The notes under the pieces are model-generated. The model had not been told where the DNA came from, ran no database searches, and was given only the letters and a program-made list of their open reading frames with translations. Position numbers and translations under genes: made by a program. A DNA stretch of 64,000 nt from the human T2T-CHM13v2.0 reference genome, Homo sapiens, in NCBI RefSeq assembly GCF_009914755.1, contig NC_060940.1, one strand, 5' to 3'. Positions 1-64,000 of this stretch are shown one piece after another. Each line of letters begins with the position of its first letter. Positions within the stretch are counted from its first letter, which is position 1.

Positions 1-529
1 CACAATGAGGGGGGTTGGACTAAATCAGAGCCATTTTCTTCTTCCACAAAGCAGAAGAGATATATGTGTGTGACACAGTCCCACGGGTGCACCTACATTG
101 TGGTGATGTTTTCCTCCCACCGAAGGCTTTCTCAGGGTCATTGGCCTATTCATGTTAGGATTGCTCTGTCTGCGGATTGACAGTGGAAGACAGCGATCGT
201 GGGCAAGGCCTGTCTTTTTGCTACACTGCATTGCTTCCTGTTCTTACTAAATAAATCAAAATAAAAATAAATGAGATATCTATCATCTAACCATAACTTT
301 GAATCTGTGATAATTTATAGAAGAGTAAATACATCAAAATCCATGGAATGTGCAACATCCACCCCAAGGCAATGGTTACGCACCAGGGTGGAGAAGCTCT
401 GGGCAAGAGGATCTCTGAGGGTCTATCAAGCACCCAAGGACACTGTAGGGTGGATGTATCCCACCAGAGCATCTCATAGCCACTACACAGGGGTATTAGG
501 GCATAACAGTCAAGGGGATCAAGGGGACA

Positions 530-715
530 GGCCCTGGAGTCAGACTGGCTGGTAGTTCTATGAGTGTAACCTCTTCTGTGTCTTAATTTTCTCATCTGTA
601 AAATGGGGATGATAACTAGGAATACTGTGAGGATAAAATGGAATAATGCATATAAAGCGCTTAGTACAGAGCTTCGTACATGTTAAGTGCACAATATGTG
701 GTAAGTGTTAGTTAA
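530..715 (+). mobile_element. MIR SINE relic
   Basis: MIR core ttttctcatctgtaaaatgggg...gtgaggataaaatg...aagcgcttag. Confidence 0.8.
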
Positions 716-744
716 TGTCATTCAGATCCTACACATTTCCTGTT

Positions 745-960
745 ATTCATTCAACAAGGATTTACCCAGTGCCTCTGATGAGCCAAGTACTGCTTCGTAT
801 TCTGAGCATGTAGCAAAGAACAAGATACAGTTTATGTCTCCCAGAGGTTTACCTTCCAGTGGAGAGAGAGAGGCTAAAAACAAGAAGACCAATTAATAAA
901 TCAGATAAGTTTAGATGGCACAAGTGCTCTGATGAGATTAAAGTGCTATAGTGGAAATAA
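745..960 (-). mobile_element. L2 LINE 3' end relic
   Basis: ttcattcaacaa...ccagtgcc...agtactg matches the antisense L2 3' terminus. Confidence 0.65.
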
Positions 961-2299
961 ATCAGGTGAGAGTCATGTTACATCAACTGGCTGTGAGGGG
1001 GCGACTCCATCTCCTCCCAGCCCTGTACCCAACCCAACCCTTTCCTCTCCTCTCTGCCTCTTCTCTCTGAACCCCTCTCCTGTTATATATTCCTGTAGTC
1101 CTGTGTTGGATAAGCTTTGATTCAGTTATTCAGGCATTAAACTTGATATCCATGTGTCCTCACTTGGATTGGAAGTTACAGTGTTAGACTTTCTTGTTGT
1201 TCCCTGATATATTTTTTACTCCTAGGACAGTGTTTGGTTTAGAGTAGATACTCAAAAAATATTTGTTGAATGTATGTGCCAAAAATTAAAGGCTTGAATA
1301 ATCTACTGCTTCTTCTGCTTCTTCACAGTGATAGGAGAAATGCTTGCCCAGCCTCCCTCAGTCTGTCCACCAAGAATTCACAGCCCTTTATCTTATACCA
1401 CATACTTTTGTGTTTTGCATTACATAATCAAACTAGAAGAGACCACTGAGCCTCTGAGAATCCAACATTGCCTTTATTGTTCGCCACATAAATTTGAGCA
1501 AGTCACCTAATCTCTCTAAACATCTGTTTTCTCGTCAATAAAATGGGAAGCTAATTCTGTGTCTTAGTGGGAATTGTCACATGTTTGATGTGAAAGAATG
1601 AATTGTAAATTCCTATCAAATGCATGACATTATTACCATGAAAGGCAATTAATGGCCAGAGGAAAATTCTGAATCCCTGAGCAAATGTTTGATAAGAATC
1701 ACCATATAGCCTCCTTCAGTCCCTGAAGCTCTCCTGTCTCCCTTATATCCTCTGAGGCGCACTCTTCTTTTTGTCCTTAGCCAAACGTTGTGCAGACTTC
1801 TTGGGTATGAAAAGAACATTCTGCCTAGAGCTATGATCAGATGACTGAAGTTTTCTGCAAATGAAAGAGCTGGAGTTTGAGGTATTTAGAAGCTCAGAAT
1901 AAACAGACTAATTGGAGAAATGAAATATCCATTAGTCTAAATGAATATTTCTATAAAGCTGCATGTTAGACATTGATAAAAAGAAACAATTAAATGCAAA
2001 ATTAACCAAGATTAATTATTTTAATCAAGAGATTAATCACGATTATATCTTTACATTAGTTTGCTCTGCTGATGTTTGCTCAGCAATCTGGGGGAAAATC
2101 TGTTCATTTATCACCTTCATGTTTGAAAATCAGCCCATAATTTATACAGTCGCCCATCCATCCTCACTAACCTCTTTGTAAACAGAAGCTCCTGAACAGA
2201 TAAATAGCATTTGAGAAGAAAATGTATGGGACCAAGGACACAGAGCTTCATGCCAGGGACCAAATTCAAAGCTGAGGAATTAAAAAACAATTATTGGGA

Positions 2300-2890
2300 T
2301 ACTGGGGCTCAGAAACCCATACCCCAAAATACTGCCTTTCAATATGCTGAACTGAAGAAGCCTCAAGTTCTTTGGACCTACCCCATACTCAGTGTCTCTC
2401 TCATATAAGCTGAAGTTCCTTTATCTGCTTAGGATCAAGACCCATCAAGGAGAACAATAGGTTTCTCCCCTTTCTGTTTCTCGCTATCACAGGATAAAAG
2501 ACCAAAAATATAACCATACATGAACAGACCCTGTTTCAAGATAATGACTGTCTCCAAGGACCATTTAAATTCCAAAAAGAATCATTTACAAGTTCATTGC
2601 TGTTCCCCAAGATCCAATCATTCTCCCTGGTAATCATTTACTGCCCCTCAATAGAATTCTTCTTCTCCCCGCCCTCACAACCTGTTTCACTGGGATCCAA
2701 GCTCCCATTTTTTCTGAAATCTCAAGGTGGTATATATGCTTCCAGACCTTATTGTTGGGTTGGGTCTTTATTCTGAAGGTGCCCACATATATATGTTTAA
2801 TAAATTTGTATGCCTTTTCTCCTACTAATCAATCTGCCTCATGTCGGTGATTTTCAGTGAAACTCCAGGGTCCATAGACGATGGTCCCTA
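2300..2890 (+). mobile_element. ERV1 solo LTR, MER34/MER39-type
   Basis: ggggctcagaaacccataccccaaaata start; TATA-like tatata near 2731; aataaa at 2799 followed by tttgtatgccttttctcct...gattttcagtgaa typical of this group. Confidence 0.7.
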
Positions 2891-3380
2891 GAGGGAATCT
2901 GCAACTGCTCCTCATCTTAGATCAGTTGCCTAATCTGGTGGTTTTTACAGTTGAATTCCCCAAGATCCCTAGAGGGCAGGCTTATAGAACTGATAGTAGT
3001 TGCCTGCTGAGAATATAGGTGATGCTCTTGTGTAGATGACTACCCAAGAAGGCTCCGCAGCTGATACGAGGGAGCAGGCAAGGACTCGGGCTCTTGGAAA
3101 TCAAAACAGTCCAGTGCCAAATGAGATAGTGAAACATGGGGAGTTGGGGAAAGGGCACAAAGATGTTGATGATGTAGGTTTGCCCTTCTTGATGCTTTTA
3201 CACATAGTTCTGCATCTCCAGCTTTTAACAGTTAAATTTGCTGATAAGGATCCAAATCTAGTCCTCTCTGAGGCTCCCTCTTCTCAGTAAAAGGTACCAC
3301 CATGCACCCACTATTGTTTATGCCAGAAAACCAGAGTAATTTTTAACATGTCTCTCTTTATTACTTCCTCGACCAACAAA

Positions 3381-3470
3381 TACACACACATACACAAAGA
3401 AATATATATGTGCATATATTCATATATATGTGTGTGTGTATATACACACACAAACACACACACACACACA
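3381..3470. repeat. compound (CA)n/(TA)n/(TG)n microsatellite
   Basis: directly visible dinucleotide runs. Confidence 0.9.
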
Positions 3471-3479
3471 TGAAGTCTT

Positions 3480-3832
3480 GGGTGTCTTCACTCCCCCTTA
3501 ACTGGTTTGTCAACCCCTTCTCCCACTCTTTTTCCTCTTGATGTTAATTATTACTTTGTTGTGGAATGATTAATCTTAATCATTTATATATTGATTAAGT
3601 ATACTATTACGTATGCCTTGCAATATTGACTGACTTGTGGAGTGGCTTGAGCCCGTGTGCCCCCAGCTCTGACTACCAAGTGAATGAGTGGTACTGAGAA
3701 TTGCCTCCTTGGGAACTCCATGTAGCTCATGGCATTTGTGAATGAAATAGCATTGATAAAATTCTGACGTCGTAGAAAGACACACACATGCATGGATCTG
3801 GTTACTTATAACCTTACATTGCTCATTAGGCA
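3480..3832 (+). mobile_element. ERVL-class LTR relic (LTR40-like)
   Basis: gagaattgcctccttgggaactccatgtagctc...aaatagcattgataaaa...gaaagacaca...ctggtta resembles the LTR40 3' half; 5' boundary approximate. Confidence 0.5.
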
Positions 3833-4506
3833 TCTATAAATAAAAACAATTTTATTATTTCCTTCTAATCTGGATGCCTTTTATTTCTATTTCTTGCCTA
3901 ATTGCATTGGCTTATAAGCTCTACTACAATGTTAAATAAAAGTGATGAGTGGATATCTTTGCCCTTTAAATAACACATGCATCAATGAGAAAGTTAAAAG
4001 GGAATGACAAATTATTTTGAAATGAATTCAAATGAAAATTCAACATAAACATTTGTGAGATGCTGTTCTCAGGAAAGCATTCAGCCTTTTACCATTAAGT
4101 ACAATCTTAGCTGTAGGGTTTTGCAGATGCCATTTATCAGGTAGAGAAAATTTTATTCTATTCTTAGTTGACTGAGAATTTTTATCAGGAATGTATGTTG
4201 GATTTTGTCCAATATCTTTTCTGCATTTATTGGCATGATCACATATTTTTTTCTCTTTAGTTTGTTAATATGGTGAATTACAATTGACTGCCCTTTGAAA
4301 GTTAAACCAAACTTGCAATCTTAGAATAATCACCCAGGATATGTAATGATTATTATATATTATTTTTGTTAAATATTGAATTCAATGTACTAAAATTTTG
4401 TTTAAAATGTTTGTGTCTGTGTTTATGAACAAAATTGACCTGCAGTTTTCTACTTTTGTAATGTCTTTGGTTCTGGTGTCAGAGCAATGCTTGCTTCATA
4501 GAATGA

Positions 4507-4873
<367 letters not shown>

Positions 4874-5228
4874 TTAATAATATTTCTTTTTGAAATGTTT
4901 GGTAAAATTTACCTGTGAAAGCATCTGTGCTTGAAATTATTTTTGTGGGATTGTTTTTAACCAGAAATTCAATGTCCTTGAAAGGCATAATGTTAATTCA
5001 GGTTAATTATTTCTTCCTTGATGTTATTTGGTTGTATCTTTCAAGCAATTTCTTCATTTTGTCTAAGTTGGCATTAAGTTGTTCATAATATTTCATTAGT
5101 ATTCTTTAATCTTTGTAGACTCTCTGGTGATGGCATCTCTCAGTTTAGGTATTGATTAATTATTTTTCAATTGTTTTCCTAGCTAGAGGTAAATCAATTG
5201 TATTGACCTTCTCAAAAGAAAAAAAAAA

Positions 5229-5387
5229 AGCTGGGCATGGTGTCACATACCTGTGGTCCCAGCTACACAGGCAGCTTTGGTGGGAGGATTGCTTGAGCAC
5301 AGGAAGGCAGGATGCAGTGAGTTATGGTCATGCCCCTGCACACCAGCCTGGGTGACAGAATGAGACTGTCTCAAAACAAACAAAAAA
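5229..5387 (+). mobile_element. Alu right monomer (FRAM/AluJ fragment)
   Basis: single right-arm sequence with A-rich tail. Confidence 0.8.
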
Positions 5388-6315
5388 CCAGCTTTGGTTT
5401 TATTGATTTACTCTATAGTTGCTCTGTTTTCTTTCGCATTGTTTCTGCTCTGTTTTTTATTATGTCCTTTTTCCTTTGCATTTAATTGGCTCTTCTTTTT
5501 CTTATTCCTCCAAACAGAAGCTGAAGTCATTGATTTGAGACCTTTCTACTTTTCTAGCATAAGCATTTACTGCCATAAATTTTCTACTAAATTCTGTTAT
5601 AGTGGCGTCTCATAAATTTTTATATTTTGAATTTTTGTTTTTATTCATTTCAAAACTGTGTAATTTACCATCTAACTTCCTCTTTGCTACATGTGTTATT
5701 TTAAAGTAAGCTATTTAGTTTTCAAATATTTTGGGATTTTCCAGGGACCTATTAGTTATTGATTTCTAATTTATTTCCATTGCAGTGAGAGTATGTGCTT
5801 TGTATAATTTGAGTTCCTTTGAGTTTATTGAGATTTACTTCATTACCCAGAATATGATCTATCATGGGAATGTTCCACATGCCATTGAAAAGAATGTGTA
5901 CTCTGCTGTTGTTAGATGGAGTATTCCATAAATGTCAATTAGGTCAAGTTTGTTGATAGTATTGTTCAAATCTTCTATGATCTTCCTAGTTTTTCTCCAA
6001 TTGTTCTATTGATTACTAAAAGAAGGGTGTTAAATTTTTTATTTCAATTATTGCTTTTCCCAACTGTACTTGCCGTGCTGTTGGTTTTTGCTTCATGTAT
6101 TTTGAAACTCTATTATTGGGTTTATAAAAGGTTGAGATTCTTAGATTCTTTTTATAAATTGATACATTAGAAAGTGGCCATCTTTACCACTGGTAATATT
6201 ATTTATTTGCTCTAAAATGTAGTTTCTTTGACATTAATATAACCATGCCAGCTTTCTTTGGATTAGTGTTTGCGTGGTGTATCTTTTCCACCCTTTTATT
6301 TTAACCTATTACATC

Positions 6316-6615
6316 TTTTTTTTTTTTTTTTTCTTAGATGGAATCTTGCTCTGTCACTCAGGCTGGAAAGCAGTGGCGTGATCTTGGCTCACTGCAACCT
6401 CTGCCTCCCAGGTTCAAGCAATTCTCCTGCCTCAGCCTCCTGAGTAGCTGAGATTACAGGCGTATGCCACCATGCCTGGCTAATTTTTGTATTTTAGTAG
6501 AGATGGTGTTTCACCATGTTGGCCAGGCTGGTCTCGAACTCCTAACCTCAAGTGATCCAACTGCCTCGGCCTCCCAAAGTGCTGGGATTACAGACATGAG
6601 CCACCATTCCTGGCC
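6316..6615 (-). mobile_element. AluS (Sx-type)
   Basis: full antisense dimer with poly-T; degenerate TSD aacct(a/g)tt..atctttt. Confidence 0.93.
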
Positions 6616-6659
6616 AACCTGTTGTATCTTTTATTTGAAGTATATTTCTTGCAGGCAGA

Positions 6660-7081
6660 TGTATTAAGCTGTTCTTGCATTGCTATAAAGAAATACCTGA
6701 GACTGGGTAATTTATAAATAAAAGAAGTTTAATTGGTTCATGGTTCTGCAGGCTGAGCAGGAAGTATGGCACCAGCACCTGCTTCTGGGGAGGCCTCTGG
6801 AAGCTTACAATCATGGTGGAAGTCCAAAGGGGAGCTTGCATGTAACATGGTGAGAGCAGGAACAAGAAAGAGAGATGGGGGAGCCACAGACTTTCAAACA
6901 GCCATATCTTGGAAGAACTCACTCACTCTCATAAGGATATCACCAAGGGGACGGTGCTAAACCATTCATGAGAAATTCATCCCCATGATCCAATCACCTT
7001 CTACTAGAGGCCCCACCTCTAACACTGGGGATTACAACTCAACATGAGATTTGGATGGGGACAGGTATACAAACTATATCA
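6660..7081 (-). mobile_element. MaLR solo LTR MSTA/MSTB
   Basis: tgtattaagctgttcttgcattgctataaagaaatacctgagactggg...aaactatatca; 5-bp TSD gcaga at 6655-6659 and 7082-7086. Confidence 0.9.
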
Positions 7082-7824
7082 GCAGAATATAATTGGGTCT
7101 TGCTTTTTAAATGTAATCTGACACCCTTCTGACTTTTAACGTTGTTATTTATAGCATTAACATTTAATATTATTTAGATCGTTATGCTTAAAATTATCAT
7201 ATTGCTATTTTCCGATTTAATCCTTCTCTTCATTTCATTTTACCTCTTCCTTCTTTTTATTAATAACAAATTGAATTTTAATATTCATTTTTATCTCCTT
7301 TGTTGGCTGTTCTACAACTTTGTTATTTTATTGGTTGTTTTGGCATGATCAAATTCTGCCTTTAAATGACATTATACTGTGAGTGGCAGAGTTTGATTTG
7401 CACACATTATTCTCTGTTTCTAAATCTTATTTTTATTCCCTACTTTTTGGGGCCTCTCAATGATAAGTTATATAGTTGATTTCTGTACAAAGTTCTATAA
7501 GAGAGAGTAAAGAAGGAAAGGGTACTCATGTTGCAGAGGTGGGTCTAGGCCTCAGCCTTGGAGAATTTACTCTGGTCTAGGAGAAAATAAATGATACATT
7601 TTGGAGCTCAGCTCTTCATATTTCAGTTGCCATTTTTCAAAAACTAACTTTTTTGATGAATGATTTATTTCCCTTTAAGTAATATAATACAAATAGTACT
7701 TGCTAGGCAATATTGGATAACACAAAAGCTAACAGGAAAACAGGAGCAAATTCTGGCGACTATTGTCCTTCTAGACTTTCTGCCTGCAAAGACAGAAATA
7801 CATTTATATGCAAATATAATACCT

Positions 7825-8060
7825 AATGTTTAGTAAGCACTTCGTATATGTTAGACATTTTGTATAGCAATTAATATGGATGATTTCATCCTCACAAATT
7901 TATAAAGTAGGTGCTATTACTATCTACACTTTATAGATAAGAAAACTGATACACACAGAGACTAATAAATGTTCAGGAGATCTCCTATTACATATAACTT
8001 TGATATTCGAATCCAGACAACTGAGCCAAAGCTGTCACTCTTAATGACTGAACTAAATTT
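7825..8060 (-). mobile_element. MIR relic
   Basis: actttatagataagaaaactga antisense MIR core. Confidence 0.7.
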
Positions 8061-8979
8061 CCTAACATAGGTACATATTCTTATAAAAATGAAATAATTT
8101 TCTCTACATGTATGTATAATTTTTTCCATGTCATATTTACACTTTTACACTCATAATTCTTGGCTTTAGATTCTGATAAGTAGTAAAATTGGCACTTTAA
8201 AGTTTCTTTATTTTCTCCTTCTCTCCTGTCCCCATTATCCTTTCCTGTCCAGCCACTCCAGTCTCTTGGACAGATATTAGTGGACTAACTCTCCATAACC
8301 AGGCTATATACAACGTTTAAGAATTCAGAGCAGTTTTTTCTATCCCACAATAAGAATAACCATTTCTAAGGAGTTCTGAGAAGACTGGAGATCTGTTCTT
8401 CCATGTTCTTATGAAACATCCCTAGGGGGAGAGTATAGAGGCTTCTGTCATCAAGTAAAAGTTGTACTGACTTATGCAAATTTACCATTAATTTATTTTC
8501 CAGAACCAGTAGCTTGGTATATAGGGTAGTTTCACGGTATTGTGAGTAATGGCCAACACTGACATCTGCTGTTAAGCAGTAAAATTTCAGCTCAGCTCTG
8601 TTAGCCATTGCAAGTGAAGGAATTCCTGACAGAATTCTATACTTCTAATGTTAAGGCAGCCCCTGAGCTTCTAAGAGCAACAAAAGCTAGATAAATTGTC
8701 TCCAGCAAGAGCTTTTGCTTGTCTTACATAGCTCCTGACTTAAAATGTGTATGATGGATTCCATTCATAGTTGTGCTCTTGGAAGTCTGAATTCCCTCAT
8801 TTTTTCTCTGAGTTCATCTGTATTTGCAAAATGCTTTTATCCTCTACCCACCTTCTCACTTTCCAGTCTGCATCTGATAGCTCAAAGCTTGGATTAGGGA
8901 TTTCCATACTGAAGTTCAGGCTCAATAATTAAACAAATGGCAGGCAATACATTTATTTGCAAAGGGGAAAATATAGAAA

Positions 8980-9670
8980 CCAGCATTTCTGAGAGCTGAG
9001 TATACACAAGTCTTATGCTCAGTGTTTTCACGCAGTTTTCCTCTCAATACTCATGACCATCCTTAATAAGTAACAATTATTATTCAATTATTTGACAGAA
9101 AAAAATTTTTCACCTCTAATTTCAAGTCTTAAATTCATGGAGCTTACATAATTTTCCTACAGGCAGAGAGGTAGTACATCAAGGAGATTAGATTTGAAAG
9201 CAAGTCTTCATTGCAAAGCTTAGTATGCCACTCTGTACAAAGTTATATTTTATAATATGTATCTACCTAGATAACCTTATTTAATAATCATACAATCTTA
9301 TCAGATAAGCACTTCTAGCTTCATTTTACAAATGAGGAAAACAAGGCTTGCGTAGAGTCAGACAGCTTAAGAGATCCCAAATCAGAGTGTGACCTAAAAT
9401 ATTCTGATCTTATCATGAGCTGCCTTTGCTCAGTGCTTAAGCATGTGGGATCTGGTGTCAGACTGTTTGGGTTCCCCTGTGTGCTTTGCCAGTTTCTAAA
9501 TGGGTGAACTTAGTCAAGTGGCTTAATCATAGCATGACTCATTTTTTCCCCATCAATAAAGTAGGGATAAGTATAGTACTTTCCTTGTAAGACTGTTGTG
9601 AGGATCAAGTGAGATTATATATATAAAGCACATATGGCAGGTAATACGTAAGATGTTGTTATTATGATCA
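8980..9670. mobile_element. Cluster of MIR relics (antisense 8980-9400, sense 9430-9670)
   Basis: ttttacaaatgaggaaaacaagg (antisense core) and gttgtgaggatcaagtgag (sense). Confidence 0.65.
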
Positions 9671-11479
9671 AGAATATATATATATATATCCTGTCTTTGT
9701 TATGAGGTTTCTAGGGAAGACAATAAAGACACTTGTTAGAAAATTGCAGCATAAAGCCATCTATTTTCTGGAGTAGATCCCCTTCATTTTTCCCCCTCTC
9801 TAATAGGCCTAGGTCGGGAGTTGCAGAAGCTGATGTTAGGGTCTGGTTGCCAGAACTGTCTCTTCCCTACCACCATGACAGAATCAGCTGTGTGAACATC
9901 CAAAGCTTTCCTATTGTCTCTGGCAGCCGGAAGCAGGCTCCAAGGGTATGGGCATCATCATACTGGTTTGTCTTTAAGCATTTCTATTTCAGGTTACTGG
10001 GCCTGCTTCTGAGGGCGAAGGAGTGAGATTGAAAAGAATGCAAGTTCTACTAGGCTGGCTGGGTTCTGATGCTTTCCAGAGTTTCTCTACCAAGTAGGAA
10101 GAGTGTCAGAGCCAGAGTTGGGCAATTGGGTCCAGATGCACTTGTAGAGCTGGGAAAACACCTCAGCAATCATTTTTCTGACCCTTTGCTTCCTCATTGT
10201 TACAATAAGGATAACAAGGCTGAGCAGGGTGAGTGAAATAAATGATATATGTGAAATGCTAAAACTGAGTGCCCCTTGTGGGACTGTAATGCAAGGACAG
10301 GACTTCTGGATTGAGGATTGAAACACCTCAATTTTCACATAACCACAAATGTTCTGTGTGTTTTTGTGTGAGTTATTTGTCTTCACTGGCTGACAGTTTC
10401 TTCATCTCTATAATCAGTAGTTTGGATTTTATGAATTCTTAATGTTTCTTCCAGCTTAATCTGTGTAAATAATTCATCCATTTGTCCATCACAGTTGTAT
10501 TAAGTACCTACCTACCTACCACCCAGGAACTGATGATACCATAATGAATAAGATTGACTTCTAGAAATTCAAGTGCTAGAGTGGATATACTCCATGAATT
10601 ATGTGAGCAAATGAAGGGAAGTAAATTGTTTCTAGGGAAGTTGCAATGGCCCCAAGAACGGGGGATATTTGAAATAAGCCCGGAAGAACTAGCATAGGTT
10701 TGCCAAATGGGGAAGAAATAGTTACAAATGAGATGATTATTATTTCACTCCACATTCTGCACAGCTTAGTCCGTGTCACGTTGGATCCAATCAGAATAGA
10801 AAAATCCCTATTCTCTGAGGGACATGTCTAAATCTCATTTCCAAATAAGATCAAATTTCGCCTCTTAAGTTTCACTCTAAAGTGGTGGCCGTCATCACGT
10901 GGATTTACTGTCCTGATCCTGGGTCATTTCTCTAATATAAAGCAAAACTCGAGCCAACATCTTATGGAAAGGTGTACAGATCTGAGCACACAGAACAAAC
11001 AAGGAATACACATGCTCTCAATTCTCAGCCATTGTTCTGGTATTCAAGGAAAGTTTTGGGCTCCTCTGGGAAATCAAAGAGCTAAGCTGGGGGAAAAACC
11101 ACATTGGTAGGACTGTGGAGGATTGTGGCTCCAAGACAGCAGGGCTCTTGAAGCTCCCACCAGGCTGGAGATGAGCTAATATGCTGAAAGTCATCTCTGC
11201 CTGCTGAGAGTGGTGCTAGTGAAATTGAGGAGGGAGGGGAAGTGGGGGTTGCTACTGAAGACTGCAGCCGTCCCTAGGGTACACAATAATTGTTCAAAAA
11301 ATTGTTCACAAAATTTCTTATTTGCCTAGCCCCCTGTATTTCTCCCTATCTTTATCGCTGCAACTTTTCCTTAGGGACTTATGCTCCGTTTTTCATTCCG
11401 TTCCTGTAGTTCATGTGCGGCTGATACATGTGTGGTCTGGGATTTTTCACGTGACCCCAGTCTGGCCAGTCAGAAGTCA

Positions 11480-11865
11480 TATCCCCCTTGCCACGGTAAT
11501 CAGTTCTGGATTGTGCTTGCATCCCAATGAAAGAAAATCCAGAGTTCTTTTTGGAGTGACTGGGAGAGGGGCACTCTCTTCTAGTAACAAGGACGGGAAG
11601 ACAGAATGCAAACCTGAAGGTGCTAGCAGCCATCATGGTGCCAGGAAGGAAGAATCTTCCTGTGAGTTCAACGTTAAAAATACAAAACTGACACCAAGAC
11701 AACAAAACTTAGAAAAATAAATAACACTGATGATACTGTTCCAGCACCCAGATGCCGCTCTGCCTGAAGCTGTACCTAATCTTGGACTTCCTTATTATGT
11801 CAGCCAATAAAGCTCCCTTTTTGTTTAAACCAGCTCAAAGTTAGTTTTATGTCACTTGAAAATTA
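11480..11865 (+). mobile_element. Old MaLR/ERVL LTR (MLT1K/L- or LTR16-like)
   Basis: gcagccatcatgg...tgcctgaagc...agccaataaa...ttgtttaaaccag...ttttatgtcacttgaaa 3' end. Confidence 0.65.
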
Positions 11866-11871
11866 TTTTCT

Positions 11872-12178
11872 GGCTGGTCATTGTGGCTCACACCTGTAAT
11901 CCTAGCACTTTGGAAGGCTGAGCCGGGTGGATCACTTGAGCCCAGGAGTTCAATAACAGCCTGGCCAACATGGTGAAACCCCATCACTACAAAAAATACA
12001 AACAAATTAGCCAGGTGTGGTGGCATGCACCGGTGGTCCCAGCTACTCGGGAGGCTGAGGTGGGAAGATCACCTGAGCCCAGGGAGGTCAAGGCTGCTGT
12101 AAGCTGTGATTGCACCACTGCACTCCAGCCTGGACAACAGAGCAAGACCCTGCCTCAGGAAAAAAAAAAAAAAAAAAG
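11872..12178 (+). mobile_element. AluJ
   Basis: AluJ diagnostics (cttgagcccaggagttc, gtcaaggctgc); poly-A; TSD gaaaattattt at 11858-11868 and 12183-12193. Confidence 0.92.
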
Positions 12179-12884
12179 ACGAGAAAATTATTTTTTGGCA
12201 TTATTTTCTGGGACCATCTTTCTGGCAATCTGAAGACATCTTCCCAGTCTAATGCTCCAGGTTCTCAAATCTCAAGGCATTGTCTCGGTCTAATAGTCCA
12301 GCTTCTCAACCCTGATAGACACTTTTCCTCTTTAGGGCTCCCAAATCGTATTCCAACCTGTAGCTCCAGAGCTCTCTTGTCTGTAGCATTCTCCTCCCAC
12401 GACTTTTTGCTGCCTCTTTTTAAAAATAACTCCCATCTGCTCATCGGCCTCCTGCTCATTCTTCTGTTTCCATGTCGTGAGCTTCTCTGGTTTCTATCTC
12501 TGGCTCTGGGAAAGCTTTAGAGATACATTTCTCAGAACCACTTCTGCTGTGCTTGAAATTACACGTATCTCTCTCTTTGGCTCAACAGATGACCCATGAA
12601 AAATTCCTTGCTGCGTTTCTGGATTCACTCACTTGAAACTTTTTACAATGCCATAGATTCCTGGAGATAACTTCTTGACACCATAAAGATGGAGTAGAGG
12701 TGAGCAGAGGTGGCATATAATCAGAGAAAACCTAACCTATGCAAATACTCAGGAGAGATGTCCCATTGTATGGGTTTAAGCTAGGAGGCAACTTGAGCCA
12801 AGTCAGTTCAGGTAATAGGGTTTGGTTAATTTCTAACTATAAATAAAGCCAATAATAATAATAATTTCTAACTATAATAAAGCC

Positions 12885-13080
12885 AAAATGTGCCATGAGT
12901 GGTGCTAAGCACTTCTACAGGTTTGCAATCATTTCTCACAACAGCTTAGGAAGTATGACAGTTACCTTTGTCTTGAAGATGAGAAAATTGAGGCACAGAG
13001 AAGTTGAGAAAGCTGCTCAAGATCACATAGCAAATGGAGGTTATAATAGTCATCTATGCAGTTCACAACCAAATATGCCT
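12885..13080 (-). mobile_element. MIR relic
   Basis: gatgagaaaattgaggcacagagaagtt. Confidence 0.75.
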
Positions 13081-13159
13081 AGGTTTCCACTTTCTAGACA
13101 CAATAAATATTGCACTTCTCTCTCTCTTTTTTTTTTTTTTGAAAACCAATGCACTGTAT

Positions 13160-13445
13160 GACGTGCTTCGGCCAAAGAAATGTTAGTAGAGGTGGCATAT
13201 GTCACCGCGCAGTGAAAGCTCTAAAGGCTAGTGCTCAATTCATTATGCTTAGACATCTCCCTCTGCAGATACTCCATCTGATGGTGATGTCATCAGCCTG
13301 GTGAGGGTGACAGCATGGGGCTCCCCATTGATGCTCTGTGGGTGTATTAAAAACATCAAAAATACAATTGTATTGTTTTAAGGCTCTAAAATTTGTAGTG
13401 TTTTAAATTATTGACCCATAATATAAACAATTTAATTGACACATT
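13160..13445 (+). mobile_element. MLT1-type MaLR LTR relic
   Basis: gccaaagaaatgttagtagaggtggcatatgtcac...ttgttttaaggctctaaaattt. Confidence 0.5.
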
Positions 13446-14183
13446 AGTAGAGTCATGGTTAAAAAAATCAGATAATCTGGTTTCAAAACCTACAATTTTA
13501 GCAATTCTATTTTTCTCTGTAAAAAGACATGGAAAAGTAAGAAACCCAGAAATGACTGGGCAGCAACTAGAAGCAACTGGGACACAGCACTACTGTAAGC
13601 TCCAGGACATCTAGTCAACCTCGCAGTAGTAAAAAGATCCAGGACATACAGTCAGCCTCCCAGCAGTAAAACCTTGGTTGCTGTGAACACAGTTCTGAAT
13701 ACCGGCCTCCATTGCTCTCTACATCAGTTGCCTGCAATTTTGGTAAAGGAGTGACTTTGTTTCCACCTTGTCCTGAGCCTCTGCTTCCATCTTTATATTG
13801 TGGTCCTGCTTAGTCATGGCACCTGCCGTCCTTTGGCACTTGTCTCCCAAAAGCATCTCCTTCCTCACTCTACTCATGGATTTTCCTTTCCATCCTCTAT
13901 TTACCTCATTGCTTTGCTTCTTTTCAGGTTGTGGCTTCTATAAGCCACCCACTCACTCTAACTTACATTTTAATGTCCCTAAGAATGAATGTATTTGTGG
14001 TTCAGAAAATTCTGGGCCACTTTGTAGACTGCTGGTATGGAAAATAGATGGCATTTTCATCTCTGTGGAACAGATTAAGAGGTCAGGTGGTTATCTCTGT
14101 TACAGTCAGCTACCATGAGGATTGGGTCACCTGCCAAGAGGCCAAGAGGTCCATATAAGAAGTTCCTCAAAAAAATGTCTGTA

Positions 14184-14527
<344 letters not shown>

Positions 14528-14539
14528 CTATGAGACTTG

Positions 14540-15308
14540 CCATAACGGAGTCATGCTCTCACACCACAATAATCATCAACACAGAAGACTTCTGTGACTT
14601 CTGTGGGTTTTCTCCCCCTACACACCAAGTAGCAGATACCAGCTGGGTGTCATCTAATTCGGTGCCAACGCTCTCTACCCAGAGATTGTGTTAAATCCCA
14701 CAAGTTGAGTGCTCAGTGCCCACGACTGCCCTCCCTTAACACCAGTGGCAAGTTCAGGCCTCCGGAACTTCTTACATGCCGGCTTTAAGTTGGGGCTCCT
14801 ATGCCCCCCTCTTTGGGTTGAATTAATTTTCTGGAGCAGCTCCCAGAACTCAGGTAAACACTTATATTTACTGGCTTATTATAAAAGATATTGCAAAAGA
14901 CACAGATGATGATGTACGTAGGATGGGGTATAGGGGAAGGGACGCAGAACTTCCATGCCCCTGCTGAGCACGTCACCCTCCAGGAACTTCCACATGTTGG
15001 GCTATCCAGGAGCTCTTCGAACCCAGTTATGTTGGTTTTTTTAAGGAGGCTTCATGATCTGAGCATTCCTTCTCCCTGAGTATAGGGTGGGACCCTCTCT
15101 GGGGAGGGTCGTAAGACCCACAATGGGAAAGGGATGGGGGAAGCACGGAGTCCTGTCTTGGGGCAGGTGAAAAGAAGTCAGGAGAAAGTCAGAGTCCTGT
15201 CTCTGAGGCTTCACACACCCAACATTATAACACGTGACTGTTAACGAGGGCTATGGGGGTTATGATCCAGGAACCATGGAGGAAACTAATATACATCGTA
15301 ACACCACA
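14540..15308 (-). mobile_element. MER21-family LTR
   Basis: acttctgtgac...gataccagctgggtgtc...tctggagcagctcccagaactcagg...ccaggaaccatgg...aacaccaca. Confidence 0.8.
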
Positions 15309-15839
15309 GGGGGCATAACCAGAAGGCATTTTGTTAGGCTTGTCCAGAGCATTTACCCTGCATTCACAAATCGCCTTCTTTTTCTTCCTTAGCACCTTTT
15401 CACACATTGTAGATTCTTCCCTCACAAACGAAGTCTGGCTGACTCCTCATCTATGCCTATGCAGTCCCCTCCCCATAGTCAATGGACTTCTACACTGTAG
15501 GTTCAGCCCCACCCAGGGATCTGATTGCTCTGAATACAAGCCTCAGTCTATAGAGTAGAGCTTCTGGCTTCCAAACAGGTTCTTGAAACAAATCTGGTCT
15601 ACATGTTTTCTAAAATTAAAATCTCGTTGCACAAATTCTACATGAATATCTTATCCTTGTAATAAATTAAAAGATCAGAGATAATTCTAAAGTTCCTTTT
15701 GACCAAGAAACTTTAGAATTATCTCTACTCTTTTAATTTAATCTCGGGCTATCCCCTTCCCCTGGTGATAATTACATTACCATTTCTTCAATCTCTTTCT
15801 CTTTCTCTCCCTTACCCCTCATGATTATAGTGTAGAATT

Positions 15840-16500
<661 letters not shown>

Positions 16501-16599
16501 TGGTAACCTAGTTCAAATATATTATTCTTTGCCTTCTTATCTGGATCTGAAAGTATGTCCAGAAGACATATGTAGCATGCTAGTTCAAGTAGCAGCAAA

Positions 16600-16815
16600 C
16601 CAACATTCACTCCAGGCACTGTGCTAAGATATTTCATACATCTTAATGATCCTACAGAATCTTCTAAGTTAGACATTATAACCACATTACAGATGAGGGA
16701 TTTTAGGTTCAGTGAAATTAAGACAGTTCCCAAAACTCACATAACCATTAGGCAGTGGGTTCAGGGTTTGAATCTAGGTCTCTCAGATTACAAAGTCCAT
16801 GTCCTTAATAATACT
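16600..16815 (-). mobile_element. MIR relic
   Basis: ccaggcactgtgctaag...ttacagatgagg. Confidence 0.75.
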
Positions 16816-17689
16816 ACATGGATTTGCCTCTGTTGAATTTCTAGGACTTTGGCTTTGTCTGGCTCTCCCAAGAAAGAAGCAGATCCAGTGCCCAATCCCC
16901 AGCCTTGAAACAAGGCTTACCTTAGAATGATGGTTGACCCTCATGCTGCCAAGTGGCGGAGAGGTGTATTGTGAGAGGTGCAGAGAGAGGCATCAGGTTA
17001 TCTCAGCAGGTGGTGCACATAATCTGCAACCCACCTTATCTATGCAGTGGTCTGAACAATAGTGAGAGCTCCCCTCTAACAGAATAGACAGAATGTGTTT
17101 TTGCTCATGTGAATGTCATCCATTGTTGGTGTCCAGGGAAAATATAAAAAGTTGAACATTAATCTACTAGATTGATTCTCCAGGACACCTGTCTGAGAAG
17201 CTTGCCTCTAATTTGACAGATTGCTCCACTTTCTGAGCAGCCATTGACCCCCTCCAAGTCTGTTCAGTCCCAGTGTAGAAGAAGCCACGTATATTTGCAC
17301 TTACATAGGCCTGCCCGCCATACTTGAAGCCCCAGCCCCATGTCCTGCACTTGCTCAAGCTGCTCCCTGTGCTTGCAGTCCCCATCACTGCTTATCTCCA
17401 CAAATGTCCACAAACGGACCAACTCAGATGTCAAATTACCCACCCAACATGCCCTGATTCCTCCCGCTGGGAATTACCTCTTCATCCTCTAAACTCTCAC
17501 AGTATCCCCATCTTCCCCTGATCGATCATTCCCTATAAGGTATCTCAGTTATCTTTGCTTGAAACAAGTTAGCATATGAGCTAAAATTGGAGAGACAGGG
17601 AGGTTGGAGTGATGAGCTGCAAAACCTTGGGCAAGGTACTTAATCTCTCTGTGCTATAATTTTCTCACTGAATCCACTGTTTATCCTCA

Positions 17690-18160
17690 GTCAACATGAG
17701 TTCACCACATATTCATTGAGTGCCTGAACTGCACCAAGCCCACTGTTTATCCCCGGAGAAAGAAAGGTGAACAAAATGATAAGTTACTCTGTTCTCATGA
17801 AGCTTACATTTTAATCAGGGGAAATAGGCATCAATCAAAATACATCAGAACAAATTTGTAGAGTTATTCCTGTGATGGGTACTTGAAAGAGAGATATATA
17901 GGATATGCTATGGGAATTTGGTCTAAACAGGGTGTTCTGCTAGGGAAATTGAATTGAAATATGAAATATAAGCAAGAGTTAAGTAGAGAAAAAGAAGAAC
18001 GAAGCCCAGTGATGGCACAGTGGAATGCATGTGCAAAGGTCCTGGGGTGGCAGTCATTATATTTATTAGAAAAAGCTCAAGGAAGGCCATTGTGGCTGCA
18101 GTGCAGAATTGAGAGAGGGTGTGCTCTGAGATGAGGCAGAAGAGATAGTCAAATACATTC
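17690..18160 (-). mobile_element. L2 relic
   Basis: attcattgagtgcct...ctcatgaagcttacatt...gcaaaggtcctggggtgg. Confidence 0.7.
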
Positions 18161-19029
18161 AGAGTTTCCTCCAGGAAGCTCTCCTGGATTGATACAATGA
18201 AAATAAGAGAAGTCCTTGAGTCTCTGCCTTGGGACAGGTGTTAGGGTCTAACCCATTTGTTTATACGGATTAGAAGAAACAATATGTCCGTGAGTTCCCA
18301 TGTGGTTAAGATCATGTTATTCTTATGTTTATCTCAGGATATCACGCTTATTAGATATTAGAACATATGTGCTGTTGGTTCATACCTTTCCCTCAGTCAC
18401 CTAGAGTTTCATTTTGCTATTAGTTTGTGCATTTACTTTGATTTGTTCACAATGAAGGCTCACGAATTTGAATTCTACTCATTCAAGAATTTGTGATACT
18501 AAAAGAAAAATTGAGTTGACATTAGGAAGCACATAAGAAAGTTTTCAAGCCACGTTAGAAGTATTCAATTAGATACAAACAATTACGAGGCTAATTATAA
18601 ATCATTCCTACCTATTCATTAAAGCAGGTCCAAGATGGTAGTTAAAAGTAATAAAGCTGCATCTCTTTGCAAACAGTCCATAACTCAGGATGTTGCTAAT
18701 TCAAATTAGCCACCCCCTCAATCAAGGAGATTACTGAAGTGTGTTGGCTTGCTTGTTTTAAAATTAAATGGAACATCTTTCTTTTCTTATTATATAAGTG
18801 CACCTACAATGTAATAAATTTAGAAAATTCAGAACAGGACTGTGAGCATAGTGATGTGTTTTTTCATTCTCTTTAAATACAGCTTGATAAATTAATAGAT
18901 GGGTGGAGACATAGATGGATGAATAGGTAGATTGTTGAATTGGTCATAATATATTTCTAAATAGATATGCAGATTGATTTTCTAAAAATTGAGATCATAG
19001 CATGTCAGAGATTGTCAATTTTAACCAAC

Positions 19030-19200
19030 TACCCATGTTTTCCTATATCTCTCTGCCTTCTTTAAAGTTAATTGGGCTATAAGACCGGGTCTGGTCAAAG
19101 AGATGGGATAGAAGTAACACACACCATTTCCAGTCTTGGCAACACAACTCCCTCCACGATGTACCGCACCCTACTTCTGCCCTTCTGTCTTATGTTAAAA
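19030..19200 (+). mobile_element. LTR16/MLT-type old LTR fragment
   Basis: ctggtcaaagagatgggatagaagtaacacacaccatttccag resembles tggccaatgagatgtgagcagaagtga..ccacttcc. Confidence 0.4.
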
Positions 19201-20637
19201 GCCTCTTTGAGATCATCATGGCGGATGGGAGGCAGGACTAGATTGCACCTCTGGACACAGCGGTGTGTGGGGGCTTGCACTGTAAATTTTAGCTCCAGAT
19301 CGACTGCAAGAAAAAAACAGTAATTCCGAGAGGGCCCATAGACCCTCTAAAGGAAGCAGATTGTTCCTGCAGGACCTGGGAGAACCCTCAAAACCATGAG
19401 TGCCCCAATTACGGAAGTGGGAAAGGGAGGCCTTCCTCTCCCGAACACACACTCCCACTGGAGAAGCTGAAGGTCTGTTAGCCAGAGAAGTTTTTGACTT
19501 TACCTGGAGCTGAGTGACTTTGGAGAGCTGAGCGAAATACAGGGTTAGAGTAAGCAACAGAAAGGCTCTGGGAGCTCGCTGGGTCCCCAAGCAGTCCATT
19601 CCTGCCTGGCGCCACAGGGATTCAATGGGAGAGGAGCAGGGAGTGAAACTACCCAGGGAGAAGAAAATCTCTAGCTGAGATTTTCAACTTTGTAACAGTT
19701 TGAACCAGGCGAGAAGCCTCCTGGCCAGAACGCAAGGGAGGGTGCAAATCCAGTGTGCAGACTCCACTGGCAGCAAAAGAACCAAGCCCTTTTATTTCAC
19801 AGCTGGGAGGTGGGTAGCCTGGGGCAGGTTTTCAAACCTATATTGCTCTCCGCCTGGAAACAGACTGAGGGCTATTGGGGTGGTAAGGTGGGAGTGAGAC
19901 TGGCCCTTCCGGTTTGCATGGGAGCTGGGTGAGGCCTGTGACTGCTGGCTTTCCCTCACTTCCCTGACAACCTGAATGACTCAGCAGAGGCATCCATAAT
20001 CCTCCTAAGTACCCAACTCCAGTGACCTGGGAATCTCACCCGCAACCCCTACAGCAGCCCACAGCAAGACCCGCCCAAGGAGTGTCTGAGCTCAGATATG
20101 CCTAGCCCTGCCCCTGCCAGAGGGTCCTTCCTTACTCACCCTGGTAGTCTAAGACAAAGGGCATATAATCTTGGGAGTTCTAGGGCTCCACCCACCACCT
20201 GTCCCTCTCTATACTACTGCAGGTGATGCTCTCTGGAAAGCGCCACCTCCTGGCAGGAGGCCAACTAGCACAAAAATAGAACATTAAACCGCCAAAGCTC
20301 TCTCTCACGGAGTCCATTGCACTCCCCCCCACCTCCCCCACACCCCTGCCACCTCCACCTCCACTGGAACAGGCACTGGTATCCATGGCTGAGAGTCCCA
20401 TAGATGGTTCATATCACAGGACTCTGTGCAGACAACCCCCAGTATCAGCCCAGAACTGGGTAGACTTGCCAAGTGGCTAGACCGAGAAGAGACAACAATC
20501 ACTGCAGTTAGGCTCACAGGAAGCCACATCCATAGTAAAAGTGAGAGAGTACCTCATCAAAGGAACAACACGTGGGACAAAAGAATCTGAACAACAGCCT
20601 TCAGCCCTAGACCTTCCCTCTGAGAGAGCCTACCCAA

Positions 20638-21964
20638 ATGAAAAGGAACCACAGAAACAACTCTGGTAACATGACAAAACAAGGCCCTTTAACGACCCCA
20701 AAAAAATCACACTAGCACACCAGCTAGTGATCCAAACCAAGAAGAAATCCCTGATTTACCTGAAAAAGAACTCAGAAGGTCAGTTATTAAGCTAATCAGA
20801 GAGGGACCAGAGAAAGGCAAAGCCCAATGCAAGGAAACCCAAAAAAACGGTACAGGAAGTGAAGGGAGAAATATTCAAGGAAATAGATAGCTTAAAGAAA
20901 AAACAATAAAAAATTCAGGAAACATTGGACACACTTTTTGAAATGTGAAATGCTCTGGAAATTCTCAGCAATAGAAATGAACTAGTAGATGAAAGAAATT
21001 CAAGCTTGAAGACAAGTTCTTCAAATTAGCCCAATCCAACAAAGACAAAGAAAAAAGAATAAGAAAATACAAACAAAGCCTCCAAGAAGTCTGGGATTAC
21101 GTTAAATGACCAAACTTAAGAGTAATCGGTGTTCTGGCTGGGAGCCGTGGCTCATGCCTGCAATCCCAGCACTTTGGGAGGCCAAGGCAGATGAATCACC
21201 TGAGGTCAGAAATTCGAGACCAGCCTGACCAACGTGGAGAAACCCCAGCTCTACTAAAAATACAAAATTAGCCAGGAGTGCTGACACATGCCTGTAATCC
21301 CAGCTACTCGAGAGGCTGAGGCAGGAGAATCACTTCAACCTGGGAGGCGGAGGTTGCAGTGAGATGAGATTGCACCACTGCACTCCAGCCTGGGTGACAA
21401 GAGTGAAACTCCGTCTCAAAAAGGAAAAAAAAAATCGGTGTTCCTGAAGAAGAGAATTCCAAAAGCTTGGAAAACATACGTGGCGGAATAATCAAGGAAA
21501 ACTTCCCCAGTCTTGCTAGAGACCTAGACATCCAAATAAAAGAAGCACAAAGAACACCTGGGAAATTCATTGCAAAAAGAGCTTTGCCTGGGCACATTGT
21601 CATCAGGTTACCCAAAGTTAAGAGGAAGGAAAGAATCTTAAGAGCTGGGAGACAGAAGCACCAGGTAACCTATAAAGGAAAACCTATCAGATTAACAGCA
21701 GATTTCTCAACAGAAACCCTGCACGTTAGAAGGGATTGGGGCTCTATCTTCAGCCTCCTCAAACAAAACAATTATCAGCCAAGAATTTTGTATCCAGTGA
21801 AACTAAGCATCTTATATGAAGAAAAGATACAGTCATTTTCAGACAAACAAATGCTGAGAGAATTCTCCATTACCAAGCCATCACTACAAGAACTGCTAAA
21901 TGGAGCTCTAAATCTTGAAACAAATCCTGGAAACACATCAAAACAGAACCTCTTTAAAGCATAA
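20638..21964 (+). pseudogene. L1 ORF1p relic (disrupted; Alu inserted)
   Basis: IIKENFPSLARDLDIQIKEAQRTPGK...VTYKGKPIRLTADFS...YQPRILYPVKLS in ORF 21467-21964; frameshifts and stops upstream. Confidence 0.9.
21136..21432 (+). mobile_element. AluSp/Sq inserted in L1 ORF1
   Basis: ctgaccaacgtggagaaaccc and gacaagagtgaaactcc diagnostics; TSD aatcggtgttc at 21124-21134 and 21433-21443. Confidence 0.92.
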
Positions 21965-22050
21965 ATCACACAGGACCTATAAAACAAAACTACAAGTTAA
22001 AAAGCAAAAACAAAGAACAAAAAAACCAAAGTACACAGGCAACAAACAGC

Positions 22051-24204
22051 ATGATGAATGTGGCGGTACCTCACATTTCAATACTAACATTGAGTGTAAA
22101 TGGCCTAAATGCTCCACTTAAAAGATACAGAACTGCAGAATGGATAAGAACTCACAAACAAACCATCTGCTGCCTTCAGGAGACTCACCTAACACATAAG
22201 GACTCACATAAACTTAAAGCAAAGGGGTGGAAAAAAGGCATTTCATGCAAATGGACACCAAACGTGAGCAGGGGTAGCTATTTTTATATCAGACAAAACA
22301 AACTTTAAAGCAGTAGCAGTTAAAAGAGACAAAGAGGGACATTGTGTAATGGTAAAAGGCCTTGTTCAACAGGAAAATATCACAGTCCTAAACATATATG
22401 CACCTAACACTGGAGCTCCCAAATTTATAAAACAATTACTAATAGACCAAGCAATGAGATACACAGCAGCACAGTAATAGTGGGTGACTTCAATACTCCA
22501 CTGACAGCACTAGACAGGTCATCAAGGCAGAAAGTCAACAAAGAAACAATAGATTTAAACTATACCCTGGAACAAATGGACTTAACAAATATATACAGAA
22601 CGTTTCATCCAACAACTGCAGAATACACATTCTATTCAACAACACATGGAAATTTCTCCAAGATAGATCATATGATAGACCATAAACTGAGCCTCAATAA
22701 ATTTAAGAAAATTGAAATTATATCAAGCACTCTCTCAGACCACAGTGGAATAAAACTGGAAATCAAGTCCAAAAGGAACCTTCAAAACCATGCAAATACG
22801 TAAATTAAATAACCTGCTCCTGAATGAGAATTGGGTCAAAAACAAAATCAGGATGAGAATTTAAAAATTTTTCAAACTGAACGACAATAATGACACAACC
22901 TATCAAAACTTCTGGGATACAGCAAAGGCAGTACTAAGAGGAAAGTTCATAGCCCTAAATGCCTACATCAAAAAGACTGAAAGAGCACAAACTGGCCCTC
23001 TAAGGTCACACCTCAAGGACCTAGAGAAACAAGAAAAAATCAAACCCAAACCCAGCAGAGGAAAGAAAATAACTAAGATCAGAGCAGAACTAAATGAAAT
23101 TGAAACCAAAAAAATACAAAAGATAAATGAAACGAAAAGCTGGTTATTTAAAAAGACAAAATCGATAGACCATTGGCAAGGTTAACCAAGAAAAGAAGAG
23201 AAGAAATCCAAATAACCTCACTAAGAAACGAAACAGGAGATATTACAACTGACGCTACTGAAATACAAAAGATCATTCAAGGCTACTATGAACTCCTTTA
23301 AGCAAGTAAACTAGAAAACCTTGAAGAGATGGATAAACTCCTGAGAAAATACAACCCTCCTAGCTTAAATCAGGAAGAATAAAATACCCTGAACAGACCA
23401 ATAACAAGCAGTAAGACTGAAATGGTAATTTAAAAATTACCAGCAAAAAGAATTCCAGGACCACACAGATTCACAGCATAATTCCACCAGACATTCAAAG
23501 AATAATTTGTACCAATCCTTTTGACACTATTCCACAAGACAGAGAAAGAAGGAACCCTCCCTAATTCATCCTATGAAGCCAGCATCACCCTAATACCAAA
23601 ACCAGGAAAGGACATAACCAAAAAAGAAAACTACAGACTGATAGCCTTGATGAACATAGATGCTAAAATCCTTAACAAAATACTAGCTAACTGAATCCAA
23701 CAACATACCAAAAAGATAATCCACCATGATCAAGTGGGTTTCATACCAGGGATTACAGGGATGGTTTAACATACAGAAGTCAAGAAATGTGATACACAAC
23801 ATAAACAGAATTAAAAACAAAAATCACATGATCATCTCAATAGATGGAGAAAAAGCATTCGACAAAACCCAGTATCCCTTTATGATAAAAACTCTCAACA
23901 AAATCAGCATACAAGGGACATAGCTTAATGTAATAAAACCCATCTATGATAAACCCACAGCCCACATAATACCGAATGGGGAAAAGTTGAAAGCATTCCC
24001 TTTGAGAACTGGAACAAGAGAAGGATGCCAACTCTCACCACTCTTCTAGTATTGGAGGTCCTAGCTAGTGCAATCAGACAAGAGAAACAAATAAAAGGCA
24101 TCCAAATCGGTAAAGAGGAAGTCAAACTGTCACTGTTTGCTTATGATATGATCGTTTACCTTGAAAACCCTAAGTACTCCTCCAGAAAGCTCCTAGAACT
24201 GATA
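22051..24204 (+). pseudogene. L1 ORF2p relic (APE endonuclease + RT), many stops
   Basis: HISILTLSVNGLNAPLKR, CCLQETH, GDFNTPL, SKIDH, SDH endonuclease motifs; RT motif [12 protein letters not shown] (FADD degenerated). Confidence 0.92.
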
Positions 24205-24252
24205 CACTTCCACACTGCTGGTGGGAATGTACACTACCATAGCTGCTATGGA

Positions 24253-27200
24253 GTTAAAACATACTGCTTAATCACTTAACCACAAAAGAAGACAGTAAGA
24301 GAGAAAAAAGGAAGAAAGGATCTACAAAACAACCGGGAAATAAGTTACAAAATGACAGTAGCAAACTCTTACCTATCAATAATAACCTGGTTATTGTAAG
24401 AATTAAAGAAAGAGGAAAGAAACATAAAAGGTGGCTTGCCAGTTAAGACAGGTTTATTTCAGAGAAAATAAGCCTGATTGGGGCATTTGGCTGAGTTAAG
24501 TTAGAGGCACACTTTTTTTTTACAGACTAAGAGTTTTTAAGGATTTGGGGTGGGAGAGTTTATTAGAAACTTGGACTGCTTTTGTTTTTGTTTTTTTGTT
24601 GTCGTTGTGCTTATTTGGAAGGGAGAGTTGTGTGTTTGTTTTTATATATTTTTCTGCAGCTGCAGGCACACCCTCTAGTCTGCTTTTAGCTTTCCTATTT
24701 TAGTGCACCTGAAGGGAAAGGAATATACTTATTAAGGCCCACTGTCTTACTGGGGCCCATTGCATGAGGGTGCAGTTTGGCAGTTACTCAAGAGACTTTC
24801 CCCTGCCCTCTCTCTGTGCCTGAGCTGTTTTATCTGTGTTTTACTGTCTGCTTTTTCTGGCTGCTTGTGGTTAGAAAAGAAGTGATTTTTTTGAAATGCA
24901 TGAGGCTAGAAAGGGAGCTGGAACTTAAAGTCGTGGTGTTTGTCCAAGATGACAGTGCTCCTGCTCTGTCAGATATAAATGGATTACATTCACCAACTAA
25001 AAGGTACAGAGTGGCTAAATGAATTAAAAAAAACAAGATCCAATTATATGCTGTCTAAAAGAAACTCACTTCATCTATAATAACACAGACTAAAAGTGAA
25101 TAAATAGAAAAATATATTTCATGCAAGTGGAGACAAAAAAGAGCAGAAATAACTATATTTATATCAGATTAAATAGACTTTAAGTCAAGAATGGTAGAAA
25201 AAAAAAGACAAAGAATGTCATTATAAAATGATAAAGGGGCCAATACAGCAAGAGAATATATCACTTCTAAATATATATGCACTAAACACCAGGCACCCAA
25301 ATGTGTAAGGCAAATATTAATAGATCTAAAGGGAGATATTAACTATATCTCTTACTATTACAATAACAGTAGGAAACTTCAACATCCTACTTTCAACAAT
25401 GAGCTGATCATCCAGACAGAAAATAAAACATGAGAGTTAAGCTGCACTGTAGCACAAATGGACCTAACAAAAATTTATAGAACATTCCATCTAAAAGCTG
25501 CAGAATGCACATTTTCTTAACAGCAAATGGAACATTCTCCAGGATAAACTTACCATAAGTTATGTCATAAAACAAGTCTCAACAATTTTTTAAAAATAGA
25601 AATCATAAGTATATTTCCTCACTACAATGGAATAACCCAGAAATTAATAATAAGGGATGTTGGAAATTATTAATTCATGGAAATTAAACAACATACTTCT
25701 CAAAAACAAATGCACCAATGATGAAATTAGAGAAAAATAAAAAAACTCCTTGAGACAAATGAAAATGGAAACATGACATACCAAACCTATGGGATACAAC
25801 AAAAGCAGTTCTAAGAAGTAAGTTTATAGCAAAAATGCCTACATCAAAAAAGTAGAATGATCACAACAAGGAAACAACTTAATACCTAAAGGAACTAGAA
25901 AAGTAAGAACAAACCAAACCCCAAATTAGTAGAAGGAAAGTAACAACAAAGCAGAAATACACAAAATAAAGATTTTTAAAAATCAATGCAAAGGGTCAAC
26001 AAAACAGAGTTGGGTTTTTAAAAAGATAAAATAGACAAACCTTTAGCTAGACTAATGAAGACAAAAGAGAGAAGACTCTCCCACCAAAGAAGAGCCCAGG
26101 ACCTGATGACCTCATAGGTGAACCCTACTAAACATTTTAAAAATAACTAATATCAATTATTCTCAAACTCTTCCAAAAAACTGAAGAGAAAGGAATACTG
26201 CCAAACTCATTTTATGAGTCCCACATTACCTTGATTCCAAAACCAGATGAAAACACAACAACAAAAAAAGGAAATGACAGGCCAATATCCCTGATGAACA
26301 TAGGTGCAAAAATCCCCAACAAAATACTACCACACTGAATTCAATAACACATTTACAAAATCATTCACCATAATCAAGTGGGATTCATTCCAGGTATGTA
26401 ATGGTAGTTCAATATATGCAAATCAATAAATAGGTACATCTCATTAACAGACTCAAAGACAAAAACATATGATCATACCAACAGATGCTGAAAAAGCATT
26501 TGGTAAAATTCAACATCCCTTCATAATAAAAAACATGAAACAAGCTGGGTATAAGAAACTTACTTCAACACAATAAAGGCCATATATGACACACAGTTAA
26601 CATAATACTGAATGGGGAAAGATTGAAAGCTTTTTCTGTAAGATCTGGAACAAGACAAACAGGGGTCTACTTTTACCACTTTTATTAAATGTAGTACTGA
26701 ACGTTCTAGCCAGAGTAATTAGGCAAGAGAAAGAAATAAAGGTCATTCAAATAATTGGAAAGAAAGAAATTAAGTTGTCGCTGTTCTCAAACAACATGGT
26801 CATATATGTAGACAACCCTAAAGTCTCCACCAAAAAACTTTTAGAAGTAATAAATGAATTTAGCAAAGTTGCAGGATACCAAAATAACACACAAAATCAG
26901 TAGTGTTTCCATTGATATATTCCGGTGCAAACTACCTGAAAAAGCAATAAAGAAAGCAATTCCATTTACAGAATCTACCAAAAAAATACATGGGCATAAA
27001 CTTAACCAAGGGAGATGAAAGATCTCTACAATAAAAACTGTAAAACACTGTAAAGGAAATTGAAGAAGACATAAATAAAAAGATCTCCTGTATTCACAAG
27101 TTGGCTTTTGTTAAAATGGCCATATCACCCCAAATGATCAACAGATTCAATGACATCTATCAAAATACCAATGACATTCTCCAAAGAAATAGAAAAAACA

Positions 27201-28215
27201 ATCTTAAAATTTATATGGAAATACAAAAGACCCTGGAGAGCCCAGTTCATTTTGAGCAAAAAAACAAAGCTAAAAGCATCATACTACCTAACTTCAAAAT
27301 ATACTACAAAGCTATACAAACCTAAACAGCATGGTACTCATGTAAGAACAGAACCAAAGACCAATACAATAGAATACAGAATGCAGAAATAAATCTGTGC
27401 ATTTACAGTAACTGATTTTCAACAAAGACCTCAAAACAGACATTGGAGAAAGGACAATCTCTTCAATAAATGATGCTGAGAAAACTGGATATCTACATAT
27501 AGAGGAGTGAAACTAGATCTCTATCTCTCATCATATACACAGTTCAACTTTAAATTGGTCAAAGACTTAAAAGTAAGACCCCAAACTATGAAACTAGTGA
27601 AAAAAAAACACTAGGGAAATGACTCATGAAATTGGAACAGGCAAGGATTTTTTGAATAAGACCTCAAAAGCATAAGCAACAAAAGCAAAAATTGACAAAT
27701 AGGATTACATCAAATCAAAAAGCTTCTGCAACGCAAAGGAAACAATCAATAGAGTGAAGAAACAACCTACAGAATGGGAGAAATTATTTCCAAATTATGC
27801 ATCTGACAAGAGGTTAATACATAGACTATATAAGGAACTCAAAAAACTCAATAACAAAAAACCACAAATAATCCAATGTAAAAATGGGCAAAAACTTCAA
27901 TAGACATTCCTCAAAAGAAGACATTCAAATGGCCAACAGATGTATGAAAAAATGCTCATCTTTACTAATTATCAGGGGAATGCAAATCAAAACTACAATG
28001 ACACCTTATCCCAGTTGAAATGACTATTACCAAACACAAAAATAACAAATGCTGGTAAGTATGTGGAGAAAAGGGAATTCTTATGTACCACTGGTGGTGA
28101 TGTAAATTAGTACAGTCCTTATGGAAAATAGTACGGAGATTCCTCAGAAAATTAAATATATAGCTATCATATGATCCAGCAATCCCAATACTGGGTATAT
28201 ACCCAAAAAAGTCAT
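24253..28215 (+). mobile_element. L1MA-type LINE-1 (inter-ORF region and ORF2 relic), interrupted by an LTR
   Basis: ORF2 start aaaatgacagtagcaaactcttacctatcaataataacc; ORF 27150-27392 IPMTFSKEIEKTILKFIW; ends at atcccaatactgggtatataccc. Confidence 0.88.
24395..24971 (-). mobile_element. ERV1 solo LTR, MER61-like
   Basis: TG...CA termini (tgtaagaattaaagaaagaggaaag ... gctcctgctctgtca); imperfect TSD gttat/gatat; splits the L1 ORF2 start. Confidence 0.75.
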
Positions 28216-28244
28216 AGAAAAAAATTAAAAGGAGCAAATAAAAA

Positions 28245-30200
28245 TAAAGCTATGATAATTAAGACAATGTGAGATTAATAAAAACCAGTGAATCATAATA
28301 AATCAACAGGACAGAATACAGTATGCAACTAGAGCCTTACATTTATGATCAGTTGATTTTCAAAAATGGTGCACAAACAATTCAATGAAACATGATAACC
28401 TTTTTAATAAAAGTTTCTGAAACAACTGGATATCCAGATGCAAAAAAGTGAACTTTGACTCATATCCCATGCCACACAAAAATGAATCAAAATGGACTAC
28501 AGACCTAAATGCAAAATCTAAAACTACAATGTTTTTAGAAAGTGACATAGAAGAAAATTGTTGCCTTCTTGCATTAGGGAAATATTGCTTAAAAATAACA
28601 CCAAAAACTCAATTCGTAAAAGAAAATTGATAAATTGGACTTCATCATAAAGTAAAACATTTGCTCTTCAAAAGGCATTATTACAAAAATAAAGAGGTGA
28701 TTCACAGACTGGTAGAAAATATTTATAAAACACATCTATCAAATGGTTTATATCTTAAAAATGTAAGAAATTCTAACAACTCAATAACAAGAAGACAGAT
28801 GCCCTAAATTTTAAAAAAAGCAAAAGTTTTCAGCAGGCACTTCACACAAAAAGATAAATAGATGGCAAATAAGCACATTAAAAGATACACAACATAATTA
28901 ACCCTGGGAAAATTCAAATTAAAAGCATAACAAGATAATATCATGTACCCACCAGAATGCCTAAAGTTAAAGATAAGTCATGCCAAATATTGGTAAAGAT
29001 AGTAAACAGCTCTTACATACTGCTGGTGGAAATATAACATTGCATAACCCCTGTGGAAAACAATATGGCAGTGTCTTAAAAAGTTAATCATGTACATATA
29101 ATACCACATGGCCCAGCTATTCTTCTAGGTACTTATCCAAGAAAAATGAAAGTATATGACCACACAATTACTTCTAAATAAAAGCATATAGAAACATTAC
29201 TTGTAATAGCCAAAGACTGGAAATAATGAAAACGTCCATCAACAGATGAGTGAATAAATAAATTGTGGCATATCCACACAGTGGTGTACCACTCAGCAAT
29301 GAAAAGGAACAAAATATTGATAACTATTGTGTCCAGAATTGGTTCCTTCCAGTAGGTTCTTGGTCTCCTTGACTTCAAGAATGAAGCCGCAGACCCTTGT
29401 GGTGAGTGTTACAGTTCTTAAAGATGGTGTGTCCAGAGTTTGTTCCTTCAGATGTTCAGATGCGTCCAGAGTTTCTTCCTTCCGGTGGGTTCGTGGTCTT
29501 GCTTGACTTCAGGGGTGAAGCTGCAGACCTTTGTTGTGAGTGTTATAGCTCATAAAGGAAGTGCGGACCCAAAGAGTGAGGAGCAGCAAGATTTATTGTG
29601 AAGAGCCAAAGAACAAAGCCTCCACAACATGGAAACGGACCCGAGCGGGTTGCAGCTGTTGGTTGGGTGGCCAGCTTTTATTCCCTTATTTGGCCCTGCC
29701 CACGTCCTGCTGATTGGTCCATTTTACAGAGTGTTGATTGGCCCATTTTACAGAGTGCCGATTGGTCCGTTTTTACAGAGTGCTGATTGGTGCGTTTACA
29801 AACCTTTAGCTAGACACAGAGCACTGATTGGTGCATTTACAAACTTTAACTAGACACAGAGCGCTGATTGGTGCGTTTTTACAGAGTGCTGATTGGTGCA
29901 TTTACAAACCTTTAGCTAGACACAGAGCACTGATTAGTGCATTTACAAACGTTTAGCTAGACAGAAAAGTTCTCCAAGTCCCTACCCGACCTAGAAGCCA
30001 AGCCGGCTTCACCTCTCACTATTAAATATGAGTGAATCCCAAAATTATTCTTAGTGTAAGAAGCCAGACAAAAGGAGTACACAGGGTATGATTCAATTCA
30101 TAAGAATTCTACAGAATGAAAATTTGTCTATAGGAACAGAAAGCAGACCAGTGGCTGCCTGAGGATAGGTTGGGAGAAGGGAATGATGCAGGATGTGGTG
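28245..30200 (+). mobile_element. L1MC/ME-type 3' portion, split by LTR12
   Basis: ORF2 C-terminal and 3'UTR motifs (aacaactggatatcc, tccatcaacagatgagtgaataaataaattgtgg, gaaagcagaccagtggctgcc). Confidence 0.8.
29328..30018 (-). mobile_element. LTR12-family (ERV9/HERV-9) solo LTR, short variant
   Basis: tgtgtccagaattggttcc...ggcttcacctctca; tandem gctgattggtgc..tttaca repeats; exact 4-bp TSD ctat at 29324-29327 and 30019-30022. Confidence 0.92.
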
Positions 30201-30800
30201 CAATTTCAACCCTCACGCTTTGCAACTGCTTTGGAAAGGGGTTGGTGGTTTCCTATAAAGTTAAATATACACTTCCTATAGGATCTGGCAATTATATGAT
30301 TAAAAGATAAATAAAATGATATGTTCATAAAAAGCCTTGTACACCAATATTTTATAGCAGCATTTCTCATAATAACCCAAATGTCTTGCGAAAGGTAAAA
30401 GCTTGAAAAAGTGATATATTTATGCAAAGGATACTTGATAACAATGAAAAAGAACAAGTTAGTGATACACACAATAATGTGGATGAAACTCAGAAGCATT
30501 ATGCTGAGCAAAAAAGTAAGATAAAAGGAAAGCAGGATCCCTTTACTTGAATTTCTAAAATAGGCAAAACTATAGCGATAGATACCATATCAGCAACTGC
30601 TTGGATTATGCAGTCAGAGGCGATTTACTGCAAAAGGCTCCTGAGGAAACTCTCTGACGTGAGAGAAACATTCTCTGTCTTTATTGGGAATGATGCTTAC
30701 ACGGGTCTATAAACTGGCCAAAATTCATAGAACTATACACCTAAAATATGTCCTTTTTATTGTATGTAAATGATGCTTCAGTGCTGTTGATTTTAAAATG
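30190..30800 (+). mobile_element. L1ME/MD-type 3' fragment
   Basis: aagttaaatatacac...tggatgaaactcagaagcattatgctgag...ttattgtatgtaaat. Confidence 0.7.
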
Positions 30801-31072
30801 GATAGAGTATGGAGAATTGGAAACAGAAGTGAAAGAGAACAAGTCCCCGAGGCCTTAGGATTTGTGTTTCCCCAGTCACTTTATAAGAAACAGCAGGTGG
30901 CTCTTGCCAAATTGAGTTTATTTTTAGGCAAACAGTTCATTGGTATACCCTAGGGGGTTATTTTCTAGCACTGAGTATTTCCTTTTGCATTTTGTTCTCT
31001 GCAAATAAAACAAAATAGTTGGAATGGAGCTTGGCTAAATAACAATTGAGAGTGTTTTGTTCTTGCTGGGAT

Positions 31073-31596
31073 ACATAGTAGCGGATCCAAGGTTTTGCTT
31101 ACATGGTTTCACTCCTGCAGTTTCCATTACCAGTGGTCAACTGCAGTCTGAAAATATTAGGATATTTTGAGAGGAGGTCAGAGGAGAAAGAGAAAGAGAG
31201 AGCACATTTATATAGCTTATTTTATGGTATTATGGTATTTTATTATAATTGTTTTATTTTATTATTAGTTATTGCTTGTGTTAATATCTTTCTCTGCCTA
31301 ATTTATAAATTAAAGTGTTTTGTTTTTTTTGTTTGTTTGTTTGTTTGTTTAGAGACAACATCTCACTATGTTCCCCAGGATGGCCTCAAACTCCTGGGCT
31401 CATGTGATCCTCCCATCTGCCCCCTGAGTAGCTGGGACTACAGGTGCACGCCCCCACATCCAACTTATAAATTAAATCATAGGCATGTATGTAAAGGAAA
31501 AAAAGTAGCGTACACAGGGTTCGGTACCATCTTTAGTTTCAGGCATCCACTGGGGGTCTGGGAACATATCCCCGATGGAGCAGGGGTGACTACTGC
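31073..31596. mobile_element. MER44 (Tigger7-derived MITE, Tc1/mariner)
   Basis: tggtcaactgcagtctgaaaatatt ... ttcaggcatccactgggggtctgggaacatatcccc...gactactg termini. Confidence 0.8.
31315..31464 (-). mobile_element. FLAM/FAM Alu monomer inserted in MER44
   Basis: monomer with (TTTG)n tail; TSD ttataaattaaa at 31303-31314 and 31465-31476. Confidence 0.85.
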
Positions 31597-31689
31597 ATCT
31601 GGAAATCAAAGTTTAATAGCATTTTCTCTAATCGTGATGATTAGTACTTTACAGATGGCCTCTGGAATTATGAACATGAAAGGAAGAGC

Positions 31690-32720
31690 GATGGGCTGGG
31701 TATCAGAAGACCTGAGGTGTTCACACAGTGCCGATAAACATCTTTGTGACCTCAGGAATGCTGCCTCCTGACGCTCAGCCTTAATCTCTTCATCTGGAGA
31801 GAAAGGGTGAGTGAGCCTCCGTTGGACTAAGCAGTTAAGAAAGATTCAACCGTGATCGTGTCTGTGAATTCATTTTTGAAGTAAAACAGTGAAAAATAAT
31901 ATCAATTAATTAATTAATTTCATTAATCACTTAACTTTAGAGAAACAAAGGATGTACTTTAGCCAGAATTACGCAGGATGGGGCGGGAGGGAGAGCACCC
32001 ACATTTCATGGTGGCCATCTTAAGTCACCTGAAATTGTGATGCGGAATGGGTGAAGCAAAGAACGTAGAATCAGAAAATCTTGGTTTGTACTCCCAACAA
32101 TTTAATATAGAAAAATATCAACTAATAAGGGGCAAATTATTTAACCCCTTTGGACCTATGTTTTTCTAGCTATGTAGTTTTAATGATTATGTGGAGTTTT
32201 ACTAGAATACATTGAAATAACTTCTGTGAAAACATATAATGTAGTGCCTGATCAATAGCTTATTTTTAAATTAAATTTTGGTTATATGTAATAAAAATAA
32301 TAAATAATAAAAATTTAATAAAATTTAACAATAAAAAAATAATAAAAATGTTCTCTAAAGTGTAATGTTTAGCCCTTTGAAAACAGTCCATGTAATCATG
32401 AAAGGCAAAGTAATGCAGCAGACGGTGTTCTGGTAACAACAGCAATGAGGATAATAAAGATCATAATTATTATTATAAACATTTATTGAGAAGTTACTAT
32501 ATGCCAGACTCTGTACTGATTGTTTTTCCCACACATCTCACTCAATCTTTTCATTAACCTGAAAGACAGGTGCTAAATACAATTTATCCTCATCTTACAG
32601 ATAAAAGCCAAAGGTCAGAGATGTTAAGTCTCTTGCCTAGAGTTACACAGCTAGTGGTGCTAAGATGGGATTGACTGCTCAGCTTGTTCCAGGCGCCAGT
32701 CTAAACATACCAACTGTGCC
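31690..32720. mobile_element. Three MIR relics (sense ~31690-31880 and ~32060-32260; antisense ~32460-32720)
   Basis: MIR core motifs, e.g. catttattgagaagttactatatgccag...cttacagataaaag. Confidence 0.65.
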
Positions 32721-33359
32721 ATTGAAAAGATTTCACTATTGCTGAAATGTGCGCTATATGCAGTTCAATGACAGTAAAATCATAGTGTGAGAGATCCCAC
32801 AGTACAGAGGTCCTGCTGTCTGTCTCTCAGAGGGAAATTGTTATTGAGGCCTTCAGGCTTTTGTCATTACAAAACATTTGTGCATCTCCAGGCATACCTG
32901 CAACTAGATGCTCATTTGGTAAGATGCAATCAGAAGATTCCAGAGCAGGTTGCTTTTACCCCCATTGATAAGCAAACATATCCATTGTACAGATGCACCT
33001 GCTGTTTGCAAGGATTCCTACACCTGATCCTTTTTAAAAAGAAAGAACATTTTGCAAGGTAGGAAATTCTTAAGCCCTCATTTAGAGGTCTCACAAATTC
33101 ACATTTTTCTAAATATGCTTTCGTATGTGTGGAAGAAAGAAGGGCACAGGATGGGAAACATAAAAGATGGCCATAGGTGGACTGTTTCTATCTTTTTTTA
33201 TATATCAGTTTTCTATTCGGATGGCCAAATGGAAAATTGGTGTAAAAATAAAGGTAAAAATGGTTATTAAGCACTTGTTCTATGTCTAGCACCCTTTTAG
33301 ATAGTTTTCACTTGAGCACTTTCACTTGAGCCTCAAAACAAGCACACTACGTTGCATAT

Positions 33360-33735
33360 GGTATTATAGGATTGTTTAGGTTATGCAGCAGTTAATCAGT
33401 GAACTCTGAAATTTCAGTGGCATCCCACAACAACAGTTTATGTCTCATACTAAGTGCCCAATTTGTATCATTGAGGAGTTCTGCTCCACATAGCCATTCA
33501 GGGACTCAGGCTGATGGATGCTCATCATGTGGCTGCCACAATTATTGTACTGACAGAAACAAAAGCTGAAGAGGCACACAATGCCTTTTAAATGTTTCAT
33601 CAGGAAGTGGCACATCACTTCTACTCACAGTGTATTGGGCTGAATTAGTTACACGGCTTTGCCTAACTGCAAGAAGGCTGGGAAATGAGTGGTGAGTAGG
33701 AGAACATTGATATTTGGGAGTAGATGTTTCTAACA
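33360..33735 (-). mobile_element. MLT1I/J-type MaLR LTR inserted in a MIR
   Basis: ggaagtggcacatcacttctactcaca...cctaactgcaagaaggctggga. Confidence 0.65.
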
Positions 33736-36700
33736 CAAATGAGTGTTATGATCTCCAATTTGACAGAGGAACTAAATGGATCAATGAGGTTACTTGACTT
33801 AAGGCACACAGTTTTAAAGCAGCAAAATGGTATCATAAATATATGTCTTCTAAAATTTGATTTCTGAATTACTACACTGTCAAATTCAAATGTCGAGCTT
33901 TTACAACAACAAAATCACAAAACATATACAGAGCAGGCAAGTATGACCTATTTAAAGGAAAAAATGAAATCAGTAGAAACTGTCTCTGAAAAACACCTGT
34001 TGGCAGATCTACCAGACAAAGCCTTTAAAACAACTATCTTAACAATGGTCAATGAACTAAAAATAAATGTGGAGAAAGTTACAAAACTGATGTATAAACA
34101 AAATGAAAACATCAATAAAGAAACAGAAAACCTGAAAAGAAACAAAAAATAAATTCTGGAGCTAAAAAGTACAATAACTAGATTGAAAAATTTACCAGTG
34201 GAATGTAAAGGCATATTTGAGCAGGTGGAAGGAAAAACAGCAAACATGAAGATTGGCAACAGGAATTACCAAGCCTGAGGAACAGAAAGAAAAAAAGATT
34301 GAGGTAGAGTGAACAGAGTCTAAGAGACTTATGGTACGTAATCAAACAGACCAACATACACATTATGGCAGTCCCAGAATGAGAAGAGAGGGAAAAACAG
34401 GTAGAAAGAATATTTGAAGTAATAATGACTGAAAATTTCCCAAATTTGAGAAAAAACATTAGTATAACCATCCAAAAAGCTCAATGAACTTCCAGTAAGA
34501 TAAACTCAAAAAGACCAGACTAAGGCACATTATAATCAAACTCTCAAAAGACAAAGAATAAAATAAATCCTGAAAGCAGCAAGAGAAAATTGACTCATCT
34601 CAGACAAAGGATTCTCAATAAGATCTTCAGCAGATTTCTCATCAGAAACTTTGGAGAACAGAAGGCAGTGTACTAATATATTCAAAGTGCTAAGAAAAAA
34701 AAACACACAACTGTCACCCAAGTATCTTTATAGCTGGCAAAATTTTCCTTCAAATGTAAGAGAGAAATTAAGACATACCCAGAGAAACAAAAACTGAGGG
34801 AGTTTGTTACCATGAGACCTACCCTGCAAGAAATGCTCAATGGAGTCTTGCAAGGTTAAAGAGTAGACTAGGCAGTAATTTGAAGCCACAAGAAGAAACA
34901 AAGATCAAAAAAATAGAGAATGGCATGAACAACTATAAAAGCTTTTATTGTTGTAACAATAGTTTATAACCCTACTTTTTGTTTCTACGTGGTTTAAGAG
35001 ACTAATACATTTTAGAATTATTATTCTAAAAGCTACTATTATTGTAACTTTTTAACTCTACATTTTTTTCTACATAATTTGGCCTAATACTTCATTGAAA
35101 GAAATTACCAATTTATGTTTTGAGGCATAAAATGTATAAAAAGGTAACCAAAATAGGTGGGGATGAAGCTGTTTACAAAGCAGAGTTTTTGTGTTATTGA
35201 AATTAAGCTGGTATAAATTCAAATTAAAGTGTTATAACTCTAGGATATCAAATGAAATCCTCACAATAACAACAAAGAAAATAGCTATAAAATATGTGCA
35301 AAAAGAAATGAGACAGTTATTTAAGCATTTCACTACAAAAAATCAACTAAACACAGCAGGAGGTAGTAACGCAGAAAATGAGGAACAAAAAAGCTGTAAG
35401 ATATATGGAGAACAAACAGCAAAATGACAGAAATAAATCCCTCCTTATCAGTAATTACTCAAGTGTAAATGAATTAAACTCTCCAATCAAAAGACAGAGA
35501 TTGGCAAAATGAGTTTTAAAAATACGGTCCAACTATTTGTTGTTTAAAACAGATTCACTTTAGATTCAAAGACATACATAGATTGAAAGGGAATGAATAC
35601 AAAAAGATATTTTATTCAAATAATAATCAAAAGAGAACATGGGTGTCCATACTGATATCAGACAAATAGACTTTGTCACAAAGCTTACAAGAGACAAAAA
35701 ATTATGTATTAGTAAAAGTTTCAATACAGCAAGAAGCTATAACAAAGATAAACCTTTAGGTACCTAGTAGTACATCTATAACATTTCCACAACAAACATA
35801 ACACATCTGCATACAACATAAGAAATCTAAAACAAACAACTATAATATTTGCACATCTAATATTTGTTAATTCTTTTTGATAACCATCAAAATGTATGAA
35901 GCAAAAACTGACACAACTGAGCAAAGAAATAGACATTTCTACAACAATAATTGGAGACTTCAGTACTCCACTCAGATACAACCAGACAAAAGATAATTAT
36001 GTAAGGGAATTGAGGACTTAAACAACACAATAATCCAACTAGATCTAACAAGTATTTACAGAACACTCCACCCAACAACAGCATGCATATTCTTCTCAAG
36101 TGTACATGGGATGTTTTCTAGACTAGACCATATACCAGGTCACATGTTAAGTCTCAACAGATTTTAAAAGATAGGTATCAACCAAAGTCTCTTTCTCAAC
36201 TACAATGGGATAAAGTTAGAAATCAATAACGTAAGGAAAACTGTAAGATTTATAAAATTGTAGAAATTAAACTACACCTTCTCAAATGATCAGTGAATGA
36301 AAGAAGAAATCAGGGGGGAAATTAGAAAATACTTAAAGATGAATGAAAATGAAAGTATAACATACCTAAACTTATGGAACACAGCAAAAGCAGTGCTAGA
36401 GGAAAATTTATAGTCATGAATGCTTACAGTAAACAAACAAGAAAGATCTCAAAGCAACAACCTAACTTTACAACTTAAGAAACCATAATAAGAACACACT
36501 GATCACAAAACTAGCAGAGGAAGGAAATAATAAAGATGAGAGATCAACAAAATAGAGAATAGAAAAACAACAGAAAACATCAATGAAACCAAAAGCTAGT
36601 TCTTTGAAAAGATCAATAAAATTGACGAAGCTAGCTAGATAGACTAAGAAAAAGAGAAAAGACTCAAATTTCTAAAATTAGAAATGAAAGTGGGAACATA

Positions 36701-37837
36701 CTCCTGATTCTCTAGAAATAAAAGTGATTATGAGAGGATTGTGAACAATGGTAAGCCAACAAATTGAATGGCATAGATGAAATGAACAAATTCCTAGAAA
36801 CACAAAACCTACCAAGACTAAATCTGAATAGACCTATAATTAGTAAGGAGAATGAATAAGTAATTTTTAAAAATTCTAACAAAGAAAAGCCCAGGACATA
36901 ATGGCTTCATTGGTGACATCTACCAAACATTTAAAGAAAAACTAATAGCAATTCTATTCAAAGTTTTCCAAAACATTGAAGAGGAGGGAACACTTTCTAA
37001 TTAATTCTATGAGCTCAGTATTACCTTTATATCAAAGCCAGGCAAATAAGTTATAGAAAAAGAAAACTACAAACCAATATCCCTCATGAAAATTGATGCA
37101 AAAATCCTCAAGTAAATACCTGCAAACCGAATTCAGCAGCACGTTAAGAGGATTATGTGCCATGATCTAGTGGGATTTATTCCTAAAATGCAATGACGGT
37201 TCAAAATATGAAAATCAACTAATGAAGGAAGTTCGAAAAAATCCACATGATCATAGCAATTGAGGCAAGAAAAAAAGCATTTGACAAAATTTAACACTCT
37301 TTTTTAATAAAAACTCATAACAAACTAGAAATAGAAAAAAAAGTGAATTCAACATAATAAAAGCCACATACGAAAAATCCACAGTGAACATTTTACTGCC
37401 TAGTGGAAGACTGAAAGCTTTTCCTCCGAGATCAGGAACAAGAAAAAGAGGCCTGCTTTCACTACTTCTATTAAACATTATATTTCTAGCCAGATACTAA
37501 GGCAAGAAAAAAATAAAAGGCATCTAAGATGCCTTTTATTAGAAAGAAGTAAAATTATTTCTGTTTATGGCTGATACAATCATATATTTAGAAAATTCTA
37601 AAGAATTCATACCAAAAACCTCTTAAAGCTAATAAATGAATTCACAGTAGCAGGATACAAAGTCAACACAGAAAAACCAGTTACATTTGTATACACTAAC
37701 AATGAACAATCTAAAAATAAAGTTATTAAAACAATTTCATTTACACTAGCATCAGAAGAATAAAATACTTACAAATTAACTTAACCAAGGAGGTTAAAAA
37801 CATAAACAATGAAAAATATAAAACATTGCTGAAATAA

Positions 37838-38314
37838 CTTTTTTTAACTTTTATTTTAGGTTTGGGGGTACAAGTGAAGATTTCTTACATTGTCCATTTT
37901 CTAGAAGCAAGTACATTTTCTAGAAGCTTTCTATCCCCACTTCTGGTGAATATCAGGCTACCTTGTTTGCCCTCAGATCATTCATTCATTCAAATTACAT
38001 TTACTTATCAAATATTTATAAAGTTTATACCACATGTCAAGCACTGTTCTAGGCATTAAGGATACAGCAGTGAAAAAGACAACAAGACCCCTGCTCTTAA
38101 ACAGGATTAAGATGGAAAATATACAAGTAAAATATACAGGTAAAATATACAGGTAAACTCACAGCACAGGGGTTTGCTGTACAGATTATTTCATCACCCA
38201 GGAATTAAGCCCAGTACCCAATAGTTATCTTTTCTGTTCCTCTCCCTCCTCCCATCCTTCACCCTCAAGTAGACCTGTGTCTGTTGTTTTCTTCTTTGTG
38301 TTCATAAGTTCTCA
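37838..38314 (-). mobile_element. 5'-truncated L1PA13-16-type 3' end inserted antisense in L1MB, itself interrupted at 37891-38150
   Basis: tttaacttttattttaggtttgggggtac...ttacat|aggtaaactc...acagattatttcatcacccagg...ttcataagttctca; TSD gaaataa(c/a)tttt at 37831-37842 and 38315-38326. Confidence 0.85.
37907..38131 (+). repeat. 225-bp direct duplicate of 42648-42872
   Basis: base-by-base match with 3 mismatches; ORFs 37862 and 42591 share the same peptide tail. Confidence 0.97.
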
Positions 38315-39180
38315 GAAATAAATTTTACAAGATGGAAATAAGTGGAAACACATCCCATGTTCATGGCTTGGAAGACAAATATTCTTAAGGTATCAATATT
38401 ACCCAAATCAATCTACAGACTCAATGTAATCCCTCATCAAAATCCCAGTGATGTTTTTTGTAGAAATAGAAAAAAAACCCATCCTAAAATGTATATGGAA
38501 TCTCAAGGACCCCAAGTAACCACAATAATATTGAAAATAAAGGACAAAGTTGGAGGACTCACATTTTCTGATTTCAAAACTTACTACAATGCTACAGTAA
38601 TTAAAACAGTGAGCTACTGGCATACAGATAGACATATAGACCAAAGGAATATAATAGAGGTTCAGAAATAATCTCTCACATATTTGGCAAGTAAGTTTTG
38701 ACAAGGATGCCAAGATCATTCAATGGAAAAAAACAGTCTCTTAAACAAATGTGCTTAAAAACATGAATATCCACATGAAAAAGAATGAAATTGTACTCTT
38801 ACCTAACACCATATGCAAAAATCAACTTAATATGAATTAAAGTTCTAAATGTAAAATTTTAAAGGATAAAGCTCTTGGAAAAAAATATAGGGGTAAAGCT
38901 TGATGACATTGGATTTAGCAATGATTTCTTGGATATGACACCAAAAGCCTGGATGACAACAATGATAAAAATATATAAATTTGACTTTATTAAAATTTTA
39001 ATGTATTTGTGCCTCAAAATACAATATCAACAGAGTAAAAAGGTAACCAACCAATTGGAAGAATATATTTTCAAGTTATATGTCTGACAAGGTATTAATA
39101 TCCAGAATATATAGAGAACTCCTAAAACTCAACCAAAAACCAAACTAATTGTTTAAAAAATGGGCAAAGAACTTGAGTAG

Positions 39181-39539
<359 letters not shown>

Positions 39540-40384
39540 TTAAAAAACACAGAAAATAACAAGTGTTAGTAAGAATAATAAATTAATTGGAACTCTTGTG
39601 TGCTGTTGCTTGGAATATAAAGTGATTCAGCTACTGTGGAAAACAGTGTCATAATTTCTCAAAGCAAAAATAGAATTAGCATATTATCCAGCAATTCCAC
39701 CTTGGGATATACACCCAATGAATTGAAGGCAAGGTCTCAAACAGGTATTTGTACACCCATGTTCAGAGCAGCATTATTCACAATAGCCAAGATGTGGAAG
39801 CAACACAAATGTTCATTGACAGAGGAATGGCTAAGCAAACTGTGGAATAGGCATACAATGGAATATTATTCAGCTGTTATATAAGAAGGAAATTCGGACA
39901 CATGCTGCAACATGGAGGAACCTTAAGGACATTATGCTAAATTAAATAAGCCAGACATAAAGGGCCAAATACTGTACGAATCCAATCACATGAGATACTT
40001 TAAGTAGTCAATATCATAGAGACAGAAAGTAGAATGGTGGTTGCCAGGGGCTTGGTATAGGGTAAGTGGAAATTTGTTATTTAATACATAACATTTTGGT
40101 TTTACAGAATGAAAAATATGAAGATGAGTGGCAGTGATAGCTGCACAACATTATGAATGTCTTTCATACCATTGTGTGCTTAAAAATGGTTAAAGTGGTA
40201 AATTTTATGTTATGTGTATTTTACCATAATTTTGAAACTTGGGAAAACATCTATCTTCTGAGCTTCAAACAGTGATCATTTAAATTCTCTGCAGTGCCTC
40301 CATGGAATACCATATCAAGAATCCTTTTATATTCTGTGGACAGATCTTTGGATACCATTTAGTCAAGCAGTATGAAGGAAAAGT

Positions 40385-40459
40385 TGCATATCAGTTAAGG
40401 TTTAGTCAGAAAAGTAGAAAACTAGAATAATTCAGAAATTTGGAAAGGTAGAACCAGTA

Positions 40460-40500
<41 letters not shown>

Positions 40501-41300
40501 TTTCTTAGATAACTGACATGCAATTGTGGAATTTGGTTAAGCAGTCTCTGTAAGCTTCTGTGTCCATGTCTGATACTAGATCCTAAAGTCCTTAGAGCAA
40601 GCAGTTAGGAATGGAAGATCATGAGCATGCTGGAACCCAAAAACATTAGCCGAAGCCCCAGAAAGATGAATTGGGAACCACATCTATTCTTGTTCACTAT
40701 GACCTTGGCAATAAGGGTATCCTGAAGAAGCCAGGGCCCTTCATCATGGAGCTAAGCACATAGTTCTAGTCTTCGAGTCAGAGAAGTTAAAGAGGAAGGT
40801 AAAGCACTTAAAGGCCAATATGCTACTTCATGCCAAGAAGGTGAATCAGCAGATCAGCAACAAAATGTGTGAGCTACAAAATTGCTGCTGCCTTTCTTCT
40901 GCCATCCAGATCCCACAAATCTTCTTTCTGCCCTACTCTAATACAAAAACATACAACAAAGTGAATTCTGGGGAGGATAGTTCACCCTAGCCAAGTTGAC
41001 ACATTACACAGCCAAAACACACGCTTTGTCAACTTATCTCCCATACACATCTACTTAAACCATACCTAATCTCCAGCTCATAACAATAACAGAGTTATAC
41101 CTCTGATTCAAGTATCTTGTATATAACAAAAACCATATTAACCCTTTCCCCAAAAGAGGATACAAAGTCCCTTTTTTTGTCTTTGAATGGTGTTTACTCT
41201 TCTCCTACCGAATTCACATTCCTCCTTTGATATCCTCTAATACAAACACTGAGATATAAAGTTAACTTTCATTAATGCATTTTACTTTAAAAGATAAAGG
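40385..41300 (-). mobile_element. Old ERVL/MaLR LTR plus adjacent internal sequence
   Basis: tatcagttaaggtttagtcag start; agccaagttgacacatt end followed by ctttgtcaactt...catacacatct internal-like sequence; subfamily uncertain. Confidence 0.5.
40463..40494. repeat. (GT)16 microsatellite
   Basis: directly visible. Confidence 0.95.
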
Positions 41301-41611
41301 CAAAAGAGAGGAATTAAACAAAAATATTTGATGAATATATAAGGTCATGATGTAACTTGGAAAGCTTTGTGACTCCCCATACATACCAGAAATGTCTGGA
41401 TTGACAGCCATGTGTAATTCCCTGCCCAATTGCATGTCTCTGTCTGTTGACACACCTAACACTTGCCTTGGTCATGACAAGTGTGAAAATGTAGTAGTAT
41501 GGAGCCTACAACAGGGATTCATCAGTTCACCAAGCTGCAGAGGACTGGGAATTTCCCACATCAAAACCAAGGTCAGGACTATATCTGCTTCATAAGGCTG
41601 CCCATTTCAAT

Positions 41612-41766
41612 GTTTTGTTTGGTTTTTGTTGTTGTTTTTTGTTCTTTGTAGAGATGGGGTCTTGTTATGTTGCCCAGGCTACTCTCAAACTCCTAGGCTC
41701 AAATAACCCTGCTGCCCCAGCCTCCCAAAGTGCTGGGATCACAGGCGTGAGCCTCCACACCCAGTC
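41612..41766 (-). mobile_element. FLAM_C / Alu left monomer
   Basis: agagatggggtcttgttatgttgcccagg...cccaaagtgctggga. Confidence 0.85.
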
Positions 41767-41845
41767 CATTCCAATGTTTTGATAATTAGTTGCTTCTGAA
41801 TGTTATTGATCATAACAATCATAGAAACCATTTATTAAGTGCCTT

Positions 41846-42397
41846 TGTCAGAGGCATTTGAGCCAGAGCAACTGTAACTTGAATAGAAGCTCGGTAAAAT
41901 AAGGTTGAGACCTACTGGGCTGCATTCCCAGACGATTAAGGCATTCTATGCCACAGGATGAGATAGGAGGTCGACACAAGACCCAGGTCATAAAGACCTT
42001 GCTGATAAAAACAGGTTCCAGTAAGGAAGCTGGCTAAAACCCACCAAAACCAAGATGGCCATGAGAGTGACCTCTAGTTGTCCTCCCTGCTACACTCCCA
42101 TTAGCACCATGACAGTTTACAAATGCCATGGCAACGTCAGAAAGTTACCCTATATGGTCTAAAAGGCAGGGGACATGAATAATCCACCCCTTGTTTAGCG
42201 TATCGTCAAGAAATAACCATAAAAATGGGCAACCAGCAGCCTTCGGGGCTGCGCTAGGGAATAGCCACTCTTTTGTTCCTTTACTTTCCTAATAAACTTG
42301 CTTTCACTTTACTCTTTGGACTCACCCTGAATTCTTTCTTGCGCGCGATCCAAGAACCCTGTCTTGGGGTCTGGATCGGGGCCCCTTTCCTGTAACA
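41846..42397 (+). mobile_element. MER41 solo LTR (MER41A-like) inserted in an antisense MIR
   Basis: tgtcagaggcatttgagccagagcaact...cccctttcctgtaaca; lacks the tandem TTCCGGGAA block of MER41B; imperfect TSD cctt/tctt. Confidence 0.88.
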
Positions 42398-42714
42398 TCT
42401 TTGATATGGTTTGGGCTATCTTCACATGTATTGTTTATTCCCATTTTATATATACTGAAACTGAGGCTCACAGGAGTTACTTTACTAGGAATGCCCAGTT
42501 TACACATGGTTAAGGTGAGAGCTCAACCCAGATTAGTTTGATGTTAAAGCCTCTGTACTTAACCATCAAATTTTCTGCCTTTCTAGAAACTTGCCCATGT
42601 TTTTTAAAAACAAGTCAAGGAACATTTCTTACTCAGGCTTTTTGAAGGCAAGTCCATTTTCTAGAAGCTTTCTATCCCCACTTCTGGTGAATATCAGGCT
42701 ACCTTGTTTGCCCT

Positions 42715-42960
42715 CAGATCATTCATTCATTCAAATTACATTTACTTATCAAATATTTATAAAGTTTATACCACATGTCAAGCACTGTTCTAGGCATTAA
42801 GGATACAGCAGTGAAAAACACAACAAGACCCCTGCTCTTAAACAGGAGTAAGATGGAAAATATACAAGTAAATGAAGAAGCTAAACAAGAAAATTTGATG
42901 AGAAAGATTAGCTATAAAAGAAACAAATAGAATGATGTGGCAGTTTATGTTTAGTTACTA
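42715..42960 (-). mobile_element. L2 3' end relic (part of the donor of the 225-bp duplicate)
   Basis: tcattcattcattcaa...aagcactgttctaggcattaaggatacagcagtgaa. Confidence 0.75.
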
Positions 42961-43449
42961 ATTTTAACATAATTCATGTTTTCATTTGATCTATAAACCT
43001 TATAAAATGTTCCATTACATTAGGCTATGGCTTGGTGCCTGAATTCTGAATGCTCTCCTAACAGACAACTTTTGTGTGTTTTACCAGGGAAGAATTAGAG
43101 CACTGATAAATTTTAATTAGTCGAATTCACTTGTGGTCTGATAAGTCTTAATGTCATTCAAGAGAGAATTTCCAAGCACATGGATTGTTGCTAACACCTC
43201 TTGCAGTGTCATGACATTGAGCAAGTTTAGTAGTTCTTGAGCTATACGAGCTTTAATTCCAGAATATGTGATACCATCTATTTGAGTCGACTTCACAGAT
43301 TGAGGAGTTCTACACAAGTCTTCATTAAAAATGGCTGAGATTATGCTTAAATGGATATCGCGAAGTAGTGTAAATTGAAGTTCATGTAAATGAAAGAAAC
43401 ATGTTCTTATCTTCAATCAAACATTTTTCTATCCAGTGTTAGCCTTGGG

Positions 43450-43668
43450 CAATAGTTTTTACCAGGGCGATTTCATCCCCCAGGGTACATTTGATAAAGT
43501 CTAGAGACATTTTTGATTTTCACAACTTGCAGTGGGGGAGGGTGAGTACAGGGATCGCCCAAGTGGGCGGAAGCCAGGAATGCTTCTTAACATCTAGCAA
43601 TGCAGAGGACAGCTACCCACAACAAAGAATAATTAAAATTTCAATAGTTCTGAGATTGAGACACACTG
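43450..43668 (+). mobile_element. MER20 (hAT-Charlie MITE)
   Basis: gggcgatttcatcccccagggtacatttg...tctagagacatttttg...cacaacaaagaataatt...gagattgagacacactg. Confidence 0.8.
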
Positions 43669-44076
43669 GGCTACAGAATGTTTGACCTCTTTTGAGACCA
43701 AGAGTCTGGAAGACCACCTTGCACATAAAAATCTAAAATTCTACATAGAACTGAGAGGACTCAGCTGCGTGTACACTGTCAGAAGAACAAGAAGCCATGA
43801 ACCCATAAAAGGCGTTGACTAATCCTTTAGCAGATTGAAAATGATCCCTCCCAAATCACCAACAGACCTCAGAAGCTGATTAAAATCTGTAGTGAGGGAA
43901 TCATTGCATCCTGGAGAAATCTATGGTAACTTGCTGAGGATGAAGCATTGCAAAATCCAGCCAGGAGCTACCTGAAAAATGGGGCTGAATCTGCAGAATG
44001 TTAACAAGTGCATTTAACAAATGGTTTTCTACTCTTTCTCCACTTACTCCCTTCTCTTCCTCCTCTCCAAATTCAG

Positions 44077-44112
44077 AGGGCTGGGGATGCCGGGAGATAA
44101 TCAAAGTGGAAG
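44077..44112 (+). other. candidate 36-nt micro-exon
   Basis: ~45-nt polypyrimidine tract then CAG acceptor at 44074-44076; donor AAG|GTAAGA. Confidence 0.35.
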
Positions 44113-44479
44113 GTAAGACGGGGTGGAAGAAAAGGAAAAGAAAAATCATCTTTGAATCTTGTTCGCTACACCCTGGATGGGAGGAAGGTGAGGAAAAAGA
44201 AGGGTCAGGGTCGGGGGCCGCGGAGGGGAGGATCTTGCGCCTATGGCCCCTTTTCTTCCTCCAAACCCTTCTCTGTATCCATCTCTGGCTTTTCCTTGTG
44301 AGATTCACAGAATAAAATATCAGAGGAGAGGGAAATTAGAGATTTTCTTACCCAGTATTTCCCCAAATATGAAACAAACTACTTGTGGCACAGAGACGAA
44401 TGTAGATGATTTGCGGCATGAAGTGGTATTTGAGAGAACTATTTGATGGCAATTATCAAGAATTTTTGACCTTCTTTTT

Positions 44480-44850
44480 CCCTCTGCCTGAAATGCTCTT
44501 CCCCAGATCTTTATATATACTGACTTCTCATCTTTCAGGTTTTAGCTCAAAAGCCTCCAAGAGATCTTTCCTGAGCACCTTAGCAAAAGCAGTGCAACAC
44601 TTCCATACACATACACAACCCTCTGGATTTCATTACCTTAGTTTGCTTTCTTTGTAGCACTTCCCACTATCTGAAATCTTATTATTTATTTACTTATTTT
44701 GTTGCCCATCTTCCCTTCCCTTGCCCTCTAAGAATCAAGTACCATAAAGATAAGTACCATCTTTATCATGCTTAAAGCTGCACAGGCTCAAAGGACTCAC
44801 AGCTGAGTCTGGAACATAGTAGGGTCTCAGTATAAATCTGCTGAAATCAA
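44480..44850 (+). mobile_element. L2 relic
   Basis: ccctctgcctgaaatgctcttcccc...ctggaacatagtagggtctcag. Confidence 0.7.
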
Positions 44851-45846
44851 TTACTTTTTATCTTCCCAATTAAGTTTGGTGCACTCCTTACAGCTAAACA
44901 AATTCTCTCTTGAAGGGAGATGATGCCGCACATCTCCAAGATCGCCATGCTCAGTTTCTGAATTCACAAAGTGCAGGGACTGACAGGGGAGGTGAAAAGG
45001 GAAGAATAGGGAAAGAAAAATGCAGGATCCATAAAGACAAGCAGAAGTCAGAGGCGTACGGAGTTCCAGACTTTAAGGAAACTCACCCAGCCTGCCCCAG
45101 GTGACAGGGATTTTGTAGTTTCAGTGAAAGACCTTGAGTCAGTGGGAGTCCCGGCAAGACAGTGGCTCACCCACTGCCTTGAAAATCTGCCGAAGCCTGG
45201 AGGCATGGGTGCGTGGAATATTTGCTAACTGACATTCAGTGTCTCATTGCCTCACTCTGGGATCCTGAGACCTGCAATTTCCACCAACTGTGAGGAAGCC
45301 TTCCAGAGCCCAGAGGGGATTTTCCAGCAGAGGCAGCCCTCAGATGAAGACGAAAATCTTTCTTTGGAAAGGGCTGTTTACTGATTCAGAAGACAGGACT
45401 GAGGCATCAGAAGCACCGAGCCTATTCCATTCTCTCCCATACTACTCAGAGAAAACCACCAAGGGTTCTTGTAGAGTGCCATAAGGAGTTAAGCACAGTC
45501 GCCATCAGAAACACCTATTGTGGACCAGGTTGTGCGTACATGCACATACATGCGACTACGTGTACCTAAATAGATACACAGTAACACATGTGTGCAAACA
45601 TATCTTTTTAATTATTCACAGTGTCTCTCCTCCATCTCATTCCAAAAGGGATTTGAGGTGTCTTATGCAAAAGTCACATATATTATGAGGAGTAAAATGA
45701 GAATAAGAGGAGGGCACAGTTCCGAGCAGCAGGAAAGTCTCTGGGCCAACCATGTGCCCATTCTCCAAGACAAGTGTGTCTTAGGAAAAACAAGTGTTGT
45801 TTAAAGGAAGTGGCTGTAGGCAATGTGAGGTCTGGCATCAGACACA

Positions 45847-46044
45847 AGCAGTTCTCCTGCCTCAGCCTCCTGAGTAGCTGGGACTACAGGTGCGCATCAC
45901 CATGCTCAGCTACATTTTGTATTTTTAGTAGAGATGGGGTTTCACCATGTTGGCCAGGCTGGTCTCGAACTCCTGACCTCATGATATGCCTGCCTTGGCC
46001 TCCCAAAGTACTGGGATTACAGATGTGAGCCACCGTGCCCAGTC
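45847..46044 (-). mobile_element. AluS fragment lacking its 3' ~90 bp and tail
   Basis: begins abruptly at aagcagttctcctgcctcagcc. Confidence 0.88.
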
Positions 46045-47219
46045 AGCTTTTTACTATGTTAAAACATAATAAAACATTTATTAAACTGCTATGCACAGGT
46101 TTCTCGATAAAGTCCCTGCTTATAAGGAAGCTGGCAAATCTTCTCAATTAGTCTGCAGCTGTATTTTGGGATGCGCGTCCTCTGGAAAGAACTCAGGATA
46201 ACTGTGGGTCAGGTACCCAGACCTTTACCATGCATCCCCTCAACAAACAACACTGTGGGATCATAGTGTCCACTGCACAGAAAGAAGACTGAGACTCAAA
46301 TTGTACGAAAGGTTTGCCTAGGCTCTCACAGCTAGTATGTTGTAGGACATGGACTTGAATTTAACGATTCTAAATCTCATGCTTCTACCTCCCTTCTCTT
46401 TTCTTGCAAGTCTGTCTGAGCCAAAGGATCTGCCTTATATCGCAAATCAGGTCTAAAGTGGTGTTTGCTAAATCTTCATTCTCTGGAATGAGCCCAGCCC
46501 TCAGTCCTGGGAGTGCTGAGTCCTCAGTAACTAGTTCTGGAAGCTGCAACAGCCTAATCTCTCACTCCTGACTTTTCCATAGAAACATCTATAGTTCCTC
46601 CACAGCTGCGAAGCTCTCACTGGGTGGCCTTTCACTCCATTATATCACTCAGTGAGCCTACTCAGGGCAACCATGGTTATCTCACCTTGGAGCCTGAGTT
46701 TCAGACGGAGCTAAATCTTTAGGTCAGAATTACCTCTCCCTACCACACTGCTATCTCTTAGCTCTCTCTTAGCTCAAATATAAGGCAGAGAATGTTTTGT
46801 GTAGGCATCACTCAGGTTAGCAAGGTGTTTACACTCCGCGAAGCGTGTAGCAGCTAAGATCAATTGAGAACCCCTGATTTGTGTGTCCTATTTAATACTC
46901 ACTCCAAGTGTATATGTTCCCTGAGCAACGTGTCAGGAGAAACCATTAGAACTCTTTAACTCCGTGTGCCTCTCTCTCTCTCTCTGAACTGCATAGTTGA
47001 ATCACCATACATTATATGCATTTCATTATGGGCAAAGCATTTGCCTAGGGATGGAGCCCTCATTTAGAGTTTGACCATCTCAATCCACTTTTGGGGCTTC
47101 TTTTCCACCTATACTCTTAAGTGTTTTCTGAGAATTTCTTGTGGTATTCTGTACTCCTCCTTTGCTGAAGACTATCTGGGACCTCAGTCATATCCCCAGT
47201 CTTGCCCCTTTTATGTTCT

Positions 47220-47510
47220 GATGACTTTCAGATCTGCGCTTTTACCCAGAATTCTCAGCTGAGTTCAGGCGTCATATATCTCGCTGCCTCTTGGGGTGTA
47301 CCCCACAGAATTTAAACTCAGAGGCTCACCTTAGCAGTCATTACCCTCTGTGCAACCTATCACCCCAAACGAAGGCTTCCTCCTTCATTCTAAGCACCCA
47401 GGCCAGAAAACGGGAACTACGCCAGCCTCTCTTGACCATTCTTCCTTTACAGCCCATCCAAACAGGTTCTGTAGATTTTGCCTCCTGAAAATCTATGGGA
47501 TTCATTCTGT
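47220..47510 (+). mobile_element. L2 relic
   Basis: cccagaattctcagctgagttcagg...caggccagaaaacggg...tctgtagattttgcctcctgaaaat. Confidence 0.55.
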
Positions 47511-47669
47511 CTTGGTTGCTGTGATAAAACAGAATTGTGATATAACAGCTTAAGAGCAGACATGAGCTATTTTCATATGATTTTGAATTCTTGGTTCCTA
47601 GACATAAAAATCTGACTAATGGATAACATAATCATTAAGAGAATGAACACAGGAGAGAAAATGTGCATT

Positions 47670-48435
<766 letters not shown>

Positions 48436-49669
48436 ATATATACCCAATAATGGGTTTCTAGTCTCACAAAGAGCACAAGGGTTTTAGTGATATAGTTTCC
48501 TAAACATAGAGATTCTAGATAGCTTTTCCTATCAATTTTATTCCTTGGGAACCTATGGCTGATTAATTGACATACATCTCAAGCCAATCTTAAAAATTTG
48601 ATTACTGCACCTTCTCTGCTGTCTCTTATGATGACCAAGCCCTCTCTCCTTTCGGTAATTAACTACACCATATGGGTCTAGCTATCTGGACTCATTTCTC
48701 CCCACTGAGTTCAGGGAGCCTATATCATTGGCATCCCTTGTTTTTGAGGTTAGCCAATAAAATGTTATGCATGAGTGTGTGTATTTTGTCAGTTCATTGC
48801 TTCGTTTTTGCAGCCTTTCATTCACTCATTTATTTGTTTAATAACATTAATTGAATGTTGACTTTTAAAGATCCTGCTTTAAATTTATTTTGAAAGTTTT
48901 TAGCTCCTTTTTTTTCCTATTTTCTCTCACTCCCCTAGCAGAGTAAGGCAATTCCCCAGGGCCATAGTAGCTTTTCTTGCCATTCCTCCCTCACCACCCC
49001 CTCCTTCTGCAATTCAGAGTAGAGGCATACAATGCACTTTATGAAGGACACAGGATAATAACAAAATCGCTGATAATGCTAAAGATAGCTTTTAATGAAT
49101 CTTGTTTCTGGGTATTATTGGAAGCATTTTTGCTGGCAAGGGAGACCTTTTCAAGCTCCAAGAGTTTCACATTTGGAGACTTTTACAGCATTGGGAGGGT
49201 TGTTTAGTATTGGCTGAAAAAACATTTCCTTTGACAAGAGCTAGATCTAATTTGTTAAACTGGTTGCTTTTGTTTTTCTGGTTCTATTATTTTTTAAAAA
49301 TCTGTACACTTTCCTGGATGCAAAAATAGCCGAGGTGCATTTAATTTTTTTTTTTTTTTTTTTTTACTCCCTTGACTGTTGACAGCCTGTGCTGTTGAGT
49401 GCAGAAATGAAGCCTGTTTTCTTATTAAAATGCACTGAGTTTCCAAGGTAGGCACTGGGGGTTTGCAGGTGCACTGCCTCATTTACAGGGGATTCTATTG
49501 GGATGGGGCTGGATCACACAGCCCTTGGACCCCTTGCTGAGTCATCTCAATAGTAACCTTTCACTCATGCTTCCTGAATACCTCTTGGGTGCCAACTGCT
49601 TTGACATTGTGACTTAATGAAGGGATAAATGTCATTATGCTACCTTTTGTAGATGAAGTCACTGAATCT

Positions 49670-50250
49670 CACTCATTCTTTTATTCATTAATTCAATAAA
49701 TATTAGTTGGGGACCCACTATGTGCCAGACATCATTCTAGATTCTGGCAATGTAGCAGTGAACAAATAAATGAAAAATCCTTGCCCACGATAAGCTTAAA
49801 TTTTAATAAGATGAGCCAGAAATCAAATAATAAATACAGATGACTTCTCATAGTGGCAAGAGCTATGGAAAAATAGCAAAGAAATTGATAGGGAAACTGG
49901 GGGTTGCAATTATATGGAAAAGGGGCTTTACTAAAATGATAGCATTAGAATAAAGACTTGAGGGACATGAGAGAGTTGGTGATACAGATATCTGGGGGTA
50001 GGGAAGGGGCATTTTTAGACAGAAAAAATGTAAGTGCAAAGGCACTGGAGCCAGAATGCTTAACATGTGGGAAAAGCAGCAGAGACCAGAGAGACGGGAG
50101 CAAAATGAACAAGGCAGAAAGTGCAAGAGAGTGGAGTCAGCGAGGTGATTCAGGTTCTGCAAGGGTGTCGAGGACACTGCAAAGATGTTGGCTTTGATGC
50201 TGAGAGTATGAGAGGCATCCGAGGGTTTTAACGGAGTAATATGACTTGAC
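49670..50250 (-). mobile_element. L2 relic
   Basis: attcaataaatattag...ctatgtgccagacatcattctag...gcaaaggcactggag. Confidence 0.78.
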
Positions 50251-50499
50251 CTGCACAGTCTGCAGCTGAGACTCAGTCCTCTCCATCCAAAAGCTAGTGC
50301 GTTTTCCTGTATTCTGACACTACTTCCTTCTCTTAAATTTCAGTATAATTTTTTGTGTATGTACCTGTCTGTCCCATGAGACTGTGGCTCCTCCAGAGTA
50401 CAGGTTGATCTTCTGAGCATATTCTCTAGTTCTGACATGAGGCAAGTACTCAGCAAAGACTTACAGAAAAGACCATTTGTATACCTAGGAAAAGAAAGG

Positions 50500-50849
50500 G
50501 AAGGCTTGATTATAAAAAGAATATAATAAAATAATGTATTTTGCAGCAACATAGATAGATCTGGATATCTTAAGTGAAATAAGCCAGAAACAGAAAGAGA
50601 AATATTACACATTATCACACATAAATAGATGTTAAAATGTGTACATGTGACAGAGAGTGGAATAACAGACAACAGAGACTCAGAAGGGTGAAGGGATGGG
50701 AGGGGGTGGAGGATAAGAAATTACTTAATGGGTAAAATGTATGTTATTCCAGAGATGGATACCCTAAAAGCCCTGGCTTGACCACTAGGCAATCTCCATG
50801 TGACACCAAATTGCACTTGTACCCCATACATATATATAAATTTTAAAAA
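50500..50849 (+). mobile_element. L1PB4/L1MA-type 3' end
   Basis: gagactcagaagggtgaaggg...aaattacttaatgggta...ccctaaaagccctggcttgaccact...gcacttgtacccc. Confidence 0.85.
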
Positions 50850-52062
50850 GCAGACTTCAAAATTGGTTTTATAAAATAAGGAGGAGAAAACAAGCAAAAT
50901 ATAATTGTAAAATATGTGCACATATTCTTTCCTTTCTATGTGTTTCCTTTCAGTGTTTTTCACCTGCAGACAAAATTCAGACCAATAATAATCTCAGGGT
51001 AATCGTTTTGTATTAGTCATTTTAAATTTAATATTGGAACCTAAGCATTTTCCAACATTTCTATAGATCTTTTCTACCAAGCTTTTAAACAACTGATCAA
51101 TATATCTTTATAATGCTGTGTCATAATTCACTACCAGTTCAATTTTTGGCCATTTAGAAGCCTTCCAGGTAGGCGTATTTTGTTTCTTTTTGTTAATATA
51201 GGTAATCCAGCAAAGAACATCTTCATGCATGTAGCTTTTTAATTTTGTTGTCTTCTTTTCTCAGGCTACATTCCTAGAAGTGAGATTCTCAGATCAAAGG
51301 GTATCAATGCGGAGTACTTACTCTTTGGAACTTTCATTTCAATTTCCAATAATTACTGGAATAATTAGTGCAATTGTCATTACATGCATTGATCCCAGTA
51401 TTGCCTTTCCAGTTCAGGCAGATGAAATTGCCTTGATTCTTTCTATATTCTAAGAGTGCTAAGGGTAAAGGAAGCAGACATTATATGATAATAGTAAAAT
51501 CTATTCTTTGCCCAACATCTAATTCTGCATCATTTTTCGTTTAATCTTTACAATAGCCCTCACTGGCATTGAACAAATGCTCTTGTTCATATTGAATGAG
51601 GGAGGAAACCAAGCCACAAGAGATCCATAACTTGCCCACAATCCCACATGCAGATGAGAGATTCAACCCCGGCTCTGTCAGACTCTTTCCTTTATGTCAC
51701 AATTCAGCCCATGAGTGAAGCAGTGTCTCTTCCATCAAGGTGTCCTCAACTTAGTGTGGGAGAGGCTGTGTTGGTATAAATATGATCACAATGAGTTACA
51801 GTACGGATATGCTAAAGGATCAGAGGTCGCACCCAATGTGACAATCATTAGATCTGTCACGGTGGGGCAGAAAAGACTTCACAAAAGAGGTGACAGTGGA
51901 GAATAGGAATTTTCCAAATAGAGAAAATGTGAGAAGACATTTCAGAAAAAGGAATATTGTGTGTTTGTACCCTTGCCTGTTTTTGTGTTTTGCTCTTTAG
52001 AGTTTCCCTGAGTGGGGCGCTATCGACATTTTGAATAGGCTGGTTTCAGGGTGGGTCTGTAG

Positions 52063-52543
52063 CAGGGATCCCCAGTCCCCTGTTAGGTTCCTGTTGGTAA
52101 CCAGGCCACACAGCAGGAGGTGAGCAGCAGGCAAGCTGTATTGTATGCCGCTCCCCATCACTTGCATTATTGCCTGAGCTCCACCTCTTGTCAGACCAAC
52201 AGCAGCATTAGCTTCTCATGGGAGCATGAACCCTATTGTGAACTGTACATGTGAGGGATCAACGTTGCAGGCTCCTTATGAGAATCTAATGCTTGATGAT
52301 CTGTCACTTTCTCCCATCACCACCAGATGGGACCGTTTAGTTTCAGGAAAACAACCTCAGGGGTCCCACTGATTCTACATTACAGTGAGTTATATACTTA
52401 TTTCATTATATGTTACAATGTAATAACAGTAGAAATAAAGTGCACAATAAATGTCATGTGCTTGAATCATCCCCAAATCATCTCCCTCCCTGGTCCATAG
52501 AAAAATTGTCTCCCACAAAATCAGTCTCTGCTGCCAAAAGGGT
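52063..52543 (+). mobile_element. MER1A (hAT-Charlie)
   Basis: ggccacacagcaggaggtgagc...gaaccctattgtgaactg...tatgagaatctaatg...gaaataaagtgcacaataaatg...tgccaaaaggg. Confidence 0.88.
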
Positions 52544-53919
52544 ATACCTTAGGAGAGACCTAATGTCCTTTGACCATACACACTAAATATTATAGCACAC
52601 ACAGGTCATGTGATAATCGTGCTCCCACACATTTCCAAAAGCCCTCTAGGGGTTTGAGAACACTACAAATGAATAAGTTTGGACTTTTGTATCCAAATCA
52701 TCTGCAAGTTGCTTTGTAGATGAGAAGATGTCTATGTGAGATGTGGGTTGGAGGTGGGAGATGGTAACAGCCTGTGTCTAAATGGAGGATCCATTGTGTA
52801 TCTAAGTGTGTGTGCGTGCCCCTGAGTGTGTGAGTGCATCAGTCACTGTGTGCCTCTAGGCCTGACTTTCGCTCAGACTGTGGTTCATAGACAACATCAT
52901 GGAGTCATTTGAAGCAGCACACAGATGTGCATACAGTCAGTCACACAGTGGGGTCACTCAAACAAGGAACCTCACCTTAGAGACTAATAGCTGCATAAAG
53001 CCATACTCACATGGCCAATCACACACCTGACAGGTTGCACGCAAAGTCATACACACACAGAATCAGCATCCTTTTTAATGCCCAGATTCTCAGCCAGACT
53101 CAGGCACCAGCACAAAGAGTACCTGCATTCTGCATTCGAATCACACACACACACACACACAGAGCCCCCAAGGCAGGCTCTGTGTAGGTTCCAACCCCCG
53201 GAGGAACAAGAACTACAAACAGATTCTACAGAACAACACTCAAAGAGAAGCTCGAGTCCTGTTGTGCTGTGGGTGACCTTGAAAATGTTGCTTCTAATCC
53301 TCTGTTTAGAAAACTGAAAGGGTTTACATTGAATGATGGGACAAAGGGAAAGACCAAACCACAGAGACTGGGACTACTTGCCACTTGGATTCAGAGAAAA
53401 CTCTTGAATTCAGGCTCCTGATGAGAAAACATCCCCCATGAAGACAGTCTGCTCTCCTCCCTGTGCCCAGCCCTGGTTCCTCTACACCCTCACAGGGTTT
53501 CAGACTCACTTCGTGTCACTTCTAACATCTAACAGTGCATCTTGGGAAATCCAGAGGAATCTTGCCTTCTGCTTACAACTCTTTAACTGAACCAATACTC
53601 GTGTGCTCTGAAGGTGCATTTCTGGATTTTCTTTCACAAGCGGCTAAAGTATCCAATTATCATTGCATTTTGATTATTCACAATCAGAAGAATAGATGTT
53701 CCAAACGAGAAATAATCTCTATATCTTTTATGTTAAACTTGAAAATAACATGTCCCCAGTTGGATAGAGAGTCAAATAAACTTTGTTCACACACAAACAC
53801 TCAGATTCATTCAAAAGGTCTGGCAAAGCAGCACATGGAGATACTCTCAGAAACCCATTCCCTCAGCCCCACCAATGATGCAGCACATAAGGGAGACCCC
53901 AGTGCCCAGACACACATAG

Positions 53920-54363
<444 letters not shown>

Positions 54364-54422
54364 TGGCTTTCGCTTTTATAGGCGGTCTCATAAAATCAAC
54401 AGAATGGCCAATGCATTGGTGG

Positions 54423-54894
54423 TGAGGTAGGAGGTGGGACTTGACTCCAGAGGTGGGGCTCAAACTTCTGACCAGATTGAAGACCAGCTGAAACAAAGAA
54501 GAGACTAAAGCACCTCTCCATAAGATGCACCCACCAGTGCCATGTTAGTTTACAATTGCCATGGCAACACTCAGAAGTTACTGCCCCTTTTCATAGCAAC
54601 GACCAAAGTTACCACCCCTATTCTAGAAACTTCTGAATATCCCTTTCCTTAATTTGCATGTAATTAAAAGTGGGTATAAATATGACTGCAGCCCTGCTTC
54701 TATACTGCTACTCTGGGCATACTGCCTATGGGGTAGCCCTGCTCTGCAAGGAGCGATATCGCTGCTGCTGCTGTACACTGCTGCTTCCGTAAAAGTTGCT
54801 GACACCACTGGCTCACCCTTGAATTCTTTTCTGGGCAAAGCAAAGAACCCTCCCATGCTAAGCCCCAATTTTGGGGCTCACCTGTCCTGCATCA
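54423..54894 (+). mobile_element. ERV1 solo LTR, MER66-like
   Basis: tgaggtaggaggtgggacttgactcc...cctgtcctgcatca; TATA gggtataaata; exact TSD gtgg at 54419-54422 and 54895-54898. Confidence 0.8.
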
Positions 54895-55117
54895 GTGGGA
54901 GTTGATAGCAACCATCTCAAAATATCCTCTAAAATAAATGATAATTTGGAGATATCAGAAAATTAAACCTCATTCACAGTGGCAAGGAAGCAAAGCCATA
55001 TCAGAAGACATTCTGCAACAAAGAGAGTGACAATTTGTAAAATGTTTTCTCCCTTCCCTTTAAGCAATTCTTTGTGAGCCTATTTGACTGAAGGACTATG
55101 TTTTCTTCCAAAGTCTT

Positions 55118-55204
55118 TGTTGTTGTTAATTTGTGGACATAATGTTGTTGATTTGTGGACAAATTGTTGTTGTTAATTTGAGTTGTTAATTTGTGGACAC
55201 AATG
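55118..55204. repeat. short imperfect tandem array of ~tgttgttaatttgtggaca units
   Basis: about 3.5 irregular copies directly visible. Confidence 0.85.
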
Positions 55205-55586
55205 AGAGAGAAGAGATACTCAGCAGTGGCTCCATGTGCCCAGATCTTGCTGGGAAAGCCTCTCAGGGTCATTTTTCCTGCTGAGAGCTGAGGCTGTGGT
55301 TAGCACTGGCCCTGTTACACCTTCCCTCAATCACTTATCAGAGAGGAAAGGGCCTGACAGAACTGAACTGGGTACATGGGGAGGGAGGAGAGAGATGTAT
55401 CTTGGTAGAGAGATAGAGAGAAAGAGAAGCACAGAGAGAGAAAAAAAAAAGAAGAAGGTGGGGAAGAAATAATATGGGAGATGGAAAGAGAGGCAGAAAG
55501 TGAAAGAATAGACTCTATGCATGTGAATTACTCATGAGACAAAGACAACATGTTTATGAAAAAAGATCACAGTATGAGAGAAAACC

Positions 55587-55661
55587 TGTGTGTGTGTGCA
55601 TGTGTGGTGCGCGTGTGTGTGTGTACGTGTGTGTGTGTGTGTCCACGCACACATACACATA
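55587..55661. repeat. (TG)n then (CA)n microsatellite
   Basis: directly visible. Confidence 0.85.
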
Positions 55662-56504
55662 CAAGTCTGTCTAGAAACAGACAAGATGACAGGAAAAGAA
55701 AGCCAGAGAAGGCATGCAGAAAAGCATGCGCAAGTGAAGCGAGAAGGCTTTAGAAATTCTGTGTGTAAGCATGAGAGTGTTTGAGAGAGAGGCTGGAAAA
55801 GACTGAGTCATAGAGAGAGAGAAACCATATCAAGGAAAGTACGATGTTCCCTGAAATTGGTTCAATGAAGGAGCAATTTTCCAAAATCCAATTCACTCAG
55901 TGATTTATTCTGGAAAACTATACAATTCATCTAATTACTAAAAATCTATTTCTTTTAAATATGTATACAGTTTCTGACAATTTCCATTAAAACTACTTTT
56001 GAAGTCTGGTAAAGATTTTAGTTGATTCATTTTCATTTTGTGTTACCAATAATATTTAAGGGAGTATTTAAATGTTATTTTTGCCAGTCCTGGTCTCTTC
56101 CTAGAGAAGAAAAGATATAATGATACTCTACTGGAAAAGGGAGAAGAGAATGAGAAGGGGCAGACTGAGAAAGAAGAGGGACTGTAACAAAACAAACCAA
56201 CACAAAAAAACAGAGAGTCAGAAAGAAAAGGAGCATGAGGATCAGAGAGAAGGGATCTGAAACATCAGAAAAACGGGAGACTGATAGGCAGAGAGAGAGA
56301 GAACACTCTGGGGTAAAAAAGTAAAATAAAAACAGATCATCAACCCCATAGACCATTCCAAAGTACCCTATACAGATTCATACAAACTTTACACGTTGTA
56401 AAAAGAAATACATTGATGATAATTTAATATATTCAGAGCACTTGAAAAATTGATCACTTAGGGAAATAGTTTCTTGCAGATTTTTGTTCTTTGTTTTTGT
56501 CGAA

Positions 56505-57485
<981 letters not shown>

Positions 57486-57516
57486 TTCTCATTCTAGGCT
57501 CTCTTTCATAGAACCT

Positions 57517-57762
57517 TGCAGTGGCACAATCTTAGCTCACTGCAGCCTCTGCCTCCCAGGTTCAAGCGATTCTTGTGCCTCAGCTTCCCAAGTAGCTGGG
57601 ATTTCAGGTGTGCACCACCGCACCCAGCTAATTTTTGTACTTTTAGTAGAGAGGGGTTTTGCCAGTTGGCCAGGCTAGTCTTGAACTCCTGACCTCAAGT
57701 GATCTGCCCACCTCAGCCTCCCAAAGTGCTGGGATTACAGGCATGAGCCACCGCACCTGACC
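57517..57762 (-). mobile_element. AluS lacking its 3' end and tail
   Basis: starts abruptly at tgcagtggcacaatcttagctcac. Confidence 0.9.
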
Positions 57763-58083
57763 TATTTTCAATCTATTTTCTATTAACGATTTCAGTTTCA
57801 GCATCCACACACCATGTAGTATCATGGGAGCCATGGGTGCATACAGCTGCCCCGCGGATTTCAGGATAAATGTAGCTTCTTGTATCTCTTTTGTCACAGA
57901 GGTGTCCTCAAAAAACTTGGGATGGTGTATCGGATATTATCATATCGACCACCACCTATACTGGCGTAGACTTAATATTTTTCTAAAATGGTCTCACTCT
58001 TTTAAGTGAAAGTATCTATATTATACTATTCTATTACATCAATTCTATCTTTAATAACATAGGTGTGATATGCTAGTTATATG

Positions 58084-58148
58084 CAAAGAGCCTTGGATGG
58101 CTTCTGATTGTTTGTTGTAAGTCTGAGCTCCAGGTGCAGTCTTAGGGC
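58084..58148 (-). repeat. 65-bp inverted copy of 58692-58756
   Basis: reverse complement matches at 63/65 positions. Confidence 0.95.
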
Positions 58149-58280
58149 GGATCACCTGAGGTCAGGAGTTCGAGACTAGCCTGGCCAACATGTCAAAACC
58201 CCATCTCTACTAAAAATACAAAAATTAGCTGGGTGTAGTGGTGCACACCTGTTATCCCAGCTATTTGGGAAGCTGAGGCA
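58145..58280 (+). mobile_element. internal AluS fragment, truncated at both ends, no tail or TSD
   Basis: gggcggatcacctgaggtcagg...gggaagctgaggca. Confidence 0.9.
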
Positions 58281-59019
58281 TAATTAAAATTAATGCGTAT
58301 ATCAGGATGTTCCTAAAGATGTCCATCTGTATTCTACATTGTATCATGTCATCTTCCAATAGTGTTACATCTCTCAAATGTGGAAAGTGTAAACTCAGTG
58401 TGCTGTGCTTCACCAGCTATTCACACATCATTGTTTAAGACTCCTGGCATTTGGGTAGCACAGCAGAATTGAGATAGGACCAAGAAAATTTTCTATTTTA
58501 GGATACTATCATCATCATTACCATTACCACCACATCATAATAATCATAATTTATTGTCTATTTAGTACTTCATTAGTCATTTCTTATATTCTAGCCTGAC
58601 CCAGTTTTCAAAATAATCAGCACCTGATACCTGGTGACCCTTTCACTCCTAAGAGGGGACTTAGAGAAATGGTAGCTCCCCATGTCCTGAAGCCCCAAGA
58701 CTGCACCTGGAGCTCAGACTTACAACCAACAATCAGAAGCCATCCAAGGCTCTTTGTTCCTCTTTCCCCATGTGCCAAATGGACTGAGAATTGTACTTAT
58801 TTCATATGGTTGATATGATGATTAATTGAGTTACTATATGTAGAATATATAGACAAATGGCCTATATCTGACTTTGTTAAATAAATGGATAAACACCATA
58901 AGTATGGAGGCCTTGCCAGAGATGCTAAAGGGAGGCTATGGGATCATCGTGTAGCTGTGAGGACCATAACTGTGTGAAAATGCAGCTGTGCTCCGCTCAG
59001 AGAAGCTCGGTGTATAGAC

Positions 59020-59430
59020 TCATGTCCAGCTAACCAGACTAACCAGCTCTAGTATCGGTGATGGGTTTAGGAATGGACAATTGACCCAAGTAAGCCAAAG
59101 AAAACCTGCCTGCAGACTTAATCTTTTGATTTTGTTAATGTAAGTCTGTGGCTGCTAATGGCCATCTTTACCATTTCTTAGGGAAAGAATATTTCAACAC
59201 ACAAAAATACAGAGATTAGAGATAGAGGCAGAGATAGCGATAGAGATAGATATAGATAGATAGATGATGATGATAGATAGAGTGAGAGAGAGAGAGACTG
59301 CTGATATTTTGAGTACCAGTTAGGTGAATCAATACGTTTCTTCTGATTTTGGATGTGCCTTTTGTTGTTGTTTAAACTAGTTTAAACTGAGTTTTCTTTC
59401 ACTTCCAGATAAAATGGTCCTAATTAATGT
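59020..59430 (+). mobile_element. MLT1K/L-type LTR relic containing a (GATA)n/(GA)n microsatellite at ~59215-59298
   Basis: gatgggtttaggaatggac...ggccatctt...aaactgagttttctttcactt. Confidence 0.55.
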
Positions 59431-59507
59431 TTGTAATGTTCTTTCTTATAGCTGTGCCCTGCACAAGTTGTTCTTTTGATTTAGAATGTCTTTTCTGCCT
59501 TCTCTAA

Positions 59508-59873
<366 letters not shown>

Positions 59874-60714
59874 TAGCTGAGCTTCCCCATGATCTCCCAG
59901 TAAGACACTTCTATTCTCTGTCCAACAGCATTTTGTACAAATCATTGTGAAAGCTCTGATCACATTGTAGTATATAAATAGTATCTATATCACCCACATT
60001 AGATTGGGCCAAAGTTAGTCTTATCTGCCTTTCTAACTTTATCAAGAGTGCATTATCCATGGCGTCGTAAACACACATAGCTGTTTTTCTTCTGAATGAA
60101 TGAATGATTTTACCTAAAGCATGTACTCCAGCTAAAAGAAAGAATATTAGGGTATTAGGGGAAAGTTGGCCATGAAAGAGATTAGGGCAGCAGCACAAAA
60201 GATGGTTCCTTGCTCACCAACTTCCAGAGTCCAGTTGAGTTAACTTGACTATAAGACTCATTTGTTCTGAGGCCTCTGGCTGTAGTTTCAGAAGTGGGGA
60301 AGAATGAGCCTAGAGTGGAGAAAAAGGGAGGGTTGATGCACCTTCAGGTGTACCAGGCAGGTTTTGAAAATTCACTAACAGGAGAAAATAAAGCTCTGCG
60401 CATCCCAGCATGCCTTGCTCTTTCTGGAAAATTCTAACAAATCCACAAGAGCCTCTGCTTTTTATGAATAAAGAGCTATCTTTTAGAGTGAAAGTGCAGT
60501 CCACAATACCCGTTTACCAGCAGGTCTCGCCCTTCTGCCATCTGCAAAACAGCATTTCTGGGCTCAGAATGCAATTGGATGGATTAGTTTAACTTACTAA
60601 AGCTCGGTTCATGAGATTGTGCATTTGAATGTTATAATATAGAAAATTAATTTCTTAAGTTATTAGGACAGAAATTCAATAGGATTAATTTTCCTGGTTC
60701 AAAAATAATCAGAG

Positions 60715-60728
60715 GTCACCATGGCAAC
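60715..60728. promoter_or_regulatory. RFX X-box motif GTCACCATGGCAAC in unique sequence
   Basis: one mismatch to the palindromic GTTNCCATGGNAAC consensus. Confidence 0.4.
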
Positions 60729-61395
60729 ACACATCAATGGAGCAATACACAATGAATGAAACATTTCCAATGTTTGGCTGTTTATCAGAGGCCTCTCTCT
60801 TCCCTGTCCCTGGAGGGATTTGTTAGGATCTCTGAGGCCCCCTGGGGCTCTGCTCCTAAAATGCATAGGTCAGTGTGATTGTATCCAAGAACCACCAAGA
60901 TACAAGTTGAAGTCTAGCTTTGAAGCAGAGTTTCCTCTGGGTTAAGCCCTCATCCCCCAAGGAATGAAAGGATAAGGTTTAAAGACAATACCAGTCATTG
61001 CTCAAAATTCATGAGGTGGCTGTGGAAAGGAACCTAGCAATGGCATGGACTCAGGTCATTTACTGAGTGCCAAATGCAACTCCTTGGAAATTAGAGAAAC
61101 ACAGGCTCCGAACATACTAAGAGGGATTTTCAAGGTTGAACAGCTCTGGCTGGCTAAAACAAGAAGACCAAGGAACACTGAATCCCTTTCCCATTGGATT
61201 TTGCCTGGATTCAGCTGAGACAGGAGAAGATTTCTCTGGGTCCCAAATTCTATTTTCATGAAAGGCAGTCTATCAGAGCTATTGAAAACTTCCCTCAGCA
61301 GGAGCCAGTCTGGGCCTGAATGCTGGTTCCACCACCTTTTAAGCTTGGAAAATTTATTTCTCTGTCTGGCTCCTGATCTAATCACCCATGAAATA

Positions 61396-61397
<2 letters not shown>

Positions 61398-61436
<39 letters not shown>

Positions 61437-61446
61437 TATGTGTGTG
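61398..61446. repeat. (TG)n microsatellite
   Basis: directly visible. Confidence 0.95.
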
Positions 61447-61722
61447 AGATATCAGTTCAGTTGATAAAGATGCTGTGCAGACGCCATTAAATAATGAATG
61501 TAAAATACTTAATATAGTTCCAGGTATATGATAGGCACTTGATTTCTCTTGTTACAGAAATATAAACTCCAGGGCAAAGACATGGATTTCTCGAATTCTT
61601 GTTCTAAAGAACAGGGACTATCCAGAAAAGGTATCTTGAGGGCAGAAGGGCAGTTTATGCCTTTTACTCCAGATGTAATTTATATTTAAATTACAGAATA
61701 CAGGCATGTAATTATAGTATTA

Positions 61723-62092
<370 letters not shown>

Positions 62093-63190
62093 TTAGAACC
62101 ATCAGAGGGATATTTTGACAAGGCCAGCTACTATAAACATGGAAAAGCCAAACTCAGAAAGAAAGCATATTTTCCACTGCTCTTACCTCCTGCCCCACCT
62201 GGCCTGGAATCTATATTCTCATCCCATGACCCGATTTTCCAAGAGCTTTTTGGAGAATGTGGTGAGAAAGTGGTGAGGCACCTAGAATCTAATCAAATAA
62301 GGAGCAGTAGAAGGTACCAGACCTATAACAATCAATTAGTCAGTCAATGGGCCTGGTTTGGCATTTTTTCATGGTTCAAATAATTGTCATAGAGAAAATG
62401 TTACAAATGATGGGAGGGGAGTCTTAGACATCTCTCCTCTTGGCAAGCTTACCTTCCATATCCCTGCCCAAAGCTGCAGAGGTTGCTATTTGGATCAGTC
62501 CATGGTTGCCAGCGGGTGGTGGGTTCATTGAGTTGTAACAGGTAGGTACTGCCTATGTATGGTGCTCCTTCTTTTTCTCACTTTTTATGTCTAAATGCAT
62601 AAGCTAAGTCAAGGATTCCCTTGAGACCCCCTCTCTCTCTCTTTCTGACTCAGTATCAATGAATGGGTAAGTAAATTCAGGTTTGCTCTAGAGATTTAGC
62701 CAGCTTTTTCTTACATAGGCTATGTGTGTGACTTATCATGGCCCTGATAGAAAATAGAATTCCATTCCCAATGGCTCAAACCTTTAATAAAGATATTATT
62801 TATGGAGGTGTGGGGAGGGTTCAGGAAATCCACAAAAGATAATGAGACACCAAGAGACCAGCAAAAATGAGACTCCAACACTACTTCCCAAAGCTGGAAA
62901 GTGCAAGGTAAGAAACTGGCATTTGAGAGCTCAATGAGACGTGGAGCCATGGAGAAGGGGGCTGCGCTAAAGGAGCCATAGACGCGCTGAACTTCTACAA
63001 ATACGAAGGCACCAAAACAGGGGTGAGGCAGAGGAAAACATCTCAGCTGCTTTTTCCTCCCACTGTCTGAGCTCCTGCAAGTGCTGTCATTGTTTTATCT
63101 CAATGGGAAGCGAGTCAGTAAAGGGGTCCCGGTGATGTGGTATATATATGTCCAGCCTCCTGGGGTACCAGGCATAGCTTAGAAGGCTGA

Positions 63191-63570
<380 letters not shown>

Positions 63571-64000
63571 TAATACTTAGATTTGGGGAAAAGAGGGGCT
63601 TGATGTTGGGTTGAGATCAATCAAAGTATCTATTAAGCCTCAAGTATAAACTGAGTGTCCCAACTCAGACTTTCACCAGAGCTCTGAATTCAATGGACTG
63701 GCACTGGTGCAAGTATTTTTTTTTAATGCTGTTTTGATTACATGTGTATATTCCTTAGCCTCTTCATGGTGAAAATAGAGGGAGTATTGTGTTTATATTT
63801 GGGTATTCCTGGGTCCTTGATCATAAGCTATCCAATATCATTAAACCTAGGCCTCAATTCCAATAGGATGGATGGCAAGAGCATAAACTTATAGTGTGAG
63901 ATTGGCTTTTCCACTTAGTAGGTGTGCAATCCAATACAAATCACATGGGGTTAAGAGGTTGCTTGACAGCTGCATTTCCTCATTTGTAAAGTACCAATCT

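What the first reader, a model, noticed from the sequence alone, without database searches (positions are those of the whole stretch)
37891..38150. Recent 225-bp locally templated insertion with stuttered junctions, copied from 4.74 kb downstream
Seen: 37907-38131 matches 42648-42872 with only 3 mismatches. It sits exactly inside the antisense L1PA 3' end, splitting ...ttacat|aggtaaactc.... It has no poly-A, no TSD and no mobile-element termini, and it spans a unique-sequence/L2 boundary of the donor. The left junction has an extra abortive copy of the donor start (gtccattttctagaag, 37892-37907). The right junction stutters aatatac(a/g)(a/g)gtaa three times (38118-38156) before rejoining the L1. 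The recipient flank caagtgaag-atttcttac (37871-37888) also resembles sequence just upstream of the donor (caagtcaaggaacatttcttac, 42611-42632). Inference: a DNA-break repair scar from iterative microhomology-primed synthesis (polymerase-theta end joining or MMBIR/FoSTeS). The ~1.3% divergence suggests a hominoid-age or younger event.
Basis: partly seen in the sequence, partly recalled or inferred. Interest (0 to 1): 0.8.

Follow-up and report, generated by a model that had tools for sequence, protein, structure and literature searches.

The report
Locally templated DNA-repair insertion scar
A 260-base patch copied from 4.7 kb away was stitched into an old L1 fragment by stop-and-go DNA copying at a break or stalled fork; it is a clear example of a known kind of human mutation, not a new kind of element.

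Summary
37907-38131 equals 42648-42872 at 222 of 225 bases. The T2T genome holds only these two copies.

The patch sits inside a 217-bp antisense L1 3' fragment. In 28 of its 29 closest relatives the L1 sequence runs straight across the site, and the 29th lacks one base there. So no L1 base was lost or duplicated. There is no poly-A and no target-site duplication.

The junctions parse into short re-copied pieces:
- a 17-nt exact second copy of the donor start;
- a 13-nt unit present three times, two of them donor/L1 chimeras.

These pieces are joined at 1-3-nt microhomologies and one 6-of-7 microhomeology.

New here:
- The 30 nt left of the break have their best match in the whole window just upstream of the donor tract (0 of 6314 other windows do as well).
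- All three private L1 substitutions there carry the donor-upstream base.
- The donor has since acquired a substitution that the copy lacks.

Best reading: a germline templated insertion made by microhomology-mediated template switching (FoSTeS/MMBIR-like or polymerase-theta-like). It is a new member of a known kind. Its age and whether it is polymorphic could not be tested.

The parts
37831..37837 (.). Left copy of the 7-nt target-site duplication (GAAATAA) of the antisense L1 3' fragment, which is nested in an older sense-oriented L1
   Evidence: In 4 of 11 relatives of the older L1 where both flanks align up to the boundary (L055, L058, L063, L064), the left flank ends at 37837 and the right flank starts at 38315 with a 7-nt overlap.
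37838..37890 (-). Left part of the recipient: the 3' end of an antisense L1 fragment, with the T run 37839-37845 as the complement of its poly-A, ending ...TTACAT
   Evidence: Aligns with 29 related L1 3' ends taken from the genome.
37870..37888 (+). Homeology patch in the recipient's left flank that matches sequence just upstream of the donor tract. It carries the three private substitutions 37873 A, 37880 A and 37884 C.
   Evidence: 18 of 19 aligned bases plus a 4-nt gap against 42610-42632. 0 of 6314 other 60-nt windows score as high. The recipient's base is held by 0-1, 2-5 and 0-2 of 29 relatives at these three sites.
37891..37891 (+). Orphan T at the leftmost join, matched by neither L1 nor donor
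   Evidence: Relatives read A after TTACAT (28 of 29). The donor has A before GTCC.
37892..37908 (+). Segment A: a second, partial copy of the donor start, equal to 42652-42668
   Evidence: 17 of 17 exact in the greedy parse. It keeps the donor's C where the main copy has A at 37913.
37907..38131 (+). Segment B: the main 225-bp copy of 42648-42872. It shares GC (37907-37908) with segment A.
   Evidence: 222 of 225 identical. The genome search finds only this copy and the donor at full length.
38118..38156 (+). Three 13-nt units. Unit 1 (38118-38130) is pure donor. Units 2 and 3 (38131-38143, 38144-38156) are chimeras of donor ATATAC and L1 AGGTAA.
   Evidence: Tandem Repeats Finder: period 13, 3.2 copies. 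In the parse, ATATACA equals 42860-42866 twice and GGTAAA equals L1 38152-38157.
38151..38314 (-). Right part of the recipient L1 fragment, starting AGGTAAACTC. A private 3-nt change at 38162-38164 lies 12-14 nt from the join.
   Evidence: 87-95% identity to 39 other L1 3' ends. Family similarity stops at about 38314.
38315..38321 (.). Right copy of the 7-nt target-site duplication of the L1 fragment
42581..42595 (+). Left arm of an inverted repeat at the donor's left boundary
   Evidence: The DNA fold of 42570-42680 pairs it with 42648-42667. MFE is -13.8 kcal/mol, z = -2.56, and 3 of 200 shuffles fold as well.
42610..42632 (+). Donor-upstream homeology patch. It was not copied and lies 16-38 nt left of the copied tract.
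42648..42872 (+). Donor tract. Its first 20 nt are the right arm of the inverted repeat. Its last 7 nt, AAGTAAA, match L1 AGGTAAA at 6 of 7. 42819 C is derived.
   Evidence: At 42819, related old repeats read G in 16, A in 4 and C in 0 of 20.
42711..42838 (+). Old dispersed repeat wholly inside the donor tract, so the copy's ends are not repeat ends
   Evidence: 25 partial genome hits at 72-94% identity, all within query 64-191. A wider query gives hits only within 42719-42835.

Best explanation
This is a one-off, non-mobile templated insertion. A 3' DNA end inside a 217-bp antisense L1 fragment, at a double-strand break or a stalled fork, left its own template. It annealed by short homology to sequence 4.74 kb downstream on the same chromosome and in the same orientation, and copied 42648-42872. 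It fell off and re-annealed several times, then was rejoined to the L1 with no L1 base lost or gained.

Shown:
- The copy relationship and its uniqueness in the genome.
- The intact target.
- The make-up of the junctions.
- The non-random homeology between the left flank and the donor-upstream sequence.

Inferred:
1. Synthesis was most likely primed from the right-hand L1 end, with L1 AGGTAAA annealed to donor AAGTAAA (6 of 7). The join keeps the L1 version.
2. It then ran leftwards, with a first abortive copy of about 9 nt.
3. A 13-nt slip back at AAA was followed by the 225-nt run.
4. A 19-nt slip back at GC, at the donor's inverted repeat, gave the extra 17-nt piece.
5. The last join to the left L1 end was blunt with one added T, like end joining.
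6. The third 13-nt unit arose by slippage, during fill-in or later.

The pathway is FoSTeS/MMBIR-like replicative switching (about 45%) or break repair by synthesis-dependent or polymerase-theta-type copying (about 35%).
For: Copy and uniqueness:
- 222 of 225 identity.
- 27 genome matches: 2 full-length (100% and 99%) and 25 partial ones at 72-94% within query 64-191.

Target:
- None of 29 related L1 3' ends has an insert. 28 of 29 are contiguous TTACAT|AGGTAAAC.
- The L1 fragment is 5-13% diverged from its closest relatives against 1.3% between insert and donor, so the insert is much younger than the L1.

Junction parse:
- Order: L1, orphan T, 17-nt exact donor piece, 225-nt donor tract, ATATACA (donor), GGTAAA (L1), ATATACA (donor), L1.
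- The shared bases at the joins are GC, AAA, A, AAA and A.
- Arrays of period 10 or more cover only about 1% of the window (summed by hand), so a stutter lying exactly on a join is unlikely by chance.

Left-flank homeology:
- 3 of 4977 random window pairs reach its score.
- 0 of 6314 other windows reach it.
- The 29 relatives' flanks score 6.0-11.5 against 13.5 for the recipient.
- All 3 private substitutions among the 40 sites around the break carry the donor-upstream base.

Independent history of the two copies:
- The copy keeps the ancestral G where the donor now has C (16 G, 4 A, 0 C of 20 relatives).

Literature, passages read:
- Microhomeology of 7-14 bp at 70-90% identity occurs at about a third of join-points. 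Iterative switches and flanking point changes are described signatures of replicative repair. The side that matches the join perfectly is read as the primer (PMC6902434).
- Germline templated insertions built from up to five templates exist in normal human genomes (PMC8421209).
Against: - The leftmost join has no microhomology and one orphan base. A purely microhomology-primed scheme does not predict that.
- The direction of synthesis rests on that asymmetry alone.
- The homeology patch was not itself the priming site. The sequence between it and the copied tract (42633-42647) is absent from the insert, so its role is unexplained.
- A tract of 225 nt from 4.74 kb away is, from memory, longer and more distant than typical polymerase-theta inserts.
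- It also falls outside the working definition used for germline MMBIR inserts, which are inverted and within 100 bp.
- Units 2 and 3 could be ordinary later slippage. A single later G-to-A change in unit 1 would also mimic the donor.
- No outgroup or second human assembly was available. The empty site is inferred from paralogous L1 copies, not from an ortholog.
Confidence: 0.8

Rival explanations
1. Simple insertion plus later slippage. One template switch out and one back inserted roughly 42652-42866, and the stutters at both ends are unrelated tandem duplications and point changes that arose afterwards.
For: Once two 13-nt units lie in tandem, ordinary replication slippage can add a third. 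L1 AGGTAAA and donor AAGTAAA differ by one base, so a later G-to-A change in unit 1 would look donor-templated. The units are 96% alike.
Against: Both ends of the insert carry a stutter exactly at the join, while arrays of period 10 or more cover about 1% of the window. Between the two left-hand copies lie the bases AA, which match the donor upstream of segment A (42650-42651). A tandem duplication inside the insert could not supply them. Unit 1 matches the donor through 42872, 6 nt beyond the point where a simple join would end.
Confidence: 0.12
2. RNA-templated patch (class 2 templated sequence insertion). A local transcript across 42648-42872 was reverse-transcribed and used to fill a double-strand break by end joining.
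For: There is no target-site duplication, no poly-A and no L1 endonuclease-type target. One non-templated base and short microhomologies are present, as described for class 2 events (PMC5110952, passages read).
Against: The donor is 4.74 kb away on the same strand, not at a distant locus. The hub's table annotates no gene in the window. The right junction alternates between donor and L1 sequence in 6-7-nt steps, which needs the donor template and the L1 end together. The flank homeology is to donor-upstream sequence that was not copied.
Confidence: 0.05
3. Capture of a free DNA fragment. A piece of replicated or excised DNA from 42648-42872 was ligated into a break by non-homologous end joining.
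For: The leftmost join is blunt with one orphan T. The donor is still in place, as expected if the fragment came from over-replication or a sister chromatid.
Against: Ligation does not explain the 17-nt re-copy, the chimeric donor/L1 13-nt units or the 6-of-7 microhomeology at the right join. It does not explain the flank homeology to uncopied donor-upstream sequence either.
Confidence: 0.03
4. Not an insertion event at all: retrotransposition or 3' transduction, gene conversion between older paralogs, or an assembly artefact.
For: The recipient lies in L1 sequence, and the donor contains an old dispersed repeat.
Against: There are two copies only, and the copy's ends do not coincide with the repeat's ends. 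There is no poly-A and no duplication of the target. None of 29 L1 relatives has anything at this site. The copy keeps an ancestral base that the donor has lost, which a mis-assembly of the same reads would not give.
Confidence: 0.02

Closest known systems
FoSTeS/MMBIR template-switch junctions with microhomeology at human copy-number-variant breakpoints (PLP1 locus study, PMC6902434; passages read)
   Same: Templated pieces of 11 to 861 bp taken from nearby sequence. Iterative switches give several join-points in one junction. Microhomology of 2-9 bp and microhomeology of 7-14 bp at 70-90% identity. Small changes in the flanks. The join keeps the primer's version of the imperfect match.
   Different: Those junctions accompany large duplications or triplications. 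Here the only product is a 260-bp insertion with a precise return to the starting template. The long homeology patch lies beside the join, not at it.
Germline MMBIR-type templated insertions detected by MMBSearch (PMC8421209; passages read)
   Same: Small templated insertions flanked by microhomology, sometimes built from up to five templates, present as inherited variants in normal human genomes without larger rearrangement.
   Different: That signature is defined as inverted copies of templates within 100 bp, from 10 bp up to read length. This one is a direct copy, 225 bp long, from 4.74 kb away.
Class 2 templated sequence insertion polymorphisms (PMC5110952; passages read). Long-read surveys list similar 'template sequence insertions': 15 candidates among the 146 insertions not related to repeats (PMC8082928; passages read).
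   Same: A patch with no target-site duplication and no poly-A, microhomology and a non-templated base at the joins, donor left intact.
   Different: Class 2 events are described as coming from distant regions through RNA, often with microdeletion of the target. Here the donor is local, the target lost nothing, and the junctions show repeated copying that alternates between donor and target.
Polymerase-theta-mediated end joining with templated inserts (seen here only through the discussion and reference list of PMC7615360; typical sizes are recalled)
   Same: Repeated abortive priming at 1-4-nt homologies, and stutters of 6-17 nt that re-copy sequence next to the join.
   Different: From memory, such inserts are usually tens of bases copied from the immediate flanks, not 225 bases from 4.74 kb away.

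Membership tests
Replicative template-switch insertion (FoSTeS/MMBIR type) | Inserted sequence is a copy of nearby genomic sequence and the donor is retained | tested here: met
   222 of 225 identity to a tract 4741 bp downstream in the same orientation; both copies are present.
Replicative template-switch insertion (FoSTeS/MMBIR type) | Microhomology or microhomeology at the join-points | tested here: inconclusive
   Five of six joins share GC, AAA, A, AAA and A. The right join also has a 6-of-7 microhomeology. The leftmost join has none and carries one orphan T.
Replicative template-switch insertion (FoSTeS/MMBIR type) | More than one template switch within one junction | tested here: met
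   The parse needs at least four switches even if the third 13-nt unit is later slippage.
Replicative template-switch insertion (FoSTeS/MMBIR type) | Origin at a collapsed or stalled replication fork, with the polymerases of break-induced replication | not testable with these tools
   Sequence alone cannot separate a fork event from repair of a two-ended break. The base-perfect return to the L1 fits a fork event but does not prove it.
MMBSearch-type germline MMBIR insertion (PMC8421209) | Inverted copy of a template lying within 100 bp of the insertion | tested here: not met
   Direct orientation, template 4.74 kb away. Definition taken.
Class 2 templated sequence insertion polymorphism | No target-site duplication, no poly-A, end-joining features at the joins | tested here: met
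   There is no microdeletion, however.
Class 2 templated sequence insertion polymorphism | Template from a distant region, copied through RNA, and polymorphic among people | tested here: inconclusive
   The donor is local, so the distance feature is not met. RNA origin and polymorphism cannot be tested here.
L1-mediated retrotransposition or transduction (class 1 insertion) | Target-site duplication of 5 bp or more, poly-A tail, T-rich endonuclease target | tested here: not met
   The flanks TTACAT and AGGTAAAC are contiguous in 28 of 29 relatives with nothing duplicated. There is no A run at either end of the insert.
Tandem duplication | The copy lies next to its source | tested here: not met
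   Start-to-start spacing is 4741 bp. Only the small stutters at the two ends are tandem.

The most novel reading that the evidence does not exclude
The scar records both broken ends engaged with one ectopic template.
- The left end was base-paired to the donor locus 16-38 nt upstream of the copied tract, through an 18-of-19 homeology 'anchor' separate from the priming microhomology.
- While paired, it was patchily corrected to donor sequence at 37873, 37880 and 37884.
- Synthesis primed from the right end ran towards it and stopped at the donor's inverted repeat.

If so, template choice over kilobases was set by an anchor homeology rather than by the few bases at the join. The flank substitutions would then be part of the event, not background divergence.
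Probability: 0.2. Interest if true: 0.5.

Novelty: new member of a known kind. Interest (0 to 1): 0.3.

Why it matters
Templated insertions are an accepted signature of error-prone break and fork repair, so the class is not new and the locus has no annotated function. The value of this case is that it is easy to read. The target can be reconstructed to the base from 29 paralogous L1 copies, the donor is unique, and the event is young enough that every join can be parsed. It gives one concrete, cheaply testable case for two open details: the direction of copying, and whether a longer imperfect homology beside the join steers template choice or is itself rewritten during the event. Comparison with ape orthologs would settle both.

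Tried and rejected
- **Meiotic hotspot motif.** The 13-mer PRDM9 motif (recalled) has 3 matches in the window, at 4565, 48985 and 63451. None is near the break or the donor, so there is no support for a hotspot origin.
- **Right flank against donor-downstream sequence.** No similarity beyond chance: score 6.0, reached by 65% of random pairs.
- **Old repeat as the unit that moved.** Rejected. Its hits lie wholly inside the tract and the tract's ends are unique sequence.
- **Excess of private L1 changes near the joins.** 7 of 13 lie within 30 nt of the joins, which is 60 of about 217 nt. I ran no test. With the 3-nt change counted once the excess is weak, so I do not lean on it.
- **Mismatch spectrum.** All 3 mismatches are transversions, which hints at copying errors. 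But one is a later change in the donor, so I draw no conclusion.
- **Donor hairpin.** It is only moderately unusual (z = -2.56). Its link to the left boundary is a suggestion.
- **Published long-read catalogue.** Table S12 of PMC8082928 lists chr16 entries only at 1.09, 12.1, 89.1 and 89.6 Mb. My searches of the supplement's other lists by coordinate failed, because phrase search does not cross table cells; a control term known to be present was not found either. That check is therefore uninformative. Coordinates of other assemblies are also unknown to me.
- **Other supplements.** Those of the other papers were not opened. They may list this locus.

Full report
**1. Observation**

- 37907-38131 and 42648-42872 align without gaps at 222 of 225 bases. 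The mismatches are 37913 A/C, 38078 G/C and 38107 T/G. BLAST E within the window is 5.7e-112.
- A self-comparison of the whole window finds only four non-self pairs of at least 40 nt at 93% or more. This pair is by far the longest.
- A search of the window's own assembly (3.1 Gb, 24 contigs) gives 27 matches. Two are full-length, namely the insert itself and the donor at 99%. The other 25 are partial, at 72-94% identity, and all fall within query positions 64-191.
- A wider donor query gives dispersed hits only within 42719-42835.

So the tract is unique apart from an old dispersed repeat lying wholly inside it, and the tract's ends are not repeat ends. From memory that repeat looks like MIR rather than L2. 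No tool here names repeat families.

**2. The target**

I took the 150 nt right of the insert as a query. Of 3418 candidates, 40 were scored. The 39 other than the window's own copy are L1 3' ends at 87-95% identity.
- I examined the 29 that were returned as loci. None has anything inserted at the site. 28 of 29 read straight through ...TTACAT|AGGTAAAC..., and the 29th lacks one base there.
- No L1 base was therefore lost or duplicated, and neither end of the insert has an A run.
- Family similarity on the right ends at about 38314.
- Relatives of the sequence left of 37838 continue with the sequence from 38315. In the 4 of 11 relatives where both flanks align up to the boundary, the two overlap by 7 nt.

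The layers are therefore: an older sense-oriented L1; a 217-bp antisense L1 3' fragment with a 7-nt target-site duplication (37831-37837 and 38315-38321); and, inside that fragment, the 260-bp insert at 37891-38150. The L1 fragment differs by 5-13% from its closest relatives, against 1.3% between insert and donor. The insert is much the youngest layer. The label 'L1PA' could not be checked.

**3. Junction anatomy**

A greedy exact-match parse against the donor region (both strands) and the two L1 flanks gives this order:
1. L1 up to 37890.
2. One orphan T (37891).
3. 37892-37908, equal to donor 42652-42668 (17 of 17).
4. The 225-nt tract.
5. ATATACA, equal to donor 42860-42866.
6. GGTAAA, equal to L1 38152-38157.
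7. ATATACA again.
8. L1 from 38151/38152 onward.

Further points:
- The bases shared at successive joins are none, GC, AAA, A, AAA and A.
- The last 7 nt of the donor tract (AAGTAAA) match the first 7 nt of the right L1 flank (AGGTAAA) at 6 of 7.
- Units 2 and 3 of the 13-nt repeat both carry the L1 G. They are copies of the donor/L1 join itself, not of the donor. Only one position varies among the three units.
- Tandem Repeats Finder reports the array at 38116-38157.
- Over the whole window, arrays of period 10 or more other than this one cover about 740 bp, roughly 1% (summed by hand). An array lying exactly on a join is unlikely to be coincidence.

**4. The left-flank homeology**

- The 30 nt left of the break align with 42610-42632 at 18 of 19 bases plus a 4-nt gap. 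That patch lies 16-38 nt upstream of the copied tract and is not part of the copy.
- Only 3 of 4977 random pairs of window segments score as high.
- None of 6314 other 60-nt windows scores as high against this flank; the best other score is 12.5, against 13.5 here.
- The corresponding flanks of the 29 L1 relatives score 6.0-11.5 against the same donor-upstream sequence.
- Across the 40 sites around the break, the window's L1 differs from the majority of its relatives at exactly three: 37873 A, 37880 A and 37884 C. The window's base is held by 0-1, 2-5 and 0-2 of 29 relatives, depending on the alignment. All three are the donor-upstream base.
- Other informative sites stay L1-type: the 4-nt gap, 37879 G and 37889-37890 AT.

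The link between this patch and the event is therefore real. Whether the patch steered template choice or was partly rewritten during the event cannot be decided here.

**5. Other features**

- The first 20 nt of the donor tract form the right arm of an inverted repeat with 42581-42595. The single-strand DNA fold has z = -2.56, and 3 of 200 shuffles fold as well. Both left-hand pieces are copies of that arm.
- 12-14 nt right of the join, the L1 carries a private 3-nt change at 38162-38164, held by 0-2 of 29 relatives. It creates CACAG twice in a row.
- Of 13 private L1 differences, 7 lie within 30 nt of the joins. I ran no test on this and do not lean on it.

**6. Polarity and age**

- At the mismatch 38078/42819, old repeats related to the tract read G in 16, A in 4 and C in 0 of 20 when aligned to the insert. 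Aligned to the donor they read G in 11, A in 4 and C in 0 of 15. The insert keeps the ancestral G, and the donor changed afterwards.
- At 37913, the 17-nt second copy keeps the donor's C, so the A is derived in the insert.
- The two copies thus have separate histories. This speaks against an assembly artefact and shows the event is not brand new.
- With 3 differences in 225 nt and recalled substitution rates, the age is of the order of 10 million years, with a range from about 1 to about 40. This is inference. No ape or second human assembly is held, so neither the age nor any polymorphism was tested.

**7. Mechanism**

The tested features are those described for microhomology- and microhomeology-mediated template switching.
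- In the PLP1 study, about a third of join-points show microhomeology of 7-14 bp at 70-90% identity. Junctions can hold several join-points from iterative switches, and templated pieces of 11 to 861 bp from nearby sequence occur. Small flank changes are seen, and the side that matches the join perfectly is read as the primer (PMC6902434, passages read).
- By that rule the right L1 end was the primer and the donor the annealing target, because the final join keeps AGGTAAA.
- The left join is blunt with one orphan base. Together these suggest that copying started at the right end, ran leftwards with two slip-backs (13 nt at AAA, 19 nt at GC), and ended with an end-joining-like capture of the left end. 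The direction is inference.
- The base-perfect return to the L1 fits a stalled-fork switch somewhat better than a resected two-ended break, but does not exclude the break.

I put about 45% on FoSTeS/MMBIR-like switching and about 35% on break repair by synthesis-dependent or polymerase-theta-type copying. Together that is 80% for the class.

**8. Rivals**

- *Later slippage behind the stutters.* This accounts for the third 13-nt unit at most. It does not explain the AA between the two left copies, which matches the donor upstream of the first piece, or unit 1 matching the donor 6 nt beyond a simple join.
- *An RNA-derived patch.* Class 2 templated sequence insertions (PMC5110952, passages read) share the lack of duplication and of poly-A. 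But the donor is local, no gene is annotated in the window (hub table), and the right junction alternates between donor and L1 in 6-7-nt steps.
- *Fragment capture by ligation.* It does not explain re-copying or the chimeric units.
- *Retrotransposition, gene conversion or artefact.* These are contradicted.

**9. Comparison with what is known, and novelty**

- Germline templated insertions from one to five templates are documented in normal human genomes. The detection signature used there is inverted copies within 100 bp (PMC8421209, passages read), which this case does not meet.
- A long-read survey of 11 people found 15 'template sequence insertion' candidates among the 146 insertions not related to repeats (PMC8082928, passages read). 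Its Table S12 lists no chr16 entry near this region. My coordinate searches of the remaining lists did not work.
- I found no sign that this locus has been described. I searched only by concept, not by locus.

The finding is a new, unusually clear member of a known kind.

**10. Verdict**

Interest is modest at 0.3. The one feature that goes beyond the textbook picture is the offset homeology patch, with three private substitutions that all match the donor-upstream sequence. Ape orthologs would resolve it at once.

Noticed in passing
window 58084-58283 (sources 58692-58756 and 57573-57708): 58084-58148 is an inverted copy (63 of 65) of 58692-58756. It is fused through a shared GGGC to a 138-nt internal Alu piece without poly-A. 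That piece's best match in the window (90.6%) is the inverted Alu at 57573-57708, and many of the differences are CpG-type. It may be an older insertion built from two templates, one on each side.
   Followed up: partly
window 37831-37837 and 38315-38321: The 217-bp antisense L1 3' fragment that received the insert is itself nested in an older sense-oriented L1, with a 7-nt target-site duplication. That makes three datable layers at one spot.
   Followed up: yes
window 38162-38164: A private three-base change in the L1 (0-2 of 29 relatives share it) creates CACAG twice in a row, 12-14 nt right of the join. It could be a small templated change made in the same event.
   Followed up: partly
window 39202-39541: An Alu flanked by an exact 18-nt direct repeat (39202-39219 and 39524-39541) lies between recipient and donor. 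If it is younger than the event, the template was about 320 bp closer at the time (family D12).
   Followed up: no
window 42581-42667: An inverted repeat lies at the donor's left boundary, with arms 42581-42595 and 42648-42667 (DNA fold z = -2.56). Both left-hand pieces of the insert are copies of its right arm.
   Followed up: partly
window 29708-29963: A complex tandem array with nested periods of 24 to 106 nt, 86-93% matches. Not examined.
   Followed up: no

What the first reader, a model, noticed from the sequence alone, without database searches (positions are those of the whole stretch)
58084..58756. Composite insertion: 65-bp inverted local copy fused to a tailless Alu fragment
Seen: 58084-58148 is the reverse complement of 58692-58756 (63/65 identical, ~540 bp spacer). 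It runs directly into an internal Alu piece (58145-58280) through a 4-nt microhomology GGGC. The Alu has no 5' end, poly-A or TSD. Inference: a two-template patch (nearby opposite-strand DNA plus an Alu DNA/cDNA) captured at a break, i.e. endonuclease-independent 'non-classical' Alu capture combined with template switching. The result is a 65-bp inverted repeat able to form a stem in ssDNA or RNA.
Basis: partly seen in the sequence, partly recalled or inferred. Interest (0 to 1): 0.72.

Follow-up and report, generated by a model that had tools for sequence, protein, structure and literature searches.

The report
Alu fragment copied from inverted neighbour
A roughly 195-base stretch of gene-free human chromosome 16 is made of two back-to-front pieces, one matching unique DNA just downstream and one matching an Alu repeat just upstream; it is likely the old scar of one DNA-copying slip, not a jumping-gene insertion, and this is a known kind of mutation with no sign of function.

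Summary
In detail: 58084-58148 is the reverse complement of 58692-58756 (63/65) and runs through GGGC into a tailless Alu piece, 58145-58280. The Alu piece is most likely not a captured Alu RNA or distant Alu but an inverted copy of the neighbouring Alu (57576-57709). They differ at 12 columns, against 18 or more for each of 123 unselected Alus. They share 10 of the piece's 15 non-majority bases and form a 98/91 clade among 58 unselected competitors. Both pieces come from one strand in collinear order, and all three junctions carry 2-4 nt microhomology. Without the insert the flanks join into an AT-rich hairpin. Best reading: one old replication template-switch event (complex MMBIR-type templated insertion), roughly 20-25 million years old. 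Against: no primate orthologue could be checked; some distant look-alike Alus match as well, and a free tree with 29 of them did not pair the two. A second, younger local Alu copy turned up on chr18, hinting that some truncated Alus are DNA copies of neighbours. No gene or function is evident.

The parts
57517..57762 (-). Neighbouring older Alu (intact 5' end at 57762; lacks its last ~35 nt, tail and TSD); likely donor element
57576..57709 (-). Donor segment x of the Alu piece (match extends to 57573 with one mismatch)
   Evidence: 91.2% over 136 columns, best in window; 10 of 15 non-majority bases shared; clade 98/91
58076..58083 (+). Left flank; outer 5' arm of an AT-rich hairpin in the inferred empty site
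   Evidence: in-silico join with 58279-58302 folds at -3.7 kcal/mol; 31 of 5000 random 8-mers do as well
58083..58085 (+). Junction 1: CA shared by the inferred empty site and the first copied piece (GCA repeated at junction 3)
58084..58148 (+). Inserted piece 1: inverted copy of 58692-58756 (63/65)
58145..58148 (+). Junction 2: GGGC microhomology shared by both donors
58145..58280 (+). Inserted piece 2: internal Alu fragment, likely inverted copy of 57576-57709
58278..58283 (+). Junction 3: 3-nt microhomology, 5 of 6 nt if one mismatch is allowed
58279..58302 (+). Right flank; rest of the AT-rich hairpin of the inferred empty site
58692..58756 (+). Donor segment c of piece 1 (non-Alu, unmasked DNA)

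Best explanation
The insert consists of two inverted pieces that match nearby DNA, and it likely arose in one old germline replication accident in which a stalled strand switched templates three times at short microhomologies. Inferred path, read left to right. (1) The new strand stalled at an AT-rich hairpin-prone site (58083). (2) It annealed through CA to the opposite strand about 475 nt ahead and copied 65 nt backwards. (3) It jumped about 790 nt along the same strand sense through GGGC into the neighbouring Alu and copied 136 nt. (4) It returned to the original site through GCA, with no evident loss of flank. The mirror path with a leftward fork gives the same product. Shown: the two matches, their strand and order, the junction microhomologies. 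Strongly inferred: the neighbour is the Alu donor (about 0.87 over all local-copy readings). Inferred: single event, no deletion, replication context, age of about 20-25 Myr (range about 10-40).
For: Donor. The neighbour is the best window match, 91.2% against 86.7% for the next. It differs at 12 columns, against 18-53 for 123 of 123 unselected Alus. It shares 10 of 15 non-majority bases; weighted score 7.40 against at most 5.64 in the 123 and at most 7.34 in 29 genome-wide look-alikes. Chance under independent columns 1.2e-5, or 2.9e-4 with frequencies inflated 1.5-fold. Starred clade 98/91, in 99% of 200 bootstrap trees, against the 58 closest of 122 unselected Alus. In the reciprocal search the best non-self hits score 188, 186 and 181 bits, and the piece scores 186 against the neighbour. 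Shared bases and differences both spread along the whole piece, with no conversion-like patch. One event: both pieces come from one strand in descending order; microhomologies of 2, 4 and 3 nt; divergences 2/65 and 12/136 do not differ significantly (Fisher p=0.23). The joined flanks form a hairpin as stable as 19 of 1183 GC-matched windows; 31 of 5000 random and 6 of 312 local left 8-mers do as well. The order (downstream piece first) is the opposite of what two resected break ends each folding back on themselves would give (inference). Multi-template germline insertions are documented: 33 of 103 and 26 of 99 calls (PMC8421209).
Against: No orthologue or empty allele could be seen, so direction, deletion and timing are inferred. 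Some distant Alus match as well or better: 11-15 differences among 29 selected hits, and 192 bits against 185. Neither genome-wide list showed the partner (40 of 2433 and 40 of 3570 candidates scored). In a tree with those 29 look-alikes the pair was not joined (0% of 200 bootstrap trees); the constrained tree scored 2.29 log-likelihood units higher, p-AU 0.547, which neither rejects nor shows a clade. The fragment screen did not return this piece as 'best match local', because the sample was seeded with its look-alikes. The Alu piece is nearly three times as diverged as the 65-bp arm (8.8% against 3.1%). At 58156, a common dimorphic Alu position (44 of 123 carry the neighbour's base), piece and neighbour differ. 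Templates 370-510 nt away exceed the 100-bp search range of the MMB-TI study. The hairpin test was chosen after seeing the sequence.
Confidence: 0.63

Rival explanations
1. One long template switch made an inverted copy of the whole ~1-kb stretch from 58756 back to 57573, and a later deletion at GGGC removed about 790 nt from its middle because long inverted repeats are unstable.
For: The two pieces are collinear on one strand, so the insert equals one inverted duplication with an internal gap. Hairpin-driven loss of small inverted triplications is reported in E. coli (PMC13334657).
Against: Needs a second event that left no other trace; no remnant of the skipped DNA lies in the insert. Multi-switch insertions occur directly.
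Confidence: 0.15
2. Two separate local copying events hit the same site: an older copy of the neighbouring Alu and a younger 65-bp copy that replaced its front end.
For: 8.8% against 3.1% divergence.
Against: The difference is not significant (p=0.23; p=0.51 without three CpG-type changes). The hairpin across the joined flanks suggests no loss of left flank, so the second event would have had to start at the same base.
Confidence: 0.09
3. One reading: an Alu RNA/cDNA or a distant Alu was captured at a break together with a local 65-bp patch; the likeness to the neighbour is chance or later gene conversion.
For: It has the outward marks of a non-classical Alu insertion: truncated at both ends, no tail, no TSD, extra non-Alu DNA (PMC5402677). 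An L1 case with a 98-bp local patch is described (NCLI48, PMC1920257). Some distant Alus match equally well, and the free tree with them did not pair piece and neighbour.
Against: Only 2 of 139 close inverted Alu alignments reach 90%, and the other is itself a local copy. 0 of 123 unselected Alus come within 18 differences. No conversion tract is visible. The neighbour lies on the same strand and in the same order as the proven local donor.
Confidence: 0.1
4. The piece is the remnant of a full-length Alu trimmed by two deletions, or the 65-bp arms are the ends of a MITE.
For: The neighbouring Alu shows that end-trimming happens here.
Against: The arm has 2 matches in the genome, no TSD flanks the arm pair, no tail or TSD remnant exists, and the likeness to the neighbour is unexplained.
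Confidence: 0.03

Closest known systems
Complex MMBIR-type templated insertions (MMB-TI, class 'complex'; PMC8421209)
   Same: Inverted copies of nearby templates, several templates in one insert, short microhomology or microhomeology at each junction, found in the human germline.
   Different: Templates lie 370-510 nt away (that study searched 100 bp); one template is an Alu; the event is old and was read from divergence, not against a reference allele.
Short-range template switches in great apes (four-point model; PMC7954356)
   Same: Opposite-strand local copying that creates inverted repeats; AT-rich surroundings; first switch to a point ahead, so inter-strand.
   Different: Three junctions instead of two; pieces of 65 and 136 nt against a median of 12 and a maximum of 128.
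Non-classical Alu insertions (NCAI; as described in PMC5402677) and non-classical L1 insertions (PMC1920257)
   Same: Doubly truncated element, no tail, no TSD, extra non-element DNA.
   Different: Those are read as Alu or L1 transcripts patching a break; here the source is most likely the neighbouring genomic copy.
Small inverted triplications (PMC13334657) and class 2 TSIPs (PMC5110952)
   Same: Similar insert size, microhomology junctions.
   Different: No flanking direct duplications (unlike SIT); templates are local, not distant (unlike TSIP).

Membership tests
Complex MMB-TI / local templated insertion | Insert is an inverted copy of nearby DNA | tested here: met
   63/65 for piece 1; piece 2 strongly inferred
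Complex MMB-TI / local templated insertion | Microhomology at the junctions | tested here: met
   4 nt at junction 2 is direct; 2 and 3 nt at junctions 1 and 3 rest on the inferred empty site
Complex MMB-TI / local templated insertion | More than one template | tested here: met
   58692-58756 and 57576-57709
Complex MMB-TI / local templated insertion | Pre-insertion allele seen | not testable with these tools
   the genome search holds no relatives of this genome
MMBSearch call set (operational limit of PMC8421209) | First template within 100 bp | tested here: not met
Non-classical Alu insertion (NCAI) | Truncated, no poly-A tail, no TSD | tested here: met
   only a 3-nt repeat that doubles as microhomology
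Non-classical Alu insertion (NCAI) | No L1 endonuclease site | tested here: met
   by eye, the inferred site is not TTTT/A
Non-classical Alu insertion (NCAI) | Deletion at the target site (most cases) | tested here: inconclusive
   the hairpin across the join suggests none; no orthologue
Non-classical Alu insertion (NCAI) | Source is an Alu transcript rather than a local genomic copy | tested here: not met
   neighbour is the best-supported source; not fully excluded
Four-point short-range template switch | One alternate-template tract (two junctions) | tested here: not met
   three junctions; met only under the 'long copy, later deletion' rival
MITE | Multi-copy terminal inverted repeats with a TSD | tested here: not met
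   2 matches in the genome; no flanking duplication; no repeat-family library was on hand
Small inverted triplication | Direct duplications flanking the inverted piece | tested here: not met
   no such direct repeat in 55000-62000

The most novel reading that the evidence does not exclude
A sizeable, under-recognised share of truncated Alu fragments in primate genomes, including some filed as non-classical or 5'-truncated retrotranspositions, are DNA copies of an inverted neighbour within about 1 kb, made by template switching. This locus and a younger chr18 case (222/224 identical, hairpins at both junctions) are two members, the second found in under 200 kb, and neighbour-versus-genome best-match ranking would count them genome-wide.
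Probability: 0.3. Interest if true: 0.55.

Novelty: new member of a known kind. Interest (0 to 1): 0.3.

Why it matters
The locus itself is a neutral-looking mutation scar in a gene-free region. It is useful as a clear case in which an Alu fragment with all the outward marks of endonuclease-independent retrotransposition is better explained by local DNA copying. [quoted passage not shown]

Tried and rejected
Searches for paralogues of the flanks, to see an empty site: 57764-58083 matched only itself. 58281-58900 gave itself, the arm and one 59-nt 81% hit on contig 2 that does not reach the donor segment. The composite 58030-58190 has no second full copy among 40 of 454 candidates scored. Rfam on 57400-59200 gave 5 matches, all in or beside the Alus and below gathering score. 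Tandem repeats: none at the locus. Templated origin for the truncation of the neighbouring Alu: only 2 isolated 10-mer matches within 54000-62000, none at the other flanks. Tree with selected look-alikes: unresolved. The L038 pair (8 differences in its best 136 columns) was rejected as a local copy: both are full-length elements with their own tails. Assembly artefact rejected: the copies differ from their donors at 2 and 12 positions. Two-ended break with each end folding back: rejected on piece order (inference). Literature: searches for local DNA-copied Alu fragments or micro-insertion templates returned 0 papers; others gave the context papers. The original NCAI paper (PMC2672417) is not held, so its loci and supplements were not seen and may already discuss local sources.

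Full report
Observation. The sequence and the repeat scan confirm the inverted arms 58084-58148 and 58692-58756, 543 nt apart, 63/65 complementary, with no extension. A genome search with the arm gives 2 matches, both here. In 197,980 bases (the window and 34 of 39 fetched loci; 5 that overlap the window were left out) there were 4 non-Alu inverted matches of 40 nt or more within 2 kb; this is the closest at 96.9%, the next 86.4%. The arm runs through GGGC into an Alu piece, 58145-58280, that lacks both ends, tail and TSD.

Source of the Alu piece. Its best match in the window is the minus-strand Alu just upstream: 57576-57709, 91.2%, 185 bits; the next is 86.7%. I aligned 154 Alu segments: the piece, the neighbour, 29 genome-wide top hits and 123 unselected ones. 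The piece differs from the neighbour at 12 columns, from the 123 at 18-53, and from the 29 selected hits at 11-15. Of the piece's 15 non-majority bases the neighbour shares 10, including two rare ones (58177, 5 of 123; 58271, 3 of 123), and also 58282 (6 of 123) just past the junction. The unselected mean is 3.0 and the maximum 8. The rarity-weighted score, 7.40, exceeds all 123 (maximum 5.64) and all 29 (maximum 7.34). Independent-column simulation gives 1.2e-5, or 2.9e-4 with inflated frequencies (122 background rows; subfamily linkage ignored). Against the 58 closest of 122 unselected Alus the two form a starred clade, 98/91. Of 139 inverted Alu-Alu alignments within 2 kb only 2 reach 90%; these are alignments, not all independent pairs.

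Results against. The genome-wide lists did not show the partner (40 of 2433 and 40 of 3570 candidates scored), and about 25 distant Alus outscore the neighbour in bits for the piece. A free tree of 45 rows with the 29 look-alikes did not join the pair, 0% of 200 bootstrap trees. The tree that holds them together was 2.29 log-likelihood units better, p-AU 0.547, so a clade is neither rejected nor shown there. A screen of 51 truncated segments found 2 with a local best match: the chr18 case and one uninformative 83% case. It did not include this piece, because its look-alikes were in the sample. The look-alikes were picked from the whole genome for likeness, whereas the neighbour was fixed by position, so I weigh the unselected comparison more.

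Anatomy. The order is x (57576-57709), B, c', x', D, c (58692-58756). Both inserted pieces come from the same strand in descending coordinates. Junction 2 has a 4-nt microhomology shared by both donors. If B and D were once contiguous, junction 1 has 2 nt and junction 3 has 3 nt (5 of 6 with one mismatch), and the net gain is 195 nt. Contiguity is supported, modestly and after the fact, by folding: the joined flanks give a -3.7 kcal/mol hairpin against -1.7 now, matched by 19 of 1183 GC-matched windows, 31 of 5000 random left 8-mers and 6 of 312 local ones. As single-stranded DNA the region is predicted to form the Alu-Alu stem; the 65-bp stem crosses it and is excluded from the nested fold.

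Mechanism (inferred). A strand stalled at the AT-rich site, switched to the opposite strand about 475 nt ahead, copied 65 nt, jumped about 790 nt to the neighbouring Alu, copied 136 nt and returned. A first switch to a point ahead must be inter-strand (logic of PMC7954356). Two resected ends each folding back on themselves would give x' before c', the opposite order, so a fork or sister-invasion setting fits better. A long inverted copy with a later deletion gives the same sequence and cannot be excluded. Divergence is 2/65 and 12/136 (p=0.23); without three CpG-type changes, classed by eye, it is 11/201 = 5.5% (95% interval 2.8-9.6%). With a recalled neutral rate of 1-1.5e-9 per site per year this is about 18-27 Myr, with a wide range capped by the recalled AluS age of about 35-40 Myr. 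The subfamily was not assigned by any search.

Comparison. It works like, and by the features testable here belongs with, complex multi-template germline insertions (PMC8421209: passages and section 10 part 1). It is longer and has one more junction than great-ape four-point switches (PMC7954356: passages and section 8 part 2). [quoted passage not shown] PMC1920257 (passages) weighed DNA-templated repair for L1 cases, judged it minor, and described a 98-bp local patch at one locus. It differs from class 2 TSIPs (PMC5110952: part 1 of 4), small inverted triplications (PMC13334657: passages) and large complex variants (10.1101/2024.12.19.629504: abstract and section 7). Searches found no paper on Alu fragments copied from a neighbour, but the library lacks many journals and the original NCAI paper was not held. 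No supplements were read.

Second case. Locus L023 (contig 18) holds a 224-nt 5'-truncated Alu piece, 222/224 identical to an inverted full-length Alu 835 nt away, including that element's repeat-like tail. Both junctions carry hairpins with 8-bp arms; the window background is about 1.1 per kb for arms of 7 or more. It was fetched as a top hit to the piece, and having two copies may have favoured its pick, so it gives no rate.

Verdict. A real, old, local templated insertion of a known kind. No function is indicated. Interest 0.30; the general claim about neighbour-copied Alu fragments has probability 0.3 and would merit 0.55.

Noticed in passing
L023:2582-2805 and L023:1523-1746 (G000:C18, about 13,964,267-13,965,549): A 224-nt 5'-truncated Alu piece is an inverted, 222/224 identical copy of a full-length Alu 835 nt away, with 8-bp-arm hairpins at both junctions (2566-2583, 2803-2820): likely a young local templated copy that mimics a truncated retrotransposition.
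   Followed up: partly
window 57517-57762: The donor Alu has an intact 5' end but lacks its last ~35 nt, tail and TSD; no templated source was found for that junction. It may be a separate deletion.
   Followed up: partly
window 58677-58685 and 58765-58773: A 9-bp direct repeat closely flanks the donor segment c; 68 of 63,700 window positions show the like. Unexplained: chance, or a trace of an older short insertion.
   Followed up: partly
window 57576-58756: The two inverted-repeat pairs interleave, so their stems cross; the nested fold picks the Alu-Alu stem.
   Followed up: yes
window 58777-58835; L035:1501-1559: 59-nt 81% match to contig 2, probably a decayed dispersed repeat; family not identified.
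   Followed up: no
window 55118-55204: A degenerate ~22-nt minisatellite of 3-4 copies.
   Followed up: no
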